Assembly (NCBI GenBank): GCA_036172245.1
Contig: JAYWIR010000028.1
Location: 2,728,001-2,792,000, forward strand
Source: Raillietiella orientalis
Taxonomy: Eukaryota
Direction: 5' to 3'
DNA: 64,000 nucleotides
In this document: positions 1 to 64,000 of the stretch, in pieces
Layout of the letters: every line of letters starts with the position of its first letter
How positions within the stretch are numbered: the stretch's first letter is position 1
Position numbers and translations under genes: made by a program
Notes under the pieces: generated by a model
Seen by the model: the letters and a program-made list of their open reading frames with translations, nothing else
The model's database searches: none
What the model was told of the DNA's origin: nothing

Positions 1-332
1 TAGAGAGTGCACTAGCGTTAACAGTGCACGATCCAACTCAATACTGGCCTGGGCATCCCTTATCACGAAACACCCAGAGCAAAGGAAAGGCGTGTTCTGC
101 GTCGAGAATCATAGAGAGTAGGCGATCTTCCGCCCAACGGAGGACTCCTCCTCCGATCTGCAGACTTTAGAGCTGCTCAGTGTATGAGTACAGTGTTCAC
201 CGGAGATGGTGGCGATCTCATGTACGCAGGCAGGAAGAAAAGAGGAAGCCCAATAACACCTCCACAATTCCTACATCAACCGTAAACCCATGATCTCTGA
301 AAGACGCGAAGGAGGTCCGCGTCTTTCAGCGA

Positions 333-1114
333 TCGGATGCCGTGTGGTTACGGTGGTCTCTGCGTGTGGCACCACTAAGAGTCGTGGGTTCGAATACTCC
401 GAAGGAATCGACGCAGTGCGTCGTGGGTTCCCAGTTCACCCCACAAGATGACGCTGGTTGGCCTACACTCATCCGGATGCGGCATTGGCAGCGGCTGAAA
501 CCGGATGCCCCCCGATGAGGGCCGGGTCAAATGGGAGTCGACCTCCGGGTACTTCCAGGAATCACGGAGTGGGAGCTTCCCTCTGGTTGTGAAGGAGCGG
601 AACCCCCATTCCGGGGGGGACCTCTCGTCGTACTGATGGAGTAGGTGTGTCGCCACCACCTCTCCAGAGAGTGCAGAGACGAGAGCCGATCCCTCCGGGG
701 ATTCTGCGTCCTTCTGGATTTCGGAAGCGTCCCTTCTGGATTTTCTTCAGAAGAGTAAAAGCAGGAGAGGATCCCTTGCGGGGGATCCCTCCGGAGAAGA
801 AATTCCAGGATCGGACCCTTTCCGGGTTCCCTTCAGAGAGGAAAGAATGGAGCGGACCCCCTCGGGGGTGCTTCGGAGAAAATGAAGAAGGAGATTCTCT
901 TCAGGGTTCCCTTTCGGAGACAACCAGGTGGAGATGATCTCCATTTACAGGTATCCCTCCCCAGGCGTGAGAGGAACGGACTCCGAGTCCTTCCTGGATT
1001 CATAGGGAGGATCTCTCCTGGGGTACCCCCTATCTTGAAGAACTACTCACTCTCGGGTGGCGTGGAACCGTGTCGAAGGACTGCGAAGACAGAAAAGGAG
1101 GATTTCCATCATCC
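333..1114 (+). mobile_element. Long tRNA-derived SINE, copy A (both ends clipped)
   Basis: Near-identical by eye to the reverse complement of 56958-57740. A-box-like GCCGTGTGGTTACGG at 339-353 and B-box-like GGTTCGAATAC at 387-397. Lacks the first few nt, the last ~40 nt and the poly(A) tail of copy B. Confidence 0.8.
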
Positions 1115-1154
1115 AGCTGGTGAGCTAGATCGAGAAGACTGTTCAGCTGGAAAC

Positions 1155-1640
1155 ATTGGAAGTTGATGGCTTCTGATCAGCTTTTCCCCAGGACAGATCC
1201 GAAGCTCAATCCAGATCTAATGCTCCCGGACGAAAGACCAGTGATAGAACTAGCGATCATGTGTCCCTCTGATTGTTCGACAACAGCACTAGAAGAGGCA
1301 AGACAAGGAGGCTAGTATAGAAATAGAGACGGAAGCCTGCAATATGAAAGTAGCTGCTTATCAGAATTAACACTTGCCGCGTTATACCAATTTTGTGGGT
1401 CTCAATCTGCGCCATCACTTCACATCACTCTTCCAGTACATCTCCAGAAGCTAACAAGATGCTCCAAATGGAGGCTCAGGTTCACAATCGTCCTGACGTC
1501 ATTTCCAGCAAGCCAGCTAACTGTCAATGGACAGTTCTGTACAATTCTTATCTAAGGCAAGTGAAAGAAGTAGCCAAGATTTGCATCTCACATTAAGATG
1601 CTCGCAAGGAACAGTCGAGATGCGTGACATTACTGCCTGT
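1155..1640 (+). mobile_element. Decayed restriction-like endonuclease (RLE) C-terminus of a non-LTR retrotransposon
   Basis: Manual translation gives ..PKLNPDLMLPDERPVIELAIMCPSDCSTTALEEARQGG*Y.., matching the PD..D/E..CPFD..AL..AR..K..KY pattern of R2-superfamily RLE domains. Contains stops and frameshifts. Confidence 0.5.
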
Positions 1641-2928
1641 CTGGAAACTGACTGCTTAAAACACCTCAGTGACGCATTTCAGAATCTAAAGAGAGAGTCA
1701 ACTGGAGGCACAGGCTCGTGGAGTCACAAGATTTCTTCCTGAAAAGCCTTCTTCCAATGTTTCATAAGCCAAGGCATCAGCCATGTCTGTCCCAGGAATG
1801 GGAGGAGAAGCTGAACACATCCTCGAATTTAATGGGAGTAAGTATCAACGCAGTAGCTATCAAACTGAGGGAAAAAGATGATGTCTCCGCGAGCAGAGAA
1901 GGTGAAGAGTATATCAGCCATGCTTTGGGACTGGCTTTGAAGGTAGACTTCCGGTCTTCGTCCGCTGGCAAGAGCTGCAAAGTGACCGACTTTGTAGCTA
2001 ACCACTCTGATCTGCAGCAGAAGCATCTGAGTGAGAAGAGATCCGCTGAATTTTTTTCCTTGGGTGAATCCAGAAAGGTGAAGACCAAGAGGCTTCGCAT
2101 TACAGGTTTGGCAGGCTTGCCGAGTTCGACTCCCGGAGAACACCGGTTCGAATCAACGATCATTTGATTCGGAGGAGGGCACTCCAGACTTGCTCAGGAG
2201 AGTTTCCGGAGTGAACGCAGGCAGTTGAAGAGCGATTCTGACCTGCAAGTGGAGCCGAAAACACATTCTCCCCTCCCTAACGCGGAGGAGCCACAAACCA
2301 TTTTCGTGAATCGCAGCAAATGGGGTTCGGAAACCGATCGGATCGGAAGAGGCCATTCCGGTGAAAAAAAAGCATCGATGCGTTGGAGTCGGCTTATCTG
2401 TTTGCGGGAGCACCAACAGACAAACCAAGTCGTATGCAATGGAAGCCGCTGGCCCGAGCCGGCATGAGATGCTAATTTTGAAATCATTCAGAGCAGCCGC
2501 CGCAAACTCTTCTCAGATTGACCTCGACGGAGTTTGATGCTCTCATCGAACTGCAGGAACTTCACAGGACAGATGATCGGGGATGACGAGGAGAACGAAA
2601 TTCTCGAAACTGCGTTGCTTGCTTTCCTCTGAGAAAGAACTCTCACGAAACTTGCACGTAAGGAGGATGCAGGGTGCGTGGCAGTCCGTAGTCAGCGGCT
2701 ATTAGGTTGTTGCAATTAAACAAATATTGTAATATGTGAACGTATGAAGAAAATTTGATTTTACTTACAAGGAAGATTATTATGTAAAGAAAAGGGATTT
2801 TATAATCGCCATCGATTTTCTAGACAGGCCAATCCATCATTAGAAACACCGTTAGAGATTTCGCACTCTAATTCAAGACGATACTTAGAAGAGTATGACT
2901 CTATCGCCTCTAATCAGACTTGCTTTAT

Positions 2929-3640
2929 AGAAACTTATCGATCGTCTGCTTCGAGTCTATGATGACTTCGTCGTGTTCTTTCCATGGCAGGCGATCCATC
3001 AGTTCGCTCAGTGTTCTTCACGGTTCCTCGGTGCTCTCTTCCGGTGTGAGAGCATCGTGCAGATCATCTGGTCGAGCTGCATTTTTTCTTCTTGCATGTG
3101 TTGCATAGATGCTACTTGAGAAGCGGATGCAGGTGGCTACCATCCGCTGTCGCAGCCTGATCAGCTCCTTCTCCGGAATTCCTAGGTATTGTAGGACGTT
3201 GTCGTTTTCAGGATCCCATGCTCCAAGTGGGCCGATCAGGATCGCCTGCTCTTTCGTTATTTTCCCAGCGTTTCCGAGTTGCATGGCGACATCCTGGTAT
3301 CTCTGGCTTCCTTTATTTTCCTAGATGTGGTGGACGCCTCCTTTCCATGTTCAAACGGGCAGGAGATGTCGTCCAGCACACCTATTCGATCGCTTTTTTC
3401 CTAAACCAGGTCTGGTTTTAGGGTGGAGGTGGTTCCTGGCACTCTGAGATTGGTTGATACCAGAGTCCACTTGGCTTCATCCGTTGCGGCCTTCTTGATA
3501 ATTTCCAGGATAGCATCACAGAGCTGCCTCGTCAGAGGCGCGCGTGCTTTTTACAACCGTTGAGCACGTGTGATAAAGTCTCGTCCTCTGTTCCGCAGCG
3601 CCGCCGACATATTCTTTCATGGACCTTCTTCGTCGGTCCA
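2929..3640 (-). mobile_element. 3' end (CCHC knuckle, RLE and 3' UTR) of a NeSL/Utopia-like retrotransposon, pseudogenised
   Basis: Minus-strand translation with frameshifts: ICRRRCGTEDETLSHVLNGC..TLKPDLV*..LDDISCPFEHG..RYQDVAMQL..LIGPLGAWDPENDNVLQYLGI..RMVATCIRFSSSIYATH. Confidence 0.8.
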
Positions 3641-3712
3641 GCGTTTGGTGGCAGAAGGTTCAGTCTTGCCGCATGGATGAACCTGTAGTCTCGCTATCTT
3701 AGGTGGATTAGA

Positions 3713-3792
3713 AGAAACTTATAGATCGTCTGCTTCGAGTCCATGATGACTTTGTGTTCTTTCCATAGCAGGCGATCCATCAGTTCGCTCAG
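3713..3792. repeat. ~80-bp direct repeat of 2929-3011 (retroelement 3' UTR-like sequence)
   Basis: AGAAACTTAT(C/A)GATCGTCTGCTTCGAGTC..GGCGATCCATCAGTTCGCTCAG occurs at both sites, with a few substitutions and a 3-nt indel. Confidence 0.85.
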
Positions 3793-3986
3793 CAAAAGTA
3801 TTGCATATGTCGGGGAGGCAGAAACAATTTGCCTTCCTGGTTCTCCTTCTAGGGCATGGAGAACCTGATCAATTGTGCAATTTTTGCAGCTAGTAATGCT
3901 ACCAGCGTCGAAAAAAAAACGGTACAGTACGCACTTGCATCGCAATATTCCTCAGAAATATCTACTAAAATCAGCAAATAGTGAGA

Positions 3987-4008
3987 ATGATGATGATGAT
4001 GATGATGA
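3987..4008. repeat. (ATG)n microsatellite
   Basis: Seven tandem ATG units; source of the spurious poly-His and poly-Asp ORFs. Confidence 0.9.
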
Positions 4009-6361
4009 GACTTCTGTATTAAACTGCCTGTTGATGTCACTAGTAATGCAACCATGTTGAGAACTTTGCACAGGAGTTACTTTATGAGACCCACACAAAG
4101 GTAACACATCACAGAAAGGAAGAAGACCGACGAGTTCTTTCAGGAACCGACGTATCATATCGACTTGCCTTCTTTCTCCGTTTTACTCACCGGTGCAAAT
4201 ATCTCGCTGTGCACTTCTTTTCTCCTCTGCTGACTCACCTCGTGATTTATATTCATGCAGATTCTGTTTAAAAAATTACCTTTAAAAGCTTTGGTGCTCA
4301 TTTCAACCTTCTCTCGACAAAATGTGAATTTGTAATGCGAATCCGTGCGTGAGCCACCGATTGGTGTCACAGATGAGTAGAAAGCACATTTCACACACTG
4401 GAAGTCGATTGTGCAAACGTCCAGCTGTTCGACTCAGTTTCCGAGTACTTCGAATGACCGTTTCTAATATGACCGGGAAATTCCCCAGGAGTACTGATAC
4501 TCAGCACTCCTCCATTTGGGCTGTGAGATCCGTTTCCATAGTGAGGCTTATCACTTAATGAAAAATGAGCATATTTCCGTTTTTAGAAAGAGTCAGAATG
4601 ACAGCTAAAGGCGAACATTAGTAGCTTGCATTGGTTCGAAGTTCAACCAAGCAGGTAGACAAAAAAGGCACTCACGGCCATCGTGCAAGACAAGCTCACG
4701 TTCTAAAGCAGCAAGGATATAGGTGAATGCTGCTGCATGGATGGAAGACTGGTATTTTGACGAGTACTGTTTCGAAAGGCCCGTTACACCCAGACATTTT
4801 CGGAAGTTTGGTTAGTAGATAGGTGGAGAGCGAATTAAAAGCCAATTTTCAAACCAAATGGAAACTCACCTGGAAAAAAACATGGGCACACCGCTTCGGG
4901 AATGTCTCTTGCCATCAAACTGGAGACAAGCAGAGAAGTTCCAGCTCGTCAGCAGTGTGCTTCGTTTGTGTGTCCACCAAAGGAATTCTAACACGGAACT
5001 CCTGCACATCAGCAAAAACAATGATGGGAGTGGAATTCAAAGGACAGAAGGCTTTTCGCCTCTTCTCTCCTTCTTTTCGAAGACCTCTGCTCTTCCAATA
5101 ATGTGATGGACCACACCGTAGGAAAATTGGAATCCGGTATCAGTTCGTACACTGTGCCCTTTTCTGGAAGTATATCAGAAAATGGGGGAGAGGCAGTCCT
5201 TGCTCTGATTTTCCTTAGGAGACGATCAAGACGGGAAAACACAAGTGACAGCTGTGCAAGAATTAGATGAGTGAAAACGGTTGTCTGGGTGGAAAAGAAG
5301 GCAGTAGGACACTTTGAAATTCACCAATATAGAAACAGCAGTGGAATGTCCACAGTCAGATGCAGGACGAATGCTGCCCATTTCAGGATGTTAGAGAGAT
5401 GGTTCTCAGATGGAGGAGATTGCCTAAAGAAGATAGAAATAAAAAGAGAAGCAACGCAACAAAAAAAAAAAAAAAAAAAAAATGGAAGGATCTGCAGCTG
5501 AACTGATCTCGAAGAGGAATTAATATGTAAAAGTGAATGGGATTAGAGATGGAGAAACGAACGGGAGCGAAAAGTCTGTTGATGCATCTGGGTTTGCTTC
5601 CAGTTCGAGATCGCCCTCATCACTGCAACTCCAAAGAAGTTTCCTCCATTCTGAATGCATTCGGCTTTTTTTGGACTCTATATTCCTAGCCACCAAAACT
5701 GCTTTCGTGGGGGAAATCCGGAAATTTAGTAATTTTCTCTCTCCCTTGCAGGATTCTGCCCCAAACGGAGTTGCAGCACAGGGGCAGTGTTTATACGGAT
5801 CGGATAGCAAAAGCCATCCATCGTCTTCCTCGAGCCTGCAGCTTCCAACATGCTGATCTAGCCTTAGTCATTTATGTCTTCACCGATCACTGCCACCCCT
5901 CTCCCTTTCTCCCCATGCCCGATGGCGGTTCGGATCTCGCTTCCGAAGGGATGCTGTGTCTAGTCTGCAAGAAAGAGTGTGGAATTTTCCTATCTTCAAC
6001 CACGTCTTTTCGCCATTGATTCACTGGCTCGCGAATTCGCCACGCATCCATCTTCCATCCATCACTAACGTTTGCCGAAAGCAGTTTCAACTGCCTACCC
6101 CGTACCAGATGCAGTCAAGACCTCGATGCTTCTCCTGAAATCATCAAGCGATCCAAGCTCCGCTTTCCTCCTCGATCTCTTCCTCGAACGGACATGCCAG
6201 ACACGCCACGATCCGCAGGAGGACCCCCCGTGGTACGCGTTCCTCCTTCTAACAGGTGCGTCTTACTCGAAATAAGGCAAGAGGCAATGAAAGTCACAAA
6301 AATTCCATTAGAAGAAAATTCTCTGTTTCAATTCTAATGTCAACATCCGAGATGTGGAGGT

Positions 6362-9300
6362 TCACTTTTGCAGGCATATGGTGCGCACCAACAACTCTGC
6401 TACTTGGTATGGATCACAGTTGGAAGATGGGCGCCTGTCCTCTAAGTAACCCTTCCGCTGATCGGCAACCTGTCGTGGGATGCGTACGCTGCAGCTGCGA
6501 TTCGCCACCCCCGCAGAGAAATCAGAAATGGAAGAGGTCTCGTGCTTTCCGGTTAATCTTCGAGCGTTGTCGCTTCCTCCATGAGGATCGTAAGACGCGA
6601 TGTGTTCTCGGTGCATCTTGCGCAACCTATTGATCGCTTCCTCCACATATCTTATAACAAGTCAGCGATTTTCATTTTTAATCCCGAGTTTTTCCTACTT
6701 GATGCCATTCTCAGCACGCATCTCCTTGGTGGAAAAGTTTGTGTGGCATCCGGCTCCGTTCCAGTTGCCCGCGATGGGTTTGGGGTCAAAGGAAATCACT
6801 ATACCAAAATCTTCAGCGACGCGATGCAGCAGGAATCTCGCCATCCACATGTCGTCGCCAATGGTCACTCCTTCGCAGATGCCAATTTGAAATTCCCACT
6901 GGAGGAAACGTAATCAAGATTTCTCTATGGAACAACTTCACACCTGAGCAGGCATGACCTCAGCATTCGTACCAGCTATGTTGACACCTGCATACAAGCA
7001 ACAGCGGTAATGCGCCTCCAACACATCACGTCCGAATATCTTGTTATACCCAACTCCACAGTAGTAAGGTCCCTGGTCACGTGGATCACAATCAAAAGTT
7101 ACATCTACGGCTTATACCTGAGGTCCTGGGAATCCATTTTTGGGCCAGCCGAAAGGGTGACCGTCCTCCGTCATCATGGTGTACTCCTGTTCCATCCCGA
7201 ACCACGGAACAGAGCCGCTCACCTGTTTCATGACCTCGCTGCAGCGATTTCGGTGATTGGTCTCTATTTGATAGCTTAGTTCAGATTTCTGACCCAGCAT
7301 CCAGAAAAGTTAGCACAAAACAGAGAGTTGCTGTATCTCGTAAAGGGGAAGTAACACACACTCGCAATCACACAGTGAACGCCGATAGAGGTTTTTTTTT
7401 TTTTTTTTCCCTTTGGAAAAAGAAGCGCTCGCTGCAGTCACTGCGTAATGCTTTATGAATCTCAACATTGGGTATCTTTTACTTTCTACTGTCTCCTGGA
7501 AAAAAAAAAGATTCACAAACTGGACCGGAATCCTGGAATTTATCCGTGTGACCAACTGACAGATCGCGACATGAGGCGGTTCTGTGTTTGCATTTATGAA
7601 TGCCTATAAGTGGATGGAACTTTGCCGAATGCGAAACTGCTTGCCACCCTTGGCTTTCTGTCTTCCTGCATCGTATCCATCGCTACGATTTTCCATCATC
7701 GCTTTCTCCACCGAGTGCATTCCTATTCCGAGCAAACTGATTCACGAATCGAATACATCCTGACTGGACCAAAGATGACTTCGCCGACATGAATTTCAAT
7801 CGAATCGTCTTGCCTTCTGAATTCTAAAGTTTCTCCCTTCAAAAATCAGAAAGTTTCACAGCCGAGCGAAGAACAGAAACTTTAACACGCATTCTCGAGG
7901 AAACAGCGTATGAGGGAGTGCGAACCTCAGTGATAGCGAAAAACGAAAGAATCACTCAAAACGTCTCAGTATCAGCAATGATGCCAATGTCAACACGAAG
8001 AGCGGCGGAGAAGACAACGCAATTACCGCCACGAGAGCAAAGGTGACTTCAGTGTGTGCACTGAGCATTACTGGAGTGTAGTTTCAAAGGGCATTCAGTG
8101 TATCATCGTGAATGGCAATCCACGTACCTTTATCAACTGTACAAGCCCAGTAGAAAGACAAGTAGTCTCTTGGGAAGAGAATTCCTGTTTCCTGTTTCCA
8201 AAAATCCCGCGCGCATCATGTGGACACTCGCAGATGTCAAGGAATCTTGGGAAAAAGTCGTGGTACCACCCAGCAGCCCCTTCGTTCCGTTTTTTCTTTT
8301 GCTTCTGCTTCCCATTTTGTATATTTGCTTTTTTCCGAAGCGAGGCGTTTATTTCAATTATGACCTTTGAATCCTCTACATCTAATCTCTATCCAAGTTA
8401 CCGCTCGCTGCTACGTGTTGGCCGAATTTTTTTTCCTTCAGTGACCTTTGAATGGGCTACGGGCAGTCTCCAGAGAATCATACAAACGTTCAGGTGGTTC
8501 TTGCGCCTATCTTATCCCATGCAGATGTGTTCGTCCAATCACTGGATACGCAGTTACAGATGTTACACACTGTCAAGATTCTGTAGACTTGAGGCGTCTT
8601 CGTGCGCATAGCTCATGCTTTTGGATTTCCAGATATCTGTTTAGCTCACTGAGCTCTGATATTTTGCAGCGCCTCAAAGAACAACAGTTCTCGTGTAGCA
8701 ATGTAGAAAATCTCGGCGCCAGAGATTTTTTTTCAGGTTATAGAAGATCAGATGATACTTTCATATACTCCAAGATGCCTTAGCAGCATAGCAGCCATTC
8801 TGACTGGGAAAGAGAAATTAAGAAAATGAAAGTAAGGCGAAATCCACGATCCAAGGGCTTCTACGACTTCGTATTGACATCTGTGATTTCAAATCGACAC
8901 ATGCGACTGGACTTTAGCGAGTTGACGCCAAGTGGCTCGAATCCTGCTCGGCAAGTCACTGAACGTGATTGGGCGAAGTCACCTATAAGATCGGTGCTCC
9001 GATTCCAGATGACCAGATCCGTTCCTCCAATTAAAGCAGTTCCAAAGTATCCTTCACTGCTGTTCAAAAAGCGATGTTAGCGCCGGATTCAAAAAGCCCT
9101 CTTGAGCCCGCACACATAGGTACATTCGAATCTTCCAGCCACCTGATGAAAATGTTGATGAAAACGGTGATGAAAACATCTGGGTGGGATGGACGGCATG
9201 GACTGCGTTATTATTTTCTCAGAGAGCAAATTCGGCCAACAGACCTGAAGTCATCATGGAATCAACTTGCCTTCTTGCTGTCCCAGTTTTTGAATTCGTT

Positions 9301-10963
9301 GGTCAGTGTGAAGTTGCGAGTCATAAAACTGCCAAGCGCGCCTTCGAGGGGATTTAATAAAAATTTCCATAAATCACATATTGGTCAACTTTTCGTGGAC
9401 ATAAGCCATGGTCCCAACTCCACGAGCAAACCAAACATTCATCACCATCCTTTACAGCTATTAACATTATGTTTGAGACTGGAACCTTTGCACCGAGTCC
9501 ACATCGTGGTGACGGTAAGTCAACTAACGAAGCAGGATGGTCAGTAATTTGAGGCGATAGATAAATTCAAGTGTGATTACGTCACACAACACAATTGTAA
9601 ACAACATTGCAGGAGAACTGACGCGGAAAACCCTGCGTCTTTATCTACACTTTGCATCTGAAGATGCCGTCCAAAGTCATTTCTCTTTTTTGAGAGACTT
9701 TCATGTAGGTCGAATATCATCTACACATCGCGGAAGACATTTACGAGACCATTAAAAAGAAGGGAAGGGAACCTAAGATCAAGGAGACAGGGAGTGAAGA
9801 CAATCGGAATCTGTGGAAAACCCGAAAAAATACATTCAGTAGAAATGCATTCAGCGAAGGAACGGCTTTTCCCATCGGAAGGCGTTTCTGCCCATCCGTG
9901 AACAAATGGATCAAATCGACTCGCGGTTGTCTGTCTGTGCTTAGCGGGTTTATCTGTTGTTTTGAGAAGGTGATCTCTTCAGTTCTTCCTCTGTTTGCAG
10001 GTTCACCACGCTCGCACCTGAGCAACGCGGAAGGCAGAAAACGGAGTCCGCGACGCCTCGCGATGGACACGCGTCCTCCATGACCTCGTTTGATGACCGG
10101 CAAGTGATTTGTCGATTCATCGCGGATCGGATTCCCACTCACTTTTCGCTGCCTATTTCACACGCTCCATCAAAGTGCAAAAACAAGGAGGAAGAGCCAT
10201 AAGGCACCGGTCTGTTTGTTTCCTTGGAAACGGATTTTCAGTTCTGGAAAAAAATTTCCGAAGCCATGTGCATCTGCAACGATTCGAAACCGCAATGTTT
10301 TTTGTTGTTGCTGTCTGTTTGCTTTTGCTATTTGCACACGCAAACGCCGAAAACGGGGAGCTTTCGTTTCCGTTTTTGCAAAGTGAACTTGAACAAATCT
10401 TGAGGAGCTTCGTCCCCACCCCCCACGCAATCCGCGCGCAGCAACTGCGTGTTGCCACAGTTTCACACGCGCTTCAACAGCGGCAAAGTGTTTGGAGAGA
10501 CCACGCGTGCTGAGCATTCGAACCCATCTCTCCGAGCGCCCACGGCGGCGTGGACTCATCAAGGACGCACTCACCGCACGGCTTCCAGTTGTACTTGTAC
10601 GTTTCGCACAGCACCAGCTTGTTGAAACTACCCCGGAAAGGGTCACGGTAGATGGCAACTGGTTTCAGGAAGATGTCGGAGTTGGATCCTTCCGCCTGGT
10701 ACGTAGAGCTCCCATCGCAATTCCACACAGGGAGATCTGCGGCAAAGCTTTGCAGAAAGAAGCCTCTACCAGAAGCACTCTCCTCTACCTGCTATGCTTT
10801 CGGGAACAAAGTCCAGCGTGCGGGTCTTCGCGCGCAGGTTTTCACCCGTCCCGTCTATCCACACGTACATGCACTGTACCTTGTCGGAGGGTTGAGGGAG
10901 ATCCATGTACTTCTTCAATATGGAAGATTCATTCCAATGTGGACGTCCGAGGCAGAATGACAT
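6362..10963 (-). CDS. GLUL: Glutamine synthetase (eukaryotic type II), 6 coding exons, 366 aa
   Basis: Exons 10963-10789, 10736-10575, 7263-7118, 7072-6944, 6898-6699 and 6650-6362 join in frame (1101 nt) across GT-AG introns of 52, 3311, 45, 45 and 48 nt. GSII motifs: [98 protein letters not shown] acceptor just upstream of the ATG suggests an unidentified 5' exon. Confidence 0.96.
9290..9520 (-). mobile_element. Tc1/mariner-like transposase relic inside GS intron 2
   Basis: Frame-shifted pieces [47 protein letters not shown] resemble the Tc1 catalytic region (TVKHGGG.VMVWG...GVG.L..I.G.M...Y.EIL..FQQDN.P.HT). Confidence 0.4.
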
Positions 10964-13789
10964 TGTAGAGGTGCTAGAAAATGAGATCTGCATCAAAACC
11001 TGTGTGGAAAACATAGGGCCTTTTCCCAATCCACACTTCCGTGGAGCAAACAGAGAACCCAATCTTAGAAGCAGAAAAACGGCAGATCGTGTGGATCCCA
11101 AATCTATCCTAAGCACACGGGGGCTCATTCAAGAGGATGCGTGAAAGAAAGAGGAAAAAATGGAACCGCACGCTTTCTCTTTCACTTTGTGGAACCCAAG
11201 CGTCAGTATGCACGATTACCGTCAGGTCACTCGAACCGTTGGATTCCAACGGCAGTGATGCTCTACGGGAGCTGGAAATTTCAAGCACGCGATGCGAATC
11301 GGCTCTTTTGTTATTCAACTGAGGGATTGCATAGAATGAAGGGGTGGAGCGGGAGGACTGGTTCTTCACAGTCTTCGGAAGACCATCTTCACTCTCTTCA
11401 TATCCAGGTCGGCCTATATCCAACCAACGGTGCAGGGGCATCCACCGGACGCAACCAGCTAGGAGGAGAGCACCCTCCAAACAGCGGAGCACTGCATATT
11501 CGAGTCGCCACACGATGACCAACCTCCTGGCCCTCGAGACAACAAGGCTCAAGGCTAGCAGGTCCGACATGATGATGATCGATGTCGCTGAAGAACGAAA
11601 GGCTGCGGATTCGACCTGCACAGCCTCCCTGCAAAGCTGTCACCTCAACTGGAAACATTCCCATGCCTGAGCAACCGTCGCGGTACTCAGCCCTTTGACA
11701 CCAACAACGAAGCTGCGACAAGGCGAGCAGAAGCTGCCAGGTAGAAGCTGTCGAAAATCCCCACCCTTACGTGGAATCTTCCGATCCGAAAGGTAAACAC
11801 AACACAAAGGAGGAAGGAAATTCATGCGGTTCCCTGTGAGACCACACGAAGGCTATATCCATTTTCATGAGACAGAAACGTACGCTAAAGACGTGAGTAC
11901 GTTTCGAGGACTTTGCACGCTTTGAGTTACAGTGGTGATGAATGTGATCCGGGGATGCAGTTTGCATCTAACGGCTGTAGACGACGCGGGTATCCATCTC
12001 TAAGGACCTCACGGATTGCGTTAACGTAATGTCGGCGTTGACGTAACGCAGTCTCGCAGCGTCGCGGATGCACTTGAAATCTATTTGAATGGTACAGTGG
12101 AGAACACCAAACATCTGCGATTCCATAGCAAGTAGCACGGCATCCTTTCTTATGCAAGCAAACGTTTGGCGAGGCGCGACAGCCTGCTTACCTGCAGATT
12201 TCCCGAAAAGCACAAGTGAGATGTAAAATCAGATCCGCTCTGCTACCTCCTCCAGGAAACGGGAATGGGTAAATTACCATTGCAAAAAAGGTAGTTATGC
12301 AAATCAGGACAACAGCTCGCTGAGCAAAACGGCAGCTTTTTGTTCAATGAGCAGATTGCAATGAATGGGTGGCGCTGATCGATCGAGGTGCTATTAGCAA
12401 ATGGCACCTCAAACAGCACCATCCATCAACAAAATTGTAGTACATGGTACACTCAAATCGGTTCTTTACATCGGGTCCATTCAGATCAATGCTTTGGAAA
12501 TGTTTGAAATAAGGCAAAGCCAACAACCGTCTCCTCTCCCTTTGAGGAATGCAATTCCTTTCAGACCGTCCTCGAGACAAAGAAAATGGTTGAAAACTCT
12601 AGGAGAAGAAGAAGAAGAAATGCAAAAGTAGCAACCAAGAGTTGCATCCATTTTATTTAGCATCGATTCTGTGCTCTAAGAAACGTGCACAACGAAGGCA
12701 TGTTCGGTTTCCATGTTGGGAAAAACCCATCCTATACCGGATTGGTACTTGGCCTCCAGCGACTTCGCAGGATGCTCTGTATTTCCAAAGCCTCGAGTCC
12801 TTGAGAGAGGAATTTTCAACTCATTTCGGATTGAGATGAACATCCAGCCTCCTTCCGTGAGATCCACGAAAACAACGCGGAACCCTGGCAAAGTTGAGAA
12901 ATCGAAAACACAGCTGCTGGATGGCGACTAACACGGAAAACTGATATTCAGCACTTCTTAAAATAACCATCATCCTCAATCATGTGATTTTCGTCTTCCC
13001 GACTTCTCCCGACGATCGGATGCATCGGAAAAAATGAGTCTATCAGCCCCGATCCAGGTCCGTTGTCTCATCACTTCCGCTGCTGTCATCATCAACATCA
13101 CTTCTTTCGCATGTGGAAAGGCATCGAGTGACGTGGCAGCAGTCTCAGTTTATGGTCTCTCCATGAGACATCCGAAAAATATAATGATGGGAAGTACACC
13201 CAACTTGTAAATCCCCGACGCCAGAAAAAAAGGAAAGAGCCCAAAGCATTTCTTTTTTGGCTTTCTCTTTTAAGGAAGGAATCACCATCGTCCGGCCTGT
13301 AGCCCTGAATGCCCTGACTTGGGGGAGCTTTCGGTGTGCCGTGAACTGTTCGTGTGTGTGTGTGTGTTTTTGCCCCTCGGTCTTACAGCAGAGTATCCAT
13401 CGCGAAAGACAGACTTTTCAAGTACTAGCCGATGGATGTTTAACAACAAAAGGGAGACAGAAAACTCGAGAACATTCCAGAAAAGCAGAGACTGAGGAAG
13501 TCTCGAACGCAAGTGAATTTCAAAATGAATTTCGTTTCAGAGAATCAGGAAAAACGTAAGCAATGAAAGATGTCAAAATCCGCTGTGGGGAAAATAAATT
13601 ACAGCAAATGCATGGAATCTTGTGGAAGTCTTGTTGAATCACATATTGGTTCCATATTATCCCAGGTAACGTTCCCGACAAATCTCAGAAAAATAATAAC
13701 TACAATCTCGGAGGGAGGAGCACTCGGCTCTCTCCCCGTTTGCAGAGCTTTTGGTTCGTCTGACAATCGCTGATTGTCTTTAAATTAGA

Positions 13790-13792
<3 letters not shown>

Positions 13793-13823
<31 letters not shown>

Positions 13824-13835
13824 GAGAGAGAGAGA
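13793..13835. repeat. Compound (AC)n/(AG)n microsatellite
   Basis: Directly visible. Confidence 0.9.
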
Positions 13836-16619
13836 GTGCAGTTCTCCTAATAAGAAGGCTATGTGCCAATTTCCAAGCTCCCTGGCCTTCTAGGCAGGGC
13901 GTTATGATACCTCTGAGATTGAAATTGTCCACGAAAACGCTTTTGCCAAGAAGACTCCACCAGAAGTAGTCGAGTTGCCAGGGAAATAAAGGTCTCCGTC
14001 CCAAAATTCGTAGGAAAACAAAACAAAACAAAACTTTCACCAGTCCTAAACCAGTCCAGCATGTCCCTTTCTAGTGAGTGACCTTAGCAAGACCCCACTC
14101 CTAACGACCTCTTATTAGATCCCAAACATCCACTCGACAGGTTTCCAGGGGTGGATTCATCAGTGGGAAACGAAATCGAAGCCGACACGCCAAGCTCGTG
14201 GACGTCCACACCGGGCCGGGACGGACGTCAACGAGCACATGCAAAACTGACACAGATAACAGTAAACAGATGCTTTCGGGGAAAACAAAGACAGACTAAA
14301 AAGCTTTACTTACGGGGAGCTATGTCTTCTTCAGCCCTGGTACTCAGATTAGATCTGAGATCCTCATTTCGGAATATTCTTACGTGTGAATGTTAAGAAC
14401 TTCCTTTGAGGACAGGCGTGTTGCCACAGCTGGGTTCGCTACACGCCCTACTGAGTACAGCTCAATTCTCACTTAGTGAATGAAACCATGTGCTGGTTGC
14501 CCTACGAAGTAACCACCATGATGGCAATCGGCCAGTAATATATCATCTTCTCAAGGGAATAGATTGCATTATTTAAAGGAATGTCAGAAGACAACTTCAC
14601 AATGAGATGCGGATGGTTTGATGGATAGGGAAAAAAAAGTATGAAATTCTTTTCAAAAATTAATTTCATATTCTTTTTTTGTTTCCTTTCGATGGAATTT
14701 TTAATTACGTTTCAGGAAGTCGACGAAACAAATCGCACTGTACGATACACGGAACGAAATCCACTGTTGTGCTCGCTAATGAAGCAGGCCCCCCCCCAAA
14801 AAAAAAGAATCTGCTTGTCCCGCGGTGTTCTGGGATCCAAAGAATTTTCGGCGCCTTTCAAGATGCTGCTCCCGCAGCGTTCTTCCTACACTGAATTCAG
14901 AGAAGGAAACGCATGTCCGCAAAACAGAATGCTTCCCTCCTCGTAGGAAAGAGGACCGAACAGAGATGTCTTGGAAAACAGGGGGAGTATCCCGGGAAAG
15001 TTGGACGGTGTTCCGTCCTGAAAGGTGGACCCATCACTCCACTACACCGCACGCGGATGCACTTCGGGACACTGAGGAAACGGAATCAGCGAGCTCCCAC
15101 GGACAGGGGAAGCACACCAAGCACGGGGAAGGTCCGCGGCGTCAGGAGGGAGAAGGGTGGAATCTGCCTCTTTCGACTCCCAGTTCAGATCACACTCCTT
15201 GAGCGAGCCCTTTTATGCTCGGCTGAGCGGATTCCTGCACTTCTTTGCCGAACTTCGGTTCGTTTCATCCGGTGTGAAGGACGATGAATGTACATCAGTG
15301 GGATTCCAAGGACCGCCAAGCCTTGAACGCGGGGTGGGGGGGAAGGGAAAGGGCGGACGCGGTGCAACCAGCCTGCTGGCGGGCGATGACCGCCTTGGGA
15401 AGATGTAGAGGAGAAAGGAAAAATAAATTAATAAATAAAAAGACAGTCATTTATGCGCCGCCACGAACGCCATGATCTTTGCGGACTTGGAATTTTCAGT
15501 TGGTTGATTTCAGTCGCCATCTCCGTCCGCCTAAGGTGTGGGGTGCTCCCGAAAAGCGATCTCGAATGCACGAGACGTGGATGGTGGTGCCATCGACTTG
15601 CCGCCCTGCGCGTTTCGGCAGAATTCTTCTTCCGGCGAATTTCGGGAAACGGCCGAGGGTGCTGTTCGTGAAGATTCCCTCGAAACGCGCCCGCGACCCC
15701 CAATGCGTGAGTGTGTGTGTGTGCACGCGAGCGATTCGCTGCATCGGAAACGGAACTGCAATCCCGATTCCGCCCCTTCCCAGTGAAACAGGATCGGAAA
15801 CAGGATGAAAACTGAATGGCGCCTGCCACAAGGCGCCGTTCATTCTTTCGAGGATCTCATGGATCGATTTCAGGTGATTTTTGCTGTCGCCGTGCTGAAT
15901 TTCCAGGAGGAAGATTGTGAAGATGCACGCAGGGGAGGATGACATACCACCGAAGTGCTACGAGGCTCGTGCCATTTCGATCTTTGCCACGACCGCACGT
16001 GAATACTCGCAATCATCACTGGCAAGAGAAAACACCGAGCCGGAAAGTCGCGTGTGCGTATTCGAGAGTTGGCAGGGAGGACGTTGCCTTGACGATAAGC
16101 TTTCTCTTCGAAGAGTCTTATTCAGTAAACCCACAACGAGTAAGAACATTACTTTTCAAAATGTGGTAAGTTTTTGAAGATGCACACGAGCAAACGTACC
16201 CAGCAAGCGAAAGGCGTGCTCTTGGGGTTTTCTTCGCACGTTTTATGGCCACTCTAGCGATGTCACGGACTGAGATGTGAAAGCACAATCTTCAAGCGGG
16301 TTGCGATGGGAGATGATTTGAGGATGCCGCGTGGAGCGCACGGTTCACGTTCGATGGACGAAAATATTGAAGTCCAATTATCACGGAATTCGAAACGAAA
16401 CGCTCGCATACCAAGGAACTTTTTCCCCTGTGCAGTAACTGTTTCATGGTACTGCAAAACAATCTTAGTCAGGCAGTCCATGAAATTCACAGCGGATGGA
16501 ATACGCCACTCCATGACATTAAGGGGAAAAAAGAGAGGCAACGTCTGTGCAGCTTGCGGCTCAGAGAGCCAACATTTGGCCCCTTATGGCAGTTCAACAT
16601 CTGTTTTGGTAATTCACGG

Positions 16620-17390
16620 ATGGGTTCTCGCTATCTGTGACTGAGTTTTCCGTCGGACATGCTTTTTGTTCCAGCTCGGGCACGCCTCGTAAATCCGTAG
16701 GCATGCCGCCCACGATACTGACACGCAGGGACTGAGAACGTCTTGGAAGACGCCCCACAGAATTTGCTTCGAATTTGCTTTGCTCATAAGGATGGCGCCT
16801 CCAAATCCTGGAGGACCGTCGGAAAGCCCAGCTCCCGCTTGCAGAGCGGGGATCGGAAAGGCGACTTTGCTCCGTCTCTCTCTTCTGGTAGAGACGGATA
16901 GGATCTTCAGAAGAGCCACCTTCAACTGTCGGCAGCAATTCAGCTTCTCGATGGTTCCTGTTCCTGTGCCCGCCGATGTCTGTGCTAGCTTCTGGTCCCA
17001 GGGGTCCACCACTGCTCTTGCTTGCTCTCTGCTTGTAGGCGCCATCAGTCGTCGTCTGCAGCTCAGAATTCCTGATAGCCACACGTCTGTGATGCCAATA
17101 ATCCGAAGCCTCTGCTTCGATTTCTTCAGTCGCATAAGCGCCAATCTCTACAAAAACTCGTCATAGGTTGCTCTATAAATCTTCTGTTTCGCAAACTACA
17201 CAAAAGTTGATGCATAGTGCACTTTGAAAGCCTCGGAACGAGTCGTGCCATAGCATTTGCATAAAGAAGACCAACGAACGATGGGTATCTACAGTTGAAG
17301 AAGTCAACAGGTAAAATTGCTAGATGGCTGGAAGCAGGGTTCTTGCACCACAACATCAAAGGTGCATGCGACGCGGAAAATGTCACAGCT
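16620..17390 (-). mobile_element. Decayed zinc-finger-rich N-terminal region of an RLE-type retrotransposon
   Basis: Fragments such as KSPFRSPLCKRELGFPTVLQDL resemble degenerate C2H2 fingers. Heavily disrupted. Confidence 0.3.
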
Positions 17391-17864
17391 GAAGATTTAT
17401 GAATCTATGCTGAATCTTCGAGATCGCTAATTATTCAAAAGCAGAAAAACTAAAAAGACGAGAACGCCTGCTGTCAGTAGCATTTGACCGCATTTCCTCA
17501 AGGTCTAAAAAACATCTCTACCAAAGGACCGGTCCATGGAAAAGATGACAGCAAAATTAAGGGGTTCAAGCCAAGGTGCTCTGTACACTCTAGTAAGGAA
17601 AAAGACGCCGTATTCACGGTTGTATTTGAGGTACTCGGTGTGAACAACGTTTCTCGAAAGGAACCAAATCTGTCCAGAAAAGACTGATGACTGTTAGACA
17701 GAGTGTGGGAAAAATTCTTTCAGGCTGGGAAAGGTTGAACTCCTGAATTCCCTGAGCTCCGTAATTTGTGACTGCTGAGCGTGTGGAGTCCGATCTCTTT
17801 CGCATGCTTTTCCTCCGTCGATTGCATGGCCTGCATGCAGACAAACAGCCTTACAAGAGGGGAA

Positions 17865-18673
17865 GCCCGCGTCGGAGGCTTTGTGGTTAAGGCTTCCACG
17901 TGTGGTACCATGCGTCGCGGGTTCGAATACTGCGGCAGAAACTCTGACGCCACTGCGTCGTCGGGGGCCGAGTTTCTCCTGCAATGGCGCTGGTTGGCCG
18001 AGACATTCGGGTGTGGCACCGGCGGTGGATTAAGCCGGAGGTCCCTGATGAAGGCCGGACAATGGGAGTTGACCTTCGGATCTTTCCAGGAATAAAGGAG
18101 TAGGAAGTCCCCCCTCCGGTCGTACAACGGAGAGCGGACCCTCCTCACCGAGGGGACCCCTCCGGTTTCAAGATGGAGCAGGAGCCCTCACAGGCACCTC
18201 TCCAGTTGTTCAAAGGAGCGGACCCTTCCTGTTGCGGGGGGACCCTCCGAGTCGTCGCCTCTTCACAGAGTGTGCACAAGGAAGCAAGCGAGAGCGATTC
18301 CCCTGCGGGAAGCTGCAGCGCCCCTTCTGAGGAAGCGTCCCTTCGGGGTTCTCTTCAGAGGAGTGAACAGGAGCGGTTCCCTTGCGGATTCCCTCCGGGG
18401 AAGAAATTCCTACGAACGGATTCTTTCCGGGTTCCTTTCGGAGAAGTTGAAATGGAGAGGATAGCCCCTCCCCATGGGGGGTGTCCCTCCGGAGAGAATG
18501 AGGAAGGAGATTCCCTTCAAGGTTCCCCTTAGGAGACAACCAGGGTGGGAGGTGCGATCCCCCCCCCGTCCGGATGGGATTCCTCCCCAAGCGTGAGAGG
18601 AACGGACTCCGAGCCATTCCTGGATTCATAGGGCGGACCCCATCCCGGGGTGTCCCCTATTTTTATAAAAAAA
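17865..18673 (+). mobile_element. Long tRNA-derived SINE, copy C (diverged subfamily, shorter 3' end)
   Basis: Starts with the same GCCCGCGTCGGAGGC as copy B. TGTGGTTAAGG A-box-like and GGTTCGAATAC B-box-like (17920-17930). Colinear similarity along the body. Ends CCCTATTTTT-AT-A7, with AAGAGGG on both flanks (17855 and 18672) as a degenerate TSD. Confidence 0.75.
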
Positions 18674-19672
18674 GAGGGAGACTATAATGGCTGTCGGAGT
18701 TGCTGGAGGTGTGGGCAACAACCCGGATGCCTCTTGTCTGACGAGTAACAGATGAATTCGTGAAACATCGTAAGCAGGAAGCAATGTGGGGACATGCATT
18801 GGGTTGTGATGCGAACATTTACGTCACAACCGAAAGGTATGGCGACCGATGGGGAAGTCACGGCTCGAAGTGATTTTCGACATTGCGACTTCTTTTGAAT
18901 GAAGCTCTACTTCCAAGGGAACATCCATCGATGGATCAGCTCATGGCACGTAAAGCTCCATCAGATTTCCGTGCTTCGGAATGGGCTTGAAGCGTGTTGC
19001 TTGGTTCTTTGAAAGCGTTCCAGCTTTCGCAGATTTTGCATCCCATGTTCTTATGCCATTGAAAACAAAAATTTGTTTCGAGAACGAACAGAGAGAGAGA
19101 TTGCGGGGGAGGGGGGAGGAAACGAAACATCTAGAGAAACTTTCGTAGGCAATTGACATTTTACGTGCTGACCGGTGTTACTGATCCAGCGGAGCACAGA
19201 ACAAAATCGCTTAAGTTCATCTAGAGGAATCTGGATCTCAAGATTTTGGCCTTTTTATATATCGCGCTGAACGTTCATAACTCATGCAAATTTACATTAA
19301 CACTTATGTATTAACATTTCTTCTTTATCGCTTTCGTGTTGTAAGAGCATACGGAGTGGTAATTAAGATGAAGATGAATCCGCTGAGATTGGCCACCTAA
19401 GGCTCTGCTTTATTTAAACTTCCTGCAAGACAACACGTTCTGCAAACTGCCTTTCTTCTTGAACTCTACTGGTCTCTTTGCAACTTAGCTAAGAGCACGT
19501 GTTCTCCTATGCTTCCTGATAGAGTTTGCACAAAATTCCTTTTGAACTGTAAAAATTACAAATTTTGGAGGCTTTCCAAGTGCATTGAAAGGCTTGCACG
19601 TAACAGATCACCCGGAAGAGAACATAAATATCATGCTTATCGACCACTGTGTGAGAAAAGGGAGCCCTTCTA

Positions 19673-19673
<1 letters not shown>

Positions 19674-19703
<30 letters not shown>
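19674..19703. repeat. (CA)n microsatellite
   Basis: Directly visible. Confidence 0.9.
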
Positions 19704-19704
<1 letters not shown>

Positions 19705-22700
19705 CATTTGTTCAATAGAGACAGGTTGTCAACGAGATCCTGATGTTTCCACGCAAAGACCTCGAGCCCGTTTTCCCTGACTCAGCTTCCGTCGGAAGTG
19801 TTTCGTTTCCCAGAAGAACTGGAAACCTGTTGACCAAGGAAATTAACACGGACGCCACGTCCACAAATGACTTTCACGCTTTTCTTGCATAATTTTAGAT
19901 GGACGCAACCGCGGCGCTTTTGCGAAGAACCGCACCTTGGGATTCAGTCTGCTCGCGCGTTCATCTCATTTGATCTCGTCATTATTTGTGCATAGAATGG
20001 GTGCTGAATTTGTGCATCCTTGGAAATCCACGGACGGCAGGGATCGAACATCTTTGAAATCACTACCGTGCTGAGCAGGCGGTTGGTGTACTTCTGCTAT
20101 CAATAGAATGGGGCCGTGCTGAGGTGAAGGGTTTGGTGATGTTCCGAATGCCAGAAATAAGCTGAACTTGGAGACAAGGCTGGGAACCCAGCTTCAACTA
20201 GAAGAGGAAAGTGCAGCACGGCGGAGATAACGATCACGTGATAGCATCTGGCCTGCATCCGGGAGAGGGTGAACGAGAGACTCGAGACAGCTTTCAAAAG
20301 TCAAGCATCCTCGATGCAATATATCCCTCCAGTATGAAGGAATGTCTGCCGCATGTCTTTCGAATCCCTTGCTAATAGGATGCTCTCTGGGAGGCATCCT
20401 TTTTTTTTCCTGTTTGACTACTTTGATTCCCGGTGCCGCTGTGAGCGCAGCAAACGAGGTGCACGCTGTAAGAATGTGTGGCACTTTACATGTTAAAAGC
20501 GTGAAGTGGATTGCATGCACTCTCAAGAGCTTACTTTTAATTTCCATACACACATCGAGTACACATGTGTCCAATGCCAGTAGCGACTCTGAGCGACTGT
20601 TAAGCCACTTTTGATAACGAGATCGTCTCGAATTTGCTTTGAATGCTTCGTTTGCCTCTGAAAGACATCGAAGAAGAAGCCTCGCAAATTCGGGAAAAAA
20701 ACAACAACAGAAGGACCCCCCCCACCATCACCCCAAAAAAAAGGGAAAACAAGATCCTTAAAAATTGAAGCTGTTTTGAAAATCTCGAGATATTCTTGCG
20801 AGCTCGATCAGATGTGAGTGCCGCACGGAAACCCTGGAGTTGCCTCTCGCAACCGCGTTGGAAAGGTCAGCACACGTCCACCCAGGGGGAAGGCGAACCT
20901 TCGGCAACCACATAACTCGAGAACTTTCCGACGTCATTAAAAAAACCCAGAGAGGCATCGACAGGTGGATAATTCAGTGATCGTAACGGTGTGTCGTCAA
21001 TTGCAGCAAAATTACATCTCTTTGATGGCAACAACAGTAACAACAGTACCTCCCAGCCTGCGGCTAAATCCTCATCGTCGAACTTTCGATTTTTGTTCCC
21101 AAGGAAAATCTGAAAAATCCGCCCTTACGCAATCGCACTCGAATCTGCAGATGGCACTCCCTTTTAAAAGGTGTTTTGAGAATAGGAGGGGACATTTATT
21201 CCTTTTCAGTAAGGAATATCTTATCAAACGTAAAAGATCTCCATGAAAGAACGTCGATCAGAACACGTGTGAAAAGAGATAAATAGGAACGATACCGCAC
21301 TTGTGAAATCTCAAATATTTTTACATGTTATGGCGATAAACGATTGAGCGAAACCTAATTTCTCCTCTACATGTTCGCTTTCCAGACTTCCGTTCGTATC
21401 ACAAGGGCAGACGGTTCAAGTACGCCCACTTGACTGTACAATTTTGTTAAAAAAAATGTTGTCAACCGAGCGTGGCAATTCCTTTTAGCGCACGAGCACA
21501 ACACGAGGGTGTTGCCTCTTTTTTTTTTTTTTTTCCTCTTCCCCCCTCCCCCTGCTCTCCCTCAATCGACGACATTCGTCACGATCCGGATTGCGACTCC
21601 GCTACAGATGTAACTGCCTGGAGTAATCAGAAGCTGCGGGAAACGTTACGAGCGACACCGAGGTGCCACGACAACTACCAGGAGCACGTCCGAACCTTCC
21701 TCAAATGCATCACCAAATCACGAAGGGCTAACCTTACGGAATTCTTTCGCGTGCAGCATCACTATGCGCTTATAAATCACTTCTCCAGGAACGGCGCACC
21801 GAGTCCGGAAAGCATCCCGAAAAGTGAAACGACTTACATTGATCTTGGTACCATTCTGAGCAGAGTTGGCAATCCTGACACTGGCATGATGGGTAGGTCG
21901 ACTTCGAAACTACTTCTTGACTTGTTTCATCGACACCGGTAGGCAGTTTGTTGCCAGCACGACTGTGTCTATGCACTTGGGCAGGATCAAGTTGGTCTTC
22001 TGTTTCTAATGGATGCGCCAGCTGGTTGCTGCGTCAAATTCGGCTGTGTGCCGGACGCATCACTGGGTGTGTAGAGGAACTAAAACAACAAGCCCATTCC
22101 CAGTTGGGACGCAGCAACGCAGCAAATCAGCGCAACCCATAACCGGTCAACAGTTTCTGTGCAATCAAAAGAGACCTTCCATTTGTGCATGCGCTTGGGG
22201 CTGCTGTGGGTGAAAGTGAACCTTTTTCAGGGCTCTCGTGTCACGGGTGGACAGGAAGGAGAACACTCGTTGAGTGCACGTGCACTCTTGAATGCAGAAG
22301 CCTCGTTCGACGCAACACTAAGTGTCCTAGTCCTTCCACGACCCCCTCTTCCTCTCCCACCATGGTGAAACCGAAGAGCTGAAGAATCCCGGACGGCAAA
22401 GCAAACCGCCTCTCCCCCCCCCCCCCCAAATGATGCACGGATGCTCTATGACACCGAATCACGAAAATCTACGCGTTCTAGGAACAGAACCAGCAAACCA
22501 TCGCGACGCCTCTCCTACGACTACTGGCCTGGGACGTACCCGCAAGCTGGAATCGATTCCCGGTTGACCTTCGGAATCCCCTCCAGCACTGTACTTTTTT
22601 TTTTTGCCTCTCTCCTTCTTCTTGAAATGTGAACAGGAAGACGAAGAGCGTGCGATTTGCGATCCGAGTTCAAGCCGGTGCCCAGCTACAAATCTGCGTC

Positions 22701-25700
22701 CCCTCCAAAAATCACAAACCAGCAGAAACGAGGTCTATTCTTCAGGGTCATCGGTAGGGAGGAGTAGGATGTTCGCAGACGACCTCTCCGCGCCCTGCAA
22801 TTGTGGATGGATGCTGCTGTTGCAGCAGCAGCAGCACAACGACAAAAAAAAAATAGCAGTCTTATAGCAGCGATTGCCGAAGCGCTTCGGACAACAATGA
22901 ACCCCCGAGGGCCTCTTTGCAGACTCCCAACTGTTGGCGACGGATGTTGGTGCTCCTAAACATCAAGATAAACCTTATCGAGGAACACGAGGTGCGACTG
23001 TTGATCGGAAGGTGGTCACTTCAAAGGTTGCGGGAGTCTTCCGCCTCTTTCAGACAACCCACGAGATAAGTTTTTGCGCGCGCGTTTCAAACGACTGCGA
23101 TCCCGAAAAGATAAATAAATGAGATAAAAGGGATGAACGCCACGTTTGGAGAGCCGTCGAGGATCCAGGCTGCCGGCATCCGCTCGATCACGCAACGGAG
23201 GAAGCCTCAAAGATCGAAACGGACCCGCCCTCCCCCCCCCCTCCCTTGCCTTCCAATGACCACCGCAGGTTCACTGCCTCCCGAGGAGTACAAGCTCGTC
23301 CATGGATGCGCGTCCCGCACGCGTGGACGGACGTTCCGCACCTCTCCCGAGAGCTTGCGGGAGAAGTCGGCCAGCTACGTCGACTGAGCTTCCCTGTCTC
23401 TGTTGCAAGGAGGAGCGCCAGGAAGCAACGAAGGGAGCGACGGCGGAATAAGGGGGGAGAAGAAGCGAGGTGGGAAGCCTTTCAAAAGGAGCTCCATCCA
23501 GCGCCGGGCATTTCGGTCACCTTCGTGAGATTTCTCCGGGTTCAAGAGTCTCCCCTGCGTCTCTGATCCGCCCCTCTCTCCCTTCCTCCCCTTGATTTCC
23601 TTCTTCCTCCCCTGCACCTTTCGTGTGCGAAAACACTGGGGCATGCAGCAGCCTACTTGGAGAGCGCTCTCTTTCTTCCAGAGCAGCCATAACAGGGAGG
23701 AAAGCTCCTTTTGCACATCTGCGATCGCGCATGTGTTCCATCGAGGCTGGATGAGATCGGGAGCAAGTGAGAGGCTGCAGCTTTGCGGGGCTGGCAAGGA
23801 AAGAGTTCGTTACTCCTGTAAATAAACCGGGATGGGACGGACCGAGCACGAGGGATGTAGGATTCGCCTGGCAAGCTTTCAAAACAGGTCGGGGAAGCCG
23901 CCTGCTCTCTCGCAAACAGAGCTCTCGTGCTCTTTGGAAGAGGGTTTCCGTGGAAACGAAACATCCCTTCGTGACTACTCACATGGTTTTTCAGAACTCA
24001 GGCCTAAGCCGTCCGCGCATCCAGAACGAGCAGATTGAACGTCAGTATCTCGTGAGGAAGTGGAATGGAGTGCATCAGGCGCTGATCCCAAGCCTTCCGG
24101 TCCTGTTTCAGAGAGCGGCCGAAGTCGATGGCTCGACACAGCACGACAAAGAGAAGCTCTAGGGAGGTGATGCTGAGCATTCGAGAGGCGGATGAGGTGT
24201 GACATGGAGCGGGAGAGGGAGATCGGCTCCAGTACTGCGCAACGCGGCTTTCCTTGCTCCTGCTCTAGTGGAAGTCCTACAGAAACGCTCCCTGGAGAGC
24301 GAGGCAGATCCTCTGCATCCACGATCTCGAGAACCTACCCCATCCTTCTCTCCATAAGGAAGCCTTCCCAGGAAGCAGGAGCCGTCCATATCACGGACTC
24401 TTCCAGATCTCTGCGTCAAGGTAACTCCTCCCGATACGAGGCTTCCCGAATCCATGGGAGGTGCAGCCCGTCGCTTGCGTGCAGATGCTCGCAATGCTCC
24501 CGGGGAACCGCACGGCCCGAAGATGGCCCGAGCTCGAGAGGGAGTGGAGGAGCGCTCTTCGAACCTTCCGCGAAGGATGTCCATCTCACGGAAGAGAATC
24601 TCTGCTTCCGTCGCGGGCTCTCCGCAGAGGCTGGCATGCGTAGAGCCTCACATGAAGAGGCGAACGGCACCTCGAAGCTTCTGCTTCTGGGACATGGCGC
24701 TCTCATATGCGCTGCAACAGCTCCTACGCTCAAATTCCAGTGGTCCATAGACTTCAATGTCCGGTTCCGCAGGTGGCAACTTCCTCAATCCAACGTCTGC
24801 TCCGCATCCTGGTAAGATCGCTGGAAGGTTTCTCATACCCTTCCTGCGCGCGAAACGCAGCCACGTGGTTTTTTTTCTCGTGACACAACCACGTGTGCCT
24901 CCCCTTTTCGCGCAAACCCACATCCCTGTTGGCGATGAATGCACCCAAGGAGCCGCTCGGAAAGCTTCGCGAAGGGGAGATGCGGGACCAGGAAACCTCC
25001 GTTGGCGGATAGGGGCCTGAGTCCGGAAGAAAAACTCCGGATCCTCAGAGGCGAAGACGGACGTCTACCTCGAACCCGGCAAACTGTCGGTCCGATCTCG
25101 ACTTCCCAGGAACCTCCTGCTTTCCCCCCCTTAGAAAGCGTCCTTCAGCTACCCCTGTTGCAGCTTTCCGGGATCGGCGAATCCCAGATTGTACTGCACT
25201 GGGCTGTTCAAGGTTTCCAGCTTCCTGTCTAGAAATGCCTGTGGAGCTTCCGAAAAACCAGGGAAGAAGCCTGTTGAAGCAGCTGATTAGCTCTGCTGGT
25301 GAAGGATCCTTTCTGGTTCTCTTTTTCTGTACCGAGATGCCGTCGATACTCACCGTGCGAGATCAGACAGAGTCAAAAGCGGGGATGACACAAGCTGGTC
25401 AGACTCCTCGCTGAGTAAGTACCTTCCGAAGAAGGTGCAGAAAAAGAAGGGGAAGGATTCCGTGATGCCACCATCCCCATCGATCTGATCTTTGCTTCCT
25501 GCAAGCGCTTCGGCATTATGCAGGTCATGCATTGCTGGATTTGTGCTGGGTTTTCGGGAAACCCGCAACCCATTTCATCTGCCTCTCAAGCTCTTCTTCT
25601 GCCATTTCCAGCACCGAACGTTTGCGCCTTCATTGGATGCAAAGCACCTCCCTCACTGGCTGAATGCCACTGTTCCCTCTCCCTCTCCTGCGAGACTGGT

Positions 25701-28029
25701 AATGGTCCATGGTGTGTTGTAGAAATCCTCCCCAGTGAACCCGGGCACGATGGAGCTCACAGGTATTCAGCGAGAGTTGATAAAGATGTCTTCTCCGCAT
25801 CGAACGCGTTATGCAGCCACCCCTTAAGCACGCTCACTTCCTGCCTACAGATGAAACTCTGTTGTCAAGGGAAGGATGCGTTTGCACAAGGCCATACTAT
25901 GGGCGCACACATCGCTGCGTGGCCTTCGTGAAGTGTCACCTCATGTGCCGAACCTTCAGGCTGGCTATCCCATCAACCAATCCATCACAAACTTCGTGGG
26001 ATGACATTGCGTTCTAATGTCACCCGTGGCAGTTCAAGGTCGCCCAGAGCAGCGAGTCTCCCCTTCCTGAGTGGAAAAGGGGAAAACTTGGAGTGGTCTT
26101 GGAGGCATTACTCAGTCATGAACAATGCCACCATCGACAGCCGTAATTTTGTTAAGCTCCTCACAGCTTCTGTTTCAACCCCATCATCAATCACCCAGCA
26201 GCGATTCTTTAGATATATCTTGATCTTCCCATCTTCCTTCGAGTGTCTTAACCATGGACTCCAACAGAGATGTCAGTAATCTCCATACCTCTAATCTCCA
26301 TCACATGGACCATGCACCTCTCAAGTTCCTTGTAGGCGCACCGCACAAGACCACTTGAATCTCGCCCTTGGCCATCCAGGCCATGACTCTCAGTGGAACC
26401 ATGACATCTGATGTTGCCTAGGAAAAGACGGATGCAGACGCCTCGTGCGCGGAGGCTATCCTGGTGCGACCAGTTGGATGCTGAAACAGCAGGAGTTCAG
26501 GAAAAGAAAGTAGAAATGTCAGCATCCTGAAATTCGTGAGATTCACCAAGGTGATTTTGTTTTTTGTTTTTTCGAATCCTGTACTCAGGAAAAATTTTCT
26601 GAAGCAGAAAAGAAGGATGAAAAATGCCAAAGTTATAAGGAAGACGCTTCGAAATGGCTCGTTTCATCTACTCGGTCAAGAGACCACGAAAACAATGAAT
26701 TCGAAGTTTCCAGTTTTGAACAAAGTTTGCCTCTGGGCCACTGTAAGCTGCTGCATAAGACCGCAGTCAATGCTGCTCCACGAAAGTAAGAGTGCATTCC
26801 TTGTCTTTTCGGATGATGAAGTGGCTCCCATCCCCAACTCAACTGCTGCTGTTTAGTCGGGCCTGTTCTAGTTCAAGTTCATTTTCATACCGAAGGAGAC
26901 GGGAAAGACCAGATTCCACATCTCTTATTCCAGGGATGCTCGAATGAGTAACCCAAAGTACCAGAACGACGCCAGGAGCCAACTTTCGAACTGCTCCATG
27001 TGAAAGAGATGTTTCGTGAACTGCCAACCGTCTTCTCTCTTCTGACAACTTTCTTCCCCAAAAGAGAGGTTTCCCCGGAGTTCGGAGGCTGCTGCTCGTT
27101 CTCTCTGATGCTACCGAAGGCTCCTGGAAAGTTATCTATGGAGAAAGGAGACCCAGACAAAAAAATCCCTAATCGAAGATGGGACGATACCTTCTGTGAC
27201 GTAAAGGAAGAATGCCTTTTGTTTCTTAGGACACATTCCAGGGAGCCTCTCTTAGTGCAGGAGAGAGGGAACAGAGATATCTTCGGATTTTCGGAAACAG
27301 CAGTAGCCTCGCAGGATGTGTGCCAGAGACTGGCAGAAGATGCGCACACAAACAAGAGAAGGATTTCTTAAACTCTGGGGAGTCTTGTGTTTCAGAAGAG
27401 AAGAGCGATAGAGATTCGAGGTCAGATAGACGGATGGAAACATTTGGGTCAAATCACCTGACCGTTAGTTCTCGGGACGCCACTCCGTTGATTTCTCCAT
27501 GATTGGGGAGTGCATAGCTGGCCTCGAAGTCTTCTCTTCCTTGTTTGATATCCCAGATTCCATGGCAGCCTTTCATTCTCTAGATCAAAAGAAAAAAGGA
27601 TTCAAATAAGATATTTTCTTTTCCCTCCTCTTCTTTTTCTTTTTTCTTTTCTTTCTCTTTTTTCTACCTCGTTCTCGGATGGTTGCAAAAAAAGGGTTGA
27701 AAGGGGAAACGAAGGAGAGATATCACAGAGTATAGTTTTTTCAAGGAGCTTTCCAAAGTTTCGAGATTCATTTCCAGCAGATACGGAACAGTAGAAGGAA
27801 AAAATGGCCGTTGCCGTCGTGTATCAGCCTCAATCCTACAAAGCCTTCCCAGAATTCCAGAGAGTTTCCAAGAAAAGCAGAGTCCAAAGTTGGAAAAAGA
27901 AAGAAGAAAGAAATCCAGTGGCTCGTTGAATTACAACTAGGTCCTCCACCACTGCTCTCCACTTTCATATGGCGCATGCGCGAGGATCTGCACGGACAGG
28001 GAACGGATTCGTTGCGGTATGGTTCCATG

Positions 28030-28390
28030 CAAGGGGGAAAAGGCTATTCCATACCAATTGCACTAGGATTAGGTCATTTTGGATCTCGTCCGATTTTCTG
28101 GAGTGGAGTTTGCTCGTATCCGTCGATGCCCACTCTTGACACATCTTGGTGCCGTACTGGATGCAGTCCACTTTTCACTGAATATGGACTGAATATAGTT
28201 CGGACTGCAAAAATCTGCCAGAAGACGAGATGTTTCAAGTGCGACCAGCAACACTACCTGACTCACGGTTGTAAGAGGCAGCCACAGTGCCGCTGCTGCA
28301 AGCTCTTTGGACATCAAGCGTGAATGTAGGCGATGCCCGGCGTGGCCCGCAACCCAGTGTCTGCATCCGCTCCCAGAGGTATAACAGAAC
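28030..28390 (+). mobile_element. Gag-like CCHC zinc-knuckle fragment (L1/Tx1-type ORF1 relic)
   Basis: CFKCDQQHYLTHGCKRQPQCRCCKLFGHQ forms tandem CX2CX4HX4C-like knuckles. The frame is broken. Confidence 0.5.
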
Positions 28391-28646
28391 CGCAACAGGA
28401 GGTGGACACCCTGAGCGCAGTCGCCGCCACGGGCTTCACCGAAGTGGAAAAAAAAGAAGAGAAACAAAAAAAAGCCAGTTACGAAGGATTTTCCTTCTCT
28501 TAAAGCGCCGGTGGACAGCGCCGTGACCGAGGAGGAGAAGACACTGTCGGTTACAGCCGGTACGTCGGAGACAATCTGGTGCTAGTCTTCACTGATACGG
28601 AAAAGGCATCTGACACAGGGACCAAGGGATGCTCTCGATAGTCTTG

Positions 28647-28781
28647 ATGGGCTTTCCGCAGTACTTCATCGAGTACAGTTTTAGTATGTGTACAGCCGAA
28701 GCGTGTACATCCCGTCCACTTCCAAAAAGTAGTTTAATATACTTGCCACCAGATAGGTGGCTTATCAGATATTAAGCTGAT
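28647..28781 (-). pseudogene. U2: U2 snRNA 3' portion (about nt 48 to the end), interrupted gene
   Basis: Minus strand reads ATCAGCTTAATATCTGATA (stem IIa), GCCACC-TATCT-GGTGGC (stem IIb), AAGTATATTAAACTACTTTTTGG (Sm-site region), then stem III- and IV-like hairpins ending GTACTGCGGAAAGCCCA. Confidence 0.85.
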
Positions 28782-31468
28782 TTCATTTGTGAGAGGATAC
28801 AAAATGGTTTGAAAGCTAGCCATTATGACACTGCCCAGTCTTCCTATCCTTTCTCCCTGATCGATGATCGACATCGATTTTCACACAACACATGGTTGTC
28901 TAGGTTGTTTCAGAGTCCAGGAGCCCCCTTGGGTCGCAAGCATCATCAGGTGCTCGTCCTAATCGATCCGTCCTGTAGACATCGTCCTGCTGCAACGAAT
29001 AACGGAAGAGACCATCAGCTTTTCCATTTTATCAGCATATCTTTTAGGGATATCCATCTGTCTCAGGACTCCATCATTCTTAGGATCCCAGGATCCTAAG
29101 ACTCCAACTATAATGGCATGGAGGTAGCTACCTTCATTCCTCCTCGGGAGAGTAAATGCTTAATTTGTTGGTATTTTCCTTCTTTCTCTCTCCTGGCAGT
29201 GAGGAATGCTTCCTCCCCATTATCAAAGGGACAAGAAACATTTAACACCACCATTTCTGCTGTCTTTCTGGAGGACAAGGTCTGATCGCAATGATGAATC
29301 CACATCCGGAACTTGCTGGTTCGCAGAGATCAGCCTCCATCCAGCTATTGGAATGGAGGCTTCCATCTTATCCACGATGACATTGTGGCGTTGTTGGTAC
29401 AGGGGAGAATGCCTCATGCAGTGGTTTAATATATGAGACAGAATTTCATCCCATGTACTACATCGGCGACAGAGCCGATCCTATTCAGGTCTTTGGATTC
29501 CTCTAATCGGCAGAGATTTAGCCTTGCCGCGTGGATAAAATGAAAATCTGCGAAACGCAGATAGTCGCCACTAGTCAGAAACAAAATGGAGACTTGATGG
29601 AGATCAACGAACCGCATGACTTTCCCTTGGTCAGAGTGCTTATTAATTAGGGAAAACCATGCTGATTCCTGCTGGAGACTCCGAATTGTCGAAGCAGCCT
29701 TCTTCCTGTGGGTAGAACCAATAACCACTTCCGAAATGCAGATTAAGATCTGCATTTCGGGAGTGTCACCATCAACCCCTTCCCAAGATGTAGACAGCCT
29801 TCTTGAGGCCTGTCTTATCGTCCATAGACTTTTGACACCACCACCATCACGCTGGAATTTTTCATCAGTTTCCCCCGAAAGATATTTTGCAAGATCTCCT
29901 CTGCTGGTAATGAAAGAATTTTCTTCCAAACCAACTCCTGGAGAGAATCCATAGCAAGTTGTTTAACTGTAACATCCGGTGGAGTAAGGAGCTTAAAACA
30001 AGAATCCAAAATAAAGGTATCAGCTTCATCATGCCTAAGCAGCCCTTCTTCCTATCACTGTAGATATATTCATTGGCCGCTCTTGAGGACAGATGAAGTA
30101 GCTCCTTCGTCATTCGTCGAATCTCCTTATCAAGATGAGCCTTGTCACCCTTCGGATGCGTTCCCAGTCTTTCAAAATGTATGAGACTGAGAAAATAAAG
30201 GGTCTTAAGTGCACCCCACTTTTGCCAAGGTGCTAGGCCACTTAATAGGATCTTCGAAGCCTTACTCAGTATCTCTTCTTTGGAAGGATGCTTAATGCCC
30301 TCCGGTCTGGAAAATCTCTAGACGGAAGGGCTTACCCAGATACTTGTACGCTTCAGACAAAGACAAGCTCGGAATGGGCATGCCTCCAGCCTTCAGCGTC
30401 AATTTCTTTACGCCCCTCGGTGTTTTCCCATGTTGGTAGAAAGATTCACATTTGGACGCTTCAACACGAATGAGTCATCCTGTTATCCAATTCTTCCTCC
30501 GTTTTTGCCAGGATGACAAGGTCATCAGCATAGGCAAGAAAAAATTCTTCTCCGTAGCTTTCCCTGAATGTCCGAAGAACATATTCCATGGCGATTATGA
30601 ACAGAAGAGAGCTCAATGGGAGCCCCTGCTTGATACCCCTCTTGAGCAAGAAAGGCCTAGTGATTGACATATCAAGCTGAATAAATGTGCAAAATGTCGA
30701 ATGTGTAAGTCCTTGTAAATATGTTCAACAATCTTCATAAATTCATTACCAGCTTCCTTCATTGCATTAAGCAAAAGACAGTGCGGGATTCTACCAAATG
30801 CATTGGATATGTCAAGAAACAGCAATCCCAGGTCCTCAGATTTCCTTCTGGAAAGACGTGTTTGGAGGATAAAGTTCCGATCCAATACGCTCCAATCTTC
30901 AAAGGGTAAAAAGCCCTTTTGTTGGAGACAGATGATCCTTTGCTCCACAGTCCACTCTTTAAGTCTCACAGTGAGGCATTTTGCAAAGAACCTATATATA
31001 CTGTTTCCTATTGATATAGACCTCCAATCTTGTATGTTCATGGATAATGCTGTGTCTTCGGAAGCAACATTGTTTTGGTACATTTCCATGCTTCTGATAT
31101 CTTCGCAAATTTAATTAAAATATTAAAAATCGGCGTTAAAAGTACTCCTTCAGGATGAACCATTTTCCAGCCGGCGTAAGTAATTCCATCAATTCCTGGG
31201 CTTGAATTTTCGACCTTCTTCAGCCAGTAGGACACCTCATCAGATGACAGAGGATGAATCTCAAGCGGAGAAGCATCCTAATCTCTGCCTTTCTGCATGT
31301 TCTCTGATAAAGCTTCATCAGCTTCACCTTCTACCTCCAGCTGCTGATGAAAGTGCTCCTCGACCTCTTCCAACCTTATTTTACATCTGCTATCTTGCTG
31401 CTTAATAATTGATCGAATTGCTCTCCTATTCACTCTGTAGAATTTCTCCATTTCTTTTTTATTTTGTG
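28782..31468 (-). mobile_element. Utopia-type (U2 snRNA-targeting, RLE) non-LTR retrotransposon, 5'-truncated and frameshifted
   Basis: Ordered motifs: EKFYRVNRRAIRSII; SSPGIDGITY; WRSISIGNSIYRFFAKCL; QKGF; FLDISNAFGRIPH; RGIKQG.PLS.LLF; LAYADDL; LAPWQK; DQGKVM; LRFADFHFIHAARLNL; RHNVIVDK; RSDLVL..NVSCPFDNG..ARREKEGKY; LGSWDPKND. The two halves of a U2 gene flank it in the same orientation. Confidence 0.92.
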
Positions 31469-31496
31469 GATCTTAGCCAAAAGGCCGAGAAGTGAT
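31469..31496 (-). pseudogene. U2: U2 snRNA 5' portion (nt 1-28), interrupted gene
   Basis: Minus strand ATCACTTCTCGGCCTTTTGGCTAAGATC matches 27/28 to the conserved metazoan U2 5' end ATCGCTTCTCGGCCTTTTGGCTAAGATC. Confidence 0.92.
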
Positions 31497-31799
31497 GACA
31501 TGCGGACGACCTTGAGCAAAGCCAACTTGACAATCAGGATCAACGGATGCGAGACAGGCAATCAGGACAGAGAAGGGAATCCGTCAAGGAAACGCCCTCA
31601 GTCTTATGTTCTTCATCATGTACGAGGAGGCAGTGTCGTCCATGATCGAACATGGAGGTCTCCTCCGGGGACTGACCATCGATGACCAACGCCTGACTTA
31701 CCTGGTTTAAGCAGATGGCCTTCTTTTCTTCCTGAAAGGATGGAAGGATCAGCTTGCGTCTCTAGAGATTGTCAGGTCGACAGGAACTGGGATTGGGCT

Positions 31800-34700
31800 C
31801 GAAAATCAACGTTCCCAAGTCGAAACTCTAGCCCTTGGGATCCTGAACCTCATCACGTTGACGGCCCGGTGTTTCGGAGTAGCGGATACTATTAAGTACC
31901 TAGGGATTCATCCTGGCGACGCTTCCTCACCCACGACCCAGTGGAAGGAGATTCCAGGAAAAACGATGGAGGATAACATCCTTCGGCTTCGAGAAAAAGG
32001 CCAACTTGTGGAACAGCGTGATGCTTCTCAAGGCTCTCCTTGGAGAGGCCTTCTATTCTCTGAAGACAGAAGCAACAGATGGAAGCAAGTACAGACCTCG
32101 ATTGGAGCTGAAACACATGTGCCTCCTGAAGGAAGAAGGTGGCACCGGGATGAAGTCGATCGATCGGGCAATCTAGCGACCCACGTGATGACCAGGAAAC
32201 TCTGGAACACAGAATGAGACAATTCGCACAAGATTCAGCTGGGAAGATGCCTTTCCAGACAAGATACGGCGGAGGAAGCCCTTGCAGCAGGAGTCCATCG
32301 CTTCAGCACAAAGCAAATCAACTGCAGAGCGATCGGTGGGTGATCCGAAGCACGGACTTACCATCGGACACGAACACCTCCTCCTTTTTTCCCGCGGAGA
32401 TGTCTGATGCGGTGCTCGACGCTGATACTTCACAAGAAGTCAGGATGAAGCCTGCAAAGCGTGTGGAGTGCGCGAACCAGCACCATCTGCCCCACTTTGA
32501 TCTTAGCGAAAAGACCGAGAAGAACCACATTCTCAACTGCCGAATGCGAATCAACGGCCGGAAAGCAGTTCGACAGCTGACCGGTCTGCAGGAGATATAC
32601 CAACAGAGTTCCAGATCTGACTCTTCCACGGGAATGGAGTAATCCCGGCGCACAACCCCAAGGTGCGGGCGAACTCAGCCTTCTTCATCACGAATGTCTT
32701 GGTGAGAAGGTGGAAGCTCATCCAGGGGATGAATGTGCCGGAAAGGTTGATCATGCTTGGACCGCTGATGAAGAGATCGGCATCCGCAACTGTGGAAAGG
32801 TTCCTGCATTAACACTCAGGGACATCCTGCGCAAACTACCGATCACCTGATGGGTATTGCAAAGCTACACCGATTCCCTTTTCTTGTTCTTTAAAGTGAC
32901 TATCCAGAGAGAATAGCGTTTAGGGAGGAACATCGGAATACGTTCAGTGTGGACTTCAGTGTAAAAGAGGAATGCAAGTATTGTTCAAACACATCTAAAC
33001 GCTCTTCCAAACATCTGTTGAGTTATTTTCTTGTTAAAAACTGTCTCTGATCGAATCTCTTTCTCTCTGGTAGGATCTGGGAGGAAATGTTGAGGGTGGA
33101 GAGTGCCATCTCTTTTCGATAAGCACTTATACTCCTGGACAGTATCTCTCTTCAAAACCACTTGGAGAGTGCCTCTGCTCAGATGGTTTTGTGCGTGATG
33201 CACATGAGGTGGTGATTACGCTCACTATCAACTGAGAAAGCTGTGGAAACAGACGAAGCATTCGTGATGCAGCTGTGTCGTTGCTCGTTCGAAGTGCAAC
33301 AACATAAATGGCTTGTGAGATCGCGTCTGGAAGTGCCAAGACTGAGATTATCGTCCTTCATGAAAGCACTTCGAGCCAACTGTTCAAATCAGCAACTTGT
33401 GTCAAGGAAGATGGTTAGTTGCGGCAATAACTAGTGAGGATTTCGATAATATACATATGAGAAGTGCGATGAGCTGGTAGACCCATTTTCATCTCAGAGA
33501 TTTCAATTAGGTTGCTGGGGTCCAGTTGGAGAGGACAGCGGAACCTGCACACTCCGGTTCGGCCACTCAGTTCGAAGGAAATGAGATGAAAATCTCGAGG
33601 AGGGTATTCGCAGCCTTCTCTCTGTCGACAACGGTTCTGTTGCGTACTTTTCTGCATTTATCCAGCCAGAGGGTGTGTCCTCACACGTTGAGGCTTGTGG
33701 CCTCTTCCAGACCCATATGGGTGTAGGTCTACAAAGCCTCTTACTTTGAGGATCCAGTTGCAAGAATATTCAGACTGGAGATCGCTGCTGAGGTTGAAGC
33801 CTCCTTTTTCGATTTCGATGTCGGGTTCCTGGGGTGCGATTCGAACGCCAGAAGCCTGTGTCGAACGGTCAGATGGCTGTTCGTCTGCGAGTTTTCGCCT
33901 CCGCGTTCCCTGTCGGGCTCGGCAGCCGATGCACCAAAATTGCTCGCAGATGAACTTGTTGCTAAGAGTGCTTACGTTTGCGAAATGATCTCCTCCTTAC
34001 CTCGCAGACCGAATTGCCAGCTGATCCGGTCGTCTAGAGCTGGGATCAGTGGTGTATCCAGTAGACGTCTTTACTGTTTCTGATGTTAGCGGACTCTAAA
34101 ATTCTCCCCATGCTGCTGATGTAGGATCGAGGGATTTCCAGATCTTCAACCTCTTGGTTGTTAGCTATGATCCCAGCGATCCCATCAGAATCGAGTGCAC
34201 TGACGTTGTGATCCCTCTGTAGGACATCCGGCGAGTAATGGTATCGTATTCACTCTCCTTGTTCTCTCACTCTGCATGCTTCCGTGGCGCTGCTAAGAGA
34301 CATCTCACGTCCAGAAAAAAGATTTGATCTCTTCGTAACGGAGATCGCGGCCTAGCAGCGAGTGGATGTCCGGTATTTTCTATCTGTCTTCTTTTTTTCT
34401 TCTTCCGTGTAATGCCCTTATGACGCGGCTGGAAGTCCCATCGTGCCCTTATATGAATAGACGAGAGTGCCACTGGCGGTGGTTCGGCAAGCCCTCGTTC
34501 CATGTCGTGCATCTGTGGCATGTTCGATCTTCTTGCTCTATGTCCGCAAACTCGGTCGAGTCATATGCATGAACCTGTAGACTGAAAGTCGTAGGATATT
34601 GCCTACCACTGTTAATCAAAAAGCGGGATGATGAGCGATGTTGTCCCACTCCGGGAAAGACTTCCTTATGGTCCCGGTACTTTCAAGCAAAGATTTTTCG

Positions 34701-35450
34701 TGCCTTGTTGCTCAGGGTCGCTTTCTTCTGGTCGCACTCTTTTTTCTCGTGCTCCTGCTGAAAGTAGCATCTTCAGCTACCAAAAGAGCTTCTCCTTGAA
34801 GGACCGGAAAGCATTCATCTGTGTGCCTGCCTACCGGTTCTCCAGATACTCGTTATATCTCTGTACAATTGCTCAAGTTGTCCAGATATTTTACCGGTCA
34901 TGTCTTGTCGAAAGGTTGCAAAATTTTCTTCTTGACTGAATCCTACAGAATGGAGCTGGAAAGCTCCACGATATCAAAGACCTGGAAGAAGGGGAATGAG
35001 TGACTTTAAACAGCTGTTTACGGCGAAGACATTGCCTTCATCATCCGGTTACTTGCTTGGTGCCAGACATTTCTTGTCGAGCTTATCTGGAAGTACTGGT
35101 TTGATGCCTTCCTTGAGAGATCCATGAATTATTTGACCGGTGTTCTAATTTTCTGTCTGAATATCCTCAATCTCCTATGAGAAGGATGCCAAGCCTTCGG
35201 AGATGCACAGCTCAGAGCGCACAGCTTCTGTTGGACGGGGAGTTCATAACCCACAAGGGTTTTGCGACTTGAACACAGTTCGTTTCTTTGAAGAATTACT
35301 CTTTGCAGAATCAATCCGAAACGGCATCCTAACTTGGGCGCCTGGGATTTTTTGCAGGCAGGGATTTCTAGTTGGTTTGTTCGGAACGCCGTGGGCCTTA
35401 CCACACTAGGTATAGTTTCTGCATAGTCGAAGATGGGACACTTCCCTAAG
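31800..35450 (-). mobile_element. Decayed multi-zinc-finger N-terminal region(s) of RLE-type retrotransposon(s)
   Basis: Scattered minus-strand fragments TCHRCTTWNEGLPNHRQWH (about 34.5 kb), FWCIGCR (about 33.9 kb) and HECFVCFHSF..HHAQNHL..EYKC (about 33.2 kb). Many stops and frameshifts; boundaries approximate. Confidence 0.4.
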
Positions 35451-36899
35451 TTAATGACACGCAATCCATTCTATACGACCCCTCGAATAAACTGCGTTTT
35501 TCTCTTATTTTTCTGGTGTATTGGTGATCGAAAGAAGTCGCTCCGTGCATCTACGTCTTTTGGATGCAAGGGACCATGATGGATTCTTGCTACGACCGAT
35601 GACAGCACCTGTGCCAAGAGCCTGCCTCATCCACCAAGAAAATGCAGGAAGTTTTGCTGGAAATAGTCAGATGCTGACAGTGATCCTCTGGCTGTAGAAG
35701 GAGCAGAATCTCAGTCACTCAGATGAGAACAAGTCGATGCGAACCCAGGTCCAGGAACTTTTAGGACTAATTTTGTTTCCTTTTTGTTTTTTTTCAAATT
35801 CAGAAAAACTGACCGGGCCATGGCCTTACAAGTCCACGAAAGATCGAGTCTCATTAAAGTCATCGATCTTGTCTCATCAAGTCTCCTTACGTTCACTGGA
35901 GAGGCGGGCGACGATTATATATACCAGATACAGATTTGCAGGATGGATCCTCTTTGCTTGTTGTCTGTTGCTGGGCGGGAAGGTGGTGCGCAAAATTAAG
36001 AATTAGCTGCATCAAATAAGCTGTAGCCTGCTAGTAATTACCAAAGTTGGGCCATTGCAGAGACTAAGGCCAAACAGAAGAAGAGAAAGCATAAAGATGG
36101 CTCTTATTAAAACCTGAGATACCTACAAATGATACAATTCTGAAAAAAAAAAAAAAAAAGATAAGTAAAATCAAATTTACGGCAAGTGCACCAAACGATT
36201 GAAGGAAAGAACTCCTATATTTACCAAGTGTGGCTTGAAAAAATCGAAAACATAAGCAGATCTGGAAGACATGCCAACAAATTCAAATAGGGATCAATTT
36301 TTTTTTTTCCAGGAATTTCAGCATCATGTACACATGGAAACCAATTCGAAACGGATGTTGTGATACAAAGGTGAACCCGAATCGCAACTTAGGAGTGAAG
36401 AAAATAAATAAATCTACGGAAAGCATTTCTACCGAAGAATCCCATTTTCAAACACAGTAGATCAGAGATCGTTGCCTTGATCATAGTTTTCGAAGGAAAC
36501 AGCCCAGAAGGGATGTGATTAAATGGAGTGATGATGCGTTTTACCGCGGGGACATGGATACATAGGAGGAGGAGGAGGATGCTCTTCCCTTGATGAATTG
36601 AGCGGGTAGTGCTCGATGATGCCCTGGAACTCTATACGAATCTTCACATTGTACCGTATGCTTATATGTGGTGTGCAATATTCCTACTTTTTGATGCATT
36701 AGTAGTTTAAAAGGCCTTAATAGATCGTCGCTTTCGCTTTTGCGAATGGAATAGGATGGATGTGGGATAATAGTGAGTAGGAGAGTTATGACTATCGGTA
36801 TTATGGGATGAGTATAGGACAGGACGGTGTTATAACTATGGTTGTGCAGGTTGATGCGAGTTGAAGCTAAGGAGGTACGTATCTGAAGGGGCTAAGTAA

Positions 36900-37110
36900 G
36901 TACTGGGAAGGTAAACACCGGAAAGTACTGGAAATAAGGTGAAGGGTAAGTACTGGGATTCAGGACTCAAACGGCAATAGAAATGGGAATCACGGTTGTG
37001 TTTTGTAGGAATGAAAAGGCATCTTCTAAGAGGTTTGTTAGGAATGAGATGAGAATGCTGGGAAGGTTAACAAGATATCGTCGATTAAGCCTTAGTTGTA
37101 AAGATTTTGT
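36900..37110 (-). mobile_element. Possible LINE reverse-transcriptase relic (I/Jockey-like)
   Basis: NLPSILISFLTNLLE resembles the L..LP..LI..I.SFL..R segment between RT motifs 3 and 4. Little else is recognisable. Confidence 0.25.
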
Positions 37111-39299
37111 AGTGTGATTTATGATCGTGAGCGCAGAAGTCATATTCAGAATGTGATTCTGAATATGACTCTGCTTCAAAGATACAAATAGAGGCGTTTG
37201 GTGGAAGATTACTCTTCAGCAAATTTTATGGCAAAAGAGCAAAACACAAAGAGTTTCCATAGGCAAATTCAGGATGCAAGCATTTTTTGATTCCAAAACG
37301 ATTCTTTTATCATCTGAGATGTCTTCCTTAGCTGAATATGAAATGCCTTCATTTCATTATTAGAAAGTTATACAAATGCTAACGAAATATATCTTTCGAT
37401 GCCTTTTTCACTGTACTGAAAACATCCCCAGGTCATTTTGTACGACGCTACGAGTATTCAGAGTTCATCTGTCCTCGTGCAATCTCATTTTAGTGAATCA
37501 TTCTCTGCACTGTTTCGACGTGAATTGACTGTCCATGTCATGCCATCCTTGAAGGAATTCAGAAGTATTTGATGGGACGTTACCAAGTCCACTGTGTTCG
37601 TTATTATGTGAAACAGCGAAATTCTGCAGAATATTGCCGACTATCTTTTCTTTTCTCCCTTCCATATTTTCCACACCCAGAAATGGGCCCGTTTCTCAGT
37701 GAGAGAAACCACTTGGAAACAAAAACGGTTTTTAGAGACAAATCAAAAGAGTGCAAAAACTCGGGGCGATCTCGGATTTCAGTTTTTGCATCCCTTGGTC
37801 ATTTTTGGGGTGCAATAAAATCACAAAAGAAATAATGAATTTCGGAAATGAATTTCGGAAATATTGCATACGAAAGAGAACACAAATAAAGGATAAGCGT
37901 ACCGTGTAGCCTTATGTAAATAATATCGAATAACACTTTTGGAAAAATTCTGTTCTGGCAATTAAACCAAGTACTTTTATTAAACCAATCAACACTTTGG
38001 CTATTTTGCATTGAAATTTCTGCCTATCTCAAAATATCCAACCGTTTTAGTACTTTCTGAAGTTTTATTTTAAAACCCCTTCTATTAAAACAATTGAAAA
38101 TTTGGTTAGCAGAATCAGTATGAAAGAAGAAGAGGAAAAAGCTTCCAGTAAGTGGTTCGGTCGAAGAAAGTCATTACCTTGTAATCTGAAACTACACTGT
38201 TCTTTTTGAATCATGATTCTCTAAAATACCTATTGCTTTCATTAATTTTCAGTTGATTTCCTTTGAGCGAAGTATCCCTACACAAACATTGATTCTTGCA
38301 AGAATTTAGGATGTTGACAACATTTTCAAGAGATACTTCATAGTTATAATTGTTTCATATTATTGGTAACGAACTAGGAATTTTTGTATAGTCTGTTACT
38401 ACCCACCAAAAGCCTTTACGTCATTAGTAAAACCCTTAGTTATTTATGACTTCTTGGTTCTTCCAGAACAGCAAAAAATTTCCGAGTACTTTTGAATTAG
38501 GTACATTTCCAGAAAATGATATCAAGAGGAATTTCAATAATTTCCTTCTTCGAGGAATCTATTTGTAATATTCCAAATGCTTTTATTTTATTTGCAAAAC
38601 CATGGTGTGCAATAACTCATATTTTTCAGAGTCCATGAATTTTAGAGCAAGGACAAAATTGAGGAACGTACATTTCCAGCATTTTGCCTATCATGCCAGA
38701 TTAAAACACAAGGCAATGGTAAGTAATATCTGTTTACAGTGATCAACCGGGTCGAATTCCTCGAGAAATATCTAGCTAGGTCTTAATATTCTTTTTGATA
38801 CATGCCTATGCAAATCTTGGATTTAAGGGGAATAAAAACATGGAAGGAAATTATCTTCTACACACCTAACCATTTAGGAATACAGAAAATGGTATGCAAA
38901 TAAGGCATGTGCTTCAAAAACCTAAAATGCAGTTCTAATGATTAAGATAATCTAAATGTAGTTCTTTGAAATGTATTTCTAGATGAGTCGTAGTAGTTTT
39001 CCACTCCCTACGCCGGGGCGTACATATTATGGTGGTGGTCACGAATACACATGGAAAACGAATGCATTAGAAGAAATAACAGTAAAAACTTATCAAAGTA
39101 ACAGTCATTTTTTGCAAAACAATAAACAGAATGAAAATGAACGATTAATCATATTGAAATCTATATAGTGATGCTTAACTTTTACCGATAAAAGACACAT
39201 TCCGTAGCCACATTTTGTTTACACTGTTGAGCATGGGTTTGAAGTTCTCGATTCATATGCAATTTAATCTTTTTATCAACAGATATAAGGAGGAAAAAC

Positions 39300-39560
39300 G
39301 GCCCTAATATGAATTTCTACAACCACTACCGAACGTCTTCGTTCTTTGCTTCGTTCCGTGTCAACTTTCCGAGTTATTTGACTACCGATTGGGGGTTAAG
39401 AAGTAGCACAAATAAAGTGCCGAAGTGTTGAAATCGTTCTTCCTGATTGCCATCTGATTGAAATGTCTCCGGTTACTTGCTTCCATTTCTCAAGTCTTTT
39501 TCCTTGAGTACCAAATCGCTTCGGGACAAAATTTTCCGAGGTCTCTTGAACTCCAGGACC
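39300..39560 (-). mobile_element. Possible Tc1-like transposase N-terminal relic
   Basis: LEKWKQVTGDISIRWQSGRTIST resembles K..TG.V..R.RSGRP..T. A same-strand MTWGCF piece lies near 37420-37440. Confidence 0.3.
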
Positions 39561-40620
39561 CTTACGAACATCGGAAACCTCAAATCTAAGAAACCAGAAT
39601 CTGTCCAACAATGAAATCAAAAACCACTTTAGAATACTAAGCTTGTTTCATGCTTCTGGGTTGTTTGGAAAAGTTTCAGTAAATATAAGCATAGGTTGCC
39701 TTCTCTAAAGTGGTAAACTACTACGAATATTTCATTGCCTGTGCATAAAAATTGATACCTGCATCCAATTTTTCTAAAATGTGTTTCAGTTTTCTAACTT
39801 TTTGACCGGAAGTATTATAATCGGCAGTGTTAGCGCAAAATTGAAATTTTTGCCTGTTAGAGACTGCTGCTAGCATGTAGTGATATCAAAATTCTGATAC
39901 TTTGAAATTTGCAGATCACACTTATCAGACCAGATCATGCCTGATTATGTTATTCTGTCAATTTTTTAATCCACTGATTCCGTTGGCCTCATTCAGTAAT
40001 ATTAAGGTATTTCTTCGAATTGGCTTGCATCTTCAATTGAGGATGTTTAAAACAATTTATGTACACAGTATTTGGATTTTATAAAGAAGCTACTTATTCA
40101 TTAAACATTTCAGGTGGGAATGTGAAAAGGAAAGTTAACCAAGTAATTGGAGCCGCCAAGTTTTCAAAGTAGGCTCCAAAATCAGTGTTACGAATCTTTG
40201 ATGTATGCATGTGTCAGTGTAGTGTGTTGTGGTGAGGGAGTTTAGGATAAGTACTGTGTTTTGTGTGTTAAAAGTGCGATCTTTTTATATACATAGCCAT
40301 ACATGCGTATATATGAGAACTTGCAAGTGAGATTTTCAAACAAACCATCGAATTATCGTAATTTATTATATTTTTCCAAGAAATGGAACTGTGGTGGTTT
40401 AACTCAGAAGATAAATGAATAATATGTTTAGTAAATTTTATGATGTCGGTATTGATGAATTTGCAGTCCAATATTTTCAGGTATAAGCAATGTGCCGTTT
40501 TATATTAGCATGTATTTTTACATGAAAAAAATTTGAAGTGTCTTTTTCTTATGATTTCTAAAGTATATATTGCACAGTTAATCATCAGTTGTCGAGATGA
40601 TTTCATAGTATGGGATTATA

Positions 40621-43600
40621 ATGAATCAAATGTGTCCACTAATAAAAGCTAAAACTGAAAAAGCTGACAGGAAGGAAGAAGCATTAAAACTACCTCAAGG
40701 TTGGAGATTATGTTATTCACATAAGTATTCAAATAGACAGTACTTTTATAATTACATAACTAATGAATCTGTTTGGACGTATGAAGAGGTAGTCAGTCTT
40801 GATAGAAAATGGAGAAAATCAGAGAGGATGAAAGTAAGATTTTCTATTTGTGCCGTTTTTGTTAAGGAAGCTTGAAACATAAAATAAAAATTTTTTTATA
40901 ACGACTGATTTTCGATATTTCGGTTTTGATTTTTTGCTTTCAAATTACTTATTATAAATTGCAAGAATATTTTAAAAATGTGTTAATGCATTCATAGTTA
41001 ACTTTAAGATCTTTGCCTGCATTAGCATTTTAAGTATTCCTCAATGCCATTGGGAATGTGTATTTTTTCTTAAAATGTGTCTTATAAAATCCCCAATTTA
41101 CTTTTAACTTGAAAATGGTACTTGTTATACCGTTTGATAACATAGAAGTTTGTGAGATCTTATTTGCTGGCCATTTACATTTTACATTGGTACATGAAGA
41201 TATTTTATGTTGATGTAAGAGCTTTATCAGGATTACCTATCTGCAAATATTGAGGACTCTGGTGATGTGAATGCGTTTTAGTAAGCTCAGTGTTGTTTGT
41301 TTGACCAAAAGTCAGCATTCATCAAATGTAGAAGTCAATATTTTAAAGCATTTGCCTCTTCTCAAACAATTGTTATTTACAGTTGTTATGAACAAAACTG
41401 AAATTGGTTGTATGTGTGGTGTTGCATTCCATGTGCTTCCTCCTTTTTTTTTTTTGTATTTGATGCAAAAGAAAGTTGATTAATCAAATGTGTGAGCAAG
41501 TTTTTTAAAGTAATAATAATAATAATTTTCTGTGTGAGAAATCTTATCGATTCCTAAGCTGTATCCTTAAATGAAAGTATTCATGCATTCATTAAATTGC
41601 ATGCTTCTCAATAAGCATTCCATTATTCCTTATTCCACTTAAGTATTTGAAAAAAAATATTCGTTACCTATGCTTTAACATGAAATTAAATGTAAAGAAT
41701 GCAAACAAAAGTTGCATGCACATAATTGCAGAAACATGCTGAAGGAAGATCTTGTCATCATCACTCTGAGAAGAAACTCAAAAGACTGGAACATGTCAAC
41801 ACATCTTTAAATAAGAATCGAAAATGTATGCATTCTAAGCATTATGTGCAAGCATCTGTTTCAAGTATTACTAGTGAAGAAAGATCAGATTGTGCTAATG
41901 ATTGTAAAATTGGTTGTCATCTGATAGAGAACTCTGTTTATGCTCCAAGTGGTAGCCCCAGAAATGACAGAAAATTAAATTCCAATATCTTGTTTCATAA
42001 TTTTGTATCAGGTGGTGTCCCCAATTCAGGCCAAACTGACTCAAATGATTCTCATAAAGTAAATTGTTTTGCTCCCTTTTCTCCCAATCAAATGTTTTCA
42101 AACCTTACACCATGCAATTTATTGCAACAGTCTGATGCTAGCATAGGTAAACAAACCTGTTTGAGCTCAAGCAGCCAGGTAACTGGTAAAAGCAGTCCAA
42201 ATGAATCAGTGTGTTCTTGGCTAGAATCTTTACCTGAAGGGAATACATTAAACAGACTTTCTCATGATGAAAGTGTTGAGCAAATGGAATGGGAAGTCAG
42301 CCAAGAGGAAAGAGTTATTGTATCTGATGTGAGTAGTTTTATTGAAGACTGCTTGTCACATGTATATGTTATTAGATTCAGCAGTTACGCTGGCAAATTC
42401 AGAAGGGAATTGTTCAGGGTGATAATTCTGAGATTAAATCCAAAACTTGTACCATAGAAAATTGTGATCTTTTCATTGTGATTGATACAAATATATTTTT
42501 GACACATCTCAACTTAATAGACAAACTGAAAGACTGTGCTGTTGCAGGTGTGTAAATGTATAGGGATAATTCATTGACATGTTAATGTTGCTTTGAATAC
42601 AGGATTTGAAAATTGCTGTGTGATCATTCCATGGGTAGTGATACAGGAGTTAGATATACTGAAACGATCTCATTCTCAAAATTCAGAGCAAAAGACGTTA
42701 TCCAAAAAAGCACAACATGCCATCAGCTTTCTGCACACCAATTTTTCATCTGGCCATCCTCGTATAAGAGGTAAATTATGTTCTATTATTCAGGTGTCAT
42801 GAATTCATTTTTCAGGACAATCAGCTTTGGAATTATGTCAGTCTGAATCATTTCAACCCCAAAATAATGATGATTATATTTTACAGTGTTGTTTACAAAT
42901 GGCTTCTCGTGGCTCTACAGTTTTGCTGTCTAATGATAAGAATTTGTGTACAAAGGCAATGGTTCATGGCATCCGTGCTCTTACAAGAGATGGCATACAG
43001 AAGGAAATGAGACAGCTGCGCGTCAATAAGGTGTTTGATCCCTTATTTAGGCAAAAGCAAGAATCTGTATCAGATGAGGCTATTCAGCAAGTCCAAGAGT
43101 TCTCGTGTTCTCTTATGTATCTTTTGAAAGAGGTCCTTAGCCAGGTAAGTGCTGCTTGGAATCTTTGTACGTACATTAGGGTGTGGTAGACCATTCAGGT
43201 GGAGATGCAGTTGGCCTATGGTGAACTTTGGTTGCAAGTATTGAAAATCAAACAACCTTGGACATGCATACATACACTGAAATTGATAGATTTGCACTGG
43301 ATTGCAGTATTTGGTCTTATTTTGCCAAAGAAAACCAAGCTGATTTGCAGCATTTTGTTAGACGAGCTAAATAAGGGTTTTGGTTAGTTATGTAATTCAT
43401 GGTTTGGATAGTTAGATTGTTTTTAGATGACCAGGATGGTTTCAGACGTTTTAAGGAGGTTCTTCTTTGTACACAGGAACTCCTGCATTTATTAGAAAAA
43501 CGTTCTAATTACGATGGTGTATTGCAAGCAGGACAGCAGTCATTGAAATTATTACTCAGCAAATGCAATAATAAAAAGACAGCAGTTGATACTGCTTCCA

Positions 43601-44186
43601 AAAATGTAACACATTCTGGAAATATTACTGTTCAGAGTTTTTTAGAGATAATCTGGAAGTATATGTTGGATACATGGTAAACATACTCTGATAGAGGTGC
43701 ACTATAATTTATTCCGTCTCTAGCAACTGCATCTTTGGCAGTGTGAGCTGTGCTGGTCAAAACCAAACAGAAAATTGCTTTTCTATATCAAAATGCCTGG
43801 AGATACTTCCCCGTTTGTGTCGTGCATGCAGTAGTTTGAGTCTGTTGCTCTCCCAGTATGTTTGATCACACATTTGATAATTTGTTCATTATGTGCACAG
43901 GGTATTAAGTGCAGATCCCAGCCAGTTGTGTAGCAGTAGTCAGTTGATTGCTGAACTAACAGTAGCATTGCTTAATTTGTTGCCATCCATTGATGAAAAT
44001 TCAGATTATCACGACATATCTATTAATACTGAACAAGTTAGTCAGTTTTGCCTGGAACCCAATTCCAGAAATATGTTGCATAATGCTGTGCAACATCTTC
44101 GTATAATGAAGAATGAAATAGCATCCTGTTACAAGACTCTCAAGTCAGGTAAACAGAAGAATCATCAAGAATGCATAGTACACTGA
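40621..44186 (+). CDS. SWT1: Swt1-family RNA endoribonuclease (N-terminal WW domain and PIN domain), 9 coding exons, 776 aa
   Basis: Exons 40621-40833, 41732-42328, 42376-42547, 42603-42770, 42816-43144, 43199-43382, 43427-43676, 43724-43855 and 43901-44186 join in frame (2331 nt) with GT-AG introns. WW motif LPQGW..YFYNYITNESVW; PIN motifs IVIDTNIFLTHL, IPWVVIQELDILK, NNDDYILQCC, LLSNDKNLCTKA; C-terminal EMQLAYGELW..HWIAVFG. Confidence 0.9.
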
Positions 44187-45599
44187 TGAATTTCAACATT
44201 AACAAAAGTATCAAAGGTGCTTAGTGTCAGTTTAGTGTTCTATGTGTAGAGCACATCTGATCAGTTTTTGAAAGTTCAGGAGTGATAAGCATAGCATGCA
44301 AAAATTGTCTGAAGGAGATGACAAGCTTCATGATGCAATTTGACCCAAATGCACGAAAAGCAGGAGTTTTCATGAAAATCTGTCGACCGTTTGTAGACCA
44401 TTCTTCGTAATGTGTTAAGGTCTGGGTTTATTGCAACTCGCACTGTAATTCTGATTTCCCAAGACTTTGAGAGTTATGTATTTAGCAGCCACGGTTGTTC
44501 CTAAATTGCAAGTTCAAATTGAGAATTTGTTTGTATGAACAATTTTTCTATCAACTACTGGTACTTATTCAATAATGAAGATCAATAACATTGTTTGGTG
44601 CCAGTTTATGCAGAAAAAATTTTTTTGATTTTGTGATTGTAATCTTTTCAGGTTGTGAAGTATCAGTTGCATGGTTTGCTATAGATTTTTTGATGCTTAT
44701 AAATTTCTCGAAACACTTTTCCCCAGTTGAATAGCCTAATTCTACATTAAAATGTACTGTGTGAATGGCATAATTAGGTTATCGGTTACCTGTAACAAGG
44801 TTTTGTGCTATTATAGCATTACAGATTACTAGTTCAGGTACGTTTTTTGCAGGTTTATGCACTTGTGAGATCAGAATTATGATAGAAATGGTGCTTTGCA
44901 GTTAGTACAGTAAATGACACTCAAAGTTTATTAACTTTAGCTGTTTTGGAAAATGTTTTACAAGCAGTATGTATAATCGCAATTTTGAAATACGTGATAA
45001 TTAACGCGAATGTAATTCGTGCCTTTATCGTAAAAAAACAAAAAACAAAAACAAAAAAAGAGAGGCCTACTTAACACATTTTCCAAATCAATTTGCAAAA
45101 ATAAATCACATTTGTTTATTATGAATAAATCAATTTTCTTGTGACAGCTGTGCTGCAAATTTTTGAATTTTGAATTGGGAAAGTATAGCCTGTATTTTTG
45201 TTCGATCACTGCAAGATTGACTCAGGTATGGCAAAGACCAGCATAATTCGTTAAGCATACACAACAAATTCGTACGAATTTACGTGCTCCCAATTATATA
45301 GTTAACGCGGTTCGATTTTTAAAAGCAGCTTAGGTCAGCCGGGTGCTCATTGGGTTTTTTCGTGGGTTCGATCCTGGGGCGGCCGGGTCAAGATTTCCAA
45401 TGCAGGTCATTTGGATTTCTGCCAGGGATCCATGCTTCAGCTTTGTAAAGTATGTGCCTTATTTCAAAGAAGGTTCTCATGCAAATGTAAGGTAACGTAC
45501 AGTTTACATCGAGACCATTTGGGGGGAGTTGGAGGTCGGCTGTTCTAAAGATCTATCATCTAAAGACAAGGAATCAATTTGCCGATGCACGTATAAAGG

Positions 45600-46370
45600 G
45601 AAGAGGGCAATGCACATGAAGTTTTGATACGGTGTTGGAATCAGTATTAAAGGTGACTTGGTGTATCTCTTAAGAGCGGCAGTCAGTTTGCCGTCAAAAG
45701 AATAAAGACGTGGAAATAATGGTTGTGGATTTATCTCTTGACCTGGAGATTTTATCAAGTTTACAAACAACATTGCTTCCTTGCTCATCCGACGAGTCTT
45801 TGATCCCACACTCATTTTACTGCCTTCGCCCAAATATTAATAAATCATTCTGGAAATCTTGAGATTCGCCCGGGTGTAATTCCCATCCCGTTTGTCAGAA
45901 ACTGCAAAGGTCAATGAGCTTGCAGAGCTGGACCCATCACTTGCAGGTAAGCATATCTCACGCTACTTTGAAACAAATAAAGGCGAACGTGTGTGTTGTG
46001 AGTTCTGTCCATTGATTTGGTGGTCTGCAATGTCGTCTAAATAGAGTTGACGCTGCGAGGCATTTGTATTTCAAAACATCAGGATTCCTCGTGTTTATTT
46101 AATACCAACTCCCACTATGGAGCGAATCCCTACCTTGTCGAAGGGGCCCCAGGCCCTATCGCATTCACCAAAGAAGTGCACGCCTTCACTTCTCCATGTA
46201 GCAGCGTACATCCCTCGTTCACAATCTCTTGTCTAGAGAGATTCAAGAGGCTGCTTGGCCATGTTCAGTGTTTGCTTATACTCTTTTTAATTTGGCATGT
46301 ACTTGTACAAGCGGCTTAAATTGGCGATCACAGAAATATCACCATCCACACCAAACATGGGGAGTTTTCA
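45600..46370 (-). pseudogene. Putative endogenous viral element resembling a Mononegavirales-type nucleoprotein
   Basis: Intronless, stop- and frameshift-ridden frame: ..VRYAYLQVM..LQFLTNGM/YTRANLKISRMIY*YLGEG..MLFVNLIKSPGQEINPQPLFPRLYSF..AALKRY. The spacing recalls the C-terminal core of borna/nyami/xinmo/paramyxo-like N proteins. Pattern-level only. Confidence 0.4.
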
Positions 46371-47329
46371 AATGAATGATTTCCACGCGGAGATTGCTCT
46401 TTGAGGGAGGGGGGGGGGAGTAGCAGGATTGTGGGCATTCTAACGGGAAATACCCTATGAAAGAACCAAGATACATAAGAAGCTTCTAAACAGTAATCCA
46501 GTGAGCCTCTCGCACAGTTTATTCTATAAGCTTGTTCCTCCGGGTCCAAGTACAAGGCATTCGGAAAGTTCCTATACCGATTCTGAACATTTTGATTTAG
46601 ACCATAGCAATCTACTGGACCACGAGTGTTTCCGGTAGAATATCATCATCAGAAATAGATATTTCCATCGATATTCTCTGTTTTCAGTCAACTCCAACTT
46701 AAGTCACTGTAACATGGTGTAAGTTTCGCTGTTATGTTTAATCCAGAGTTTATTTTCAGCTTCTTAGTATTTTTCCTTTTTGTCAGGAACTTCATTGTGC
46801 ATAAGTAGTTACTTCTTACTGTTCTATCAAAATGCAGTTAGACAAAACTAATCATTGGAAAATCTAACATCATGTACGAACGGAAAAACTTCCTCACTGT
46901 GGGTGGATAAAAAATCATTTTTCAATGCAAACGTGGCACTTGGACAATATTCTCTTGAAGTTCACCCTTCCGTGAATTACTGTGCAAACTGAACATTAAT
47001 CTTCCACCCGGGTAAGCCGGGGATTTTATTATTAAAAAACATTTTTACAATTATTAATTGCTGCGGTCTGTATTTGTGTTCTTGTCAGAACACATTGTTC
47101 TTATTGTCTTATGCACTTGTCCTTTCCGACTTGTATGCCGGTAAGGTCTTCTCCACTGGCGAAGGGGACGGGAAAAAGAAAAAAACGCTTGAAGGACAAT
47201 GTTTATGGGGAGGGGAGGGAAGGGAAGGGATCACTGTTCGCCGAGGGGAGGCCTCTGCATCTGGTTCCGGATGCGAACAAGTGCTGGCAGAATTTTACTC
47301 AGCCGGCGCCAACGGGAAGCCTTCTCCAT

Positions 47330-47620
47330 GGAGATGACCGCCCAGTGGATGGCACTCCGACTACTGCAGCCTCTTATCGACGCGTTCCACTTGTCCAATA
47401 TTCCCCGTATGCAGCAGAGAACTGCAACACACGCGGCACCTGGCAGGCGTCCGGAGGCGGCGAAAAATGTTTTCAGGGTCGCCCACCGGCACGTTTAGGG
47501 CCGACGAGAGTCGATCCCACGTGCGGCGGAGAGCAGCACTTTCGATTAGTAAGTGGGGGAAGGTCTCCCTTTCCCCGCACTCTGCACAGTGGGCATCCAG
47601 TATCCCCAATGTCCAGTGAG
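47330..47620 (-). mobile_element. L1/Tx1-type ORF2 C-terminal zinc-knuckle (zf-RVT) fragment
   Basis: DAHCAECGERETFPHLLIESAALRRTWDRL matches C..C...ET..HL...C......W. Confidence 0.6.
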
Positions 47621-49294
47621 ACAGGCGTGCTCTGCTTAAAAGTCCCCAATGCATTGTGTGAAAACTTGTTAAAACCAGTAGTGCTTCTCATGCATACTCA
47701 GAAAAACGGAAAGGGTACTGGAGTGTTCATTCTTGTGGCTTCAGCCATACCAAAAAAAATCTTTCCGCACATTTGTGCTTTACATATCTTTCTGAGTCAA
47801 CGGCCATGGGTCTTGAAGTGAAAGCCCAATCCCATATTTTGAAAATACTGAATGCATAATTAAACATGCAGATCCACAGATGCTTACAGATGTCTGCATC
47901 CGGACAGTCGGCTATTGCAGTCCATCTATGGTGCATAGCAACCTTCGCATAATGTAATTTTGTTTTTGTTTTTTTTTCTTTTCCATATGAATATCTAGGA
48001 TTTCCTCAGCAAAACGTTCCCAAAGTTTCATGATGATTCCAGTCAAAGAATTCAGTTTTTCGTTGTTTCCTCATGAGTTTCAAATCTATTCATTCTTCTT
48101 AGCATTCGATGTATTCTTTGTGGGACGTTGGTGTAAAAAATCCATGGCATAATCCGTTCAGGTATCAGAAAAGCAACACCATCCCCAAGTGGAATGAAAA
48201 CTTTTCGAAAATCCTCAAAATTCTACCGGAAATTATTTTTTTGCGGTATAACTCTTTTTGGGTGCTGTAAAATGGCATTTAAGTATTTCCTTGATGCTTG
48301 CCCTAAATCCATTCGCTCGTGCAAGAGAACTGGAAAATAAGTTTTCTGCTGATGCTGATCCGATCGGGCTGCATTACTTCTTGTTCACAATACTTGTTCA
48401 TCCTTTGGAACATTGGCCGAGAGATCAGCTCAAGCCCTTCTGTGTCACCTGGAGGGTATTTCTTGACTCAATCCTTTGGAACATTTTCTTGCTGGCTGCA
48501 ACGACTGCTGGACGAAAACGAAGACAAGGCGGTTGTGTCAGAAAAAGCTCCTCGCGTGTCGATAAATTCGACTGCTGTCCGACCTGAAGCTTCATGATGC
48601 TTTTTTCTTTTTTTCTTATCCATTCTCGACTGCTAGCAGAGACAGTATAACACACACGCACACACCAAAAAAAGGGTTGGCTTAGGTTCTCAGAATAAAA
48701 TTTTCTTATTTTGAAATTACATGTCGAATAAGCACATTGATTTTCCAAGTTGGATGACTTTCCTAATTTCCAATCTGCACTGCGAGCTTTTAAAGAGCAG
48801 ACTTTCGAATTTCCGTGAGCAGATTCATCAGTGTGAAGAGGCTACCGCGGTGTTCCAGGGTCGCCATGATATGATTTTTGAATCTCGTCATTACCTTATT
48901 GACAAGCATAACAAACTCCATTCGATTCTCGACACTCATCATCTTCATGCTTTTGCTAAGGTCGTGAGCTCCGATCCGTTTTGAACCGATGCTTTAGGAA
49001 GATTGGAAATCTTTCGTTGCAGATGACACGTCCGGTGAATGGGACGATTTCGTGCTCCGTGCGTTTGCCGCGAAGTGTTGGCCGTCGCTGTTGGCAGTGC
49101 ACGACTTCTGGGATTCTCGCAGACATCCGAAATTGCAGAATTAACTTTCCGGTTACTAATTTTGCCTCATAATTAGGCTTTTTCCCTCTCCTCCCCTCGT
49201 TCTTTCCCCCTTTTTTTTTTTCAATGTTAAGGGTGTCCAATTCTGCAAGTTGGCCTTTTTTTTTTCCAGCTTGTGCCGTGCAAGCTCGGAAAGC

Positions 49295-50970
49295 ATGAGA
49301 GTGTTTACTGTCAAAGCTCCCATCAATATAGCCATCATTAAGTATTGTAAGTCTGTAGTTTTAGTATATCGTTTAATCCTGATTTATTTTATATGTGACC
49401 AGGGGGTAAACGTGACGAGAATTTAATCCTTCCGTTGAATGATTCGGTCAGCATCACCCTCGATCTGAAAGATGTAAGCGTAAAATGATAGTCTTTGTAG
49501 AGATTTATTTAGCCTTCCAATTGCCATATGTGCTTTCGATGTAACGACTAATTAATTCGAAATTTGTTTACCCTTTTTTTTTTTTTTTTTTATATATAAA
49601 AAAAAAAATCAGTATTTTGCATGCACTACCGTCGCAGCATCTGATAGCTTCACTGAAGATAAGCTTTGGTTGAATGGAAAGTAGGTAGTTGTAATAATTT
49701 GTGTTAAGGATGGTGATGTTTTATTTTAGAGAAGAACCCTTAAGTGTTCGAATTCAAAACTGCTTGACCCAAAGTAATTTTGATTTAAAATTAATTTATT
49801 TTGTTAACAAGGATCTGTAGTACGTAAAGGTGCAGCAGATGATTGTGAACCTACCTGCATTCACATATGTTCGTACAATACTTTTCCTACAGGATCTGGA
49901 TTAGCGTCTTCAGCGGCAGGATTCGCAGCATTAGGTAAGGAGACATTGAAGGTTTTAGTCTTAAGTTTGGTTAGTCTTTGCAGCATGCAGGCTTTTCAAA
50001 ATAGACGATGGTATTTCATCTATAGCCAGACTAGGATCAGGAAGTGCTTGTCGGAGTTTGCAGGGGGGCTTTGTTCAGTGGGTGAAAGGTGTTGAAAAGG
50101 ATGGCTCAGATTCTGTATCACTTCAACTATTTCCTCCTGGTCATTGGCCAGAGTTAAGAATTCTTGTTCTTCTGGTATGATCTCCCAAGCTGCTTTCTCT
50201 GTTTTTCATCACTGGTGTTCAGGTTTCTGATAAACAAAAGAAAGTAAGTAGTACTTTAGCAATGCGAAGGAGCGTGGATACTAGTTTTTTCTTACATCAA
50301 CGTGTAGAAAAAATTCCTCAGAAGATAGATTTGCTGATACAGGTAATCCAGCTATCTTTCATTCCATCCACATCCTTTTGAATTTCTTACATATAAGGCT
50401 GTAAAAAGCAAAGATTTTCCAACATTTGGGAAGTTGGTGATGCAGGATAGCAATCAGCTACATGCTGTCTGTTTGGATACTTATCCACCTTGTACCTATT
50501 TGACTGATGTCTCACATGCTATAATTCACATGGTGCATGCTTACAATGAGTGGAAGAACCAGCTAAAAGTATTTTGCTATTTTGTATGCATGGTATTATG
50601 TTTTCTCAGTTGGCTTACACTTTTGATGCAGGCCCAAATGCCTTTTTGTTTGTTGAAGAAAAAGATTTACTAGAAGTGGCTTCTGTGATCAGGCAGTGCT
50701 TTCCACCAGACTCTGAAAGAAAATACTTTCATGGCATCCTGGAAGATGCCATGGTGCCAACCGATAAAGTATGAAAATATTTCCAGCATGAAATCTCAGC
50801 TCTGTTCTTAGAATGCACTGATACCTGACAGTTTTGCTCTGCAGCCTCACAATGATGGTGTAAAGAGCATCTTAGTTACCAAAGTTGGTGGTGGAGCTGT
50901 GAGTGTGGATGCTAAAGATGGGCACCTGTTGGATGCAGATGGATGGCCTATCAAAATATGCACCGAATGA
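49295..50970 (+). CDS. MVD: Diphosphomevalonate decarboxylase, 10 coding exons, 385 aa
   Basis: Exons 49295-49346, 49403-49473, 49613-49680, 49730-49773, 49821-49934, 49975-50174, 50223-50342, 50398-50568, 50610-50768 and 50812-50970 join in frame (1158 nt). Motifs APINIAIIKYWGKRD, LPLNDSVSITL, FPTGSGLASSAAG, ARLGSGSACRS, DSNQLHAVCLDTYPP, AYTFDAGPNA. Confidence 0.96.
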
Positions 50971-53619
50971 TCTTATAAATGTGATATGATTTCAAGGAAT
51001 AGCACCATATTCAACTGGTTGACATAGCAGTGACTTCACAACTTTGGGGCTTTCCAAAACATCTTGTTGCCTGCTCACATAGGAACTTTAATCACATGAA
51101 AGTTCTTTTATAATGTGCAGTTAATCTTACTTGCATGTTGGCTGGAGGGAAAACTACGATGATTTTTGGATTTTTCTATTCCAATTGCATTTATAGTGCC
51201 TTGCCTATTAATATGGTTAAATGATTGGTTTTGTTTATGACAGCTTAAACATAATTGAAATTTTCTCACCAAATGTTTGAGTGAACTCGCAGCTGTTGAG
51301 TATATACCGTTTTCCTTTTGATAATTTTGATTTTAATCAAAATTATCATTTAAGCATGTATGCAGTTTATTTGAGAGCAACTTTGATTTTGCGCCCAGAA
51401 AAAAAATCAGCCACGAGCACATAAGTATTGTACAAAAGTATAATCCCATTATATTCAATGTCAGCTGACACATCATCAGAGATGTTTAAAAGATGAATCA
51501 TATGCGTGATTCTCCACCGAAAAAACTTGATGCACTCATCAGGCGAGATTCAGAGTGGTTGAGGCAATCGTTTTCTTTTTGAGGTCTTTGAAATGGTCAC
51601 GTGGAACGCAAAGATATGTTCGCAGACCCCTAATGCAAATGAGAGTTGGAGGACCTTTCAAGAAGATAAAATTCAGATCCCTTTTTGGGAGTGTTGCAGC
51701 GCCTTAAGTTTCTTCTTACAAAATAAGTGATTTCAAGCCAAGGTGTGAATGCATTAAAGAAAAGCATGGGAAAACAGTAATGCACAGCACACACTTTGAA
51801 GTCATTTGGTGTGGACGAAAACGGTGCCTCTAATTCGAATTTGTAGTTGAAGGCCATCTAAATCCAAATTCTCAAAGCTGTTTCGACTTTGCCGATGTGG
51901 GATGTTCGAAACACCATTCGGGGGATTCAGGCTTTAGAGGAACGGCGTGAACTTTTGGTGTAAACCACCGATGTCCACAGCCACCGATTCCTGCAGTACG
52001 TCCAAGTAGGAACATCATCTGAAGGAATGACTGCAAGAATGAAGTCATTCTTGCAGTCGTTTAAGCTGGTCATTAGTCTCTCAGACCTTTTTTGCCACTG
52101 ACCACCCCCTAGTTGCTTACGTTTGCAATTAAATTTTCGGGGAAAAAAAATAAATGCACAACTGTGGGAGGATGCAATCAAAATAGTGCTTTGAAATGCA
52201 TGTTTTCCACACATTTGCTTACAAAGTGATGATAATGCCTTCGGATAATAATCGTTCTGAGGAGAGGGGCGGTCGCTCATCTCTCTTATTTTCAGATCTA
52301 ATTTTTTTTCCCCTTTTTACAAAAGCGGTACATAACTGTGATCACTTCTTGACGAATAAACCAGGCACAGGTTTGGAAAATAGCTGATGTGGACGTAGGG
52401 CCAGGCACTCGTTGCTCTCTAGCCATAGCTGAGTTTGAACTGCTGGAATGAGAGGGGTCAGGTTGAATTCTCCAGGTGGTCGTCGTCGACCTGTCGTAAA
52501 CAAAGGGGATTTCGTGTTTGCAGGATTCCGCCGCCACCCTGGTTGACATCGGGGGTGGGTGGGGGGGGGGGTTGAATTCATCCGGTGAGATCGGGGAAGA
52601 GTGGCTTCACCCAAGCGAGAACCGGGATCGAAAATCCCTGAAGAAACGGTGACTCGTAAACGTTCGATCAACGACGACCAGTGGTTTTTTATTGTACGGC
52701 GGTTCTCCTGGGCGGTGTATCATAACGCATCTTTCTTGCAATCAGTCTGTTATGGGAAGTTTACGAGTTTTTTTTTTCGAAAAAGCGGAAGCGAGGTGTG
52801 CGAGGAGAAAGTCCAAAAAACACGTGTCGGAACAACGTTCTGCTCGCGTGGACAGTGGACTGTGGAACAGGAATGTGATTTCTTCGATTTGCTGGAAAAA
52901 AGTGAGACACTTCCTGGATGGTGGACATCCACTTGCCATTCGTACGGTTATGGGGGGCCGACGTATTATCCTTGACGTGCATTCACAGAACATCGACCAC
53001 ATCGGGCATTCCAATGAAATGGGGCCACCAACGCCATATTAAACTGTTGCATCCCGAGAACCCTTCGCCCCTGAATTGCTTTGGGTTCGTTCCTGTGTGC
53101 CCGAGAAAATGCTCAGCAAATGTGTCTGGAGGAGCCCATTCGCTCCCGCGTTGTATACCGAGGAAGGTACTCGGGCTGGAGTTTCACTTTGTTGTACATT
53201 GTATCACATTCCGGGTCGCTGTCAGTAAATGAAAGTCCGGAAAAAAAAAAAAAAAAAATCTCCTCGTGCGAAGCACTTGAAAGTGCTTCCCTACCACGTT
53301 AGCTGTGGTTCGGTGTTTCGAAAAAGTTTGCCACCCCGAGAATGACACGAAAATAAATTGGCACCAACGTGAGATGATTATTTATCCGGGATGCGGGCCT
53401 CGGCCAGGGATGATGTGAATACGTTTTGAAAAGAACACGCAGTAAAAGGGAAGAAAAGAAAAGAAAGTGAAGAATGGAGTGAATGCCATTCTCTGAAAGG
53501 CTTCTATATGAGTCAATAGCCAAATATCTGGTCTGTCTGGTGTTTTTTTTTTTTTTTTTTTTGAGAACATACATTTTTATTACGTCATTTGAAGAAATGT
53601 TTCCCTTTGCAAAGGGGAC

Positions 53620-54027
53620 TTTGTAAAATGAACGTATTTACATTATTAATGAACGTGTAGTAGCAGGTTATAGTTCTTCCGAAGTCTCATTTCTGACTAT
53701 AAGGATTATGTCCAGGATAGAAGGAGGGTCCAGTTGATGTTATGGTCCACTGAGGAGACGGATGAACGGTTGCAGGGTGGCTGAACTTGCGAAACTCTCA
53801 CCGATCGGGGTGTTGATCTCTCTCCATGGGGGATATGGAACCGGGGGGGGGGGGAAGTTCTTTTTGGGAAAAAAGGGGATGAAGACGCATCAGGGTTAGG
53901 GGGCATGGTGGAGGGGGTATAAGGAATGGGGGAGATGCGATCCGTATGTACATCTCTTGAGAATCTTATTGCCTGAGTCACCATCGCTGCAGCGAGGGAT
54001 TTAATGCTAATCTGTAGGGTGAACACG
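53620..54027 (-). mobile_element. Extremely 5'-truncated Utopia-like element (last codons plus 3' UTR)
   Basis: Directly after the U2 fragment the frame reads LQISIKSLAAAMVTQAIRFSRDV, the same C-terminal motif as the RLE elements at about 3.1 kb (MVATCIRFSSSIY) and 29.0 kb (MVSSVIRCSR). The 3' boundary is approximate. Confidence 0.6.
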
Positions 54028-54051
54028 CTGCACTTTGATCTTAGCCAAAAG
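54028..54051 (-). pseudogene. U2: U2 snRNA fragment (about nt 14-37)
   Basis: Minus strand CTTTTGGCTAAGATCAAAGTGCAG matches 23/24 to invertebrate-type U2 CTTTTGGCTAAGATCAAAGTGTAG. Confidence 0.8.
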
Positions 54052-56899
54052 ACCTAATTAGCAATTCATGCAGGTCAAGATGAATCCATCACTATCAAAA
54101 ACCTCAATTTCTACGAAGAGATTTGTGCAACGCACACCCAAGGAATTCTCCTCTGTATGTAAACAAAAATTATTTGTTTCGAGTCGAAACGGTTCGCTTT
54201 TATGTGAAATTGGATTTTGGAACTTTTTTTTTTAAAATTCATGACTGGTTCAATAGCCGCTTTCGACTACTTGTGGCTTTTTCACTCCTTCCCCATTGAT
54301 TAAGGCGTCGGCTCATTTTATGATTCATCAGCTTTTCGGAGGATTTTTTCCGGAGCAAAGCTGTGCGGGTACAAAAGATTTGCCATCTCGTTTTAGGTTT
54401 CCTCCTCCACTTCCATATCGACTGTTACAGAAGCTGGAAACCTGGTTTGGGGAACTTCGTGATTGAGCTTCCAGGCACAACGAGCCCATCTCACGTCCAC
54501 TGAGGTGCATCTGAGGTGATGCTGGATCGCACGATGCAAAGATGCTCGGATCACCATACCAGTTTGCTAACCAAGGGTGTATGCTCTTAGGCAGCTGGCG
54601 GTGCACTCTCCTCTGGGTTGCTCCGGTTCTCGGTGAAGTTTGCTTTTCGAAGTAAGAAAAATGGCACCGTGCTGCGGAAACGGAAAAATCCGTGCAGGAG
54701 TTTAATTAGAAACCCATGGAGCTCAAAGCACTCGTCTGTGCCATCTGTTGCGGAGCAAACTCCAAGCAGCACACGCTGAAGTCTGTTTCGTCCAGCGAGG
54801 TCTTTGGTCTCCACAGGTCAACTCAGGCTTTTGTTCTTTTGTGTAGACTCTCTACGTGTACGATAATCTTTCCGTCTATGGGCGTAAAGCATTCCGGACG
54901 TGTAAGCTCCCAGGAACATTTAGCGTAGAAGGAAAAAAATCAAATGAAATCCTTGCATATGTGTAAAAAAAAAAAAATCCTTGGCTTTATTACCATTTCG
55001 CGTTGTGATGATTTACTGATTTGCTGAAAACACTCATCACGTTTCTTTGATGCGATTAAACAGTGCAGAGTAAGTTTGCACGGCTTCTCATGAACCACTT
55101 CTTTTCTTTTGTGCACGTATTCGTTAAATTACTATTTTTCGGAATCATGATTGCTTCGTAGGGCCTTCAGAACGGGAGCTTTTAGGGTTAATTTGGAGAC
55201 GAAAATTAGGATTTAGTTATCATGTCATTGACAGGAAAAACTATTGAACTTCATTCCGAACATTCTGATGTTACTTATAAAAAAAAAAAAAAACATTTTT
55301 CGATTAAAATCCATTTTCAATTCGATACACATTGCGTGCATCCACAATTCGGTCCTTTTCGCAGCATTCGTGGGTCCTCGATTGAACTTCTTTCCTGTGT
55401 TCTCATTCGCCAAGGCTTCCTTCTTCGATATAATAAAAGTGCCTCTTTTGGAGCCCGCCGGACAGCAGCAGCCAGCTCATTTGTCTCTGGACCAAATTTC
55501 ATCATCGAGTTGATCCGCGGAGCTGCAATTCGATTTCCCCCTCCCCGCACGCACCACCACGCTCGTTAGGTTTTTACGAAGAATTTCGTATTCTCGAGTC
55601 GAACGCGTTCGAGGGACCACCGATGCCGAATTCTGTCATTCAGACGATTTGTTCTGTTATCTGAAATTATAATGAAAAATTGAAACCAGAGCTAATCCTC
55701 CGGCTCGCTCGCAGCATCCTTGGTGCAACAAACTGAGAGCGTGCCTATGCACTGATGCACTCGGGTTGACATTCGTTTCATTTCAGCACCAAATTCTCCT
55801 TTTCCTGTAGCGATGTGGATGCCCACGCCGAGAACGTATTCGTACATAACGCATTCATTCATCATTCGAAACCACAGCCGTTCCACGAACCGGAAATAGG
55901 ATGACGGTGAACGTGTGGTTCATCAACCCAGCGGTTCACACTGTGTCTCTCTTCTTCCTTTCCCCATCACCGTTTGGCACGGCAGGCAAGGAAGCAGCAG
56001 CGCTCTTTTACACGGTTGTGATGGTGCGTTTTCCTCTCCTCGCACGAGGAGTGTCGCCTTTCATCTGTGTGTCGACGCTTTGTTTGTGTTTTTGATTTCC
56101 GTGTTTGCTCTTTCTCCTTTTGTTTCCCTCTCTCCCTCGTCCACTCTTGGCGGTGCGTGGGGGAGCTGCTGAACCCAGGTGAAAACCGAAACGAGAAACG
56201 AACTCGGAATTCGCCCACGATGGGGTTATCCACTCGGTTTGGGCAAAAAGGTGCCCTTTGCCTTTTCGAGTAATTTTTTCCGCAATCCTTATTGCAGACG
56301 GTGCGAATGGCACCGTCTGCAATAAGTCTTTATCGCACAGAGAACCGAACACCCTGGAAGCTGCCCAAATGCCTTCCCGGTCCCAACGTTGCCGAGTAAA
56401 TGGGAGCTCCCGAAACGATTACATAGCGATTCGAGGGACGCGCTGGAAAATGAAACTGACGTGATTACAGCAGGTTGTTCTGCCGTCAGAACTAATTAAA
56501 ACCCAATCCCCTTATTAGGATCGATTTCGAAAAGCGAGTTCGAAAAAATGATGCGTTACACAGATCATTAAAGGAAAAAAAGTAGTACGGAAGAGAAAGA
56601 GATTACCGGTGTTGTCAATTAACAGCTGTTAATTGAAAAAAAAAAAAAAATCTCCCCCCCTCTCCTTGACCTCTCTATTGCAACATCACATTTACTCGAG
56701 AGCCCAGCCATAATTAAGTAATTTGAGTAAAATCAATTTGTAATCCAATTAAGATTTCTCTGATACGTGACTTATTGGACATTCGTTGAGCGGAACAACA
56801 AAAAAAGAAAAACCATTTCTGCTAACGCGCCCCGAAAGGCATTCAATTTCCAAAATGGTTGTTGCCTTCCATTCAATTTTTCTCGAGATTTGCCAACTT

Positions 56900-57747
56900 T
56901 TTTTTTTTTTTTTTTTTAAAGGCCAGTAGCGACCTTACGATCGTTACTATCGGTCTAGGATGATGGAAATCCTCCTTTTCTGTCTTCGCAGTCCTTCGAC
57001 ACCGTTCCACGCCACCCGAGGGTGGGTAATTCTTCAAGATAGGGGGTACCCCGGGAGAGATCCTCCCTATGAATCCAGGAAGGACTCGGAGTCCGTTCCT
57101 CTCACGCCTGGGGAGGGAACCCTGGAAATGGAGATCATCTCCACCCTGGTTGTCTCCGAAAGGGAACCCTGAAGAGAATCTCTTTCTTCATTCTCTCCGA
57201 AGCACCCCCGAGGGGGTCCGCTCCATTCTTTCCTCTCTGAAGGGAACCCGGAAAGGGTCCGATCCTGGAATTTCTTCTCCGGAGGGATCCCCCGCAAGGG
57301 ATCCGCTCCTGCCTTTACTCTTCTGAAGAGAATCCAGAAGGGACGCTTCCGAAATCCAGAAGGACGCAGAATCCCCGGAGGGATCGGCTCTCGTCTCTGC
57401 ACTCTCTGGAGAGGTGGTGGCGACACACCTACTCCATCAGTACGACGAGAGGTCCCCCCCGGAATGGGGGTTCCGCTCCTTCACAACCAGAGGGAAGCTC
57501 CCACTCCGTGATTCCTGGAAGTACCCGGAGGTCGACTCCCATTTGACCCGGCCCTCATCGGGGGGCATCCGGTTTCAGCCGCTGCCAATGCCGCATCCGG
57601 ATGAGTGTAGGCCAACCAGCGTCATCTTGTGGGGTGAACTGGGAACCCACGACGCACTGCGTCGATTCCTTCGGAGTATTCGAACCCACGACTCTTAGTG
57701 GTGCCACGCGCGGAGACCACCGTAACCACACGGCCTCCGACGCGGGC
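56900..57747 (-). mobile_element. Long tRNA-derived SINE, copy B (full length, poly(A) tail, 14-bp TSD)
   Basis: Direct repeat AGATTTGCCAACTT at 56886-56899 and 57748-57761. T20 at 56898-56917 is poly(A) on the minus strand. 5' end GCCCGCGTCGGAGGCCGTGTGGTTACGG (A box like tRNA-Leu/Ser GGCCGAGTGGTTAAGG) and B box GGTTCGAATAC at 57676-57686. Confidence 0.88.
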
Positions 57748-59689
57748 AGATTTGCCAACTTCCGTGTCCCAATGATTCCAGATCGGTTTTCAATTCAGCA
57801 TTTTTATTGAAATTTCTTTATCTCAAAATGATGCTGTCTGAGTCTTTTGAGATCCCCCACTTCGGTATCTTTTCCAAACTGTGCTCGGGATCGTTCGACG
57901 GCGGTTGCCCAACACTTAGCTGTTTACTGTTTCCCAGCTCCTGAAGATGTTCCAGATGGTGCTTTCCTCGGATGGATGGATAATTTGCGCGAGCATTTGC
58001 CTTTGGTCACAAAGCTGGAGCCACCTCTCTCCGGTTACATTCCTTTTCAAAGGTTCCTCGTCGTCTTCACTCCGTGCTCGAAATGTCTGATTTAGAACAT
58101 CTTCAGAGTCCCACGCACAGCTCACCCGGTCTGAGCCATCATGGATGCCAGGCAGTCAGCGTTTGAGTGTTCGTCCAACACAACGAATATCAGTGTCGAA
58201 TCACGCGTACTGAACTTGATTTTCTGGCAACGCTTTGATTATCCAACAGTTATTCAAGGCTACAAGCATTCGAGTCGATTACGGGTCATCTGGAAAGGCC
58301 ACCAATTCAGCAAATCTCCGCATGAAATCTCTGGCAGTAAAAAAAAGAAAAGAAGAAACGCGTTTTTCACCGCAATTCTTCCATGATGATAGATTCAAGA
58401 ATCAACCAAGGGATGCAGGTTGCATTTTCGCTTACTCACTGTCTTGTCGCAAGAGGTCGCAAGACACCTATGCTCTGCAGCCAAGTCAATCAGCCAGAGA
58501 CAGCATCGTGGAGGATTGCCCCATAGGCATATATTTAAAACAATGAGAACCGAATGTCATCGACGAAAAAAGACTTCGCTGCAATGAGGAAATTTAGCAA
58601 TCAATAGAAGCACGCTTGCAACTTTCTGGCAAAGCTTTGTCGAGTATCAACCAGGAGGGACTAAGGAAACAGAAGAAGTCCTCGTCTGGCATCGAAAGTG
58701 GAATCAAATTATTCAAAATTTCCAGAGAAGGATATTAAATGAAATTATCAGAAGAAGATTAGGGAGAGAAAATCCGTAGGTACTGAGCTCCGCTCATCAT
58801 TAATTCGGGGGGAGAGGGGGGGGATGTCATGGCAACTCATTGCCACGAGGGTTCGTGTTTGATCAAGAAGAGTTTTTTTTTTTTGCCATTCCCGTGATTT
58901 CGGCTTGTTTCCAAACTTTGGCGATTCCATTACTTAGGAGTCAACAGACTCCAAAGAATTAAAGGACGTCGAATGCTTTTCCTTTGCCATCGACGTACAT
59001 CAATAAGCAAAGGTTCGGGAAATCTGCGTCAGAGACGCCGCCTGTGTTCGACCTGCCTTCTAGCCGTGGTTCAGTTTCGTCATTACACATCAGCGTCACG
59101 ATTTTGCTTGTTCTTCTTTCCCGTCTTTCCTTCGGCTAAGTTTTTCTGAGTGCTACTCGAGCTTACTGGTTCCCTCAGCTTTTCTTATAATTTCTTAAGT
59201 GGCTTCCAAGCAATCGAGAGAGGATGCTTCCGATTTGAACAACCTTGGAAGGGACCAAGTGAAAAGAACGAATGAGGAAAATCAAAGTGGAATGAAAAGG
59301 AAGCAACAAATCAAGATGCAAAAACGAAATATAAATAAATAAATCAGAAATCATCAAAGAATCTTTCAGTATTGATTTCCACCTTCTGCTGGCTGTTTTG
59401 GGTTCTGAGAGAATTACATTTGTTCTCGCTTTCCTTCTTATTCTTCCGTTTCTTCCACTACTTGGGTTTTCAAGTGACCTTTCCAGTAACATTTGCTACA
59501 TTTTTGTCTTGTTGATTCTGTCTGAAAGAATAAGTTGCATCTCACGGTGAAGATATTTCAATGTTACTCACACAGAGGAATCCTTTTTTTCCCAGAAGAA
59601 AAAAGCTGGTGATCGCCCCTCGTTCGTTGCCTCCTCTGAGATTGATGACGAATGCGAAAACTCCAGGGATGAATGCACTACGATTTGCC

Positions 59690-62600
59690 TAACGGGTACA
59701 TCGGGTGAAAATGCATCCTTCATCCATCCCAGGAAGTTTTCGAACCTCTCTGCTCGAGAGGAACGCAGCTGCTGATCTCATTGTGATGTTTGTCTCTCCG
59801 CGATGCTTTTGTTTTCTTGACAGATTCACTTCCTCCCAGTAAGACTTGGGGTTCTGCGCGATCCGAACGAATCCTTGCCTTACCAGGTCCTGTGCTGGCA
59901 ACTCCGGCCGTTGATCACAGCAATCAGCTCAGTCAGAGATCAGTTGCTCTGTGTGATCAATCACATAGAGCAACTGATCAGTTTGTTCAATGGCTTAGTC
60001 GCCAGAACGGATAACTGAATCTCTAAGAGAAACGTTCGAGAAGCCGCAGGCTGAGGTATCCAAAGCTGGGGCTGCAGCTAGGGCGAATACGCTGGCGTGC
60101 CTCGTGGCATGCTGTCCGAATCTTGAGGCTGATGAGATGAAACAGCCTTCAGAGGACTGGGAATTCCATGGCCTCCGTCCTGCTCAGCACAGCATCCCAT
60201 ACTTCTTCACCCGTTCGATTTTTCTCTTCCTCCGCCTGAACGCTGTTCTGTTGGCAATGTTCGGGCGCTGCTCGGACGACTGCTGGCTTGCCCGGCTCCT
60301 TCGAAGGGACGTCGCGGCCTGCTGGGCGTGCAGAGCTTCCGGTTGAACGTATCCGGTCGCGTTGGCGTTCCTCCGTCGTCGCTGTTCGTTCTCTCCCGAC
60401 ACCGTCGCTCCCGAAACCTCTCCTCTCCCCTTCACCTTCTTTCCTTACTCCCGGCTGCTGCGACCGGGCTCCACCGGGAAGTCTGGTCTTCTGGCTCCGT
60501 TTCTCTGCCGCCTGTTCTTCTGGACGAGTTCGTCCTTTGGAGAGTCAGCAAACGTGTGAGAGCCACCCGTCAGCCCGGGGGACGCCCCTCCCTGAGGACC
60601 GGGGCGACGAGCGGAACGCGAGCCCAGGAGGTTATAGACTCCCTTCCTCCTGGAATGAGACTTCGACAGCCAAAGCACGCCATCCCCGGCGCAAAAGATA
60701 CCGAAAACCGGGTGCGGGTCTGTTTGAAAGAATTCCATGGCACAGCCGATGGAAACCTAAAGGACTTGCTGCTGCTCTGGCGTTGTTTCTGGACTCCTTG
60801 AAGGGATTCATCGAGGTTCATATAGCGCAGCAATTTTTTGGTAGTGGTAGTTCTTACATATGTGCATCCGCAATGTTAGCAGTTCTAGGGCATATGTTTC
60901 CTGTATGGTTGAAATTCAATGGTGGAAAGGGAGTTGCAACAACTTTGGGGATTTTGATAGCACTTGGTATTCATATATTTGTTTGGCTAGCAGTGTTTTC
61001 TATCTTTCGATACTCCGTCCAAACAGCCCGTGTCGGAATAGAGGTTGTATCTCAGGAGAGGTTTCCCTGAGGATTTTCCAGAGCAGCAGCATCCGATGGC
61101 GCTCAAGTTCGGTTCTGGTTCATCAGGCATCCCTTGCGACGTGATTCGAAGGGAAGTGCTAGGAAGCGGAGGGATCATCCGACTCCGGATACTTGAAGAT
61201 GGGCTTATCTTGTGGAATACTGAGATAGCAGTCTCTAAAGTTTTCGGATGTCCGCATCTTCTCTAGACCTTTCAATGGCCCTTCCATGCACGATGAAGCA
61301 GTAGTCAGTTTCACGCACCCGTTGCTGCCGATTTCCATGGCTTCCTGGAGTGCAGGTTTCCAACGAGGATTTTGCTCCACAGAGGTTCAGATCTTGCTCC
61401 AGGGCGTGCACACTCCTCCTCCAATGACACACGAGGAATTCTTTGCCTGAATATGCTCAAGCGGTTCGGGATTTTTCCCTTATTCCTAACGGTCTAGAGA
61501 AGCTCTCGTCTTCAGCGTTCCTGAGCAGAAGAGCATCCTCGGCATGCCCTTTCCAATGCTGAGATCCTGAGATTCACTCATTTGGCCATTCCTCAGGAGC
61601 TCGAGAGTCAACAACGGGAGAGGTGTCCCTCTCTCCAAGTGTACAAGAAGAATAGGGGTAATCCGATGAGGGAAGAGGCGCATCCTTGTTTATGCATCTT
61701 TGCCTGGCTCCATGGAGCCATCATTCTCATTGTTCCTGAAGAGCATACGAAAACCCTGCATAGCTTGAGCTGAGGAATTTGAAGAGATCTGCAAAGTTGG
61801 ATGGGTGGTGATGGTAGTGGTGTGGAGGGTGGAGGGCTCCTTCCTCTCTCTCAACGGAAGAATGGAGATCGAGTCCGCTTGCATACGCAAGAGCCGTTCC
61901 CTGTCTGGGAGCATCTACAAAGAAAGCGAAGAGTCCTCTCTTCGCTCCCACCATCACCAGAAACACTCGTTTTTGGTGATGGTCTTCACCTCCTCTCCGG
62001 GATCCTGTCGCTAATTTGACGGATCTCTTACAATTGAGCATTCAGTGGGCCCAGTTCGAAGAGGGCGGTTCCTGTAATTTTCTGCGACGAATCACGTTTC
62101 CCTCGCCGCTTACGGAGCTCTTCGTGAGAACATCCTAAAGAGCATCCAAGAGCAAAGTCCCGCTCCTCTGACAGCCTCTAGCGAGACTCTCCGAGAGCAC
62201 TTGACGTGCAAGGGGAGGCTTCTTCTTTCTTTCGCCTCCTCGCCGTCTCCTTCGGGAGCTTCCTTCCCCTCTCCAGCGTGAGCAGCTCCTTCCTTCCATG
62301 CATCCCACGAAGGCAAAACGTTCCAAGGAAAACGTTTCTTTCAGCATCCGGAAGGAACATCCTCTAGCAATGTCTGCGACATCTGAATCTTTTTCCAATG
62401 GAACACACGACACTGAATTCCCTCTGTGGGACCCGCTCAAGAGACGCAGCGTCCCACAGGGTAACTAGGACGAGAGCTGTGTGACTGGGTGTCAGAGGTC
62501 GCTTCGGACTCCGAAACCGGCCCCTATGCATCTCGCCGATGGGTGGAAGGACATCCTCTGATCCCACGAGCTCGTTGCTCCTTCAGTCAGCACAGGGTCT

Positions 62601-63200
62601 TCTGCTCTAGCTGAAGCAACTCGGAAGCGGGTGAGTCTGCTCGGGTAGCGAGCGCAGCCATCCAATCTGGGCGCTGACCAAGCTCGATGCTTCCCTTTCA
62701 GGTCTTCCGCTCGGTTTCTCTGTCCGTCCCGCATGAAAAACCTGTCCTGGCTACTGCGGAACCAAGGCGGCTAACCCCTTTCCCTTGTCCCCTTCCCTCT
62801 TTCCTTTCCCAGGGTTCTTTGTTCGTCCCTTCCTTCCTGGCTTCCCAGCAGTCCGAAGAACGGCGAGTTGCTCAGAGACCTGCACACATGCAGGCAGTAA
62901 ATATGGAGAGGGTGGAGGCGCGCATCCAACATCCACCTCAACAGGGAAGTACACTGAGGGAGCACCTTGGGCTATGGTCAGCAGCGGGCCTGAATAAGGT
63001 TGACAAGATGGCGGCTGTTGAGAAAAATCCCCTTCCCCGGAACGTTAAGCGCATGCTCCGAAATCGAAGAAAATAGTTTACTGGCTTCTCGAAAGATGCC
63101 GGAACCGTGGATCGTCCTAACACCAAGCCGACTTTTCCTGCCCTTCAGTTCCATCCTGCGAGGTATGGACTGCACGAGCATACCCGACAAGCGAAGAACG
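59690..63200. mobile_element. Mosaic of decayed RLE-retrotransposon fragments on both strands around the plsY piece
   Basis: FLSSREVRKLPGMD (minus, about 59.7 kb, pre-RT region-like); LQVYKKNRGNPMRE (plus, about 61.6 kb, LY..NR motif); FPALQFHPARYGLHEHTRQ (plus, about 63.15 kb, C2H2-like). Confidence 0.35.
60759..61016 (+). pseudogene. plsY: Internal fragment of bacterial glycerol-3-phosphate acyltransferase plsY, Wolbachia-like (nuclear transfer)
   Basis: Translates as KGLAAALALFLDSLKGFIEVHIAQQFF..ASAMLAVLGHMFPVWLKFNGGKGVATTLGILIAL..FVWLAVFSIFRYS. It contains the PlsY signatures D.LKG, GH.FP, F.GGKGVAT and the start of RYSSL. It is an AT-rich island within GC-rich TE relics, with no start, no N-terminal GSGN.GATN motif and no C-terminus. 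Confidence 0.88.
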
Positions 63201-64000
63201 GGAAGGGGAGTGGGAGGCTTCTAATATGGGAATCCGGTCCTCTGGGAAGGAATCCGGGATGGACCTGGCTTGTTCCACTGTCCGCGGGTGGACTGGCTCT
63301 CCAGCGGGCTGGATTTCCTCTTTTGGAGGGTGCGTCCGTGCTGCAACCGGTCAGCACCGAGACGGCGAGACCTTCAAACGGATGGGACGGCCGCAGCCTC
63401 CGACCGAGCGTGTCACGGCGGCGAATCCCCTCAGCCACCGGTGAGGCTCGGAGAGAGGCCCGTCAAGCCTCATCGAAATCGCGAAGGCGAGGGTCCTTCG
63501 TGGGAAAGTGTGCGCGCGCAAAAAAAAATAAAAGGATGGAGGGGAGAGGGGATGGAACTGTCCCCCTTTTCGGGTTTTCGGCTCGCCCTGCGGAGCGATC
63601 GGGGAAGAAGGGGAACTTCCAAGGACGGTCCCTCTCCGCGGCCCCAGCTGCCCGCACTCCATGATCCCCTGCTGCAAACGCCAGAGCGAAGGGAGAGGGA
63701 GAGCACACATATGGTCGGCGGAACTTCCTGATGGCACCGAGTTGGGACGCTTCCTGGAGCCTCTTCCGGTGATATCCCAGCCCATTTGACCCGAGACTCC
63801 GGGGTTAAAGGAGGGGGAGAGCGAGGGGAAGGAGAGCGAGCTTTCAGGAATCTTCCCGTCTGCCAGGCATAAATTCCTCGCGGAGTCATACAGGCGAGAG
63901 AGACGACGATCGGGAAACGCGATACCGCAACACACGTCGGGGCAGGGCGGCTCAAGCCCTCTGCGAGACACAAGCAGTCTCCAAAGGGGTCTTTCCGCGT

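Follow-up and report, generated by a model that had tools for sequence, protein, structure and literature searches.

The window, a stretch of 64,000 nucleotides (positions 2728001-2792000 of contig C28, which is 2,967,228 bp long), carries a 259-base piece of the bacterial acyltransferase gene plsY inside a dispersed host repeat (Table 1). This piece is the single plsY match in the 210-Mb, 491-contig genome. Positions 60759-61016 of the forward strand translate to 86 residues without a stop, as the original prediction had stated, and the assignment to PlsY is borne out by a match to the Pfam family G3P_acyltransf (PF02660; E 6.9e-20, 72 bits against a cut-off of 24). The TIGR00023 PlsY model also matches (E 1.2e-15), with a score of 57.9 bits that lies under its whole-protein cut-off of 137.2.

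Table 1. Features of the insertion locus (window positions) and older Wolbachia pieces on other contigs (contig:positions)
Feature	Position	Strand	Basis or remark
5' arm of old dispersed host repeat	60142..60757	.	32 other matches on 20 contigs, 66-88% identity
276-codon stop-to-stop frame enclosing the insert	60240..61070	+	Met codons only within the insert (residues 212, 219)
Internal fragment of Wolbachia plsY, very likely supergroup F	60758..61016	+	residues 49-138 of the 194-aa PlsY; start and stop codon absent
GCT x3 where Wolbachia has two codons (3-bp duplication)	60768..60776	+	donor alignment
PlsY motif 2 core GGKGVA	60921..60938	+	only one retained of three PlsY motifs
Site of 15-bp in-frame deletion, one TAT copy left	60974..60976	+	donor alignment
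3' continuation of the same host repeat, directly after the insert	61015..61051	.	paralogue alignment
Old Wolbachia fragment, best match other than F	C3:1529960-1530576		
Old Wolbachia fragment, best match other than F	C1:10392320-10392822		
Old Wolbachia fragment, best match other than F	C37:1752477-1752891		
Old Wolbachia fragment, best match other than F	C46:917357-918270		

Anatomy and insertion site of the plsY fragment

The borders of the insert are as abrupt as had been claimed. DNA similarity to Wolbachia is confined to 60758-61016, and the bases that adjoin this stretch in the donor are missing on both sides. Its AT-richness holds only in relative terms, with 41.3% GC in the insert, 62.4% and 51.0% in the two 500-bp flanks, and 39.5% in the homologous donor stretch. 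The in-frame loss of about five codons that had been placed before the residues FVWL measures exactly 15 bp, or five codons, and the deleted stretch is flanked in the donor by a 3-bp TAT direct repeat. A second indel, the GCT duplication near the 5' end, had been missed, and probably arose by slippage. Both indels are absent from all ten F-type Wolbachia genomes. Four substitutions, two synonymous and two non-synonymous, are likewise found in none of these ten genomes, amounting to about 1.6% private change, part of which may belong to an unsampled donor strain. Such a low level of private change suggests that the insertion happened recently compared with the age of the host repeat.

Aligned with the solved Aquifex PlsY (5XJ5), the insert corresponds to residues 54-138. 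It spans under half of the protein and provides neither the full seven-helix fold nor a start codon. Motif 2 (aaPlsY 100-107) is kept as GGKGVA, and the residues GHMFP are kept too. Motif 1 (aaPlsY 34-45) and motif 3 (177-189, with His177 and Asn180) lie outside the aligned residues and are therefore absent; motif positions follow PMC5700162, the available text of which describes His177 in motif 3 as indispensable. Because the start codon and motifs 1 and 3 are missing, the insert could not be an active enzyme, and judged by its sequence it is almost certainly non-functional.

The reading frame is nevertheless still open, as would be expected if the insert had been co-opted as an exon or peptide. 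Neither indel shifts the frame, no stop interrupts it, it lies inside the 276-codon open frame, and it is one of only four open pieces among the 31 discussed below. Yet no ATG precedes the insert in the 276-codon frame, and a search of 60760-61300 found no GT[AG]AG donor-like splice site. Two of the four private substitutions are non-synonymous (too few for a selection test), a slip in a GCT repeat is in frame by construction, and the insert sits inside a decayed repeat. Recruitment can therefore hardly be credited, and we read the 276-codon frame as a chance product of GC-rich DNA.

The flanks had been described as retrotransposon debris. Their repetitive nature is clear from the 32 other matches of the 5' arm, but a retrotransposon identity found no backing, since Pfam returned no family for any of nine read-through translations of the flanks and one paralogue, the sequence being either non-coding or too far decayed. 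Rfam, searched over the whole window at the gathering score, gave 0 matches. The 3' flank beyond about 61051 has no match elsewhere in the genome.

Both flanks were aligned separately to 15 loci, representing 14 distinct paralogous places, with about 270 random control stretches each. In five of the 14 places (on C45, C15, C31, C22 and C18) the 3' flank resumes no more than 5 bases from the projected junction and outscores all of the roughly 270 controls. The place on C9 was not counted, its best match being 48 bases off the junction, and in the other eight the copy stops short of the junction or scores at chance level. The repeat thus runs straight across the insertion point in five empty copies, which argues for real integration in an animal chromosome, as had been proposed; on this comparison of paralogues we have hardly any doubt that the insert is part of the host genome.

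The three best empty copies indicate a loss of 1-2 host bases, a figure uncertain by a base or two since the copies are only 70-80% alike. Donor and host share the bases CC at 61015-61016, so that the right junction shows 2 bp of microhomology. Neither junction shows a target-site duplication, so retrotransposon-mediated insertion is not favoured. These features are consistent with a scenario in which end-joining repair of a double-strand break placed a 259-bp piece of supergroup F plsY into the old dispersed repeat in the host germ line, with 1-2 host bases lost at most. The four substitutions, the 3-bp duplication and the 15-bp deletion would have been gained afterwards, or already in an unsampled donor strain.

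The surroundings hold other features. A second repeat family occupies window positions 57026-57745, with an inverted partner just past the window end and a copy on C15 (79-81%). A decayed reverse transcriptase remnant lies about 30 kb away, at 30616-31110 on the reverse strand (RVT_1, E 8e-6, below the cut-off), and the other 12 of 13 flank frames had no Pfam match. About 33 kb past the window, on the reverse strand of C28 (L091:4976-8890), open frames of 559 and 281 aa look like host-gene exons, presumably PRRC2-like. When the window and six adjoining 10-kb stretches were compared with 340 kb of the F-type genome G011 and 32 plsY loci, no further Wolbachia match was found.

Donor lineage and Wolbachia fragments across the genome

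The claim of a Wolbachia donor held up in a protein search. Among the best 120 of 7,033 matches, every named entry in the top 111 (61-87% by the tool's measure) is Wolbachia, the leading named ones being symbionts of Madathamugadia and Mansonella; the matches beyond these fall to 47-56% and include Pelagibacterales and Ehrlichia among those named. DNA comparisons gave a plsY match in 56 of 60 Wolbachia genomes. An alignment of 32 genomes (the best 30 plus L001 and L002) separates the candidates by ungapped identity over 234-255 bases, which is 88.2-95.3% to ten F-type genomes, the closest at 95.3% with gaps excluded, and 72.5-82.0% to the other 22, with C-type genomes at 77-78%. The insert matches six of six F-diagnostic columns. 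At the protein level, it shows 89-93% ungapped identity over residues 49-138 to the supergroup F PlsY of Cimex, Madathamugadia, Mansonella and Melophagus strains.

The original prediction had also expected that the piece could identify the supergroup, and phylogeny does so. In a tree on the 270 fragment columns, the insert falls in the clade of ten F genomes with support of 98/95, its position within F not being resolved, and the same clade is recovered with full-length references (90/72). AU tests reject joining the insert to supergroup A (p 0.029), B (p 0.0009) or D (p 0.012); joining supergroup C is not rejected (p 0.061). The PlsY proteins of the ten F-type genomes are identical or close to those of Cimex, Mansonella and Ctenocephalides symbionts, or to members of the same clusters. 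We take the Mansonella strains to belong to supergroup F. Both wCle and wMhie are assigned to supergroup F in the available text of PMC8116671. Taken together, sequence identity and phylogeny make a supergroup F Wolbachia very likely the donor.

Four 18-20 kb stretches of G011, together 78 kb or 6.2% of that genome, were used as queries against the host genome and gave at least 49, 27, 38 and 47 matches (25-32 candidates scored per search). Removing repeat matches to the same place left 35, 27, 32 and 34 rows, corresponding to 91 places on 52 contigs. Matches on C371, C10, C44 and C22 to the rRNA-like start of L133, which we take to be 23S rRNA, were excluded as probable host rRNA. This leaves at least 87 Wolbachia-derived places on 48 contigs, of which a few weak ones may be false; three 108-bp rpoB matches (74-75%) and the tuf matches (about 70%) are kept in the count, though possibly not Wolbachia-derived. 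The screen of the assembly that had been proposed thus turned up much more Wolbachia sequence, and the plsY piece, at first treated as isolated, is one of at least 87 such places. From the 43 places (8.6 kb) derived from Wolbachia sequence that is single-copy within 340 kb of G011, the load of the whole genome would be roughly 700 places and 140 kb, and the insert would be one of probably several hundred fragments. Fragments in such numbers would point to a long heritable Wolbachia infection of the lineage.

The host loci that were fetched contain 80 Wolbachia segments of 33-1,391 bp and 68-99% ungapped identity, some of them mosaic. Among 31 coding pieces of at least 150 bp at 28 hand-picked loci, 27 carry a frameshift or stop; those still open are the plsY insert and three shorter pieces. 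Clusters or mosaics of Wolbachia sequence occur at C56:13-30 kb, C34:2031403-2033766, C13:4338692-4344922 and C9:4461068-4461590, the last joining two distant Wolbachia genes end to end. About 800 bp at C41:712843-713647 are 85% identical to a transposase-like repeat of G011. A COX1-family remnant about 6 kb from the C34 cluster (C34:2039601-2041000) has no mitochondrial DNA match and 31-38% protein identity to COX1, and is probably a fragment of a bacterial oxidase.

These observations also bear on the possibility of an assembly chimera or contamination, in which the contig would wrongly incorporate DNA of a live Wolbachia carried by the animal or present in its food. A random mis-join is unlikely because it would not keep the repeat in register on both sides, as it is in the empty paralogues, and add private indels found in none of the ten F-type genomes. 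Moreover, dozens of other pieces have decayed to varying degrees, and the four 18-20 kb queries matched no long Wolbachia contig of high identity, although this says little on live infection, since assemblies are often filtered. On these grounds we regard a chimera as very improbable.

The fragments differ in age and in closest relative. Two young pieces, from rpsD (on C21) and eno (on C4), are 91-93% identical to Wolbachia and find their best match in F genomes among 26, so that all three young fragments tested, plsY included, are of type F. Four old pieces of 70-77% identity (Table 1) have A-type genomes, a D-type genome or the unplaced genome G060 ahead of F, by margins of 1-4 points in best matches only. 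Their sequences suggest an earlier and different donor or infection.

Donors of more than one kind are also what would be expected had the fragments been acquired from Wolbachia living in prey or intermediate hosts, with no infection inherited in this lineage. Coprophagous insects serve as hosts in the raillietiellid life cycle (PMC4047961), and the four older fragments without an F best match fit several donors. Against such an origin, the approximately 700 extrapolated places are comparable in number to the 483-653 regions of filariae with live infections (available text of bioRxiv 10.1101/2025.03.17.643741), and the young fragments agree on F in three cases out of three. Access to the germ line at such a scale would also be simpler for an intracellular symbiont. 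We consider a prey origin improbable and retain the view that the fragments reflect an infection inherited in the host lineage.

Comparable records are known from nematodes. In Dictyocaulus viviparus, genomic fossils of a clade F-like Wolbachia revealed an unsuspected infection, as described in PMC4046930. The present genome resembles that case, as far as the available text describes it, in having many short, disabled, F-like fragments co-assembled with the DNA of a vertebrate endoparasite without a prior Wolbachia record. It differs in that Dictyocaulus, a nematode, holds almost 1 Mb of F-like sequence, whereas here the host is a probable pentastomid, the extrapolated total is about 140 kb and some fragments have 95-99% identity. 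Nuclear Wolbachia transfers (NUWTs) are described as common and mostly non-functional, and filariae with live supergroup C infections carry 483-653 NUWT regions (bioRxiv 10.1101/2025.03.17.643741). As in those worms, where more than one supergroup of origin is interpreted in the accessible part of that source as a record of symbiont replacement, we find short dead inserts, by extrapolation in the hundreds, and more than one apparent supergroup origin. Unlike them, our host belongs to another phylum, and our supergroup calls come from one tree and six best-match tables, compared with the genome-wide HMM and tree screen described there.

Placement of the host from its mitochondrial markers

The mitochondrial contig C282 (9.2 kb) is composed of 36.1% A, 28.8% C, 6.7% G and 28.4% T, with a GC skew of -0.62. 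For comparison, six pentastomid mitogenomes have 27-33% C, 6.9-7.5% G and a skew of -0.575 to -0.648 (PMC12202648, available text), and that of Argulus japonicus has 18.5% C and a skew of -0.307 (PMC10999652, available text). The three best COX1 matches of 8,000 scored candidates are Armillifer armillatus, Linguatula arctica and A. agkistrodontis at 72-73%, just above insects (72.5-73.2% for pentastomids vs 70.7% for the best insect). The host carries 30 of 64 pentastomid-diagnostic COX1 residues, compared with 12 in the best of 117 insects, 5 of 40 in Octopus and 8 of 40 in Trichoplax. A quick COX1 tree groups the host with pentastomids (SH-aLRT 100), outside Armillifer and Linguatula; its outgroups were insects, Octopus and Trichoplax only, without Argulus, mite, ostracod or copepod, and a shared C-rich composition could be pulling long branches together in it. 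A barcode-length COX1 search for a near relative gave 70% at best and no close one.

Mitochondrial tRNAs were called with the mitochondrial mode of ARAGORN, the bacterial mode having given none. At a relaxed threshold, trnL2 (TAA) was called directly after cox1, and so sits between cox1 and cox2, a derived pancrustacean state according to the available text of PMC10355681. The trnL2 position speaks against a mite host; a mite-like reading of the 18S (C360:594-2426) is opposed by it and by COX1, and these two markers also led us to discard a nematode host. The trnK gene adjoins trnR instead of following cox2, as in Armillifer moniliformis and Argulus japonicus. With Armillifer, the host mitochondrion has in common the order of protein genes, cox2-D-atp8 and R-K; it differs in having W next to cox1, E-N-F-A-S1 ahead of nad3, and K on the opposite strand. 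The resulting tRNA block G, E, N, F, A, S1, nad3, R, K (L180:4590-5420, on C282) is rearranged and unlike both Armillifer and Argulus, and might serve to recognise the genus. Between cox1 and cox2 lie about 500 bp (L180:1740-2310, on C282) with a second trnL2-like copy before cox2, an arrangement that recurs in C285 and in a copy on the nuclear contig C50.

At 71-94% identity, nuclear copies of this mitochondrion occur on C50, C33, C32, C63, C15 and C18. Because C15 and C18 carry both such copies and the flanking repeat of C28, the mitochondrion and the window belong to one genome. We also observed 54 COX1-family matches, most with TGA read-through, which indicates a genome rich in nuclear mitochondrial copies; of five more that were checked, four are such copies.

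Taken together, these mitochondrial sequence markers allow us to place the host in Pentastomida with good confidence. The same dead F insert might instead reside in another arthropod with a rearranged, C-rich mitochondrion, such as a branchiuran or other crustacean. The margin of COX1 over insects is just 2-3 points, the trnK-trnR adjacency is common to Argulus, the tRNA order is unlike that of Armillifer, and branchiurans and chelicerates are missing from the COX1 tree. Nevertheless, the three best COX1 matches are all pentastomid, and the base composition fits the six published pentastomids and not Argulus japonicus, as far as the available texts report it, so we consider another arthropod unlikely. 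Our overall reading, which we regard as probable, is a young, non-functional transfer of supergroup F plsY into an old repeat of a pentastomid outside Armillifer and Linguatula.

Implications if the host is a pentastomid

The insert itself is an ordinary nuclear Wolbachia transfer of a known kind, and the pairing of host and symbiont may be new. On its own the insert is inert, and its value is as a record of a host association. Wolbachia has been described in snake mites (PMC10911609, available text), and the crustacean strains known as of 2012, from isopods, amphipods and barnacles, all belonged to supergroup B, with ostracod infections also cited (PMC3335409, available text). Our case resembles the crustacean ones in its association with a probable crustacean and differs in supergroup, F here vs B there, and the available text of PMC3335409 mentions no pentastomid. 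Our literature search found no report of Wolbachia in pentastomids; most subscription journals lay outside that search, so absence from print is not shown.

Pentastomids are blood-feeding crustacean parasites of vertebrate airways. If the host is indeed one of them, the fragments would record a lasting association with Wolbachia among animals from which the literature searched reports none. Supergroup F is common to arthropods and filarial worms (PMC8116671, available text), and would then extend to a crustacean endoparasite. A speculative and rather doubtful extension of these data is that pentastomids have, or until recently had, an inherited supergroup F Wolbachia of their own that took the place of an older non-F strain. 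The finding raises a question that could be tested cheaply, namely whether live Wolbachia occurs in tongue worms and whether it is needed. If F Wolbachia were still present and needed, as in bedbugs and filarial worms, it would represent a further independent partnership in a vertebrate parasite, and, if this is true, F Wolbachia would be a possible antibiotic target in pentastomiasis.
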